A stretch of 63,728 bases of DNA, filler included, from Rhabdomonas costata (Eukaryota), in the NCBI GenBank assembly GCA_019059605.1. It is 32 parts of 32 records of this genome, joined end to end, with 100 filler letters (N's around TTAATTAATTAA, not from the genome) between each part and the next. Parts side by side here need not be neighbours in the genome. Positions count along the whole stretch, not along the records: positions 27,927 to 29,821 come from JAHMHO010007661.1; 31 more parts are not named here. The stretch is one strand, 5' to 3'. Below the pieces are notes generated by a model. The model was given only the letters and a program-made list of their open reading frames with translations. It was not told the DNA's origin and did not search any database. The translations under genes and the position numbers were made by a program. This document shows positions 1-63,728 of the stretch, piece after piece (the stretch's first letter is position 1; each line of letters starts with the position of its first letter).

Positions 1-2
1 TT

Positions 3-707
3 GTGGTGCAGAAGGTGGCGTGCAAGGCGCTTGGGGTACCGGTTCTGATCACGGAGTCCGTCGCGAAGCAGGTGCCTCTCTCTCTCTCTCTTGAGCTGCC
101 ACTCGGGTTTCGTCTTCTTTTGTTTTTCTTTAGACCCCTGATTCGTTTTGATACACTGTTTAACAGGTCGACTGTCAGATTCAATGCCTCCCCGCGGCGG
201 TGCTGCGGTACGCCTCCACAGTGGTGCTTCCGGTCTACCACCCGACCCGAGAGTTCCCCAACCCTGTGAAAGACCAGGTGCTAATTTCTACTTGTCTGCA
301 TTTCAATTGCTGGTTTGGCCCTTATCGCAGCGTGGGGTCCGGCACGTATCCGTACCTCTTCTGTTCCGCTTCCCTTTGATTAGGAGTGGATGTACAGCCT
401 CGCTGGGCGGCAGACCAGTGAGCTACACGGCGAGCTCAGCCCTAGCCATACACTGGCCAACTCAAGTTCCGGCAGTGCAGTGTGTGAGTCAGCCTCCCCG
501 CTGGAGACCCTCTCTCAGCTCTTCAGTGTGTACGTGCGGCAGCTGCGGGCAGGCGCCCCATTTGCTTCTGAGGAGATGCCGACGGAGGCGGTAGTGGCGG
601 AGCCTGCAACCAGTCCTGAGGCTGGAAATGTGGCTCAAGCACTTTCGGATTTGGCACGTGTGGTGCAGATGTACCCGAATGGCCTTGAACTTGCATACAA
701 GCCATGA
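3..707 (+). CDS. Class III adenylate/guanylate cyclase, C-terminal exons (<3-71, 167-277, 384-707)
   Basis: GT-AG splicing gives ...ACKALGVPVLITESVAKQ|VDCQIQCLPAAVLRYASTVVLPVYHP...KDQ|EWMYSL...YKP*. This resembles the cyclase C-terminal K..G..ILISE segment followed by the EWMY tail I recall from discoban cyclases. Confidence 0.6.
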
Positions 708-1895
708 ATGATTAATTGTGTTATTGGATTAATTGGGAGACACGCTGTGTATATGAAGGTGTGTGAGTTGGGGTGGGGGAGGGGGCGTCTCTAACCCGCC
801 TCTGACCACATTTGCACCCCACCCCCCCTCCCTCGGAAGATTTGCGTCTGGCATGTCATATGTTGGATTGGTGTGTCTGAAGAAAAGATGGTCCGTGTTG
901 ATGCGCGTAAAAGTGAGCGATGGATTTTTTGGCTGCCTTGCTTTTTATCACTCACAGCATGCAAGCTAAAAACGAAATGCGCTGAGAATATGATCGTGTC
1001 GTGTCAGTGTCTGTGTCCGTGTCGGTTTGGTTTGGTTGCCCGGAGCGGTCGTTGCACTGCATCCCCTGGCACCGCCTGCTCCTGGGCCCCTTTATACTTT
1101 GTTGGTTTCATGGCTTCTGGTGCCTTTGAAATGGAGCGATGAGTGGGTCCTTTTGGTAGGTTGCGCATGGAATCACGCCTGAAGGTGAAAAAATCTTCCT
1201 GCAGTAATAGGTGCTGGGTATACCTGCACTACAACCATCCACACCACCACCAGCAAATCACAGCGGACGTGCTCTGCATTGTCGATTAATTCTCGTACAC
1301 AAAATGGTTTGCCGTTAGGCAAGGAACTACTTTTTCATTCTTCTTCGGAGCCAATGGGAATGCCGTAAATGACTGACGTCATAGGCGCTTTTTAGTTTAA
1401 GATGTTTACCATCGTTCCTCGTTTGTGTTACCCACTTGTGCGCTGGTAAAAGTTGTGTGCTAAGTTGGAGAACCCTCTGCACCCCTCTGTTCTGGCCGAG
1501 GTGGCCTTTCAGTTGTACCTCATCCTTTCCTAGCAAAACATGTGCACCAGTCATTGAAGCAGGTCCATGCATGCTGGATGTGTGACTTCATAAGTTGCTG
1601 GGAGTGGTGGCATTGATAATTTTCAAGCGAATTTCTAAGTTTGGTCTTCTGTTCTGTGTATGTGTGGATTTTCGTGTAGCGCGTGCTCGCTTAAGCTTCA
1701 CCTCACCTGTAATCACAATGGAATGGAAGGCTTCTCTTGTACTTTGGCTGTGTCGACGCTTGTTTATATCTCTGTTTGTCAGAGTGTAACCCAAAAACAC
1801 CATCATTCCACTAATACTGCGCCTCTCAGTAAACAATGTGATTTTTTCCGAAGGTCTGTCGATGGTAGAAATGACAAACAAGTAACAACAAAAAC

Positions 1896-1995
1896 NNNNN
1901 NNNNNNNNNNNNNNNNNNNNNNNNNNNNNNNNNNNNNNNTTAATTAATTAANNNNNNNNNNNNNNNNNNNNNNNNNNNNNNNNNNNNNNNNNNNN
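1896..1995. other. Artificial concatenation spacer N44-TTAATTAATTAA-N44 (first of 31; recurs about every 2 kb)
   Basis: An identical 100-nt spacer recurs throughout. TTAATTAATTAA places stop codons in all six frames. The intervening segments are all about 1.89-1.92 kb and unrelated to each other. Confidence 0.98.
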
Positions 1996-2005
1996 ACACA
2001 GACAG

Positions 2006-2145
2006 AAGTGACGTGACGTGAAGTGAAGTGAAGTGAAGTGAAGTGAAGTGAAGTGAAGTGAAGTGAAGTGAAGTGAAGTGAAGTGAAGTGAAGTGAAGTG
2101 AAGTGAAGTGAAGTGAAGTGAAGTGAAGTGAAGTGAAGTGAAGTG
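2006..2145. repeat. (AAGTG)n pentanucleotide microsatellite
   Basis: 25 perfect AAGTG units at 2021-2145, preceded by AAGTG ACGTG ACGTG. Confidence 0.97.
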
Positions 2146-2500
2146 AATCAATTCTGAGGTTCCCCCCGCCCGGCTCACTACTTTCGATGGGGCATGGCCC
2201 CATGGGACCTCTCACCCTTGACGGTTCACGGTGCCTTGTCCTCTCCCCTTGTCACGTCACACAAGGTTGGCTTTCCCATGTGACCCCCGATTCACAGTGC
2301 ACGCGGGGCCTTTGGAACCCCCCTCTCATGCACAAACACACATACACAAGTCCTTTCCGCGGGGAAAGACCACACAAAATCACGACAAATGGACAAATTT
2401 CTTCACAACCTGGTGCACAACCTGCAAGCAGCAAGAACATATAAAAGTGACACAAAGTGAGAGAGCATGAGAGCCACGGGAAACAGACCCGAAATAGCAC

Positions 2501-3885
2501 CCCTTGGCCTGGGCCGTGCTGCCCAGGGAGCTCAGTCGCGGCAGTAACAGAGCTCACAGTGGCGTACAGATGCTCCCCGGGAAGCCCCCGGGTACGGTTA
2601 GCGAACCACCGCGACAGCACCAGGTCCGCATCGTGGATCGCCCCTGCGGGCGGAAAACCGCAAAGCCAAAAAAAACTTTGCGGTTACCACTGATTGATGG
2701 CGACAGTGACAACCACCCACTAATATCCGCTTTCAACCCCCCAAAGAATCAACCCCCCCCCCTTTGTTGCTGTTGTTGCCCCAAGTTCGTTGTATTGTTT
2801 CGGGCGAGAAACTTTTGACTCATCTTCACATTATATAGACAAGCCTCAACTTTTAATGCTGGACCGTTCATACAGAGGATCACCACAGCCTCAGAGCCAT
2901 TTACCGACCCAAACGTTTCAAAAAACCTGTGCTTCACTCCTTGGGGGTTGTTACTTGACAACTTGGGGGTTCGTCTCATCCACTGACCGGGAATGGCAAG
3001 GAATGGGAATGTACCGCGATGCTGCCGGGCTCTGGCACGAGCGGCAAACTTCCGGTGCAACTCCCGGAAGGCCAGGACGGAGGGAACGAGCCGCAGCAGC
3101 CTCTTGTCCGAGGAGGCCACCAGGAAGCCCACCGCAGTCCGGGCGGACGGTGCACGAGACGAGCGGGCGGGGAGGAGCCCTCCCCCAGGCACAGGGTCCA
3201 GGAACAGGGCGTCGGCATCCCGGATGCACAGCACATCCACGCTGACAAAGACAACCTGTTTGGGGAAGTGGCGGCACCTCCCCCCTTCTCCTCTTCCTTC
3301 TGGCGAGAGGCACTCCCGCTGAGGTCAGAGCAGCCATGGCTCGAATTCGCATACACTACATGCGCATTTCCTATGAACAGTACATGCCCAGGTCCAAGGC
3401 ACTATGCAGAACACAGCATGCAGATGGCACAGGTGGGGGTGAGTAAAGAAGACCTCAAAAATCTTGGAAATGGGCGAAAAAGTGGCATTTCCCATTGAAC
3501 TACCCCCTCCCCCATGAAACTGATGCTTAATTACAAAGAAAATTGTGCACCACACACACATTGATGCAAAACCTTTTGCCCAACGACCGTGTTCAACGCA
3601 TCAAGGAAGCCCCTCCCCCGAAGAGCTTTCGTTGCTGTATACGACACGAGCTGAAGCAAATACAGCCCATGAGGTGAGGCCCCCCAAGGAGTTTTCGCGA
3701 GCCATGGAGATGAGAGGGACTAGCCACATGCAGTCGCTACCACGTCGTAGGGCAGCGAAAAGAGGTGCAGCTTCAGGGCGTCACCGTGGAACTCCGCAAG
3801 GAATCCGGTGAGATACGCGCTAAGGTTGAGGACCGCCCAACCCACGCGCTCCAGCCGAGCGCCCTGCTCCTCGTGAATCTCCCCC
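2501..3885 (-). CDS. Glycosyltransferase family 8 (glycogenin-like) fragment; exons ~3885-3741, 3255-3015, 2643-~2501
   Basis: Spliced product: EEQGARLERVGW...LKLHLFSLPYDV|VVFVSVDVLCIRDADALF...|GAIHDADLVLSRWFANRTRGLP. This matches the GT8 pattern KLxxFxLxxYDxVVFLDADxLxxxNxDxLF ... DQxxLNxxF...LP. Intron phases are compatible. Confidence 0.7.
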
Positions 3886-4275
3886 CCCACCNNNNNNNNN
3901 NNNNNNNNNNNNNNNNNNNNNNNNNNNNNNNNNNNTTAATTAATTAANNNNNNNNNNNNNNNNNNNNNNNNNNNNNNNNNNNNNNNNNNNNGGGTTTGGT
4001 TCCACCGAGGCTACGAGTCTATTTGAAGAGTCAGCGCTTCATGGTGCCTGATGCAGGCAACTTTCAAAAACTTCAAAAAGCCGTTGCGAAAAGGAAGGGG
4101 CATTTTCAGCTCTGGCTTGAAAAGCAAAGCAGCAGGTCGAATCTGGTCGCCGCGTTTGCTTGCTTCGCTTTGTTTTTGCGTCTGCTTGCTTCATTCGAAA
4201 ATCCCAGTTGGCTCAAAGCAAAAGACATTTCAAGTTTCTATGGCTTACTGCACTCCTCATGCACTCTGTTCAAAG

Positions 4276-5037
4276 GTATGGAGCAGTTTGGACGGAAAGG
4301 TATGGGCTTTGGCCGTGGCTGACGCTGCCTTTTCCGGGCGATCGATGGCGCGGCTTGTGGTGTTTCAGAGCCAGTTGTTCCTGCTTGGAGGGTTCACTGT
4401 GGACGGAGTCACCGCGGAAGTGTGTTTGAGCCATGTACTTTTTCTTCTGTGTGTGCCTTATATATGGTTTTGTTACAGAACCTCAGTGGACAACCTAGAA
4501 GCCAAAGGAGTTGATTTTAAAGGGCGCGTGAGCAAAGAAAACCGACACGCTGACTTTCAGCTGCGAGCTCTGGTCCAACAGAAGAATGCAGGACGATGTA
4601 GCCCTTTGTTTCCTTGTCTTCGCCCGCTCGTGTGTGTGTGTGTGTGGAAAGTCGAAAGTAATCACGCAATTCAGAAAGTTTTGGTGCAACCTGATGCACT
4701 CAAGATGCACATAGTTCTTCTGGAGAGGAAATGTGTGCTCTGAACAGAAGCTGTCATTTTAAGTCGCTTCGAGAGTGTCGCTGACAACCGTTGATATCCG
4801 GGAGCTGCTGTAGACCAGCTCGGATTGAGGGCTGTGCCACTTGCTGCTGGGCAGCACAAGTGAATCCGCGAACACGGCAGAACTTTCCTTTCCGGCTTAC
4901 AGGTGTGGACCTCCTCCGATGGGGTGAACTGGACCCAAGGTCCCCGGTTGCCTGTGGCCGCGGGCGAGCTTGGGGCGGTGGCGGTGTCCAAGGGCATTGT
5001 TATCGCCGCGGGCACTGGCCTGGAAGGCGAGGACTTG
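4276..5037 (+). CDS. Kelch/Asp-box beta-propeller protein fragment; exons 4276-4419, 4903-~5037
   Basis: VWSSLDGKVW...AAFSGR...VVFQSQLFLLGG...AE|VWTSSDGVNWTQGPRLP shows repeated SxDGxxW Asp-boxes plus the kelch GG motif. GT-AG junctions are in frame. Confidence 0.7.
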
Positions 5038-8000
5038 GTGCCCCTCCAGATCTCCCTTGTCCTGGTCTCAGTCTGAGTGCAATTGGAATTCGCCCGGGAG
5101 CGTTTGTAAAGTCAGCCGACATTGTTTTTGCTCCTTCACCCTCTGTGCCCCTTCCCCCTCCTGACCCCGTGCTCTGCCCATGTGCCCTCCAAACCCGCTT
5201 CGCTTTTGCTCTTTCTCATTCCCTCCCCTTCCTTTGGATTTGTGCTTTGTCAGACTCAAGGGCGCTTTTGCCTCTCGGCTTTGGCACTATTATTCCTACC
5301 CTGAGATAGCACATATTCACTTTCTCCGCCGTTGGCCTTCCCCTTCTATTGTGAGTAAATGGACATGGATAATGTGGTCTTTCCCGTTCTCTTGGTTGTG
5401 TATGTTCTGCTGATGTGTGCACATGTTTCCTTGGTGATGGAGGTTTGTGTGAGCTTCCAAAAGGAGGTTCGAACGAGGACTGTCAGAAGTTGGTAAGCTG
5501 CCATCGAAAGTCGGGTGAATAAGGCCTCCTGGCGACATTCCTCAATGACATCTGGACCCGGACTTCAGGGTTTCCTCCTTAGTTTCACTACTCTGGAGAT
5601 TTGAATTTCTTCCTAATTCTTCAAACTCATTTAGGGGCTGACAAACTATCTGAAGGCCGCGAGAACGCGCCCGAACCGATGTGGTCAGAGTATCGCCCTT
5701 GATGGATCGATCGTGAAAAGCTCCTGGAGTATCTCATGTGCCGCCGTTTCCTTTTTCCCACGCTTATGATATTGCCATGGCAGAACTACAAGTGCATATC
5801 CTCGAGGATGACCACAAAGTGAGGCTTTATCCGGTTAGTGCGTTTTGTAGAAGCCGAAAATGTGCAGATTTCGCCGCCACAAAACACNNNNNNNNNNNNN
5901 NNNNNNNNNNNNNNNNNNNNNNNNNNNNNNNTTAATTAATTAANNNNNNNNNNNNNNNNNNNNNNNNNNNNNNNNNNNNNNNNNNNNGGTTTTTTTGAAA
6001 GGCAGACCTGGGGGATACTGGGGTGCTCGCTCCTTTTGATCAGTCCAAGTACGGTTTATAGGAATAGGAGTGGCTTTCCTGGCATCGCTCGGGATATTCT
6101 TAGTCCCTGGAGAAAGCGGCGTACAATGCTGAAAACGTTCAGAAAAGTGCATAGGAAAACACATAATCAAAACACTCAGTTGACATACTTATCTTTTTCC
6201 GGCGCACATAGTGCCTAGACAGCATAAAAATGAGGTTTTACATTGTGTGAAAGAGGTAGCATACCCAATTAATGAACAAACATGCATCTAATCATGACCA
6301 ATTCCTGACACTACCGGTATAACCGCCTGGGATGAGAAATTGTAAAACTCCCTTCCAGTAAAGGCCAACGGCAGAGCAGTAGAACAGAAGCTTTGGGAAC
6401 TCCTCCGTGATTGCAAAAGGAAACTGGCAAGTGGCTGAGGGCCCTGCAACCGCACGAAAACAACGGATCCAAGCTCGTTACACAACAAAGGCACATCCTT
6501 ACGGCTTTTCAGTGAGACACGCGAAATGACACACGAAGTTCTGAAATCAAATGCAAAAGGGGGGAGTGGGACGGGCACGAGGAAAGGTAAAGGGGGTCGC
6601 AAACACACGTTTTTCAATCCCGCACGCAGACAGTGGAATCAGAGCCGCAAGAACCGCTGCCAAGGCGAAGGTCTGCAAAGCCTCCAGGCCCGCCATCGTT
6701 TTTTTTTCAAGGAAAACAGAATTATCCCCTGAACACGAGCAGGGCAGACAGTCGGGGAAACCCGATGCGAACCCTACAAACCGATTAGACGAAACTCCGT
6801 GAGAAAGAGATGGGGCGAAAGTACAGTGAATCCATCACGCAAAGCGGATACCCCAATGAGCATCGTCAGGCAAAAGTGTAAGATACGATATGAAGCATGA
6901 TGAATTTAGCGAAACAGGTCCCAAAAACTCTGATCTTCATCTGATCTGCACGCTAAGGACATGACGCTAGCCCCCCCCCCCAGTTACTGTTACTATGTAT
7001 TGGTATAAGGCTGGGCTTGTTCTAAGCGTGTTGCGGAGAAGAAACGAATAACACAACCAGCGAAGCTCGTCTATGCTTTACAGGCGATGCGATGCTTTAC
7101 AGGCGATGGCTCAGCAAGCGAGGTGCCCATACATTCCATACATTGTAAAGTCGAAGCAAAAGCTTCTCAGACCATGGCCATTTCTGGATCGTGGCGGAAA
7201 TGGCCATTTTTTTCACAACTTTTGTGCGATTGCATCATTAGATGAAAAATCCATTTGGAAAAGAAGCCGATTCGCGATGTTAGCAACTCAATAGCATAAA
7301 AAACCCCGAATCAATCCATTGGGTCCAAAACGCAGGAATCCATTGGAAACCAGGAGTCGTCGACTTTCCTGTCCAGCCACCCAGTTCTCTTCACGTTTAA
7401 GTGAGAACTCGCCAACGGCAAAGGGGCACAAAACACTCTTTCCGTAAGTGTTAAATGCCTGAACACTTCGCGCCGACCTAAACGCAAACGCAACACTATC
7501 ACCGTAATGCACCAGGAGCATGAAGTAGCTGTGTGTGTATGAGTATGTGCCCATTTATTACCGCTCACGCTCGCAAGGTCGTCCGTAGAGGACCTACCCA
7601 AGGGACTTGCACGCTGCGCGGCCAAAGGCGAAGACAAAGACACCCTGACATAACGAGCAGTTACTTCACACTGCGACTTCTCACTCCTCCAACAGAACGC
7701 CACTGGCAGCGAGGCCGTTTTCACACCATCGAAAAATAAACCCCACCAGCATTACATCAACCCATCAACCAAAGTGGAGCTGCATGTTGACCGCATAGAG
7801 CGCTAGAGCGCCAGAGCGCCAGCTGCAATTGTGTGTGTGTATATGTAGGTGTACGCATAACACAGACCATCAGGGAAAGGGAGNNNNNNNNNNNNNNNNN
7901 NNNNNNNNNNNNNNNNNNNNNNNNNNNTTAATTAATTAANNNNNNNNNNNNNNNNNNNNNNNNNNNNNNNNNNNNNNNNNNNNCTTCTGTGGGCGCCCCC

Positions 8001-9139
8001 CCCCCACCTCCCACCTCTTTTCACCGCCACTGCCCCGTCGTTCTGCGCGCATTCATAGCCTAACTTGAACTTCTTTTCCTCTGTCAAAGGGAAACGTCAC
8101 CAGCCGGGAGTGATGGGCGCATGTCAATCCGAAACGTTCCTTTTCTTCTTTCGGTGTTGCAGAGGGGGTGGGGTGGCTTCTGTCGCGTCCCTTAGCTTTC
8201 CATGAAAAGGCACATGGAGAATTGTATGTTTTGGTTTATGTTTCATGTATGTTTTATGTGCCTGTGGGCAGCGTTTGCCAACACTCGGTTTGTGTGGTTG
8301 TGTTGGTATGTTGGTGGAACGATTGTGGATTCAGTAGGCGAGAGGTGGAATGCTTTGCAACCTGCATAGAGGTGCGCACCGCCGCTTCGTTGAGAGATAT
8401 GAAAAGAGGGCCCCGTTTGCCTGCTGCGTCCCATTCTTTGTCCTTCGCCACGTGTCTTCCTTGTGGGGTGGGATCAGGCAACAGTTTGAGAACCTCTCGA
8501 AGTTTCTCCTGACTTCGAAGTCAGTGCAGTGCGCCCCTACGCAGGGCGCTGGAGAAGCCCCGCAGCGGCAGTCCCGTCGAAGGAGGTTCTTACCTTTTCT
8601 CATCCTTTTTGTCGAAGGCGCACATCGCGGTCCCCTTAGGTGCCAATGGGCCGCCCCCACACTGTGGTTTCAGTTGATAGTGATGTGTCTGCCAGACATT
8701 ACCAGTCTTATGCTGTGTGTGTGTGTGCGTGCGTGCGTGATTTCCCTGGCCATTGCAACACCCTTCTCTCTGCCTGCAGCGAATGAGATCCACCGCAGAG
8801 CCCTCATCATCGGACATTCACCGCACCGCAGTGCCAGTATCCGTAACTTTGCCATCCGGTTTGCGGCTGCTGGTCAATCACTTGCAAGCTTTTTTCATGA
8901 ATATTTGCTCGGTATTTGCTCGAAATCGGCTATTCAATGCTGTGAAGGAAAGCCAAGTTAAGTGGGTTTGGGTTCCTTCCCGTATATGCTTCGCTGCCCT
9001 TGGGCCTGCTGTCAGAAACTCTCTGTGCTGCCTCCGCGATGCCCGGTCCAAGTCGCTCTTCTTGGACTCCTGGGCCCCTCTGATCGACTTCTCCGACGGC
9101 TGCGGGGGCCCCTCATTGCGGACGCAGTGGGTGCTCTCC

Positions 9140-9328
9140 ATGGCAGCTCCGGGCAGCAGCAGCGGTGGCGGCGGCAGTGCTGCGGGGATGGAGGCCGAGC
9201 TGAGGTCGCAGGTGCGGGTTTGCCGGGCACAGGCGGAGGAGCAGCAGAGGCAGAGGCAGGCCCTGCGGGACGAGAACACTGCTCTGGGTGCAGAGAACGC
9301 GAGGCTGGAGGCGCTGCTTCGCGCCAGG
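9140..9328 (+). CDS. Coiled-coil protein exon (hypothetical)
   Basis: GC-rich coding-like stretch MEAELRSQVRVCRAQAEEQQRQRQALRDENTALGAENARLEALLRAR ending at a GT donor. Confidence 0.45.
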
Positions 9329-9978
9329 GTGTGTATGTGTATATGCATAGGGTGCTGACTCAGACCCCCGGAATGGAGCGAGTGGATTTTGGGGGCCTGC
9401 GCCAGCAAAGGCGAAATGTGTGTGTCAGGGGGGGGGGTAGCCTTTGTGGTCGCAATAAGATGACCTGTGCATTCAAGGAAAAATAGAAGCGAGGTGAGGA
9501 GAAGCAGAGTGGACGACCGCGGTTGGAGCTCCCTAGAATCGTGGTTAAATTCGCCAATGAGGTTTTCCTGGAGTAGAACATAATTTGCACACCCGAGAAG
9601 CTGCCACGCAGCGGAAGAATATTCGACAAGTGCCGTTGGAGGTGGCAATGACCTCCACCGCAGCAGTGCCTTGTTGTTGTTGTGATGATAATGATGATGA
9701 AGCCAGCTCAAGAAGTGGACAAGTGTGCTCTATCAGTCGGATGGGCATACGGTCTGTTCTCAATGTTGTTCACACGCCCCCACCGCTCCCTCTTCCACAA
9801 ACTCACTCGCTCGCGCACAGACCCCTGCTCCCACCCTCCGCTCTCCGTTCCACAAAAAAACCCAAACACACCCACCACNNNNNNNNNNNNNNNNNNNNNN
9901 NNNNNNNNNNNNNNNNNNNNNNTTAATTAATTAANNNNNNNNNNNNNNNNNNNNNNNNNNNNNNNNNNNNNNNNNNNN

Positions 9979-11699
<1,721 letters not shown>

Positions 11700-12593
11700 T
11701 AAGCACCTCTCCTGATGGATTTGGATGACGCTGATAACTTCAGATGGCTTCATCTTGAAGCGTGGTTTCGGGAGAATCGACGAAGACGGTGAGAAGCTGA
11801 GATGATGTCATGGTGCCCAGCCCCATGACATCATCTCAGCTTCTCACCGTCTTCGTCGATTCTCCCAAAACCCNNNNNNNNNNNNNNNNNNNNNNNNNNN
11901 NNNNNNNNNNNNNNNNNTTAATTAATTAANNNNNNNNNNNNNNNNNNNNNNNNNNNNNNNNNNNNNNNNNNNNGGGGTTGGGGGGCGTTAGACGGTAAAA
12001 AAAATCTTGTTCCTCAAAAAGTCATTTTCTCAGCACGGGGCTTGGGTTAATTGTGCCCGTACTCAAGATGATGTTATTTCAGCGAAAGGGGGGGCTAGGT
12101 TTACTTTTCTACTGCCCCCTAGTTGCCCATTTAAGTTTCGACTATTTAACGATGTTAAACGTTTAACTGCGTTAAACTTTTAGTGGTGTCAAACGCCCTC
12201 CCCCCCCCAAAAAAAAATACAACAGCCCCCGCAAAATACAACGCCCACATCCTCGCTGAACAGCGGCCATGGCGTGAACTGAGCAAACGCCCGCCAAGGC
12301 TGTAGAATGCAGCGAGTGTGGAGTACAGCGGGAGGCGAATTCCCCCAACCCTCCTGTATAACGTTCTGCACTTCTCCGAGGCGGTGGTAGAGCAGTGGCT
12401 CTGATACCTTCGCGCTGCTGCGTCCTTTTCTTTTGCCTGTTGGCATCACGTTGTCCATTGTCAATGAGCGCCTTCCCCTCCACCCTCACAGCATTTTGCT
12501 TTAATTCTGTCTACTTTGCAATAAAGTGTTTCTTTTTTTGTTACGTTTCGGGTGCAGTTTTTTCTGCGCTCGGTGGCGAGGGCAGGGCACGAA

Positions 12594-13483
12594 ATGCAGC
12601 CCTTCCCTCCCCTGGTGGTAGTGGTGGTGGTAATAGTAGGTATCGCGCGGTTGGGTGTGGGGCCCGCGGAGGGCCTGCCGGGAGGGGGCACCAGCCTGCA
12701 CATCGGCTCTACCTCTGCTGTAGCCATCCTCCCGGAATTCAGCGCACTGATCAATGCCACGCAACTGACTGTAGAGTTCTGGTTTCACTCCTACCTGAAC
12801 GGCTACGAGGGCTACGCTGTGGAATTCGCCACGGAGGACAGCACAGAGCTTTTCCAGATCCAGCTTCTTGAAGGTGCCCACGGAACAGCGCTGCTGTGCG
12901 GTTAAATTGGGATGGTGTGGATCCTCCGAGTCCAATTTTCTCCAGTAGCAATTTACCTAGGAAATGTTGATCGGATGTTTTTAAGGTTTGCCGGAACTGT
13001 TGAGTGGTGACCAAAAGAGGGGCTGCACGAGGTCCCCAATGAACTGCGGTAACGCGACCCGTACGGGCCCGTACGGGCCCGTACCCCCTCCTATTACTGC
13101 GTGGTGTTACTGAGTCATTGATGGCAGGAGCCCGTTTGAGGCTTTTGTGCAAAGCTTTGCTCATAGCGCTTGAAGTAGGACGGCTCCTCGTCGGTGTGCA
13201 CGGTCCGTCTGCCCTGTACTGCGCTGTGTTGTGCAGAAAGTGCTGGCTGGGGTTTCAACGGTAACTACGGCTACGGCTACACCACACTGGTGCCAGGCTG
13301 GCACCACGTCGGCCTTGCCGTGTACCCCACGGAGATCCACTTTGTGCTTGATGGGGTGGTGGTGGTCCAGGCCACACAAAATCCCCCCATGCCTAGCACC
13401 CCGGTGGCGCTGATATTGGGGAAGTACCTCTCTGGGTTCGGCGATAACTCCATCGCTGTGGATGACTCGATCAGCTTCCGCGG
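12594..13483 (+). CDS. Secreted LamG/concanavalin-like domain protein, 5' exons 12594-12900, 13237-~13483
   Basis: A hydrophobic signal peptide (MQPFPPLVVVVVVIVGIA) is followed by the LamG hallmarks LTVEFWF, GWHHVGLAV, HFVLDG and ALILGK. Confidence 0.75.
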
Positions 13484-13972
13484 GTTCTGTTTACCATTCA
13501 TCCTGCTCTTTTAGCGTATTGCGTACCTTCTGTGGTCAGGCGTGTGTTTCCTCTGCTGTGTGTATTGCTTGGAGGGTTGGATCGGGGGCATGACAGCTCA
13601 TACCCTTACTTCTGTTTTATTGGGCACCAGCGTCCGTGTCGCGACTTTCTGCCCTCTCGCCCCCATAACTCCAAAAGGGCTCGATGTTTTTGTCCTAGCT
13701 ACCCAGGCAGTTTATGGAAACATCATCTGCAAGCCGACAACTGGTACTGAGTGCATCCATGTTGTGCGATTCTCGCCCACCTTGACGCCCAGCTCATTCT
13801 TGCGTGGATTGCGTGGATGTTGCCGTCGTGGAACCGCAGACCTTGACTCCAGCTCGTACCCCCACCCCNNNNNNNNNNNNNNNNNNNNNNNNNNNNNNNN
13901 NNNNNNNNNNNNTTAATTAATTAANNNNNNNNNNNNNNNNNNNNNNNNNNNNNNNNNNNNNNNNNNNNGGTT

Positions 13973-14473
13973 TTGGTTGTTGGCTACCACAGGTTCGCTG
14001 CCAATCGCAGTGTGCTGGCCTCGCAGAGCCCATACTTTGATGCCCTCCTGATGGGGACCGTCAGTGATGATGGCCAATCCCCAACCGAGGTCGTCGTCCC
14101 AGACGTTCCACCGGAAGCCTTCGGGGCGGTGCTTCGCTACCTTACTCTGGGTGAGCCGCCCTCTCCTGAGCTCTACCCAGTGGTCGGTGAGCTCGCCGGG
14201 AAGTTTGGGGTACCGCAGTTGGAGGAAGTCTGCCAGAACCTCTCTGGGAGACAGGTCCTGGGGGAAGCCCAGCGATTGTTTAGCTGTGCTGCCGAAGGGG
14301 CGCTGCACCGGGTCTACCGCGAGATTCTTTCCTCAGCACGAAGTGGGGTGCGAAGCGTGGCGGTGAGGCCGGAGGGGCTCCCCTTAGACTCCTTCCGCCA
14401 CCTTGGAGAGAGGCTAAGAGAGGCAGGGTTTCAGGTTTGCTGGGGTTTCGGGCGGCTGCGCGTGTCGTGGTGA
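13973..14473 (+). CDS. BTB/POZ domain protein (5' partial)
   Basis: VVGYHRFAANRSVLASQSPYFDALL...VVVPDVPPEAFGAVLRYL...ELAGKFGVPQLEEVC follows the canonical BTB pattern. Confidence 0.88.
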   Translation: MVVGYHRFAANRSVLASQSPYFDALLMGTVSDDGQSPTEVVVPDVPPEAFGAVLRYLTLGEPPSPELYPVVGELAGKFGVPQLEEVCQNLSGRQVLGEAQRLFSCAAEGALHRVYREILSSARSGVRSVAVRPEGLPLDSFRHLGERLREAGFQVCWGFGRLRVSW

Positions 14474-17400
14474 GGGGACCGATGAGAAAAAAGCTCCTGT
14501 ATTTGGAACCCGGTCTTATTTCATATTTCTTGATCACGAACAGCCCTCTTGACCAAAAATTGCAGAGATGCCTCTGGCTCTATGTCTGCGTCTTTTTTGA
14601 CCACAGGGTGGTGGGTGATTTTTGTCATGCATTGCAACGGAGAGGATGGCGGAAATGGTTTTGGGAATGAAGAATAGTCCTTGGAAGGGTCCCTTTTTTT
14701 CCCAACGGTTCCTTTTTTCTCACTCCCGAGTATGAGTATTACGTGTGTGGTTTTATCGAGCGTTCGTTTTGTTGCGCGTATTCAGGGAGGTGATGCGAGA
14801 TTTTGTACACTGGGATTGCTATTTTTTTTTTGCTGTTTTCCGGAGATAAAGGATTGCTACAGTATGTGGGTGCTCGCTCAGCACCTGAAACAATATCACC
14901 CTTAACAGCTAAGCTATTACCCTTGGTGCTGGATGGGAGCTGGCTCGTCGAAATGGATTCTCTTTGTTAATGACTTTTTGCTTGGCAACGGTGGTGCCCT
15001 CCCTGAACGTTTGGCTGAGCCTCCGCGTTTTGTCCAGTCCCACAGTTTCCGTGTTTTGTACGGAGCAACAAACACAGTACTCCCATTTCAATGCCTCGTG
15101 CCATCCAGTTTTTGCTGTTCTTGCTGGCTTCGTTTCAAATATGTAGATATTTGAGGGAAGGGTCGATGTCCCCCACCTGCCTTGTTCGAAGCGGTTAGGC
15201 AGGAAGTCCTGTGCTTTTCGAAACTGCCGTATTCCCAGTGTCCTGTTCTATTCGTAGGACTCCGCGTTCCCCTTTGATTTGCCCCAACCGGTCACTGGAA
15301 ACCGCGGGCAATATACTGTTCCGTGTTAAGGTGCACAAAAAACACGAAGGCCTTTGTGAGGTCCACTTCCAGTTCACGTCATCACAGTAGCCCGGCGAAA
15401 GCGTGAAAACCAGGGGGATGGGGGGGGGGGCAGAAACCACCGCTTGCCTGCACAAAAAACTGCTTCGACAAAAAGCCAAATCAGACGGCGGTCATGTGGA
15501 CGATGGGTTCTTAGAAAACGGTGTAACCTGTCAATAAGTACTCGGGCCCACCTTTCTGTATCTACTTGTTTTCTTTGTGCAAGGATTGTTTCAACCCAAA
15601 AACACCTTCACGCCTTCTCAGCGTCCTGCTTTCAGCTGCGTGTGCTTGCTTGTGCTGTGGTCGTATTTCCAAAATGATGATCTTGGCGGCCCTCGGTAAC
15701 CTCTGCCGCAGCGTATCCTCGACCCAGAGCCCAGTTGCGCGCCCGGCCGCCCCTGTGGTGTGCCTCTTCTTCGTCTCAGTGGCTGCCGCATTTTTATGAA
15801 CGAGACGTGGGCAAATGAATGTAGACCTGGTGAACCTTCCGGCAAACCACTGAACACTAACACNNNNNNNNNNNNNNNNNNNNNNNNNNNNNNNNNNNNN
15901 NNNNNNNTTAATTAATTAANNNNNNNNNNNNNNNNNNNNNNNNNNNNNNNNNNNNNNNNNNNNTTGTGGTGTGTTGCCTACGATTCGTAATCGAGCATAC
16001 CCAATAATAGCGATCAGTTTATTACAATATTTTCTTCTTTTTTCGCCAGAGAAAAGCCGAGAAATATCATCGTCCTCCTGAAAGTCCTGAGCGCAAAAAG
16101 AAGAAAATATTGTAATAAACTGATCGCTATTATTGGGTATGCTCGATTACGAATCGTAGGCAACACACCGCGGCGAACATAGAAGGTTCATGCCCATCGG
16201 TCCCGAAGAAGGCATCCATTGTTTCCCTAATACAGCGCAGCAGAAAACTTCTGCACCCCGATGGTAAGGACTGCGAAATCTCGCCAGTAAAATTGGTTAC
16301 GCTGGTGGATGTAGCAAGAAATTCGCCGGACTTGGGGCAGGCATCAGAGATAAGGGATGACTTCATTTCCTACTTCCTTGAGCACCGACATTACTATCGG
16401 AAAAAGAACCACGCATGCATCACCGGCTGCGCTCAAAGCCCACGGAGAGACACTACCTGAGATGCGTCGAGGTATAGGAAGAAAGATGTCGGACTTTGCG
16501 GCGTCCACTATAGCAGTTGTAGCCCCTGGGTGTATATATTGGCCGTTTTGCTCCTTTAGGTCTGATGGAGTGAAGTTCTTTCTCCCAAATTTGAATGAGA
16601 AAAGGTGTGGCCACTGCATTCAAGATGTATTCCTACTCCGCATGATGCACCTACGTGACATCATGCTACGTGATGATAGTGTATGTGTTTTCCTAACGGG
16701 TATGAAAGAGTAAAAGGCCTTTTATGCATTCCTATCTGCGATGCCTTCTACTACGCATGCGCCACAGGCAGACTCGGAAACCAATGGACCAGTCTCATTA
16801 TCAAGCACAGGCAGGGCAAGGTCTCTCAAAAAAGGGATATGTGAAAAGAGCATTCAGAGAACTCAGAGCACTCAGTGTGCAAGGTCGCCTATAATACAGT
16901 ACATGGACAGGTTCGTCACGAGCTTAACAGCAGAGCATATGCCGACGTAAAGAAGTCTTTACATCAAAGAGCGCAACGCAAAAAAGTAAACGGATCAAAG
17001 GCATGACAAGTAGTCAATGTTGTTTGAGCACATCAAAGAGGTAAGAACAGGAGAACTGGCTTCATTTTTCTTCTGGCAATGCCGTCGAGGGAGGTTCCGC
17101 AGAGGAAGGGCCGCCCGAAGGGGGAAGGTCGTAGTTGTGCGCATATCTTTTCATAATTTCCTCCACACTACACAGAAAAAGGGCACGAACCCTTTGCAGA
17201 AAAAAAAATAGAATCACACACCCAATCCCTCCCCTCGCATCCACTCTGTATTTTTTCCTCCTCCCTCTCTGTTCGGTGTTCTTTGTTCTTTACGACAAAT
17301 GTTGTGTGCGGGACCTTGGGCACTGGACCGTTTATTTGCCTGTGACATACAATTAGCAGGACTGCTGGGATACACACGACGTTATTACCTTCATAGGTTT

Positions 17401-17582
17401 TACGCTTCACGAGTGTCGAGGTCGTCTGAACAATAAGCGGACAAAAAAGAGACCTGCACCAACCGTTCTGAATGTGAATCCATTGACATCCAGACGCTTT
17501 TCTGCGGGTCCTGGGTGAACTGAGGTGAGGCGCCAAGACACACAAAAAGACAGCATCACAGAGATGGTCGACACTGCGGCAC

Positions 17583-17650
17583 CTGGACAGATAGCTGTTA
17601 AAGTATTTCTTGTGGAGACGAAGACATCGCACGGAGCCCTTCGCCATCAC
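17583..17650 (-). CDS. Probable cyclic-nucleotide-binding domain exon
   Basis: An AG/GT-bounded exon encodes VMAKGSVRCLRLHKKYFNSYLS, resembling the cNMP-binding domain end (TVxAxxxxxCLxLxxxxF). Confidence 0.45.
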
Positions 17651-18503
17651 CTAAGTAATAATGGGACGCGCATAGAAAAAGGCGTGTGTGCGGTGTGTGT
17701 GTGTGTGTGTACGCGCGCGCGCGCGCGCACGCACGCTCACCCAACCACCCACCAACCCACTTCTACTAAGATTTAAATCGAAGACGACCCACTAAGATTT
17801 AAATCGAAGACAACCCTTCTATTTTATTCGAAGGTACATTACGGAATTACGGAATTCTNNNNNNNNNNNNNNNNNNNNNNNNNNNNNNNNNNNNNNNNNN
17901 NNTTAATTAATTAANNNNNNNNNNNNNNNNNNNNNNNNNNNNNNNNNNNNNNNNNNNNGGTGGTGTGGAGGTGAAACAATCCCAGACGAACAGGAAGGAA
18001 AAAAGGGAAAGAAAAGGGAAGTACAGTAACCTTAATTCCTACAGTAATCCAGAGGTTGGGTGCAAGAGTCGCAGTATGCGCACACATAGACACAGTAAAC
18101 AAGCGGTCGTGGTTAAAAACTCCTTTACGACCCTTAAGTGGGTGTCGTTGGAAAAAGAGAGTCCTGGACACTGAAGGGAACATTGGCCTAGACTGACGTC
18201 CACCAGAAAAGCACCGGGCCTTTGTGGCTGACTTTTAACCAACAACGCCCCCTTGCATGTAGCAACAGCTACCGGTTGCAAATCCAGATTTCGAATCCGT
18301 GAAACCTCTCCGAGCATGCCTATCGGTCTTTCTCCGAGAAAGCCTAATCATTAATTAATGAGCAATGCACGACCTTTGTCTACGCTCACGCTTCGTGACT
18401 GCTGCTCGCGAATTAGAACGTGGAGTTTGGGCGATTCGCACGACAGCAGAATTTTATGGTGAAGGGAACAGCGGGTGGGAATGTCCAGGAAGGTGCAAGG
18501 CAC

Positions 18504-19648
18504 CAGGACCTCCACCAGGGCATCCGCCACGGCCTCCGGGTTGAGCATGGTGCCCAGGTTGCGGTACTCCGGGGGCTTCTGGTAGTGCGCCACAGTGGCC
18601 CACCGGCGGCGGGTGGGGCAGGTGCTGCCCTCCGTAACCCCACAGTTGCGGTGCAGAAGCGCACGGGCATGCCTAAGCCCAATGTACGGCGGAGGGGGGC
18701 AGCAATGGATCTGATGGACCTCATATAGACTTAGCAGGAGAATGCCATCGGGTTAAATTTGGACCAAAACGCCACGGCAATCAAGCAGAAAAGCTCTAAG
18801 ATTCATGCTCGGTTCTGAAGAGTGAAGCTTCTTGAACTCCTACATCCCAGAAAACGGAGTATGGTTTTCACAACCACCCTTACAACCACAGACAGTATCA
18901 CATGCACACTCCAGCCAGACTAGTTTGAGAAATTACGAGCCCGTAAGTGCGTTCGCGCCACCGAGAGGGCCACCGCACATCGAGGCACACTAGATTTCTT
19001 CAGACTCAGACCACAGACCCTTGCTACAGTGCAGGTGAGAAGCACTGGACAAGGACTGGACAGGGCACAACTGAGAGGAAGCATTCGAGAAAGCGAGTCG
19101 AGCGAGAAGTTAGAGCCCCGCTCCCCCCAACATTGATCCCAACCCGTCCACTACGGAAGCCCAACAAGGAAAAAACGCAGAAGGACAGTACCTGAAGAAC
19201 GGCGAGAACAGAGCGATGTGGCGGTGGTTGTATGGCCCCGTCAGAAGGTCAAAGCGGGAGTGCCCAAGAAGGGCCTCCTCAAAGCACAGCAGCGAATCCT
19301 TTGGTCGAAGGCGTGAAACAAAAACAAAAGAGGAGGCGCAGATTGATACAAGCACAGCAGTTACCACAGCCACCACACACACAGCAGCTCCAGAAACACT
19401 TGCAAGTACCGAAAATTCCATCCAGACCTGGATCCGAATGAACGCTCCCAAAGCCAACGACCCCTAAGATCGAACTGAGTTTAATCATTTTGTCGTCGTG
19501 AAGCTCACTGCGATTGTTCGACACCAATACAACCCCAAAAGAAGAATACATCAAAGCCTCTCCCCTCTCCCCCGTGCACTTCACATTCACAAAACTCACC
19601 GACGTTGGCGCGTGCTCTTTCAGCAGCTGGGATAGCTCCAGGGTGGCT
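18504..19648 (-). CDS. Glycosyltransferase family 61-like fragment; exons ~19648-19600, 19298-19192, 18672-18504
   Basis: Spliced product: LSQLLKEHAPTS|DSLLCFEEALLG...FSPFFR|HARALLHRNCG...TVAHYQKPPEYRNLGTMLNPEAVADAL. This resembles the GT61 CFxxAxxG and R..N..EV..AL motifs. Confidence 0.5.
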
Positions 19649-20404
19649 CTTGGAAAGGCAATGGAATAGAACAGCGACATGTGCTCACACCGCGCTGGCG
19701 AGGCCGTGTACCAAGCCTAAACATGAAGATGACAAGGAAGCAGACAACACTGACAGTAGCAATGAGCGGTCGAGAATGCGGAGGAGAAGGAGGAGACATA
19801 CCAATGACCATGGAGACGGAAACCTGTCAAGTGAGCAGAGCGTACAACACCACNNNNNNNNNNNNNNNNNNNNNNNNNNNNNNNNNNNNNNNNNNNNTTA
19901 ATTAATTAANNNNNNNNNNNNNNNNNNNNNNNNNNNNNNNNNNNNNNNNNNNNGGGTGGTGGGGGTAGCGCCCCGGTCCGCTGCAGGCAGACCTGAACGT
20001 GACAGTGGAACTGGAAGGCACAACACTGGCTGCAGGGAATGGCGAACCTAGCCATCATAGCCACATAGCTCCCCCCTATTGTTCCGCGTCCAGATGGGGT
20101 CCTGATGCTGTGCCATTTGAGAACCAGTTTGAGTGCCGGTTGAAAGTTGCGACACAACAGCAGGAACCGAAGCCACTCCGTGGCGCGACCAGAGCGGCGG
20201 TTGAGACGGGACCAAGGCACAGTGGGGCTTGAAACGACAAGTACGGAAAATGCCACGCAGCAAAAGCTAAAATGCTATTTGGGCCTGAACACAACGCCCA
20301 CCAGAAAGAGCAAGAACATCAGCCGAAGAAGAGAGAGCAATCCGCCGAGAACAATCTGCATCAGATGTAAGGAAATCGGAGGGGCAGGGAGGAGAGGAAA
20401 AAGG

Positions 20405-21115
20405 GAGGAGAAGTCAAGAAAACGGATTCGCTCACCAGAGCCTCGGTGTAAGCAGACAACATTCTCTCGTTGCCTGGGGCTTGGGGAAGGCCGGATTTGG
20501 ACCCAACACCCTCCTTCCCCGCCAGGAAGTCCACGGTGGCCTCCAACGTGACCACAGCCTCTGCGGGCAACTCCCGGGGCTGCGCCAGGGATCGTGAATG
20601 CTTAAGGAGTTCATCTGCGGAGGGCTGCTTTTCAGAGACCTTTGGAGATGCCATTGCGGCCAACGCAGCGGGCGGGGATGGGAGCTGCGCTTTTGTGACG
20701 GGCTGTGCAGGGGAGAGGTCTGGGATGGGATCGGAAGGCAGCTCCTGGGTGAGTTCAGAGATGCTAGCTGTGGACAGGATGTGCTCCGAGGGGGCGGAGG
20801 CCATCATCGCTGGGCCCCAGATCTGGCAATGCTCCGCAGAGAAGCAGGAGTAGAAAGCACCCGGAGTGCCTTCCGGTGTGACGCCTGGGGACCCTAAAGA
20901 ACTGGTGGTGTCCAGGTCGTTGTGCAGGAGGATGAAGGGAAAGGCTTCGGAGAGGTTCTTCGCCATCAAAGGGAGGTGGCTACGAGTGTAATCAGTGTAG
21001 TCGGGGAAGCAAGAGAGACTGATGGAGGAGCAGAACGAGCACCAAGAAAAGAGTTCATGGCGCAGTTGGTCTGGAGGTAAGTGGCGAGGGCGTCCAACGT
21101 CGTAGAGTTTAGTTC
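20405..21115 (-). CDS. Long exon of a hypothetical protein
   Basis: Open, GC-rich, coding-like frame of more than 200 aa (ORF 20361..21158) with no recognisable domain. Boundaries are approximate. Confidence 0.45.
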
Positions 21116-21975
21116 CTCGCCTTAAACAGAAGCGCAGCGGAATAAGCTGATCCAGCACTCAAATCCACCCCTCCAAGTGAATTGTGAGGGACAATGAGAG
21201 GTTCTACCCGCGTATGGATTTTACACAGCGTTGTATGCCTAGGGCCGATATTCACGTCATTGTAAGAGGTGCCCAGACAACCCTCACCAACATACCTACC
21301 ATGGGATGCCCCGTAAATCACCGTCTTGTTTCTAAATAAGCCGTGCCGTATATTCGTGTTCACCCATTCCAGAAAAAAAAACAGGGGCACGCAACAGTAA
21401 CCCAATTCAGGGGCACACCAAACGACGGGAGGGAAAAGGAGCAGAGCTCCAGTTTCTCTCTGGTGTTTACTGAGCCGCATAAAAGTTGGGCTTGCTGCAA
21501 ACGCACAAACTCGACTGACACACAAGCCTAGAAAAAGTCAACCTGCCACTGCTATCAATCTGCCGGGCAACCCACCACACCTCCTCACCAAGGCCGAAAG
21601 GGCACTCGGGTGCAGCCTTGTGCGGGACGCCCGATCCCTGATCCACACCCAGCAAATAGGCAAGGTACTTCTAAAGTTATTGTCCCGACCGGAGTCGTCT
21701 TCCATGGAAGGGATTTGGGGGGGGGGGCACCATTCAGTATCAAATGCAGCAACAGTAGGACTTTCACATCCCAGCCGACCTACAGCAGAGGGCGACCAAA
21801 GTGACAAGCAAAAAAAACAGGGGCACGCAACAGTAACCCAATTCAGGGNNNNNNNNNNNNNNNNNNNNNNNNNNNNNNNNNNNNNNNNNNNNTTAATTAA
21901 TTAANNNNNNNNNNNNNNNNNNNNNNNNNNNNNNNNNNNNNNNNNNNNGTGGTGGGTGTGTTTGGTGTTTGTGGG

Positions 21976-22390
21976 CATCCCCTCGAACCCTGCGCAGCCA
22001 ACGGAGCAGCCTTTGGAGTCCTCGACGGCTTTCGCGGAGAAGCTCAAGGAGCTGCTGCCTGCCATGGTGTTGGCGGACTACTCTGCCTCCTTCGAAAAGT
22101 TGTTCACCCCCCCCCGTACCTTACCGCTTTTCCGTGAGCGGCAGTCAGGCCAGAGTTATAGCTGGATCAAAATAGTATGTTGTATTATCTCCTGTCTAGC
22201 TTAGCAGCCGTTAATGACCCAAAGAATAGGTTTTTGTTGTGCCTTCCAACCCTTTCATCACAGGCTGGATCTCCCCCCGGTGCTGAAGAATGCCGTGATT
22301 CTGCACCGGGGGCAGCTCACGCCCAACTTCCAGTACCTCACCCAGCACCTGGCGGCCGCCGAGGCCGAGGGCGCAGAGGAGGACCATTGA
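21976..22390 (+). CDS. C-terminal exons of a hypothetical protein (~21976-22098, 22264-22390)
   Basis: ...AFAEKLKELLPAMVLADYSASFEK|LDLPPVLKNAVILHRGQLTPNFQYLTQHL...DH* joins in frame through a GT-AG intron. Confidence 0.45.
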
Positions 22391-23150
22391 TCGATGCGAG
22401 CGTTGTCTTCCTCCTTTTGTTTTGGTTCAATTTGCAGGTCACAACTCGAGCGTACCGCGTGGAAACGTCCACTACTATGGTGTCTCTTTTTTCTTGTGAA
22501 GTCTGAAAAAGGAAGTGAAACAGCTCGCCTTGCCAATGCAATACCTGTGGTCAGGTGAGTATGTGCCCACTATTTTGCTTGCGGACGAGAATAATACGTT
22601 ACATCATTTAAGGTCATTTAAGGCAGTCCAGGCCAGGAACTGGCTGATCTCCGCCACTTAACTAATGCCGTCCAACTCGCCCAATAACGGGTCAGCCCTT
22701 ACCCAGCAGATTTTTTTTTGGAGTGCTAGCCTTACCCCCTTAATTACATTAGCAGTGTTCGCTGTCATCACTGGTTACAACTCGCAGCCCCCCCCCCCCC
22801 ACGGACCGTGTCACGACTACGAGCAAGGTTCCGTTTGACGTTGACTTGACTTGTGGGGTGATGGCTTCTCCCAGGATATCCTCCCAGAAGTCAGAAATAA
22901 GGTGCCCCTTTAATTTGTTGGGGTGGGGGTAATCTCTTCGGTCATTCGTCTTCATGGAGCATTTTTCCTGTGGCATGTTTTTTGCTTCCCAGCCCTCCGC
23001 GGCTCTTCACGAAATTTCGCAGTTTCTGTGGCCGTACTTTTGTCCTATTGTACTTTCAAAAGATGCCGATCAGAATACACTGTTGGTATGATATGGGCTC
23101 CTTTGCTTTCTGGGACGCTTCCGCTTCCCCCCTGCACAACGCCTTCTAAA

Positions 23151-23781
23151 ATGCCCGATAATTTGCGCCTTGGACTGATCGCTGTGGCGGTCAGTCTGGC
23201 TTGGGCTGCCCTTCTGCTCTTTTCGGAGTGGAATCTCTCTGGCACTCTAGCTGCCCACCCTCAGGTGATCTGTGAGCTCCGAGCCAACGTGTGCTCCCCT
23301 TTGGATTGGGGACATTTTCAATCAAATCGCAGGCTAAGGTCATTAGTGCGGGCAGCAAGTATGTCAGTTGCGGCTTATTTTTGTTCCGTTGACAGGTCCA
23401 TGTTTCGGGACATCCAGAGTAAGACCATATCATCGAGGAATTTCTCATTAACTTGTGGATATTGTTGGATGCATGGCGGGAAGGCCCGTTTGTCTCGGAG
23501 TCTTTGGGTTGCCTGAGCCTTTGCTATAGAGCCCTTACCCCCTGAAATTGCCTTCCCTTCAAGTGATGCAGAAGCAACGCCTGGCCTCTCCACCGCTCGC
23601 CCTGCCCGAACCAATGCATCCCTCCCGGTGCACCCGCCATCGGAACGGATCTGTGTGAGCTACGTCACGGGAAAGTCTGCCAGTGCGGGTTTTGCGGACG
23701 CGCATGCGAAGCGGGACAATGCCATGCTGGTGGCGCTCGAGCTAAGCCGTTTCAACGTCTGCTATGTTCACCAGCCGCTAG
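23151..23781 (+). CDS. Type II membrane protein 5' exons, possibly a Golgi glycosyltransferase
   Basis: MPDNLRLGLIAVAVSLAWAALLLFSEW (N-terminal anchor) ends at the donor after 23264. A downstream exon reads ...AMLVALELSRFNVCYVHQPL. Confidence 0.35.
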
Positions 23782-23943
23782 GTCGGCTTTTTGAGCCTGT
23801 GCATGTGGTAAATTGTTGCCTTGTTGTCACTTAAAATCGCGATNNNNNNNNNNNNNNNNNNNNNNNNNNNNNNNNNNNNNNNNNNNNTTAATTAATTAAN
23901 NNNNNNNNNNNNNNNNNNNNNNNNNNNNNNNNNNNNNNNNNNN

Positions 23944-24864
23944 TGTGGGTGGCCAGGCCCTGGTACCGCATTTCCTGCACCGTGCGCACCAAGTCGCCGT
24001 TGAAGAAGGGCTCCGCAGTATCCAGAAGGGCGTTTGGGGCGATGGCCTGGAAGCGGGTCTGCCACTGGCTCTGCACGGCCAGGATGTTGTTCCAGTCCGT
24101 GAAGTGAGCGAGGGTGAAGTTCTGCTGCAGAAGGATCTGATGCGGAATATTCAGAAGACCCGAAGACCCCTGCTTATCGCTTACTTCCTTGCCAGTGGGG
24201 TAAACAATTGGACGAAGGGGTGCCACCAATGGGGCGCACCCCACGTCGCCACCGCACTGAAGATTGCCAAAGAGGTGGCAACAACGTTGGCCTCGATTGC
24301 CCAGCGTCGTTCTGTGTGCGTCTGCTTGGTATCGGAGCAACGGCTATGGTCCTGGTGGGGTGCGCATATCTGAGAGGTCGCCTTCGTTCGCTCACGCATC
24401 ATATGAGACACCGGACAGGAAAACATCAGATTTCACAAGGCATTCAGATGGGGGTTTGGGAAAATTATAGGTCCATTCATCGCACCCTACGAGCCACCGC
24501 GGTATTAATAATGGATATGATTACTAAGAGCAAGAAGACCCATGTGGAGGTAAAGGTAAGCGAAAGCTGAAACTGTTCCCCAGAAGAGCAAGAAGAGGAA
24601 GGCAGACAACAGGAAGAGAAGTCCGCAAAGGGTGTCCCACATTCTAATCGCCCCTTACTCGTGAAAAACCTGGAAAACCGAGAAAGGCAAGGGCCAACTA
24701 CAAGGACAAAGAAGGATGCACGAACACACCATGCCCACGGTGTGGCGCTCCCGCTCGAAGGCCATCTTCGTGCGGGACCACGAGACCAGGGCCTGAGCGT
24801 ACTCCACCGTGGCCGTGTCGGCAAGGGTGGCGGTGCGGTCAACATAGTCGAGAAGATTGTCCAG
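23944..24864 (-). CDS. NIT (nitrate/nitrite-sensing) domain protein fragment; exons 24864-24730, 24136-<23944
   Basis: ...EYAQALVSWSRTKMAFERERHTVGM|ILLQQNFTLAHFTDWNNILAVQSQWQTRFQAIAP...VQEMRYQ fits the NIT pattern K....ER....F......Q......F...A......V..MR. Confidence 0.65.
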
Positions 24865-27800
24865 CTGAAGGAAGGCCCCATACAGCACAGGTCAGCCCCA
24901 TTAATGGCCTCATATACTGGACTAAACGCGAACTCAAACCCGCGAGACCCGGTGTGACATATACAGAAACCCAAACTAACCAAATTAAATAACACATACC
25001 CAATCATACATAACGTTGCCGTCATAGCTGGCTGGTTTCCGTGTTTCGGGACAGAAGAAACAGGGCCGCAAGACGATGACAGGCTCTTCAACAGCTGACA
25101 TCAGCTCGTTTCATGGGGGCATGTTCGTCTGCAGCAACCCTAATCCAGAGATAAAGGGTTTATCTGAAAGCAGCAGAAACCGTACAGCTGGGCAAAGGGG
25201 TAGTGGAGGATCAAGGAAAGACTCACCGAGAAATCTGAATAACTTGAGCAGTTCTTTGTGAACCCCACATAAACCTCGGAAAAATCCTTTCCCAGGGGTC
25301 GGCAAAGAAAAGGGCATTGAACGAACATAATTTCTCTCGCTCTATTCTCTCCTTCTTTTGTGTTTCCCGACAAGGGCAACTGACATAGCCGTGTGCATAC
25401 TGGTTGGTGGAAAGTTGGCTGAATAACGGAGTGTTTGGTTCCATGCCTGACCACTGCACCCCATCTTTGATCAATTACAGCAGAGAAAGGCACGAGAAAG
25501 GTACTAGATTGCAGACCTACACATCAACGTAGCTATGAGTTACCCTTTGTGATGAAGTGCATCCCCACTCTTACGTGCGAACTATGCTTCTTTTGCTTTT
25601 CGTTGCTTCTTCGGGACTTCAAAGCAAAAAATATTTCACCGCTGCATTTGTCCGTAGAGGTGGGCCCATGATGCTTAGCGTATAGGCTCTGGAAGGTACA
25701 ACTTCTGCACATGGGTCGCTAAGGCCTCCATAACCAGAGATCCATACCATTTCCTTCGATCAGGTCTACTTTATTTCACACTCCGTACTGCCGTGTCAGC
25801 CGAAGGGCACCAAACCTGGACCCCCACAAAANNNNNNNNNNNNNNNNNNNNNNNNNNNNNNNNNNNNNNNNNNNNTTAATTAATTAANNNNNNNNNNNNN
25901 NNNNNNNNNNNNNNNNNNNNNNNNNNNNNNNGTGTGTTGTTGCCTTATAGGTGATAGCTTTTATTTCCAACAAAAGCTATCACCTATAAGGCAAGAACAC
26001 TTCCGTTTGACAACGTTTCCAAGACTCTTTGCCGCGGGCAAAACCCTCCCACGTGTCACAAACCCCACACCAGCAATGTAGCATTGGTATTCGCAGCCCT
26101 TGAGACCCGTCATTAGAGACCTTGTCTGGGAACATTTTATGAATGTACCCGGAAAGTTTTCTTCATGAAAGACCCCAAATGAAGAAAAATAAAGTGCTGT
26201 GAAGAGAAAATAGCGCCGACAGCGCGATCTTTTTTGGTGGCCCCGTGGTTGAACTGTTGAGTTGATGAGTCGTGAAATTTGTGGCCGGCTGCATAAAGGT
26301 CGGGTTTAAAGCCATCCACGGGTTGTGAACTGTTCACTGAACAACGCAGAAACATTATTATCCCCAAATGTCCCCCCACACACACAACAGCACAAACTCA
26401 GGAAAGGAGCTAAAATTTGTCGTGCGCCGTAAATCTCAGCCAAACACACACAGACACATACAAAGAAAATACTGTCCCAATCACCCAAAACAAAGAGAAG
26501 GGAAGTGTCCGACGAATACCAAAAGACGAAATCGGCAGAAAAGGCAGAAAGCGAAAAGGATCTTAGGAAATTCTCGAGAAAAAAAGACGTAACTTAGCAC
26601 TTAACAAGCAAATGGCATCGGAGGAAATAACGCGTGGAAGAGGGAACGAAGCTTAAAGGTTTCAGAGTTTCCGTTTTGTACAACTCTGGGCGCGTTTGGA
26701 GACACTTCTTTTTTTTTTTGCGGAAGGGAGTGGTGTTAAATGGTTGTCTTCATTGACTACTTTAATACACTTTTCACCGTTTTCAGTCGATCCAACATCG
26801 GTAATCCGCCCGGCGGGGACCAAAGAATCCAACAATCCCCCACATACGTTTACGCTTTTGATCTGCACGGATATGAAAGCTCACCAACTCCCCCAAGACA
26901 GCGACCACACCTCAGCGGCCCCAATCCAGCCGCCACGGCGCTGGCGTTTGCCCCTACAATAACTCTGTCCCGTTAAACTGCGGGCCCTTCCGAGGCAAAG
27001 GCACCAAAGTTCGCCCTCTAAACCATTAAAAATAACAAGCACAAGGCAGAGCATAACAAAAGTCCTTGTCGAATCGTTTAATAAGATTAAGTCAAACAAC
27101 AAAATCAAAGCCCTTGCCGGCAGTTAGCCGTTTGACAACGTTACATCGCATAACCCCTCCCCCGAAAAAAAACGTGCATGGTGGATCCACGCTTGGTATG
27201 AGCAATCAAAAAGGAGACACACCTCCCGAGAAGAACGCTGCACCTGAGAACGCCAGTAGCCCTTGAGGCACAGACCAGATGTACTGCTTCATGGAGACGC
27301 CGCTCGACGGGCTTAGTAGAAGAAAGAGTGGGAGGTGGTCCGACATGCTGCCTGTGCAGCAGAGGAAAACGCAAACAAAGTAAGGACAAAGAATGCTGCG
27401 GAAAACAAATAGAAAGAAGCAAAACACACACACACACACACACATGTATACACACACAGAGCAGTCTGAACACCCGAAACGCAGGGGAGAGACGTGTTGG
27501 CGATCGCAGGGTCTGCAAGATGAAGATCATAACGCGTGAGAAATGGGGCGCTCGTGACAAGCACCAATTTTCTGGAAGATTGCGGGAAGATATGACGAGT
27601 CTGCATTGCGAGGGAGCTTCGCATAAATGCGAGGTACGGTGTGAATTCGCACAGGTAAATTTGTCGGCTATGTTTTGCGTAACTTCGTCAGTTCACAAGA
27701 GAGTCTGGATTCAGGGCAACTGATGACAGGGCAAGGTGCGGTGGACACTTTCGTGTGGCAAACAAACGATAAAGCGACTGATACGGATCCTCAGGCAGTG

Positions 27801-28298
27801 CCCCTTGTGCATAGGAACGCATAATTNNNNNNNNNNNNNNNNNNNNNNNNNNNNNNNNNNNNNNNNNNNNTTAATTAATTAANNNNNNNNNNNNNNNNNN
27901 NNNNNNNNNNNNNNNNNNNNNNNNNNTGTTGTGTTGTGCACTTGGTGCTGGTTTTAGGCATGCGTTGGAAGGTTTCTGTAAAGTACAGTTCGATGAAGTC
28001 ATGTGAGCTTCGAGCCCATGGTACGGAAGGTGCTGTGCGGTCGATCTTCGGTCTATCTCCTTGCGTGCCCCCCCCCCTTCCTTTATTTTTCACTCTCTTC
28101 CCCCAAGCCCTCTTTCTTGTAGTCCTTCTTTGCGGCCAACGCGAGAGAGTTCCCGAGGGCTTTCTTTGTAAGCTGGGGGTGCCTGCATCCCCTTTTTGCC
28201 CACACTGCCGTCCTGGGCCGTGACCTCACCACACCCTTGCTATACCACTCAAAGTAGAGCTTGATCGGGTAAGCAAGTGTGGGCGTGTGCCTGTGAGA

Positions 28299-29596
28299 AT
28301 GGGCGGCGGTGGCAGCCCGGCGCGGTGGTGGAAGGCCGTGGAGACCTCCCTGAGGACCCCCCGGGTGCAGTGTGGGCTGTGCCCGCGGAAGTGCCTCCTA
28401 AAGGACGGCGAGCGGGGGTTCTGCTACATCCGCCAGAATCAGGGCGGGGAGCTGGTCCTCACCAGCTACGGCCGTAGCAGTGGGTTCTTTGTGGACCCCA
28501 TCGAGAAGAAGCCGCTGTACCACTTCCTGCCGGGGTCTCAAACCCCCTCCCTCGCTGTTTCACCGCACCTTGCCGGTAGCTCAAATCTTCGCGAAAAGGA
28601 CGCTGGCCCATTAATTCAGGAGGAGGGGGTCATACCGGCAACCAGTGGTAACATAAATCCGACTTGAAACATTTGCTAAACTAACTTGAAAATGGTCAAA
28701 CCAAAACCTTCGAAATGACTTGATTTTGTGTAAGGGGGAGAAGGTAAACACTGTCAGTGCTCGCTAGATGAGATATTAAGGACAAGGCATTGGCTGAGTT
28801 ACTGGCGGATGAGTTGACAGGATTATTTCAGGGGCGAAGGCCAGCGACGCGGCGGCGGGAAGGTGTGAGCCGGGCCTTTAGATACCCCGCAGTGTGGTGG
28901 GGGAAGGTGAGCCGGGCCTTTAGATACCATTCTGAAATATTCTCCCAAGTTGCATTATTATTACCACTGATCAACTGGTAACCACTCGCTCCCCAAACTT
29001 CTGACCGCCCCCTCTCTGTAATAGCCGCAGGTGTTGAATTTTATATCATGGGTTTCACGACTGTACGATGCTGACACGACTGTGCGGAAATTTCGCAGAA
29101 GCAACATCCTCTCCTTTGGGACGGCGGGGTGCAACCTCGGCTGCCAGTTCTGTCAGAACTGGGACATCTCCAAGGCCCAGAGCATGGACAGGCTGGCCTA
29201 TGCCGTGGCCCCCGAGGAAATCGCGGAGGGTACTCTTCAAAGATTTGTCTCATTCCCTCACCCCCTCCTTAGGGCTGGTCCCCGTTGGCGCCACCACGCT
29301 GGTGAGCCATCAACGTTTTTCTGGTGTTTATCCGTCTCTCCTGCTCCAACCGATGCTAATCTGTGGAATGACAATGGGTGCTACCCGTTGTTTGGCTGTT
29401 GCTCATTTAGATGTGTGCACTTGGTAGGCACTGCACATGTGTGCCATTGCAGCGGCAGTTAACGAGGGGTGCAGCTCAGTGGCGTTCACTTACAACGACC
29501 CTGTTATCTTCGCGGAGTATGCCATTGACACGGCGAAGGAGTGCCGTAAGCGTGGTGTCCACACCGTTGCCGTCACTGCGGGATACATCGCAGAAG
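28299..29596 (+). CDS. AmmeMemoRadiSam system radical SAM enzyme (AmrS-like), 5' exons 28299-28534, 29099-29229, 29453-29596
   Basis: N-terminal CGLCPRKC...GFCYIRQN, DPIEKKPLYHFLPG|SNILSFGTAGCNLGCQFCQNWDISK (CxxxCxxC), SVAFTYNDPVIFAEYAIDTA and VAVTAGYI. Both complete introns are GT-AG and phase-compatible, and a third donor follows 29596. Confidence 0.92.
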
Positions 29597-30115
29597 GTTC
29601 GGTGGTTCTCGCCCCCCCCCCCTCCCCTTTGCGGCCGATCTGTTTGAAAGGAATTACATGGTTAGGTGTGGTCATCCCTCGGTCCGCGTTACATTGTTCT
29701 CGTGGTCTCAAAAGGAAATGAATGAAATCTCGTTCTCTCAAAGGACATGATTGAAAGATGCGTTCTAAATCAGACTTTGGAAGAACGAGATTTCATTCAT
29801 TTCCTTTTGAGACCACCACAANNNNNNNNNNNNNNNNNNNNNNNNNNNNNNNNNNNNNNNNNNNNTTAATTAATTAANNNNNNNNNNNNNNNNNNNNNNN
29901 NNNNNNNNNNNNNNNNNNNNNTGTTGTTTTTTAATGACCACATTTATTCTTAGATCTTTTTCCAAGAGAGCTGAAAAACAGAAGCTGAAGCAAATGGTGC
30001 GTACGTCACTGAGTGCGCCTTTGAAGGAGTGGTAAAGGAGGAACGAAGCCAGTGAATGAGCACAGAAGAGTTCCTTTCCACGGTCTGAAGCATCAACTGC
30101 GGCAGAACGCCATAC

Positions 30116-30269
30116 CGGTGTTGTCCTCTGTGCGACCGGGAGGCCGCTCTGACGTGCCGCCCTTCAGCGGCACGGGCTGGCGCCCCTCTGATAGTAGCAC
30201 TACGCTCCGCTGCAGCAGGAGCACAAAAAGGGCCACAGCCAAGGGCTGCGGAGGTGGAACCATGGTCAT
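30116..30269 (-). CDS. First exon of a hypothetical secreted protein
   Basis: MTMVPPPQPLAVALFVLLLQRSVVLLSEG has a signal-peptide-like start and ends at G|GTATGG. Confidence 0.35.
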
Positions 30270-31916
30270 CGACTAACGTGGAGACTGTGAGGGGAGTTGC
30301 GAGCTGAGGTCAGCGGAAGGGGGGGGGGTGCTGCGACGGGCACTGGTCTGAGTCTTTGCAAAGCGGTAGCAAGGGACTTGGAAATCAAAAGCACTAAAAC
30401 GCAGAAATGCGAGTTCAGGAGAATGCAATCATGCCTCTGCGACTGTTAGGAGAGAATTACATGAATAACAATTGGCTTGGTTCCTGCAACCATGCCTCTG
30501 CGACTCGGGCTGCTGGGAGAGAATTACATGAATAACAAATGCCTTGGGTTCGGGAGATACTCTCGAGCCTCCGCCAAACTCCCTCGCTATTCGTTCCGGC
30601 TTCTGCTTCATCATCAGAGGGGATGAAGTTGATGCGAAAGAACAGAACTAAACTAAAAACCGAACTGAAAATGCGCTGGAAACGCAGGGTCAAAAAGGAG
30701 ATTGCCTTTTCGCACACACACACATACACCCTTTGTTTTGTCGCGGATTCGCTAATGTTATAAACCTCAGGGGGGGGGGCTGAGCAGGGCAATGCGGAAT
30801 TGACTCCGCTTCGCTGAAATCGAGGATACTCAAGAAATATATCTGAATGGCAATAAGAACCTGTCCCAGGGTGCAAATACACTTTAGTCCAAGGGCTCCA
30901 AAATCGTCGATGCTCTTGGACTTATGTTTTTACAAGTTGAAATAGAGCTGTACCTGGCCATATATCTGTTCCGACCCAAAGTCTCCAAAACACAAGAGTT
31001 CAACCCAAAGTGAAAAAGCCACATTTTACCGCCGAGCAGAATCGGGCAACAGTATTAATTCAAAACGGCGGACTCGTTACTCCCGATGGTGTACGGTCCC
31101 TCAAGACAACCGCACGAGCATTCAACCAAGGCTGTATGTGTGTGTGGGGTTTGGAAAACCGTACCTACGGGTTTCCGAATCCGGGTTTCTGAGCAGCTTC
31201 ATGCATGGGGCATCGCGGGCTCGATGACGTTTTAGCGACCAGCGATGAAAATTATTGGTCCAAATGTGATAAAGTTTGTTGCGACAGAATGGCGCACTTT
31301 GTACGTAACCTTTTCACACTACATCCCCCGTTCAGATCGCAGCTGGTCCATGGGTCCGTCAAAAGGTCAGGCGTGGGGGCGTCGTGGAGGGCGAAGGCGC
31401 ACTCTAAATATGGGGGCTCGGATTTCACCGACCAGCCCGAGGATCACACTGCATAACAGCAGACCCCCCGCGTTGCTGGTACTGTGGTTGGCCTGGGGAC
31501 CACCTTGACACGTCGTTGCACCATCGACCCCGGAAAAATCGAACCCGAGCAGGGAGATGTTGCACACGGAGGCTGAGGGGACACTCAGTGCGCGCAAGGA
31601 TATGTACGCAAGTTGTAGGGACCAAGACTCCTCCACCCTAAGCTCAACGACTCACTGATACAGTACTGTGTCCATATTGTGCTGGTTATACAATGAGCAG
31701 TGCCGGGACGAAACAAAACAGTGCGTGCTCGATGGCAGTGTCCTGCGAAAAGGCCTTTTCGCAGGACACTGCCATCGAGCACGCACTGTTTTGTTTCGTC
31801 CCGGCACTGCTCATTGNNNNNNNNNNNNNNNNNNNNNNNNNNNNNNNNNNNNNNNNNNNNTTAATTAATTAANNNNNNNNNNNNNNNNNNNNNNNNNNNN
31901 NNNNNNNNNNNNNNNN

Positions 31917-33590
31917 GGTGGTGGGTGACTGTGACCAGCGTCACAGAGGTCAGCTTCAGCACGCTGGGGTTCATCTTTGGCCTGGCAGGGTGCGCATCTG
32001 TGTGTGTTTGTGTGTAAGTGAAGTGGGGCAAAGGGGTGGACGCTGAACAACCAGAAATCAACTGTAAATTGTTTCAAACCAACCTACAACCGCACCTATA
32101 GATGTGCACTGCTCAGGTCCTGCCTTACCCTGTTTCTGTTACGAGGTCAATCAGATAAACTACCCATGTGAGTATCACAAGCCAAACAACCTTCACGCAC
32201 GATGAGGCAGCATTCCAGAGGTGTGCAGAAATTGAAAAAATTTCGTCGCGCCTGCACAAAACAGGACCTTTCTTAGATCCGGATGCGAATAAAAATGGCG
32301 ACGATGGCATTTATATATGGTCTGGGGAGACCTGTGTCAAATGGCTCCGAGCCTTTCCTTTGAGTTTCGGGGTGTAACTATCTAAACTTATATAAAGCTC
32401 CATGTCACTCACAAGCTCTTTTCATGGTCTTTCTTCCTTCATTTTCTCGACAGAGTGGATAGGTTTGTCGCAGTGCCTCGCACTTTTTTGGGTGCCACGG
32501 ACCAACATTTTTTTCCCCCCAAAATATGACGTTGCTCTCCTCGTACCCGCTTCTCTTCTCTGCGTTTCATTTGAGCTCCCTTACGTTCTGTTTTATAGGA
32601 CCATCTGCACTGCTGTGTACCAGGTTTGCCTGTGTTTTTTCTGGTGTCTGGGTTTCGTTTCAAGCGTGTCTCATTGATGTGCTCGTCGATTGAGCGTTAC
32701 TTGTTTTCGTTTGTGGGGCTTCACCGCGAGGAAACAATTCAATCCAGTCACGATAACTTGAGCCTTAGCCTAAAAGGAGCTGGAACCACACCACACATAA
32801 GTATCCCCGCGGGACTTCATCCTTGGGAGACTTCGGAGTGTGCATCAGCAATTCCTGTGGCTATCTGACAAATTCAGGTCGTTCGGCTTTCGTGGTGGAA
32901 AACAGGCGCGCCCTACATCCTGCACGTGTGCCTAAATGCGGTTTGTAGGACGAAGAGTTATTGATTTGCGCATCCCGACTCTCATCCCCTTTCCTATTCC
33001 CTTTTCCCACCTATCAATGCACACAGATTCTGAACAAAAACACCCAGCAGAGCTACGGGGTCAGCGCAATGCAGCTGCTTCAATACGAGAGCCCCTTCAC
33101 AGCGATGTTCACCGCTGTGTTTGTGGTGGTGGGCCGGGAGCTGGACGGGGTCCTCTCCAGCGACACCCTAACCATGCCCACCCTGGCGATGGTGCTGCTG
33201 AGCTGCGTCGCGGCCTTCGGTGTGATTCGATTGGATCTCCTCTCTCGCGCCCAATATGGTTTTTTCTTTGGGAGGGGTAAGTGGCCGTTATGAATCGCTG
33301 TGGCTATCATGAGTCCACTGCAATCTTACCTAAGTTCCAGTTTTAGGTGATTGTATGGAGGAAATAAAAACGCCAAACACCAAATTGGGAAAACTAGCGG
33401 ACTTGTTCAGCATTTGCTTCATACACTCGAACGTCTCTTTTTTTTAAAGGGGTCAACGTGACATGCTACCTTGTAATTGGCCGCACCTCACCTGTCACCT
33501 ACGGCGTTACGGGGCACCTCAAGACGATCGGGACCCTTTTGGTGGGCTTCACCTTGCTCCACCAGCCCTTCCTTCTGAAGAACCTCGCAG
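31917..33590 (+). CDS. Nucleotide-sugar transporter (UXT/URGT/SLC35E-like, TPT family); exons <31917-31989, 32599-32623, 33027-33219, 33450-33590
   Basis: VTSVTEVSFSTLGFIFGLAG|TICTAVYQ|ILNKNTQQSYGVSAMQLLQYESP...VLLSCVAAFG|VNVTCYLVIGRTSPVTYGVTGHLKT matches the UXT-family VIGKTSPVTYQVLGHLKT motif. Confidence 0.88.
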
Positions 33591-33930
33591 GTGAGTGGCC
33601 GAGCCAACCTCTCCTTCTCCCTTCCGTCGCTAAGCGACAAGCGCACAGGAAGTTCTTGTCAGATGGATGAGGGGGCGAGTCTGTCTCATTTTCTTGGACC
33701 CAAGCAAGCACTGTTCTGAATCCAGAACTTGTTTCTGAGCAAGGCCACCCAAGCTCAGCAACAAGTTCTGGATTCAGAACAGTGCTTGCTTGGGTCCAAC
33801 AAAAANNNNNNNNNNNNNNNNNNNNNNNNNNNNNNNNNNNNNNNNNNNNTTAATTAATTAANNNNNNNNNNNNNNNNNNNNNNNNNNNNNNNNNNNNNNN
33901 NNNNNCGAAGAGAGCGAAAACGTGGAAAAA

Positions 33931-34540
33931 ATGGCTAGCTGGGAATATGACGGGTACATTTTGGATCTGCAGATCTTATACGCTTTGGAGATCTTTTGCG
34001 ATTTGCAAAATGACAAAATGGACTCTGGAGCTGTGCAGCGATTGAAAGGATTGGATTTGGTGAAGTTCCTGTTGAGCAAGGGCATTTTGAAGGAACCGTC
34101 CACGTGCCCCGGGTGTGGTAAGCAGGGTATGAGAGTGGAGTACAGTGAGGGTGAAGAGGGTAGATTCCGGTGTAGAGCAAGGAAGTGCCGGAGGTCGCAG
34201 GTAAGCAGGGTGTTTTCCGATGGTCTCAGAGCTTATAGGGACAATCTGGTGGGAATGGGATATCCTGGTTATGAGTGTGTGTCTCATAAAGAAGGAGAGT
34301 ATGTTAGAAGTGTCTGGAGAGATGCTCTGCCACACAAACACGATTGACGGGACGTGGGGGCACGTGAAGGGCCATCTCCGTTTCCATCACTTTCCTTCTG
34401 CGTGGACGGAAATCGCTGTGTATGAGCTGGATTGGTGCAAGAATTTCTGCAACGATGACGCTTTTGAGGCCTTCCTGGATTTGTGTTCCCGTTGATTCTG
34501 TTATTGAAAGAGCCAGGGATAGGTCACAACTAGCCCCCTG
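33931..34540 (+). mobile_element. Decayed Merlin/IS1595 (ISXO2-like) transposase, internally deleted and frameshifted
   Basis: An N-terminal Zn-finger (FLLSKGIL...CPGCG...M...FRC...C) is fused directly to SDGLRAY...GY...VSH...EYV. After a frameshift near 34315 the frame reads HTNTIDGTWGHVK. The middle domain containing the first catalytic Asp is missing. Confidence 0.8.
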
Positions 34541-35389
34541 CCATGGGATTCTGATATTCTACGAGCCAGGGTTGGGACAACTTGCCCGTACCAGGTATAT
34601 TCCCAGCTGGCCAAAAAATATATGTCCGCAATCAAACCAAGCCGTCCCAAAAATATGCGTGAGGCTGCTTTTGGCAAAAGATGGAGGACAGAAGGAGTAC
34701 ACACCCGAATCGAAAGCAGACTGCTCGCGGTGAGCGGTCAGCGATTTCATGTGTGCGTTTGGGTTGTAGCACGCGGGAAACCTTTTTGCACATGTCCGCG
34801 CACTTCGAGACCATTTCGTCGGAAAGGCTGTCTGGCGGGGCCGCCAGGACGCACTGGTGAAAACTGTTCACTTGCGACGTGGCAACCTGAGTGCCCACAA
34901 GGAGCAAACCACTGCATATCGCGGAAAAAAGAAAAAAAAAAGAAAAAATCCCAAAACCCCACAAAAGAGCGCGATGAAGCTTGTGGGGGTAAAATAGGAA
35001 ATTCAGGGTTGCGACCCCCCCCCCCCCAAAAAAAAAGAAGAAAACGGAGAAAAGGCGAATGAAAAAACTTCAAGCAAACATTTGCGGTAGAGAGGGCCAT
35101 CCGAAGCAGGCTTGGGGGCTTTGTATATAGGTCTGTTGGCGGTCCCCATAATAAAACACAACACTCGGGTATCATCACCGCCACTGTCCCCAAAAATCAC
35201 AACACAATCGGCTGTCGTGAAAAAGAAAAAGGTGAATACCGCGAGAAAAGCTTTCCCCACCCTTTTTCTCCCGCTCTTTCACGGCAGATAGTAAACGATC
35301 TGCTCTTTCGGGAGAAACACCAGTGCGGAGGTGAAAGGCTAAGCCCCCCACCCGTCTCATGTTCCCTCTTCTTCCCCACAACACTCACA

Positions 35390-35514
35390 CCGCGACTTCG
35401 GACTCGTGGAAGATCGCCTCGATCAGCACCTCCACAAAGTGCTTCAGGACCTCTCTCTTCTGCGGCTCAGGAGCAATGGCCTGCATCCGGTGAAGGCACT
35501 GCGCCGCAGAGTCC
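35390..35514 (-). CDS. Helical-repeat-like exon (hypothetical)
   Basis: An AG/GT-bounded exon encodes DSAAQCLHRMQAIAPEPQKREVLKHFVEVLIEAIFHESEVA. Confidence 0.35.
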
Positions 35515-37366
35515 CTGAAGGACACACCACAAGGTTTTCGATGCTAGATAAGCCACTTCGCCGCGTACGGCACTTATTTTAGTCCCTCTTTCATCGAGCA
35601 AGCATTCGCCACAATTGCGTTCAGGTGTCTACTCACAGAAAAGCTGGTAATTCAACACCTTTCAGAATTACGGTCACTACAGGAGTCCATAAAACTGCTG
35701 TGCAATGATCACAGCAAGACTAGGCCATATGGAATAATCCCAAGGCAATTATTAGAGAGAAAGCGATGATTGGGCGAGAAAGGCCTTCTCAACAGGCCGG
35801 NNNNNNNNNNNNNNNNNNNNNNNNNNNNNNNNNNNNNNNNNNNNTTAATTAATTAANNNNNNNNNNNNNNNNNNNNNNNNNNNNNNNNNNNNNNNNNNNN
35901 GGGGTTTTGTGTGAAGTGTGGATGGGCTTGCGGGCGTTGCCAGCCTTTGGGATGTGGCTCATGCAACGCATTGTGGATTCGTGGTTCTTTCTCCTTCCTT
36001 CTGGTGTCTCAGTGAGCTACACAAGTGCCATGGGTGCCCGGTGTGCCTCTCCGGCGCCCTGGCTGCTGCCCTCTGCCGTCCCCCCAACACCCCCTTCCAC
36101 GGTCGGCATGCGGCTGTCCTCCTTCGTCGCAACCCACGAGCTGACGGCTCAGCCCCGACGGCGACATAGCGTCGGAAGCCCCTTCGGAGGAAAGTCCTAA
36201 ACCCCACGCTTGCTCATACACTTGGCCTCATGGTGGCGTTTCTGTTCCAATGCTCGCTCGCTCGTAATCCATTTTCAATTTTGACATGCGCTCAGTTGTG
36301 CTCCAATTGGAAGTTGCCACCCCTGTAGGGGAATGCGCGAAGCGTTTTGGCGTTCCCGTCCCTTCTTCTTTGTTGTGGCGCGTTTGTGCTTGCGAATGTA
36401 ATGTGTCCTTGCCCCGTGCCCCTTGCTCCTTATTTCGTATTGGCAGTGAAGAGTTGGGCCGAAAATTTTTATTTTTTGTTCTATTTTGATGTGTGTGGTG
36501 ACGTTGGTGTTTCGTCGGGTTCCTTTCTTTCGTTTGGATGAATCTCCGGCATGCGACCATTTACCCCCGGAGGAGTTCGCGAGCTCGGAGTATTTACCTT
36601 TATTTTTATACGTATTTTATTAACCCTCTGTTTCTGCAGGACGTATAAGACATTTCGCGCGTTCGGTGAGGTTTGGCACACGTTCTGGTTCCACCGAGCG
36701 TTCTTTGTTCCAACTCCGCACGCCTCCACATCGCCCTCTGCAGGGGGAAACCTAGCGATGGCCGCTGCGGTGATGTGATGCGCGAGTGCTGTTGTTTTGC
36801 CACCCCTTCTCCAGGAAATTGCCACATGGCAGGACTGAACTCGAATTTCCTGCACCCATTTGTTGTTTATGAGCTCAAGACGGCGGACAGTCATTTGTTG
36901 GGAAAAAAAGATCCACCTTTCAGTGCCTGTCCTGGCTCAGACTGGTTGTGTCCCACAGTTTTGATACTCAGTTGAGAATGTGAAAAGAGGAATGCTCTGG
37001 ATGCATTTCGGCCAGCACAGTCCCAGTTCGGAAAACACGATCGAAGTGACGACCTGCGCTTTTCTGCAATGAAACCGCCCCCTGCTCACCTTTCTTGCAT
37101 TAGCCAAAAGGGGGTATCAAGTCGTGAGTTCCTCTTCGCCGAAGCGTTTTCAAGTCGACCCTGGAAAGGAGGACACTACTGCAGCGGTGCGATAGAAAAG
37201 AATCCATGGATAAGTGCTAACTTGCATTGTTTGACCCCATGCTGTGGTTGTCCCGCAGGGTTTGCCACTTTCATCACTTTTGGCCCTAATTTCGGTGTCG
37301 CAGCACGTGTCCTTTCTCGTGTCGCCTCGTGTCGCCTAACCCAATCCTCTTTGCCTGTGGGGAGGA

Positions 37367-37519
37367 ATGTCTTTCGGCGGGATCACCAGCCTTGGGCCGC
37401 AGAACCAGTGGTTGTTGTACGACGGCGAGCCCAATGCCTTTAACACGGCACTGCGGGAGAGGCTTCCGCGCGAGTCCCTCCCCGAGGCCTTCCTAACCAT
37501 TGGGCACGGAAAGCCCACG
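37367..37519 (+). CDS. First exon of a hypothetical protein
   Basis: MSFGGITSLGPQNQWLLYDGEPNAFNTALRERLPRESLPEAFLTIGHGKPT ends at a GT donor and has coding-like composition. Confidence 0.35.
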
Positions 37520-40329
37520 GTGCTTTGTTCCACACCGTGTTTCTGTGTCTCCGAGTGTGGCGTTTTGGTTTCCGCCCGCTCATGACGGCGATATCTCTTG
37601 ACCCTCTAATTGCGGGTCTTCAATCCTGACCTCACCGCTCGGGAATGTACGCCAGAACAAACGTCCCCTGGCACTAGCTTTCCTTGACCCTCTCAGACCG
37701 CGCACATTTACTCGGATCCATGTGGGAGCCACCTGCCAGCCAACCTCATGCACACAAAACCCCCCCTCTCGCTTTCCGATTTCCTACCCCAACANNNNNN
37801 NNNNNNNNNNNNNNNNNNNNNNNNNNNNNNNNNNNNNNTTAATTAATTAANNNNNNNNNNNNNNNNNNNNNNNNNNNNNNNNNNNNNNNNNNNNGGGTGG
37901 GTGTACACTGTTGATCATGTTTCACGGGAGACATGGGGAAGGCAACAAGTTGGCCCCAAAAATGCGATAAAAAATGCAAAATTACCCCCTTCTTTCCCTT
38001 TCTTTCGATTGCAAACCTCTATTTTGATTTTCATTACATCATAAAATGCAAGTGACCTCTTACCAAACCAAAATTCAATCCAGACAAATGGCAAACAAAG
38101 CAACAGAAGAAAAGCCAAGCCCCGTTATCCCTTATCCTTGGAGAGTCGGGTCGGGGTCACCGCCCGAGCGGGAGTTTTTTTTTGTTTTTTGGTTGTTTGT
38201 ATGCGTCGCTCTCTCTCCCCTCCTCTTCCTTTCCTCCTCCATTTCATCGTCCGTCTCTCAGTCCCTCTCGCTTTTGGCTGCGGGATTATTTCTTGCGCTC
38301 CTTACTTTTTCGGCAGTGCCGCGTGTACTCGCATTGCCGCCGCTTCAGTGGCAAAGACTCTTCCGTTCAGGGCGAGACTGGCCGCTACGATGTCGGTCTC
38401 TAGCTGCACCAGGGCGGAACAGGGGCGTCTCATTGCCAAGTAATAGCCTCGGAATTTCGCTCGGGCTGGTGTGTTTGTGGCAGAACTATTAGCTTAAACT
38501 GATGCCAGTGTGAAGTTGATCTTCATGCAATACAATCAGCGCCTAATTGCAGTGACGTGTCGGACAGCCCCCGCATCGGGGAAGATATCCCCAACACAGC
38601 GAAAGCCGCGGATTGTCGGCATTCATCATCTGCAGCCCCCATCTCCCAGGGGCGGGTCATTGAAAACCGTAGAAGCGCAATAAAGGGGATCCACCTGAGG
38701 CAAATTACCTAACTTAGGTCAAATTTTGGAGAATCAACCCCGCTCACACCGTGATCTGCTTCCGCAGGACGGCCTTGCCATACCGCACCATGCCAAGAAG
38801 GATGGTCCTCTTACGGCCAGCCGGCGGGACGAAGAACACTGCTGTGGAGATCGAAAATGGTACCGGAGTCGGCCTTCCACCCCGTCGACCTACTGTGTGG
38901 ATACGCATCGGACAGCTCCAGTTGTTACCATCCAGGGCGGCATGGCCCCACCACCGGGATGTTGGACGGATCACTTTCGTCAGAATGCCCACCTCTGGAA
39001 ACCAGCTCTTGAAACATCTTGATGGTCTGGCTTTCTACCATTGACCGTTACAATGTTACGATGGTCTTGGTCTGGGTCACTGTACGACCATTTCGGACGG
39101 GCCTGTTTGCGGAGTATGTCCGGGGGTTTTGGAAGGTAATCTCCGCTATACTGCCCAGTCCGGCAGGATCCCATGGTCAGGAAGCAGGTTACGGTGTAAT
39201 TTGTCATCATAGTACTATATGAGGAGTTATCCACATATGAAGAAATTGTTACATAATCGATTTGAGCAATTCCAGATCCTTCCATGGCACCATCAAAGGC
39301 TGCATACATCTTTGGCAGCTTCATTTGTATTTAAATGTTGTTGGTGTGTAAATAACCCATTTTGATAATGAAAAACGGTTTTTCAATAATTGACCAGCGG
39401 ATGTTCCACTAATTGAACAATCTAAAAATGATGCGATATACACGGAAACAGTTGCATTTACCCATTTAGAACTTGTTGAATTGCACACAACGGTAAGAGC
39501 CCATTACGAAAAACAGTTCCTCAAAATGGCATTCTCCGGCCTCTAGTCTATAAAAAGTCAAGGCGGACTAATGGTGGAAGGATAAGGATCACGGATGGGC
39601 CGGAACAAAAAACCAGACGAAACCAAAAAGGCCACAGTGGCCCAAATTCGCGAAGCGTCGTATGATTTTACACTCAAAACCTCACGTACCGCGAAATTTC
39701 CCACCGACATTCGAAGGACGCGGGGGTGGTGCGTTTCCAGAACCTGCGGCAAGAGCTTCGTGATCGTATGAAATTGTGCACGTCCAAGNNNNNNNNNNNN
39801 NNNNNNNNNNNNNNNNNNNNNNNNNNNNNNNNTTAATTAATTAANNNNNNNNNNNNNNNNNNNNNNNNNNNNNNNNNNNNNNNNNNNNTTGTTTTTTTGG
39901 TGCGTTAAAGGGCGGAATTCGGTTATGTCGTCAGGGAAGGGCGTCAGGGAAGGGCGATGAACGGTTCCGAGGAGACTGCAGATTATAGGAAAGGTGTTAT
40001 TTTTGCAGCGAAGCGCCGCGGCCCGGGCGGCTGAGCCGGGGACGTTGTCTGGTGGAGTGGGGGAGTTTTTGTGATCATGAGCACCACAACAGACACATGA
40101 ACGGGGTTTCCGGCGGCTGAGAGTACCGGCATTATCTTGTACCTAAACGTTTAATGTCGTTAAACCGCGCACAGCGAACAGGGGGTGCGGGCATAAAACA
40201 CAAGTGCAGCCGACCCAACCTGAGCTATGAAGCTTTGTCTAAATTCGTAATCGCAATATCGTACTTTGAGCGACACCCAGTACATCCAGTACATCGTTGG
40301 CAAGACCAATGCGAAAAGACAAAACGGAC

Positions 40330-40442
40330 CAATGCAGCAATCGTCCTGGCTGCACTTCAGTGAGGTGCACGTTTGGTTCCCGCTCCTGGCGTAGTAGCCG
40401 CCAGGACATACGAAGGCCGCGCTCCCACAGGTGGGGTTGGCT
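40330..40442 (-). CDS. Cys-rich repeat exon, probably from an extracellular protein
   Basis: PTCGSAAFVCPGGYYARSGNQTCTSLKCSQDDCC shows TC....CP.GY....C...C...CC spacing. Confidence 0.45.
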
Positions 40443-42483
40443 GCGGAATGAAAATTGGATGGAAAAGACTGCATACATCCGTCACCCCTTAACCTTCCCC
40501 AAGCCGCTCAGCACAACACTGCACTTCAAAAAGAGCCAGCGGCGAAACAGTTCGGTTGTTCTTGCCGTCCCAAAGGGGAAGAGTGTTTGACGATTCAGCG
40601 CCTGTTGACGGCCCCGCACAGCAGCATGGCAGACTGAGGTCTTCCTGCGTGACTTCACCAAATGCCCCACCGTTTTTTTTTCAGGAGCCCTCGCCGACAT
40701 CTGCGGCCGTTAGGCACGACATCACCTTTCCCAAGCAAACGACATTGGCAGCGTCATCGCACGACATGCCAGACTGCGAAGACGCACACGAATACAAAGT
40801 ACGCGCCCTGGGCCAAATTAGCAAGATTTCCACCTAATCAGAAAAACTTGAATTTCTGCCAAACGTTTGGCTTCTACACAGCACAGTTAGCACAGTTGAA
40901 TGAAACGGCACGTACCAATGCAACAGTCAGTTCTGGTGCAGGGCCCTGAAAAGCACTCCGTGCTCCCGCTGTTTGGAGCATAGCCCACCGAGGGGCACTC
41001 ATACCTCACTGTACGGCAGGTGGGGTACACTGTTCAGCAAACGAAAGACAACAACGCAAGATCCAGGCCTTGCTGCCTTGCTGCCAACGGAGACCAAGTC
41101 ACCCCTTTTCCAACACGGATCTGGTCTCAGAGCATACTGTGCGGTGATGTCTCAAGCTCGGCATTCACATTTCATTCGTTAAGAAAAAACTGCTACAACT
41201 TACCGTGTGGTGGGAGCTTTATCTTTCACGGCAAGCTAAACGAACCCACAACAACAAACCAGTGGCTCTAACTCCACCAGCAATCCCAGCACCTAGCAAC
41301 CAGTGCTAGAGAAGAACTCAAAGAGCTTTTTTCCTATTGTCCACAGTGGGAGAGGTTCAGGTCCATCAAGGTCGATCAAGAGATTCAGGTCAAGGTAAAT
41401 TCATTATGGACCCGACCATATCAAGCAAGCAGACCACATGCTCTGGGTTTAAAATACAGGTCCACTCATCATGAAAAAGATGGGGCTCACAGGTCTCTCG
41501 GGAAAATTCGCTTGCATTTTACCAGCGACAGTTTCTGGGTTTAAAGCAGCAATTTGGTCTAACTGTGGACGGTTGCTTTTGCTTGCCTTCCTTCAAAGAA
41601 CCACCACTTCCGAGGCTCGACACTCGCAAAAACAAATGGGAGCCAAGCAAAAATAAGCGCTGCGCTCAGAGCGCAGGAGAAGAGTTGTGGAAGCGCACCG
41701 TAAGCCACAAAGAACGACGTCTGCGGGCTGTTGATGGTGTACAGCGTGGTGTTGCCCTGCGGCGGCTGCACCGAGGCCGTGGNNNNNNNNNNNNNNNNNN
41801 NNNNNNNNNNNNNNNNNNNNNNNNNNTTAATTAATTAANNNNNNNNNNNNNNNNNNNNNNNNNNNNNNNNNNNNNNNNNNNNATGTGGTTCGGCTGCTAA
41901 GTATGCCCTGCTAAGTGCACATGCGGGTTTGTGAGTGAAGGCGTCACCCGTAGACTCTGCGCACGCGTGAGCGGGCTGGTTGCGGGGTAGCTGGAGTTGT
42001 TGTGTGGATCAAGTTGTATAGGGTTCTTGGCTTATTGTTAGCATTGTTACACTAACGTTCTAACGTGCAGCAGACATTACAGTGCTTTCCACCCTGAGGC
42101 AACAGAAACAGGCCAATGATCGCAGCCGGCTTTCAGTCAAATGTCAGTCCCGTTCACCGAAATCATCCCTTGAACCCTTAAATTGGGTCAGTGGATCATA
42201 TCCTCATTCGGGTGGTGAGACGTCCGATCTTCTTTGGAAAGGTATGTTAGCACGAACGCATCCCATCCAATTCCCCTCCTTTTTTTTCTGCCGGCCTCAT
42301 ATTTCTTTTGTGAGACCGTGGCATGCGGGGACCTTTGACGTTGGGCATACGTTGACCTTGTGTTGTGGAGATCTATTCTGTGGAAGTGCTTTGGTAAGGT
42401 TAACCGAAGCGAGTGGTGTGCGATGGCTTCCCATTTTCCTTCGCCCTCGGAGGTTCCATCTCGTGGTGTTTGGGTGTTGTCAG

Positions 42484-43121
42484 GCAAGACCTTCTGCGTG
42501 CACAGCTCGGGCAACAGAAAGGTCCTTGTGGAACGACTCAGTGAAACTGTGAAGGTACCGCGTGCTGTAGGATCGAAAGCAGTGGCGTGCACCTCCTACT
42601 CGTGTGCAACCAGCCTGTTCACGACCTTGCTTGCGTTACCAGCGCGACATCCTCCACTCTGGATTTGATTTTGTATTGGTGGCCCTGCGTCGTTGTATTC
42701 CATCGGATGAGCCTGCGGTTTTCCTGGAGTGTAGAACGTTTCCATGCATCGACATTTTGCCCGAAATCTGCAGGCAACGTATTCTTAAGTTTTGCGGCCA
42801 CAGTCTCCGGCTTTGAAACTAAATCTGCTTCAGTCACCTGCATTAGCGCAGCAAGAAACCTTCCTCCAGCCGAGCGAGTGAACGCGAAAGACTCTCACAA
42901 GGACTGCGCACGCAGCCGGGAGCCCTCTCTTCTGTGGACGTGTACCCACTGTATGCAGGGCAGCTCAGGGGACAAGGAGCTCCCTGCCACAGCGGTGGGG
43001 TTCCACCGCAACGTCGTGGCGGTGATGGTGGGGGCGCTGGGCCAGCTGGTGCAGGAGACCCGCCCCCTGGTCTCGTCCGAAGACACCCCTGCCCTGCTAG
43101 TGCTGCTCACGACGGCCTGCG
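42484..43121 (+). CDS. HEAT-repeat protein, HEATR5/Laa1-like; exons ~42484-42554, 42959-43121
   Basis: GKTFCVHSSGNRKVLVERLSETVK|GSS...HRNVVAVMVGALGQL resembles my recollection of HEATR5 ([24 protein letters not shown]...LNIFTAVLSALK). Confidence 0.45.
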
Positions 43122-44686
43122 GTACGACATCACTCCTGAATCGATGACACCTGCCTATGCATAAATATCCCTAATATCTCGTACCTTGGCGTGGTCATTC
43201 GGGTATGTGTGAGGCCGCTATGGAAGCTACGTTATAATGAGTCCTGTGGCGGTCCACGACCGTATAGGGACCCGGTTTATCAATGCGCAGACATATACAT
43301 CCAATTCACCCTTCTTCTTGCCCTTCATCTTCATCCCCCCTCCCCTTGCCGATAGGTAGTGTACCTTTGTACCAATGTCGCTGCAACAATAGTTTACTTA
43401 GTTAACTCGCAGAACACTCTGAAACCTGTGCGCTGAATTCGACACGCAGGAATCTGCTGGAAACGGGAGCGGAACTGAGGGGCAGTGGGGTGTAGATCGC
43501 AGAGTGGTTTCCAGGTGCATAACAATGCCCAGTTAATGTCGCTATCGGAAATCTCTTTTGTCCAGTGCTGACTGCCCCTCGTGCTGAATCGCCCTGAGTG
43601 ACGACAAGCGCACTGTGAATAACAGTCGGCCAAGCGGATCCTTACTCATTTCTACACAGGCTGATCTTGACAGGTAACGGACCGCTTGTTCATCTGTCAT
43701 TCCGGGGGGGGGGATGGTGTGCGGGGGTGTTCCGTCACAGACCTGCTACGCAGCCCCGACTTTGAGACCAACAACANNNNNNNNNNNNNNNNNNNNNNNN
43801 NNNNNNNNNNNNNNNNNNNNTTAATTAATTAANNNNNNNNNNNNNNNNNNNNNNNNNNNNNNNNNNNNNNNNNNNNGGTTTTTGGGAGGATAGGGGGAGA
43901 AGGGTGAGACACAAACTACTCTTCACCCTCCTCCCCCTATCCTCCCGAAAAGTGCCATTGTGCTCTTAAACTCCCTGGAAGCGGGGAGGGTAGATTGGAG
44001 GGGGGGGAGTCCATTGCGTTTCTTTGCCTTCTATGTCTACTGCGTTCAAGCAAGAGAAGTTTCTTTGCACCGCGTGTGATGCGCGTGGACAATGAGCTGA
44101 CGTTTGCTGCGGTCACATCTTACCTCTCCTTTGTTTCCCGTGTTCTATTGTATTGTACATGCTGTTTGTTTAAATTGAAATCGAACTCTTCTGTCTCCAA
44201 CCGTTGGTCGCGACCAACGAGTGTTGATACTGTGCGTTTAACTTCTTGAGGTGTAAGTAAATCGCTTTCAGCTTTATGCGTTTTTGGGATTCTTTAGACC
44301 TCTCTCCCTCCAGCAACGGTTCCCTTGCTGCAGTTTTCCACTGCTGCGTTCCGACTGCTTCACTCAGCCCCCACCCCCCTGCCCACCTGTTCTGCTTCCT
44401 CACTCTTGAGTCTGCCCAAGACCCAACTGTCACCCATCTTTGTCCTGCATTTCCCTTGCCTTGTTTGTCGAAAAATCGCCTGTTTTCAGGGTTTTGTTGT
44501 TCCCGCTCCTATTCCTTATTCTCGGCATCATCAGCTGAACACACCTCTGGACGTTGTTGAAGTTCTGTATGCCGAACCTTCGTTTTCAGGGAATCTTTTG
44601 GCATTGCATCGTCGGTACATGTTAAGGGGCAATGATTTCTCTCGTCACCCCCGCCCCTCTCCACTGCTCCCTGCTGCCCTTTCAGG

Positions 44687-44802
44687 ACCACGTGAAGGGC
44701 CTGCTCTCCACGGACATCCAGCACAAGCTTCGAATGGGGGAGTACCCCAAGGTGGAGGTATCGAACCCCCTTCTGGGGGACGCCGAGGCAGGAAAGGCGT
44801 AA
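44687..44802 (+). CDS. Terminal exon of a hypothetical protein upstream of BBS4
   Basis: After a polypyrimidine tract and CAG, the frame reads DHVKGLLSTDIQHKLRMGEYPKVEVSNPLLGDAEAGKA followed by TAA. Confidence 0.4.
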
Positions 44803-45461
44803 CAGCATTCCCGCTTTCTCCCACAGTGCAGACGCCCCGCAGTGGTGTACTAGTGTTGTTGCTCGGACATGGCACTGTTTTGTTCTTTTTGAGGCAGGAC
44901 TTGCTGTTTTGGTGGATCCCACTGAAGAGGTGAAATAATGGGCTTCCGGATTCCCTGGAATTCTTGGCAGAGAATGGGAAGCGACACTGCCATATCTGTT
45001 TACCTTTTCGGCCTCTTTGGTGAGGATGGTCTCAAATGTGAGGGAGGTACCGTTAAAGGGGATTCTTTGAAGCCCCATCGTTTGGTAGCTTGAGAAGCAC
45101 TCTTGGCGTTGAAAGCCTTCTACCTATTGCAGCACCATATTCACTTGCTGTTGTTGGTCTCTTCGGAGAGCGTAACTGCTTTTCTTTCCCTTCGTGAACT
45201 CCTTGATGGCTTTGGGTGTTGTGGCGGCGGGCTTCGGGTGTTGTGGCCGCACCGTGACTGGTGAAATTTCAGCAAACCCCCAACCCGGGAGCGTTTGTGG
45301 GAGGCCTGGTACACGCGAAAAAAGCTACTGTTCTCCAAAGGATTTTCGGATGAGTGTAATGCTCGCTTGACTTTTTCCTTCTCTTCCGCAGGTCTACTTT
45401 TTATTGCTTTTTTGTGTCTCAAGCATACAGGCGCGCATACTCAGGTCCGCAGCGCCCAAGA

Positions 45462-45623
45462 ATGGCGGAAGGTGCGATTGTGATGGAGCCCCCGGTGACC
45501 ACGGTGGCCGAGAACACCGCCCCGCCGGCGCCTCTGAACACTGCCGCGGCGGCGGCTCCCACCACTATGAGAGAGAAGCGCAACTGGCTGATTCACGCCC
45601 TGTACGTGCGCCAGGACTTCCAG
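45462..45623 (+). CDS. BBS4: Bardet-Biedl syndrome 4 (BBSome subunit), first exon
   Basis: REKRNWLIHALYVRQDF matches the conserved BBS4 N-terminal motif (NWLIHLHYIRKDY). The exon ends at CAG|GTAGG. Confidence 0.85.
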
Positions 45624-48307
45624 GTAGGTTCTTCCTACTGTCTTTTGTCAATGCGCACTTTTCCTTTCAAACCCGTTCTCCACATCTGAGGGGAGAGGGC
45701 AGCCGCCGCAACAGCCGGCTCTTTGTGCGCGAAGTTTTCCTCCCACCTGTACCTTCAAGCTTGCCCCGCGNNNNNNNNNNNNNNNNNNNNNNNNNNNNNN
45801 NNNNNNNNNNNNNNTTAATTAATTAANNNNNNNNNNNNNNNNNNNNNNNNNNNNNNNNNNNNNNNNNNNNGGGGTTTGTGGAACGGTGCGCACGGACGGA
45901 GCCGAAGCGATACATAGCGAGGCGATTGCAGCAAGCCAACCGTTGAGTGGCGAGGCGAGCGACGTGCCCGACGTGAAGCTGGAGGAGAGCGGGTTTCTGC
46001 TGTTGCTTTCGCGTATTCGTTTCAGCTTCAGATCAGTTCAGCACCGTGTGGAATGGATTCAATGGACATCTCAAATCTTTTGAGACAGCCGACCCATCCT
46101 CTTGTCCGTCTGTTTATATATCGCACACCTGTAGCCACTTGGACGGTCTCCCACTCTCGCTCCCCCCCCCCCTCGATTCGGGCCTACCCACATGCACCCT
46201 TGACCCAAACCGCGTAGGTGTACTGTACCTTGCTGTCTTCTGTGAGTTGGCTTCATTACCCAACCAGTCTCCTGTGGGATAGGAAAGGAGAGGCCCGGGT
46301 TTTGGGTCCACAATAGAAGGCGAAGACATAATCAGAGAGCATCTGAAAACGAGGAAGCGAAAACATCCGCCGAACTCATTCTCCTCCCCCCGCTTCGCGT
46401 CGCGCACGTCGCTCGCCTCGCTACCCTACGTTCGGCTCTCTCCGTGCCCTCCGCTCTCCCACACCCTATCGTCCCCCTCCAAATAAAGGCATATACCCCC
46501 CTGGGCTGACTCCCTTGTATAATGGGTTTGGGGTGATTCTTTCCTGCCCAGGTATGCAGCAAGGGAACCCACTTGGCCCCACTTTCTTCTGCGGACCTCT
46601 CCATAGCTGAAGCAGCACCATTACGTGCGGGGAGAGGTGTTGGTTCCTCGGCGATGTTCATGCGATGGGTAAAGCGGTGCAACTCTCTCAAGCACTTGCC
46701 GCACGCACCCCCACGCACCAACACCCTCGAAATGAGTTGCAGCCCTCACATACAAACCAAGACCGCGAGAGAGGCGATGCAAAAGAGACCCTCAGGCAAC
46801 CCCCCAAAACTGGCGACTCAGACGTGTTAAGTGCCAGGCCGTGCTGCTCAAATGGGGAAAATGGGTGAGCATATAGCACGTTTGCTTACGCGACGCCAAA
46901 ACAGCAAATTGGGCAGTGAGTTAGGCGGCATGTGATGAGAGAAGTAGGGTAAGGAAATCACAACCCACTCAAATGACCTTTCTTACAAAAAACGCAAAGG
47001 CCAAAGCGGTCCCGCAAGATGCCAGAATGCCCCAATTAGGCACCAGGGTTCCCAACTTTTTTGACTTTGGGGTGTGGTGTTTGTTTGCGCATCTCCAAAG
47101 GACCCCTAGGAGGCTCTTACCAGAACCAGAGTGCGAACCGAACGCTTTATTTAAATGTTGAATTTTTGACGGAAGTTTTCCCTTTCATCAAAAACTGAAG
47201 GCAGAATATCCGCAACACAACACTACTGAACTTGCAAAAGCAGACCTCCATGTAATTAGCCTTAGGCTTGCAATCACGTTGTGCGGAATTACTTACTATG
47301 TTGGTCAACCTTACGCTTACAAAACAAAGAAATACAAAAGACCAATCAATGTAAGAAATTTGCAGTGCAGATTACAATTCTTTTCATAGAAATTAAGAGA
47401 ATTTGCTTGGAAATTAAAGTGTTTGAAATGTTTGGGACATGATAATTTTCAATTGTGGATTTCTTTCAACCACGTGGAAGAAAATAAACGATTGATTCGA
47501 GGTACCACCGTATTGCCGTAGCTCGTCAATGGCTTGTACATCATGGTCGACGTCCAAACAGCAGCAAAAAAAAACAGGCAAGGAACAAGAGTGAGATGAG
47601 AAACCGGAAGCGGAAAAGCTCACTCCTGGAGGGTGTAAGCGTGAGGAGTAACTAGATGGGGATGTGCGGTTAAATGGATCCCGTGCGATGTGTGTGCGTG
47701 GGCGGTGCGGATGCTGGGGAAAACAACAACCAAGGGGACCGGGATCCATTTAACCCCACACCCNNNNNNNNNNNNNNNNNNNNNNNNNNNNNNNNNNNNN
47801 NNNNNNNTTAATTAATTAANNNNNNNNNNNNNNNNNNNNNNNNNNNNNNNNNNNNNNNNNNNNCAAACGCTGTTGAGGTAAAGGGAGGAGAGGGAGGGAC
47901 CCCGAAAAATGGGGCTTTGTGGATCGCGACAAATTTGCGGTCCCTGCCCTGTCGCAAGTTTGGCCTCTTCTATTTTTTTGTGTGGTGGTGGGGGCGTTAA
48001 ACCACTATAGCCACTGGTTTGTCAGTACAGAAGTACAGAAAGGGACAAGGGGCATCGGGGGTGTCCTTTTCACGGAGCCCCTCAACCGCGGGACATACTG
48101 CCAGGCCCTCAAGCTTAAACACAGGTGGTGCAGGGAAAGACACTTGCAGCATGGGCAACTCCATTCCGACGTTCCTCGGGTCGTTGAACAGCATCCTCTG
48201 CGGGTCATGTCGCTAGTTTTGATGATGTGTACGTTGATGTTTTCTTTCTGGAATTTTTTATTCGATTTTTTGTCGAGGGGGGCATGGCTGGGTCTCCGGA
48301 TCTGCAG

Positions 48308-49558
48308 ACACTGCGTTGTACATGGACCTAACGATTCGCGAGCACCTTAAGATTTTTTCAATGCTGCACGGCATCCCCAAAGAGGAGTTTGAGGAGCGGA
48401 GCGAGCACCTGTTGGACTTTTTGGACCTTCCCAGAGAGGTGTATGGTGGGGCTTTGATGTTCTTTTCTTTGCATGTCGCAAAGGATGCGGAGTGCAATTC
48501 ATCTGAAGTTCGTGGAGAACTGTAAATAATCCAGACAAATCCAGGCTTTTGCATACCCACTGCTCCCAACCAATATCGTACCCACGCTGCTACCAACACC
48601 CAAATACCGTACCCAACAACGCCAACAAAAGCCCACACACCCCTATATGCTCCATCCATCTTTTAATCGCGCAAACACACAAATGCGAACAGACACAACT
48701 ATCCCTAAGTCAAACAAGAATCTTGCTGAAGTGCCGCTTCCCTCCCCCATGTCCGAACTGCTTAACACCACGGAACGTTTTCAAATTGGACAAGCAGGAA
48801 TCATTTTAATTGTGGGAATTTTGATAGGTTCTGCAAAAGGGAGGGCTCCCTCCTTGTGCCAGAATTGAATGAAGTCTGTCATCTTTTGTGTCGCAGTCCC
48901 GGCCTGTTGGCACGCTGAGTGGGGGGCAGATGAGGCGGGCCTCCCTAGCAGTGGCGCTGGTTCATCGCCCGCCCCTCCTGCTGCTTGACGAGCCCACCGT
49001 GGGGGCCGATCCTGTGCTGAGGTGTGCGGTGAGGTCTTTGCAATGCAGAGCTAGCGCAGGAAGAGAAGGGTGAGGGGTTGGGAATGTTTTCCTCCATCAC
49101 AGCGCTTCTCGCTCAACAGAGCTCAAGTCGGGGTCTGTGTCTGCAGGTATTTTTGGATCCGGGCAAGAGAGATGCCGGAAACACCTAAGGAGTAAATGAG
49201 ATGTATGCATCTGCATGTGCGTGTCTTTTGGTTGCTGTACTTCCCTCGCGCATAAAGTTTTCTGGTGCAAGCCAAGAATGCGCGCTTCTTGGGTTCCCAA
49301 TTGCTGAGCTCCGTTGGCAAGCCTTGAGAGGGCGACCGCGCTCCTTCCTACCTTCTGTCATTCGCTTCTTCTTCTTCAAACTTCTTCGAGGCTCCTTGCT
49401 AAGAATCTTCTTGGGGTGTCCACCAACCCTTCCCCTAGGCTGCGGATCTGGCGGTACCTGGAGCAGCTTGCCGCGGGGGGGACCACGATTCTGGTGACCA
49501 CACACTACATCGAGGAAGCCCGCGAGGCCCACCGGATTGGGCTGATGCGCAATGGCAG
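48308..49558 (+). CDS. ABC transporter ATPase domain, ABCH-like; exons 48308-48438, 48897-49021, 49439-49558
   Basis: [12 protein letters not shown]...[25 protein letters not shown] (signature), [16 protein letters not shown] (Walker B) and [26 protein letters not shown]. Confidence 0.9.
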
Positions 49559-50100
49559 GTAACGGCAAGGTGCCCCGCTGGGGTGAATCCATCTGTGTTG
49601 TTCCCCACATGGAACCCCCCCTTTTTTTTCCATACGGAAGTTACATCATCTCCCGCTTTGCAGCGGTCTTGCCACTGCCAGCTGCCTCTTCGGTGGGAGG
49701 GACTCAAATACAGCTTCCCATATAGTCAGCCATGCCGTGCCGCTTCTGTCTCATTTNNNNNNNNNNNNNNNNNNNNNNNNNNNNNNNNNNNNNNNNNNNN
49801 TTAATTAATTAANNNNNNNNNNNNNNNNNNNNNNNNNNNNNNNNNNNNNNNNNNNNCCCTGAAGGAAGCTCTGGCCTGGGTCTGCACTCGTCGTCTTGAA
49901 ATGCGTGCACGTTCAGTCAGTCAATCAGTAAGTACTTCGAAAGGGAACACCCATTTGGAAGTGAACTAACTTTTGCACTACTGTAAAAATATGGTAAAAC
50001 AGAGGTGCTGGGCCTTTTCTTGCCTTTCTCGGAGAACGCCTTTGAAGGGCGTTGGAGTTCCCCTTGTATACGGCGTTGTGTTCTGTTCTGTTGTGTGAGG

Positions 50101-51583
50101 ATGTCCCGGCCCGCCACCTCCACCAAGCCGGAAACCCCGGAGTGGGACACCGAGGCGGTGCTGAACAGCGGCGAAATCGAGCGCTGTGTGAGGCTGTATT
50201 ATGCCTGCGATGGCATGAACAGGGTACCCAATCCACGTTGCATTACGACTACCATCCCACTTGCTCACTGGTTACCAGCTCGCTTGTTATTCGGCTTCTG
50301 ATATATGAACGACGAACCTTGCAAGAAAGGCTGTATGGCACTGATGAGGAAGGATGCTTTTCGGTGTATCGTATTAATTGAGCCATGCGTAACGAAACAC
50401 CCTGGGTGAGGCGTGGCTGCTCCGTGCTCCGTCACCGCTCCGTTACACGCCAAAATATTCCTTTTCTGTCTTGCTGTTCATGGTATATGAACGAAAGTGA
50501 AGTATTTCTGCACGGCGTACCTGCAGACCTGGGTGTTGTGGCGGTGCACGCAGGATAACCTCAAAGCGGTGTTCCACCAATTGGGCATTGAGGAGGCCGA
50601 CGAGGCGGAGATCGAAGCCCTGTTCACCAGCACGGCGTCGAAATTCCTGGACATTCGAACCTTCCTCTCCTTTGTGCAGAAGCAAAAGAACCGCCACGTG
50701 GCCACCATGAGAGCCAACACAGATGATGACCTGGTATGGGTTTATTCCACTGGCTTTCTTCTTTGTCATCCTTTACAGCGGCTCGTTCAATGGAAATCAA
50801 TGGTTCGACTTGTATTGTCGGAACATGCGTCGCTAATGTCCAGAATTTGGCCTCTCGGACCAAGCTCCTTCTTTGCTTGAAGTTGCGTATGGCTCTGATA
50901 GTTGTGCAATGCACTACGCCCCACAGGGAGCGAAGCTGCAAGTAAGTGGAAGTGGAAGTGCTCGAGTAAAGGCCCAAAGGAGACCTCGGGATTAATGATG
51001 TGCTAGCGGTTCAGGGGGTATCAATTCACTCGAGCGGGACTCACTCACTCAGGTGGACGCCTTCGTTGCCATGGGAGGAGAGCGAGACCACTCTGGATTT
51101 GTCAACGCAAGGTACCTTTTCCGCTCTCCATGTGCTATGGCTGCCGTGTATGCCTTACATTTCGCACATAAGGTTGCTGATTCCTAATCAAAGTACACCC
51201 ATTTCTTTGCGATCTCATTTGCTGCGTTAGAAGACGGTTTACGGTTTTGGCCCTCAATGTTTTGATGTTCAAGTTCATTGCACTTCCTGGCTTGGCTTTC
51301 ATGTCTTCCGCGGCTTAGCGGCAACGGCTGCGTGCGCCCGCGCGCGAGTTAGAGAACTTGTGCAAGCAGTGCGTGCATGGGTGCGTGCGTGGCGGGATGT
51401 AGCAAGCTCTATGAGACGGCCAAGCTGTTTGAGCTGACGATTGACCTGGAGCGGCTGATCTCGGACCTGGATGCGGACGGCAGTGGGTGCCTGGACTTCC
51501 AGGAGTTCGCCGTGCTCTTCCGGGACAAGCAGCGGGAGAGGCTGCGCATGCTTCTGATGGAGCGAAATCTCCGGCGGCTATCG
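50101..51583 (+). CDS. EF-hand protein similar to outer-arm dynein light chain LC4; exons 50101-50223, 50554-50733, 51053-51111, 51403-51583
   Basis: TDDDL|VDAFVAMGGERDHSGFVNAS|KLYETAKLFELTIDLERLISDLDADGSGCLDFQEF contains the LC4-type DAFVAxGG and FELT motifs plus a canonical EF-hand. Confidence 0.8.
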
Positions 51584-51849
51584 GTCTGTACCACACCCGC
51601 GCACACAAGGAACAGACATTCCCCCTTTCCTTGCCCACTTTCTCCAAAGCTTCACTTCAAGCCCCTCTTAGCTTCTGCTCTCCTCCCAGACAAGCCGCCA
51701 CCGCCTCTTCGGCGCTGCGCAGCGCCACCACTGTGATGCAGGAGGCGCGNNNNNNNNNNNNNNNNNNNNNNNNNNNNNNNNNNNNNNNNNNNNTTAATTA
51801 ATTAANNNNNNNNNNNNNNNNNNNNNNNNNNNNNNNNNNNNNNNNNNNN

Positions 51850-51990
51850 TGTTGTTTGTCACAGCACTGCCGCACCCGTTCCAGCAAATCGGGCACGTCG
51901 TGTGGGGGCTGGATGCCGCGCTCGGCCTCCAGTTCAGTCAGGCGCCGGCGGTACAAGGCGTAGAAGGCCCCCTCCAGCCCCACATAGCTC
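51850..51990 (-). CDS. Exon of a hypothetical protein
   Basis: GC-rich coding-like frame SYVGLEGAFYALYRRRLTELEAERGIQPPHDVPDLLERVRQCC. Confidence 0.35.
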
Positions 51991-52891
51991 ACACAAGCGA
52001 GTCGCCGCCACATGGCGTAAGGGCCTTTTGAGAGGGCCCACTGGGCCTAGTCTTTCCCGGCGACAACAGAAGCCCACCTGAACTCTTTGTGGCCAGCAAA
52101 GGAGAAAGGAAAGAAATCGGCGATCCCTTTGCAGTGTAGCAGCGCTTGAAACTTCCAGAACTCCTCCCAACATCGAGACGTACGGGCATTGTGGGAACTC
52201 CCCCTATTAAGTGCATTTTGGGGACCCCCCCCCCCGTAGGGTACGTAAAATGCACCGTGAATGGGGGGGGGGGTTCCCAAAATGCCCCAGCGTCAACATA
52301 CGCCAAAGCTTTCATTTGCATGATTCATTTGCACGATCTTTTCGTGCCATAGGGGTACGGTGCATAGGATGATACATCCATCCATGCCATGCACATCCAG
52401 ACGAACACGTTTCACAATGACTGTCAAAGCTCGACTCCTAAAAATATCGACGGGATCCACAAATTCATTCGATACTTACTGAAGGATCATGGGCGCAGGT
52501 AGACTACCGTTTTGGCGAAGACCGAATCCTCACAGACAGATTACCATATTTCGGCCCACCTCTTTTTTGTCCATTTGCGGTGCTGATCAATGCGGTCATA
52601 GCGCGGGTCGCTGTCCACAACCACAGGGACCACCAAAGCCAAAATCTCCAAATGAATGCACGATACAATGCTGAAGTGATGTAACAAAAGGCAAAACACC
52701 AGCATTAAATGGAAGCATCGAGGTAAACAGGTGATCAGCAAACAATCATGCCGCCAACCAAAAACCCTCGCCGATGCAGAAAAAACCTCTTGTGGTCCAT
52801 CCTTTGGGCGAAGAAAGGATCTCCCCTTGCAGAGCAAATCGTCCGAGAGAAAAGAGAGCCCAGCAGTCCTGGGTCTACCCTACCGTCCGCC

Positions 52892-53392
52892 TCACGTCGC
52901 CTCCGCATACGGGGACCTCAGCTCGTACCAAGAGCTGCCCTGCTTCGACATTTCCACGGCAGAGAACCATTGCCGAAAGGCTTGAAAGGCTGCGGAGGTG
53001 CGGTGTACATCAGAGTACGCTTTCTTGGAGCGATATCTGTGCGGATGCGTTCACACCAGAAACCGATAAAAAAAGACAACACCGCACTCTGATACTGTGA
53101 TGCTGGGGAGGATGGCCGCACTTGGTACCTAACTTTCAAACCAAACTGAAGGTAGAATAGTACGACTAGCCAGAGTGTGCAATAATTTGCTGTGCAATTG
53201 ATTTATGCAACAGGATTTGACAAGGGTACAATTTGACCTTTCAAAGACGACCACTGCGTTGGGGTGGTCATCACTGTGGCCCAACAGGTAGGACAGCGTG
53301 TCGGGCTCGTGCTGCTCGACGTACATCGCAAGGTCCTTGAAACGCCTCAGGAACTCATCGAGGTCCTTTTCCCGGCGGAACACGACCTCCAC
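52892..53392 (-). CDS. ABM (antibiotic biosynthesis monooxygenase)-family dimeric alpha-beta barrel protein; exons 53392-53238, 53036-52892
   Basis: EFLRRFKDLAMYVEQHEPDTLSYLLGHSDDHPNAVVVFER|YRSKKAYSDVHRTSAAFQAF...* matches the ABM pattern EPGTLxY...FERY.....H..S..F. Confidence 0.82.
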
Positions 53393-55552
53393 CTGGAGTG
53401 GGGTTGGAAGCGGACTCAGCTGACGGGGGCATTTGATTTCATATCATGGTGGATAATTTTTTAAGGTGAGAATTGCTCACAACAACAACATCGTAGGCCC
53501 ATTATTTCATATCATGGTGGACATGCACGCAATTTTCCTTCTCAGTTTGATTCACAATCACGCACATAATAGCAGCTCATGCTGTTGGCCAAATACATGT
53601 GTTCACCGCCATATCTGCCACGTCTTGCTTGACCACTCTCATGACGTTCAGGTGAACAGACTGGTAGGAACCACGAAACCCCCCACATTTCACTCTTCTA
53701 CACTCATCAACTGAGCCATCCCACAATATTTAAAAACCCACCNNNNNNNNNNNNNNNNNNNNNNNNNNNNNNNNNNNNNNNNNNNNTTAATTAATTAANN
53801 NNNNNNNNNNNNNNNNNNNNNNNNNNNNNNNNNNNNNNNNNNGTGTGGGTGGGGTAGGGGTAGGGGTATGTTCAAAATTGTATTTTTTGAGCAAATGTCT
53901 TTGAATTGTGCTTTGGTCCGCTTCGATGTGCCTGCTGCCCTCGGGAGAAAGGCGAAAAAGAGCGAGGCAAGCAGGCGATGGTTTTTCTGCACACGAAACA
54001 AACGCAGGCGCGTGGACGTCCCCGCACCTGCAACTGTACAGCCGCGAATCCATTTAACCGTCACTGACGCAGCAATGACTTCCGACTTCCGTGCTCTCTC
54101 TCTCTCTCTTTACCCTTCCTTTTTCTGTGCAAAGAGACCTTGCATACGTCTTCGACTGTGCTCCGTGCTTGTGGTTCCTGGGTTACCTTTTGACTGCCCG
54201 GAAGGAGCTCGCAGTTGAAATCACCATTTGTCATAAGACTCTCAGAAACCTCGGCGTCTCCCCTTGTTTTGAGGGCAGAGAACAATTAAGGTCCGATGAT
54301 TTGGGTGGCAATAGGGCGTTAAACTTGTTAAAGGTTACAATCGAGTCAGGCTGTGGTGTTTATGCAACATATGCCCGGGTCATCTCAAAAGAAAGACCTA
54401 TAGGGGGAAGACAGACAAAGTCAGGCCGAAAAGGAACATAAATTCCTCAGGTCAAAACCATTTTTTTACCACCCCTTTTTCGGCTTCTAAGTCCGAAAGT
54501 GCGTGATTTAGAGTGCACTCTTTTTTTCCGTTGTGACCTTTTGAGGTGATGCGGACAATATATGCTTTGGTGTCCATGGTCACGAAAACTTCCCGAACGG
54601 CGTCACCGTCTCAGCAGCCCGCTCCGGCCCCGGCTGCCCTTCGCCCCTAAAATAACCTTTCCCACTCACCCGCCAAAGCCCAATATACAGCCAGTTAAAT
54701 GGTTCACCGGAAATATCTGGAAAAGCCACGGCAAGACCAGATTCCTCGGTTCGGTTCTCACCCCTTCGCCTCCCGACATGCTCACCTGGCTCCTGATTCA
54801 CGGGTGCGCGTGTCTGTTGCGTTCTGAAGAGCGTAGGAATGGAGGCGAACGTGAGGGCAGGGGGAAGAATTAGAAGGGGAAGCCTGCTGCCTTGGGGAGA
54901 TGTTCTCGGAACCTCCTCGCCTCCCTCTTACCTGAGCAGGGACATCATTTCATTTCATTCATAGTTCGGGTCTTCGCTTACTGCCTTACTTCTCTCAGCC
55001 CTCTCTATCCCAAATCCAAAACAAACAACGCAACTCGTGAATGGTGAACACAGTTCAGGTGAATATTTGCTCAGGTGGAATTTTTCACCATCTGGTCAAT
55101 GGGACATGAACGTGCTACTTTCTTTGTGCTTCGCCTCCAGACCTCCTGCATTTCTTCCTGGAATCTCAGGAGAACGTGCATATTGCTGAAGAATTAAGCA
55201 AATGCCGCGCCGTGAAAATAGGTTGTCCCGAGGGCCCAATGCCACATGCCGCTTTTGCCTTTCCAGACGCTCAGAAATTCATTTTCATTCGTTGAGAGCA
55301 TCTCTGTGTGGCAACTGCCTCATGAATAGCGATGGGGCTAGGGGATCACGAACAGACCAGGACACAGGGTTTTCAGTTGGGTGCACGTAGGCGCACCATT
55401 TCCTGGTGCAAGCACCCCACTCGTTCTACGCAGACGCCCAGTGTTGTTTGTGCCGCGACTTTTTTCTTCACGAAACCCTCTTTCTGTCTTTCCTTCCTCC
55501 CTGCTCACTCGCTGTTACTTGTTGTGCCCTTTCGACACCCAACAACAATAAC

Positions 55553-55735
55553 AATGCCGATGCAGCCGACACTGACCATGGCACCTACGATGCCTAAGCA
55601 GTCCAACAACGTATTCCCCAACACTGACACGGGCGATAACGGCAATGGAGGCAGCGGCGGGGCCTCGCTGCACTCCGCCACAGCCCGCCCGCAGACCCCC
55701 GTGGAGCAGGTCCTGTGGGGCCCTACCCCCACACA
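55553..55735 (+). CDS. Low-complexity N-terminus of a hypothetical protein
   Basis: An ATG after a pyrimidine-rich region opens the frame MPMQPTLTMAPTMPKQ..., which runs to the contig end. Confidence 0.3.
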
Positions 55736-55874
55736 NNNNNNNNNNNNNNNNNNNNNNNNNNNNNNNNNNNNNNNNNNNNTTAATTAATTAANNNNNNNNN
55801 NNNNNNNNNNNNNNNNNNNNNNNNNNNNNNNNNNNAAGAGCAGCTTGCTGCACTTCATTGTGGCTGTCGTCTTT

Positions 55875-55876
<2 letters not shown>

Positions 55877-55910
<34 letters not shown>
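55877..55910. repeat. (GA)n microsatellite
   Basis: Perfect GA run in a CHO2 intron. Confidence 0.9.
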
Positions 55911-55915
<5 letters not shown>

Positions 55916-55920
55916 AATAC

Positions 55921-56986
55921 CTCTGCTTCAGGCGCAGCTTGCGGACCCGCTTCTTGACCTCCACAGTGATTCCGCCATCAGGGCGGAGATTGGCGCCGTA
56001 CATGCGCCTCATGTGAGGCCGCTCCACCAGGAAGGTAGTGCACATTATAAACCTACAAAAGCACGTCCACATGGTTCCATCATCGCGCAGTTACACGAGC
56101 CCAGGACACCGATTAATGAACAGGTAAAATCATGCCCAAAGCGGTTTGCATATATGTTTAAAATAACGGGCATCGCCAGATTCACGTTTTGGATGTGAGG
56201 AGGGGGGCGACGAACAATGACTAGGTGAGAGAGCGCAGCGTTAAGGGGACATTTTGAGCTGAATTAGCGAGGAGTGATCTGATCGAGATAACGACCGGAA
56301 TATTCACGTGGTTCCCCTCAGAATGAGTCTCAAGGAGCAGGCACAAGGGTACAAAAGTGCTAGCTTGGATCCATTTGGATGGTGTGCATACAAATCTCGA
56401 AAAAAAAACAATATCCACCACCCAACAAACGTACACACACCCGTGATGGAGAATGGCACTCACCAGAACCACCCAGGAGTTGGAGATCAGCGCCATCCCT
56501 GCACACGAGTGGAGGGGGAGGGGAGAAAAAAGAATGAAGAAACCCATAATAATGTGCTCGCGCGGCCCTGTCTTCCTGAGGTGCACACGGGCAAGTTACC
56601 ATCACCGCGTACTTTCTGTCGATGTCGATAACTGAGAACTCTAACAACCGGCAATTTTCAGTATCTTTTGGGGCCACAATTGGGGCCAATTGTGCTGCAT
56701 TTTCCTTTCTTTGAAATATCGTTGCACGACCGTTCACAAAAGTTTAGCACATTACACACAAGTGCGTGCCTGCGGTGCGAAAAATGAACGCGCGCACGCG
56801 CACGCGCACAAACACAAACACCGTAGTATGCTGCGCATCCCAGAATTGTCTCTGGGTTGTTCAGGTAGCGGTAGATTCCACTGTACTCGAGCTTCTGGGG
56901 AACCTCGTCGATGAAGAAGTCCCCGTAGAAGAACCCGAAATCGCTCAACACCTAAGAGTACATAAACAGCTCAGAGGGGTGCTCTT

Positions 56987-57029
<43 letters not shown>

Positions 57030-57601
57030 CATTAATTAGAACTCACTCCCACCCCTTTAACCTAGAACTCATCACCTCCCTAATTTATCCTCCGGACTTC
57101 TTCAGATCAAGGAATATGCAGACACCGACCCAGGATATGGGTGCTGACAATGACGCATCTGCGCAGCAAGCATTACAATCACCCGAACGACGGGCGGAGC
57201 CAACCCCCTCCACCCTCTGTCAAGCTTCGCAGACTAGCGCGCAAAAAAACTTTGGGTACGGCCGAAAGAGCGGTATACCAGGAGAGTGGTATACCAAGAC
57301 AATACCCCGCGGTAACTTGAGAGAGGCAATACGCACATCCCTATTTTCCGCTGAACCCGACAGAAACACTCCACACAGCGACTGCGGACGATGGCAAGGA
57401 GGGGCGGGGGCACAGGACCCTCACAGCACATGCCTCGTGAGTGGAAACGGAGCACCAAATGTTGAGGCAGATCAGGGCCAGCCCAGCCAAGATCTGCGTG
57501 GAGTACAGGTAGAGGTCTGCCTCGGGACCCGGGCCCTTGAACATCTTCCACGCAACTTGAATAAAGGTGACATGGTCCGCCGTCAGTACCAGGTTGTACA
57601 C
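55921..57601 (-). CDS. CHO2: Phosphatidylethanolamine N-methyltransferase, CHO2/PEM1-type; exons 57601-57434, 56951-56822, 56498-56464, (one unresolved small exon), 56052-55921
   Basis: [26 protein letters not shown]...[14 protein letters not shown]...G|MALISNS...[11 protein letters not shown] are hallmark CHO2 motifs. Confidence 0.88.
56989..57027. repeat. (GT)n microsatellite
   Basis: Perfect GT run in a CHO2 intron. Similar shorter (GT)n/(GC)n tracts lie near 10455 and 17694. Confidence 0.9.
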
Positions 57602-59996
57602 CTGCGCGCGGGAAGTAAGAAAAATGTGTGGGATGATAGATCCCAATGGGTTTCTCTGTAGAATCCCGCTGGCAAATTTGGGAGGGATCAGGGTTTCATC
57701 AGCGGGAACAGTTAATCTCGAATGACCACAGTGCCTTCACAGCGCACATCTNNNNNNNNNNNNNNNNNNNNNNNNNNNNNNNNNNNNNNNNNNNNTTAAT
57801 TAATTAANNNNNNNNNNNNNNNNNNNNNNNNNNNNNNNNNNNNNNNNNNNNGGGTGGTGGTTCTCAAGCAATGGAACAGAATAAGTGAGGGGGGTGATAT
57901 TGAGTTATTTGCCAGAACTTACACAGCGGTGCGGTTCACAGGTCTCTGTTCAAGTTCTTTTTTCGACCTTTTGCCAAATGGGATCGGAATGTGCTCACCA
58001 GAGAGAGGGGAGCAACTCACAGGGACCTTTGGAAGGGAAGTTATGCGGGAACGTCGCTATGGAACATTCACCTACTAATGGTTTTTGGTTTGACGGGTTT
58101 TGGTGTGGGGCTTTTTTTAAGAGCTTCTTTGTTTCTAGTATCACCTGTTCCATCTTCGTTCCGTTTTCAGTGGCCTTTGCTGTTTGTTTATTATTGCGTG
58201 CCCTGCAGGAAAGAACAAAACACAGCCAAATGGTCAAGGGGCTGACCGACTTTCTGGAAGAAGAAAACAAGCTGATGGTCTTTTTCGTGTGTGCCTCCCG
58301 TGCAAGAGTGCGTTAAGACGAAATTGGAGGGGCATTGCTCGTGTTACCTCGCAAGTGGGGCGGTTTCTCTCGGACGAACGTTTTGAACATTCAATGTGCC
58401 GACTTTTTGCCGATAAGTTGGCTTTCACCGGAGTTCAAAAGGATTGACACACACCGCTGTTTCGGACCCCAGCTGCCAGACTCGTGATTGTGAGCACGTC
58501 TTCACAATGCTCACATTTACATTTTTCTGCAGCTGTCCTTGTGGCCACCCATCCCTCACGATTGTGACCCAAAAAAAGTGATCATGCCTAATATGTATGA
58601 TCTTCACCTTGTATGGAAAATGAACGAGGTTGTCAAACAACCTTCCTTTTTTCTAAAACACCCTCAAGTTGAACACACACCTTACCATTGCGGTGCAAAG
58701 TAGATGGTACACCTCCCCATTGTTCCCCCGGACTTAGCGGCGTTCACTGGCCATTCCGCAGAGTGTTTGTGTTTGATGCTTTGTAATCTCTAACTTACTC
58801 TGACTAGTCAGCGTTTATTCGCTTTGTGCGATCGGCTACAGTTTTGCCATTTTGACTTCGTGTGGGCTTTCCCTTGTTTGAGTCTGTGGGGTGGCGTGGG
58901 GGCACTCCTTTAATTCTCTCCCTCCGCTTGAATCGCAGACCAAGGGAAAGCGCAAGGCCTTCCGGAGAAAGAATGGTACGGTGTACTTTAAGTGGGATGC
59001 GGTAAGGAAGAAGTAGCCACTGCAGCCCTTGCCCCTTCCCGTTCCAACTCCACTCCCTCGCCGGGCAGAATGTGTCCTCTGCTTAGCTTCGTCCGCTCCA
59101 GCACTGACCACTGGCTAATGGCCACTGCTTACACTGCTTACGGTGATGAACGAAGGCGTTCTGCCGCTGTTGTGGGTGCTGTGGTGTTTTTGTGCACCAA
59201 GTGCAGATGTGAATGACAGAGGGAGGGGGAGGGAGTCCATTCTGGCGACCCGTGTGCATTTCATTGGCGTCGGTTTCGTTGAAACCACCCGTCGGTAAGT
59301 CAACTGGGTTGAGTTGGCATGATTGTTTGTGATTCTGAGTGTGCTAACGGGGAGCACCTGTGTGTGTGGGAACCGGCACTTTTTCATTCTGCTGTGGATG
59401 CTCTGGTATTGCAGTCAAAGGTTCATATTGGGAGGCAGAATTCCAGCCATTTGTGTGGGGTCGGGGTTTTTTTTAGAGATCTCATTTCATTGGTAATTTG
59501 ACCGTAGAATAAATGCAATGTTCTCCTTCTAGGCTGCCTGGTCGCCATCAAGAAAATATTGAACCTGCCACCAAAACCAATTAAACTCTGTAAGGATTCA
59601 AAAATGCCACCGGTCTGGCGTTTACTTTCTGGTTTTCTTTTGGCTTTAAAACAGCTCTTTTTGCTTAAACAATAACAGACCATGGGCTCAATCCACTAGT
59701 CTGCTGCACCCCACCCACTCCTCCCCACACACACACACCCACCNNNNNNNNNNNNNNNNNNNNNNNNNNNNNNNNNNNNNNNNNNNNTTAATTAATTAAN
59801 NNNNNNNNNNNNNNNNNNNNNNNNNNNNNNNNNNNNNNNNNNNGTTTTTGGGGATTTGGCACGATGCATCAGGACTGGTATGAAAATGAAGGCCGCAGCA
59901 TAAAGCAGATCAAGAACTGCAGAGAAAAAAGAGAGGGCAAAAGAGTACGTGCAGTTTCCCAAGCTCAACCAGAGCCCACGACGCACAAAAAAACAC

Positions 59997-60812
59997 CGGT
60001 AGTGTCGGAGCTGACCCTGCCACTGCAGAAGCTGCAGCTGGAGGTCACAGTGGCCCTGCTGGGCAGCGAAAAGCGTGGGCGCCAGCTCGCACCTCCAGGC
60101 CTCGCAGAGCTCTGCTCGGCCTCGGCCCTCGTCGGCCAGCGCAGGGTGGAAAATTGCTACTGCGCTTTCCTCATGGCAGAGCTGCTCCCGAAGAACAGCT
60201 TCGTGAGCCTACGAAAATGTGTTGGCGTGTGTTTGTAGTGCTGTGGGTCACACAGACACAGACAGCACAACGGGGAATGCTGCAGTGGGGAGCAGGAGGG
60301 GATAAGGCTTTCGTTCTAACTACAAATATGAAAGGACAGACACCTCAAGAATGGCCTGCAACTCACGAGTCTGCTCCGCAGCGGTACATTTTCGCTCCTC
60401 CTGCTCCCCTTTCCACAGGATGGCAGCCCACCCGGCGGCCTCCTGAGCCTCCCAGGCCCACCGGAGGGCCAGCTCACACTTGAGGAGCTCCATCTCGGGA
60501 ACCCAGGCCCACTCCACAGCCCCCGCCGCACACAGCGCAGCCAAGAGGCGGCTCAGGGGTACGGCGAGGAAGGTCTCCGGAGAAATGAGCGCAGAGAATG
60601 CTCCCGCTAGAGCTGCCAAAGTGTCGTCGGGGTCGTCAACCGTGCCCACCTCACTGCCGAATGCCACCGAGAGTCCACTGGTGTGGGCCTGAACCCACAG
60701 CGAGACTGCGGAGGTGCTCTCAAGGCACTGGAGACAAAGCCGGTCGCGGAGTTCCTCCCCTGTCAGAAGGTCCCGAGAGCGATCTGCCATTATCCCGATG
60801 AAGTTCTGGAAG
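59997..60812 (-). CDS. Hypothetical Glu/Arg/Leu-rich helical protein exons
   Basis: Two long GC-rich exons bounded by GT-AG: ...GEELRDRLCLQCLE...EQTRELQAILE|AHEAVLREQLCHEE.... Outer boundaries are approximate. Confidence 0.45.
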
Positions 60813-63728
60813 AGCCTGTGGAGTGCACGAAACAAAAACAAAAACGCCGAAGGTTCAGTGAATTGCAGGGTTTTTTAGAGTTTTTTTTCCCTGAAAACGT
60901 CATAGGGCATGCCCCCACAAACGGGATGCCAACCCGCGATGGTTCCGCACACAAAGACACAGGGCAGACAATAGGCGCAAAAAAGACAGTGGCGCAAAAA
61001 AGAAGTCAGCAAATGGAAGCCGAAAGGCTCAGGGCAAGCGACGACCAAGCCCTTGCCCAACCCTGCCCATCTGCATTGAAGCGGCAGGGCAGCCTGCCCT
61101 TTGTGGCTGTTTTGCAGCACTGCCCCATCCATGACAACACTGAAACAACTAGCGGGCTCGGCCACCCAGCCCCGCTTACGCGCCACCACCACAGCCCAAA
61201 CTCACCACAGAGCCACTTTATCCCACAACGCATGCAAGCAGAAGGTTCATCAGTGAATTGCAGGGTGTGTTCGCCATTGCTGTACACAAACCGCACATTT
61301 AGATGGGGGTAAGACTTAACAGTTAAAACTGCCCAAAAGGCAGGGCTGTAACCAATAGTCCAAGTATATCAGGGCTACTTTCCATCACCCAAATGTCAAA
61401 GTTACCTAGCTTTGCACCGCGGAGCTCCGCTTCGGCAAGTTTGAAGAACAGAACCACGCGTTTGTTTATAGTAGTCAGGTTCACCATGAGCTGGATCTAA
61501 CCGCGCATTGTTCTCGGTTTGTATTCTTCTAAAATAGCAGGAGAGAGTCCATGGGCATCTCGGAAGGGGTGAGGGATATCGAATTGCCACCAGAACACGG
61601 AGAAGGCTCTTCCACGGAAGAGGAGGGGATTCACCTGCAAATAGTGTCCCACTCCACGGCCTCCTTCCTGAGTAAAACCGTCCTGTGGGTCTCCTGGAGC
61701 TCGGTCACTGCCGCACGGGAAGACATGACCTGGACNNNNNNNNNNNNNNNNNNNNNNNNNNNNNNNNNNNNNNNNNNNNTTAATTAATTAANNNNNNNNN
61801 NNNNNNNNNNNNNNNNNNNNNNNNNNNNNNNNNNNGTTTTGGGGGCAAAAAGCCTTGAAAAGGGGGCTTATTGGCGTCCAAAGGGCTTCAAAAGGGGTGA
61901 AAATGAGGGAACTTCGGCCGTTTCGGTTAAGTGGTGATTCGGTTGGTTGCAATAGCGGCAAACCGGGGGGAGGGGTTCCTCCCTCCAAGTAGGTGTAATC
62001 CATTTTGGGATAAGCATGCACCCTGGTTTCGTTACGGGACCCCTTAGCGCTGCGCGCGGCGCCCTTACTTGTTGATGCTAATGCCAAATTCATCAAGAAC
62101 ACCACAGCGGAGAGAGAGGACCACAAGATGCAAATATTTTTTTTTTCACTATTTTTGCCTTTTCCCGCTATTACTGTCTTAAGAATTCTCACCGCAACCG
62201 CCTGATGATGAAACGTTCTCCATACTTAGAAATGTTCAAGCAACTGTGTCAGTCTGATTAAAACAGTTCCCAATGCAAGTCACTAAGGGGCCTTTGAAGA
62301 CCATGATGAAAGGGTATATGTGACGACAATTTATTGACGGAAAAAACACAACCAAACTCGAACCTCTTCAGGTCTGGAGTGGGGCGGTGGGCTCGGCATT
62401 TCCCCCATCCTGAGGTCCTTCAGAGCAGTGGCCAAGGTCTCGAGTCTGCAAACATGAGGTCACCGACTTTGCACGTGCACAACTTTTCTATCCCTCCTCA
62501 AGAGCCTTCCATCATCCAAAGGGGGACAAGAGGGCCCCTGCCAAGGATGCGGTTCTCGAAAAGCGGCTTTCAGTTTAAAGTTCAGTGTGACCAATTCAAG
62601 TTCAAATGGCATGTAAAACGGCAAAATCCTTTAAACACGGCCAAATTTAGCGCCGAAGTTCAGAGTCCACAGTTCAATGTGGACTGCTCAAAGTTCAATT
62701 CAGTTCTATCCAAATCAACTCAACTCAAAATTCAATGCAACCCTGCAACAAGACTGCAGAAAAACACAAACAACAACAGTATGGTGGAAGGACTTTACCC
62801 TTTCTCTCGCCACCACCAATCGTCGGGGCCTCAACCGAAATGGGGAGAACCCCAAACCCAAAACGTCAACCACTATTCGCTGGTGGATACCCCATGGCCA
62901 CTCGACCGCACCGGACTGACCAAACATTGATCTCAGAACTCGAGCCAGAGTGAAGCAGTGACGGGATTGTTGGCGCTGAGTTAGTTTAGCCGCTTCCCGG
63001 ACTCCTCCATATATGACCCCTTCAAGGTCCATTTTTCAAGGGTCTTTTGGACTTGGAAGGAATTCCAAGGTGCTGGGGGTGCCTTTTGGGCACCTTTGCA
63101 CAGCTTTTCAGGGTATTTCAAGCAGTGTGCAGTGTCTGGTTGAAAAAAAGCATGGCGTGAAATGAGAGGATTTCGGGATACTGGACCTAGTCTCAAGTTG
63201 AGAGATGCGGTGCTGCTGTGCCTTGATGCAGCGGTCCTGCTGCCGCCGCACGTCCAAGTGCTTCGCAATCTCGGACTGATAAGTGAGAAGAAGTGCCCTA
63301 AAAGTATATCTGCCATTTAGTCCAGCATGCTTCCGTATGAGGCTTCACTGTGTACTCAGATACATATCCGAGGTCAGATTTCCATTTTTGTTAAGAAGCA
63401 ACAACAAGGGCTGACGTTGAAAAGTGAAGTGAACACAACGAGCAGTCTCCTTTGCATTTTGAAACGAAGCATGAAATTCGTCGGCTTGTGACTCATGTTT
63501 ATCCTTTGGTCGTTATCGCCAGCATCGACGTTTTTGCTTCAGTAACCTAATTTTGCCAGAAAGTCACATTAGCCGTAAAAAAATTATCACCGCAAGATAG
63601 CGAGCATTGGCAACGTCGATGAACCCATGTGTGTATGTGTGTGGGGAGGGGGGTTCAAAAACGACTTAAAATGTCCTTTGATCGCGAGTCTGTGCGATGA
63701 AGTACTGCCATCATCCGGCCACACAACC

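What the first reader, a model, noticed from the sequence alone, without database searches (positions are those of the whole stretch)
28299..29596. Intron-containing AmmeMemoRadiSam radical SAM enzyme in a eukaryote
Seen: a well-conserved AmrS-like N-terminus (CxxCPxxC, DPIEKKPLYHFLPG, CNLGCQFCQNWDIS, AFTYNDP) split by phase-compatible GT-AG introns, so this is a host gene rather than bacterial contamination. No targeting peptide precedes the motif. Known: AmrS belongs to a three-protein prokaryotic system (radical SAM, AMMECR1-like AmrA, MEMO1-like AmrB) of unknown function, and model eukaryotes retain AMMECR1 and MEMO1 but not this enzyme. Inference: this flagellate may run the complete system in its cytosol, which would be a handle on what AMMECR1 and MEMO1 do.
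Basis: partly seen in the sequence, partly recalled or inferred. Interest (0 to 1): 0.72.

Follow-up and report, generated by a model that had tools for sequence, protein, structure and literature searches.

The report
Spliced euglenid AmmeMemoRadiSam radical SAM gene
A euglenid protist has a spliced nuclear gene for an iron-sulfur enzyme known mostly from bacteria and archaea, plus two further copies and genes of both partner families, so it likely runs the whole three-protein system of unknown function whose two partners (MEMO1, AMMECR1) persist in humans.

Summary
Observation confirmed. Three exons (28299-28534, 29099-29229, 29453-29596) splice through GT-AG introns. Public run contigs skip both introns, and the 170-aa product is identical to the start of a 369-aa EukProt protein labelled Rhabdomonas costata. 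That protein scores 572 bits on TIGR04337 (cut-off 220) and 66 on PFL-activase (cut-off 232). A spliced-leader-like 5' end and an ATG-free UTR leave no room for a targeting peptide. The genome also holds two more AmrS genes, a spliced Memo-family gene, an AMMECR1 gene and a second AmrA-like exon. The system's parts are all present; cooperation is inferred, not shown. The gene is not unique among eukaryotes: GenBank already labels a Paratrimastix AmrS, Blastocystis has one, and this scan noted another piece in this genome earlier. This copy nests among bacteria, and one origin for the eukaryotic copies tested is rejected (AU p=7e-5). However, the other euglenid copies share a loop motif with Paratrimastix and Blastocystis that is absent from 514 other sequences, and their monophyly is not rejected (p=0.37). 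Likely job: a radical step in modifying a macromolecule, probably an RNA base. New member of a known family; interest moderate.

The parts
27927..29821 (.). The whole contig holding the gene (G000:C7661); flanking window DNA comes from unrelated contigs
   Evidence: spacer pattern; locus place
28067..28107 (+). Pyrimidine tract (about 90% C/T) ending in AG at 28106-28107: likely trans-splice acceptor
   Evidence: the X3 contig starts at 28110 with a 12-nt loose 5' end matching a repeated leader-like motif followed by GT in G000 (92 hits against 5 for the control pattern; 4 of 6 loci share the longer upstream motif)
28108..28298 (+). 5' UTR, 191 nt, no ATG
   Evidence: covered by X3 and X4 from 28110
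28299..28534 (+). Coding exon 1 (aa 1-79): N-terminal Cys cluster C25, C28, C32, C42 and the DPIEKKPL motif
   Evidence: TIGR04337 99 bits, the only family hit; Cys invariant in 40 of 40 aligned
28535..29098 (+). Intron 1, 564 nt, GT..AG, phase 2
29099..29229 (+). Coding exon 2 (aa 79-123): radical SAM CxxxCxxC motif C90, C94, C97
29230..29452 (+). Intron 2, 223 nt, GT..AG, phase 1
29453..29596 (+). Coding exon 3 (aa 123-170): FTYNDP and VTAGY motifs
29597..29821 (+). Start of intron 3 (GT donor), cut by the contig end
   Evidence: X3 and X4 leave the contig at 29596 with letters that encode P0001 residues from 171 on

Best explanation
This is a spliced nuclear gene for an AmmeMemoRadiSam radical SAM enzyme (AmrS), likely acquired from bacteria and likely cytosolic, which probably works with the host's Memo-family and AMMECR1-family proteins to modify a macromolecule, most likely an RNA base. 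Shown: splicing, family membership, intact cluster cysteines, no N-terminal extension, and partner-family genes in the genome. Predicted: a PFL-activase-like open partial barrel with two extra four-cysteine modules (C25/28/32/42 and C307/310/332/335), probably metal sites. Inferred from radical SAM chemistry (established knowledge): a [4Fe-4S] cluster cleaves SAM, and the 5'-deoxyadenosyl radical removes a hydrogen from the substrate. Inferred from gene context and literature prediction: the Memo metal site and the AMMECR1 RGCxG cysteine process or transfer the product. My odds: identity and host origin 0.97; bacterial origin of this copy 0.8; cytosolic or nuclear location 0.85; works with the partners 0.65; RNA or nucleotide base as substrate about 0.4.
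For: Splice joints in X3 and X4 and the exact match to P0001. TIGR04337 572 bits against a cut-off of 220; PFLA 66 against 232. The profile match starts at residue 9, and the PARWW-type start lines up with bacterial N-termini. Model pLDDT 92.5; best fold match PFL-activase 3c8f, Z 24.0, rmsd 2.4, 226 aligned, next Z 18.1. P0001 lies in a 23-row, otherwise prokaryote-like clade at 99/94; its best non-self hits are 60-66% identical, and those that carry names are bacterial. Among the 80 best prokaryotic loci, AmrA and AmrB both lie within 5 kb in 50 of 80, at least one in 59 of 80, and no other neighbour recurs in more than 7 of 80. In G000: a Memo gene on L009 and L010, spliced and bridged by X3/X4, with His-, HSIE-, DxxH- and CG-type motifs by eye; intron-split AMMECR1 on L012 with RGCIG; a second AmrA-like exon on L013. 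Balaji and Aravind 2007 (PMC2034487, passages) report this neighbourhood and predict an RNA base modification.
Against: No substrate or activity is known for any AmrS, and no solved AmrS structure turned up. In a eukaryote, presence in one genome shows little, because MEMO and AMMECR1 are widespread without AmrS (PMC7694686 and PMC2034487, passages). 21 of 80 bacterial loci (13 of 51 near-full-length ones) show neither partner within 5 kb. There are three AmrS genes but only one Memo gene was detected, so which copy pairs with which partner is open. The PFL-activase fold fits a protein substrate as well as RNA. No donor lineage is resolved. Splicing of L012 and L013 was not tested with reads.
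Confidence: 0.55

Rival explanations
1. Same enzyme and partners, but the substrate is a protein residue or a small molecule or lipid (for example an isoprenoid), not RNA.
For: The nearest solved fold is a protein-acting activase (Z 24.0). [quoted passage not shown] An isoprenoid link for the Memo clade is recalled from Burroughs et al. 2019, which could not be read.
Against: The RAGNYA fold of AMMECR1 is mainly nucleic-acid or nucleotide binding, and archaeal AMMECR1 neighbours RNA-acting genes (PMC2034487; PMC4075521). No substrate-peptide or lipid gene recurs widely beside the 80 loci; the top other neighbours, which look by eye like IspD and IspF, are in only 7 of 80.
Confidence: 0.25
2. 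The euglenid copy acts without Memo or AMMECR1, as a stand-alone low-oxygen enzyme, and the partner-family genes are ordinary eukaryotic stock.
For: 21 of 80 bacterial loci lack both partners nearby. The other named eukaryotic carriers, Paratrimastix and Blastocystis, are anaerobes (own knowledge). L012 looks like a normal eukaryotic AMMECR1.
Against: The genome also has a second, prokaryote-like AmrA exon (L013) and a divergent Memo gene that scores on prokaryotic models, which suggests partners were gained or kept along with AmrS. Triple fusions exist (P0030; 3 of 80 loci).
Confidence: 0.15
3. It is a glycyl-radical activase (PFL-activase type) serving fermentation.
For: Fold similarity; many JGI relatives are auto-named PFL activating enzyme.
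Against: All glycyl-radical activase models score 20-66 bits, against cut-offs of 131-500. No PFL match in G000 (fragmented assembly, so not proof of absence). No glycyl-radical enzyme stood out among the recurring neighbours, judged by eye.
Confidence: 0.04
4. Bacterial contamination or a pseudogene.
For: 60-66% identity to prokaryotic proteins.
Against: Two spliced GT-AG introns, a leader-like 5' end and an intact 369-aa protein.
Confidence: 0.01

Closest known systems
AmmeMemoRadiSam system radical SAM enzyme AmrS (NCBIfam TIGR04337) with AmrA (TIGR04335, AMMECR1-like) and AmrB (TIGR04336, Memo-like)
   Same: Full-length match at 572 bits, all conserved cysteines present, same length class, partner families in the same genome
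   Different: Eukaryotic nuclear gene with spliceosomal-type introns and a likely spliced leader; partners are on other contigs, not in an operon; three AmrS genes from two distant clades
Paratrimastix pyriformis putative AmrS (KAJ4458131.1, P0299) and Blastocystis proteins KAK8804026.1 and XP_014529459.1 (P0541, P0542)
   Same: Eukaryotic TIGR04337 members (362, 338 and 335 bits)
   Different: They belong to the VTNG-type clade, are about 45% identical to P0001 (P0299) and carry a loop motif shared with euglenid genes B and C but not with the window's gene
Pyruvate formate-lyase activating enzyme (TIGR02493; PDB 3c8f)
   Same: Closest solved fold (Z 24.0, rmsd 2.4, 226 aligned) and the CxxxCxxC cluster motif
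   Different: 21% identity; 66 bits against a cut-off of 232; AmrS adds N- and C-terminal cysteine modules; no PFL found in G000

Membership tests
AmrS (TIGR04337) | Whole-protein score above the curated cut-off (220 bits) and best among NCBIfam models | tested here: met
   P0001 572.4 bits, profile 2-345 of 349; next family 66 bits
AmrS (TIGR04337) | Radical SAM CxxxCxxC plus family-invariant N- and C-terminal cysteines and DPIEKKP | tested here: met
   C25, C28, C32, C42, C90, C94, C97, C307, C310 and C332 invariant in 40 of 40; C335 in at least 90%
AmmeMemoRadiSam system | Memo-family protein encoded in the same genome | tested here: met
   L009 and L010 over the cut-off for TIGR04336 and PF01875; spliced and bridged
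AmmeMemoRadiSam system | AMMECR1-family protein with RGCxG encoded in the same genome | tested here: met
   L012 and L013 over the Pfam PF01871 cut-off; single exons stay under the TIGR04335 whole-protein cut-off
AmmeMemoRadiSam system | Gene linkage or fusion of the three parts | tested here: inconclusive
   P0001 is a stand-alone 369-aa protein; contigs of 1-3 kb cannot show linkage, and operons are not expected in a nucleus
AmmeMemoRadiSam system | The three proteins act in one pathway | not testable with these tools
   No biochemistry found for any member in the 10 paper searches
Pyruvate formate-lyase activating enzyme (TIGR02493) and other glycyl-radical activases | Score above the curated cut-off | tested here: not met
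   66 bits against 231.75; PFLE_PFLC 50.5 against 174.35
Pyruvate formate-lyase activating enzyme | Cognate PFL in the genome | tested here: inconclusive
   0 matches to TIGR01255 in a fragmented assembly

The most novel reading that the evidence does not exclude
AmrS is an old eukaryotic gene. One VTNG-type lineage marked by an [ILV]-E-D-[IML] loop motif survives in low-oxygen protists of three supergroups (euglenid genes B and C, Paratrimastix, Blastocystis) and was lost elsewhere. Human MEMO1 and AMMECR1 would then be orphans of an oxygen-sensitive three-enzyme modification pathway. This euglenid kept and duplicated the old copy and added a second, bacterial AmrS (the window's gene), perhaps with its own AmrA.
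Probability: 0.2. Interest if true: 0.78.

Novelty: new member of a known kind. Interest (0 to 1): 0.5.

Why it matters
MEMO1 and AMMECR1 are conserved human disease-linked proteins without an agreed biochemical function, and their prokaryotic relatives travel with this radical SAM enzyme. A eukaryote that keeps all three families as host genes, with three AmrS copies from two origins, shows the enzyme is under selection in a nucleus-bearing cell. It offers a eukaryote-with-AmrS against eukaryote-without comparison, for example of RNA modifications. The value is limited because archaea and bacteria with the full set are easier to manipulate, and because the euglenid Memo protein is distant from human MEMO1.

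Tried and rejected
Run search: no RNA holder listed on record. X3 and X4 are treated as transcript-like only because they skip introns. All four runs are one sample and one study, possibly the source of the assembly and of the EukProt record, so they are not independent replication. Complex prediction for a cognate bacterial AmrS with its AmrB-AmrA fusion (L089) gave no answer, score 0.00. Selenocysteine: 8 genomes showed one TGA in a second AmrS match; it is the terminal stop or lies upstream of the start, so rejected. One origin for P0001, P0002, P0401, P0402 and P0299: rejected by AU, p=7.2e-5 (Blastocystis was not in that set). The P0001 + P0002 pairing is unstable (support 0.0, broken, 92/70). 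Paratrimastix with euglenid B/C is also unstable (93/89, split in the quick tree, 84/91). The attempt to add archaeal sequences failed: L030 is titled an archaeon but its AmrS groups with betaproteobacteria, and the genomes are unnamed and were not added to trees. Rfam found no family for the leader-like loci (best E 0.29). The ESM Atlas gave only bacterial-dominated AmrS clusters. Gene B was not returned as a protein. Paper searches listed no paper on a eukaryotic AmrS; one search was swamped by unrelated 'AMRs'. The fungal 'AmmeMemoRadiSam' mention is protein B (PMC12235711, passage). Burroughs et al. 2019 was not held and may cover eukaryotic distribution. In the supplements of PMC9255765, 'AmmeMemo' and 'AMMECR1' occur 0 times; one radical SAM family transferred to opisthokonts (OG5_136401) could not be identified. 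Rows left out of trees: 37 of 388 and 62 of 600 for partial coverage; the careful trees used 52 and 42 selected rows.

Full report
Observation. The window is 32 short contigs joined by N-spacers. The finding lies on one 1,895-nt contig (27927-29821, G000:C7661), so it has no real neighbours here. The ATG is at 28299. Exons 28299-28534, 29099-29229 and 29453-29596 give a 170-aa open frame with GC3 0.84, separated by GT..AG introns of 564 and 223 nt, with a third donor at 29597. Each exon alone hits TIGR04337 best (99, 67 and 74 bits). Contigs of runs X3 and X4 cover only the exons and skip both introns exactly, while X1 and X2 cover the introns. The runs are one sample and none is on record as RNA. 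The spliced product equals residues 1-170 of P0001, a 369-aa EukProt protein that the tool labels Rhabdomonas costata, a euglenid (own knowledge).

5' end and location. The X3 contig begins at 28110 with 12 loose bases. They match, apart from the junction, a motif that occurs 92 times in G000 followed by GT, against 5 for the control pattern. Four of 6 fetched loci share a longer upstream motif. The window has a pyrimidine tract and AG at 28106-28107, then 191 nt without an ATG. I read this as spliced-leader trans-splicing (inference; Rfam gave no family). The profile match begins at residue 9 and bacterial N-termini align with the first residues, so there is no room for a targeting peptide. 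A cytosolic or nuclear location is inferred. Cytosolic Fe-S assembly components are described for Trypanosoma (PMC6006210, passages) but were not checked in G000.

Identity. P0001 scores 572 bits on TIGR04337 (cut-off 220); the best glycyl-radical activase model gives 66 (cut-off 232). Ten cysteines are invariant in 40 of 40 aligned proteins: four at the N-terminus, the CxxxCxxC triad and three of four at the C-terminus. The AlphaFold model (pLDDT 92.5) matches PFL-activase best (Z 24.0, rmsd 2.4, 226 aligned; next 18.1; residues 58-366 tested). No AmrS structure came up in the PDB searches. PFL was not found in G000 (incomplete assembly).

Rest of the genome. TIGR04337 finds 9 exon-sized matches. 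They resolve into three genes. Gene A is the window's gene plus L002. Gene C is P0401 (397 aa, 281 bits, same EukProt label; exons on L007, L022, L004 and L008) and is 37% identical to A. Gene B has exons on L110, L108, L024 and L005, 46-73% identical to C, with the cluster motif intact; that these six exons are one gene is my assumption. One Memo-family gene was found (L009 + L010). X3 splices out a 388-nt GT..AG intron, and X3/X4 bridge the two contigs. Its three pieces do not hit human MEMO1 structures, whereas a full bacterial AmrB domain does. An intron-split AMMECR1 lies on L012 and a second, prokaryote-like AmrA exon on L013; their splicing was not tested.

Prokaryotic context. In the 80 best loci from one of 64 parts of the genome collection, AmrA and AmrB both lie within 5 kb in 50 of 80, one of them in 9 more, and neither in 21. 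Among 51 near-full-length loci the counts are 32, 6 and 13. Three loci are triple fusions, and no other neighbour exceeds 7 of 80. Multiple copies are therefore not unique to the euglenid.

Other eukaryotes and origin. P0299 is GenBank's 'putative AmmeMemoRadiSam system radical SAM enzyme' of Paratrimastix pyriformis. Blastocystis proteins score 335-338 bits. Two unnamed Logan proteins look eukaryotic: P0402 (78% to C) and P0002 (55% to A, with an MLRR-type N-terminal extension); their hosts are unknown. In a 52-row careful tree, A sits in a 23-row VTAG-type clade (99/94) among prokaryote-like rows with no resolved donor, far from C. Holding A, C, P0002, P0402 and P0299 together is rejected (AU p=7.2e-5). 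For the VTNG-type copies the picture differs. Paratrimastix joins B/C at 93/89 and 84/91, but not in a quick tree. Holding Paratrimastix, Blastocystis, B, C and P0402 together is not rejected (p=0.37), which does not show a clade. An [ILV]-E-D-[IML] motif in the loop after the cluster triad occurs in 4 of 518 sequences, namely P0299, P0379, P0401 and P0402, and in gene B. I picked this motif after seeing the data. As a null, 0 of 3000 random triplets of equally distant VTNG-type sequences shared any such motif in that loop, in each of two pools. The region was also chosen after the fact, and no labelled archaeal or Asgard sequences were in the set. Shared ancestry, protist-to-protist transfer and convergence all remain open.

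Mechanism. Established radical SAM chemistry gives a 5'-deoxyadenosyl radical, and the open activase-like barrel suits a macromolecular substrate (inference). Balaji and Aravind 2007 (PMC2034487, passages) describe the AMMECR1, radical SAM and dioxygenase neighbourhood and predict an RNA base modification through the AMMECR1 cysteine. PMC4075521 (passages) repeats the RNA link. PMC7694686 (passages) describes MEMO1 as dioxygenase-like with an unresolved function. PMC7159879 (passages) cites Burroughs et al. 2019 for the system; that paper was not held and is used from recall only. I commit to a three-protein modification pathway, most likely on an RNA base (about 0.4), with protein or lipid substrates as the main rival.

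Novelty. The enzyme is a member of a known family, and a eukaryotic member is already labelled in GenBank. This scan also noted another AmrS piece in this genome (e1-9884367). Ten paper searches listed no study of eukaryotic AmrS, but the library lacks most subscription papers, including the key 2019 one and its supplement. Verdict: real; new member of a known kind; interest 0.5; boldest reading 0.2 likely, worth 0.78.

Noticed in passing
L004:469-471 (G000:C69690): The genome has TAG where the EukProt protein P0401 has the family-invariant Glu: an assembly error, a null allele or a splice boundary.
   Followed up: partly
L014-L019 and 86 further G000 places: A leader-like motif followed by GT occurs 92 times; probably spliced-leader RNA genes or scattered copies. 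No Rfam family matched.
   Followed up: partly
L013:478-660 (- strand): Second, prokaryote-like AmrA exon with GC3 0.87. Its 3' border shows no obvious GT donor, so it may be a GC-AG or non-conventional intron, and it may be part of a fusion.
   Followed up: partly
P0542 (Blastocystis XP_014529459.1): The gene model joins a ribosomal L1-like domain to AmrS. Other members of the same cluster are 348-366 aa without it, so it is probably a merged gene model.
   Followed up: partly
P0002 (unnamed Logan contig, 1,786 nt): AmrS with an Arg/Ser-rich MLRR-type N-terminal extension, possibly a mitochondrion-targeted copy in another protist.
   Followed up: partly
The two lowest-scoring ones have Ser in place of the second N-terminal Cys.
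   Followed up: partly
L030: The record title says Halobacteria archaeon, but its AmrS groups with betaproteobacterial sequences; possibly mislabelled or misbinned.
   Followed up: no
window about 28860-28930 and 29700-29810: A short direct repeat inside intron 1 and an inverted repeat inside intron 3, seen by eye.
   Followed up: no
window 32936-33280 (+): An open frame that looks by eye like an exon of a nucleotide-sugar or triose-phosphate transporter (recalled resemblance, untested); on an unrelated contig.
   Followed up: no
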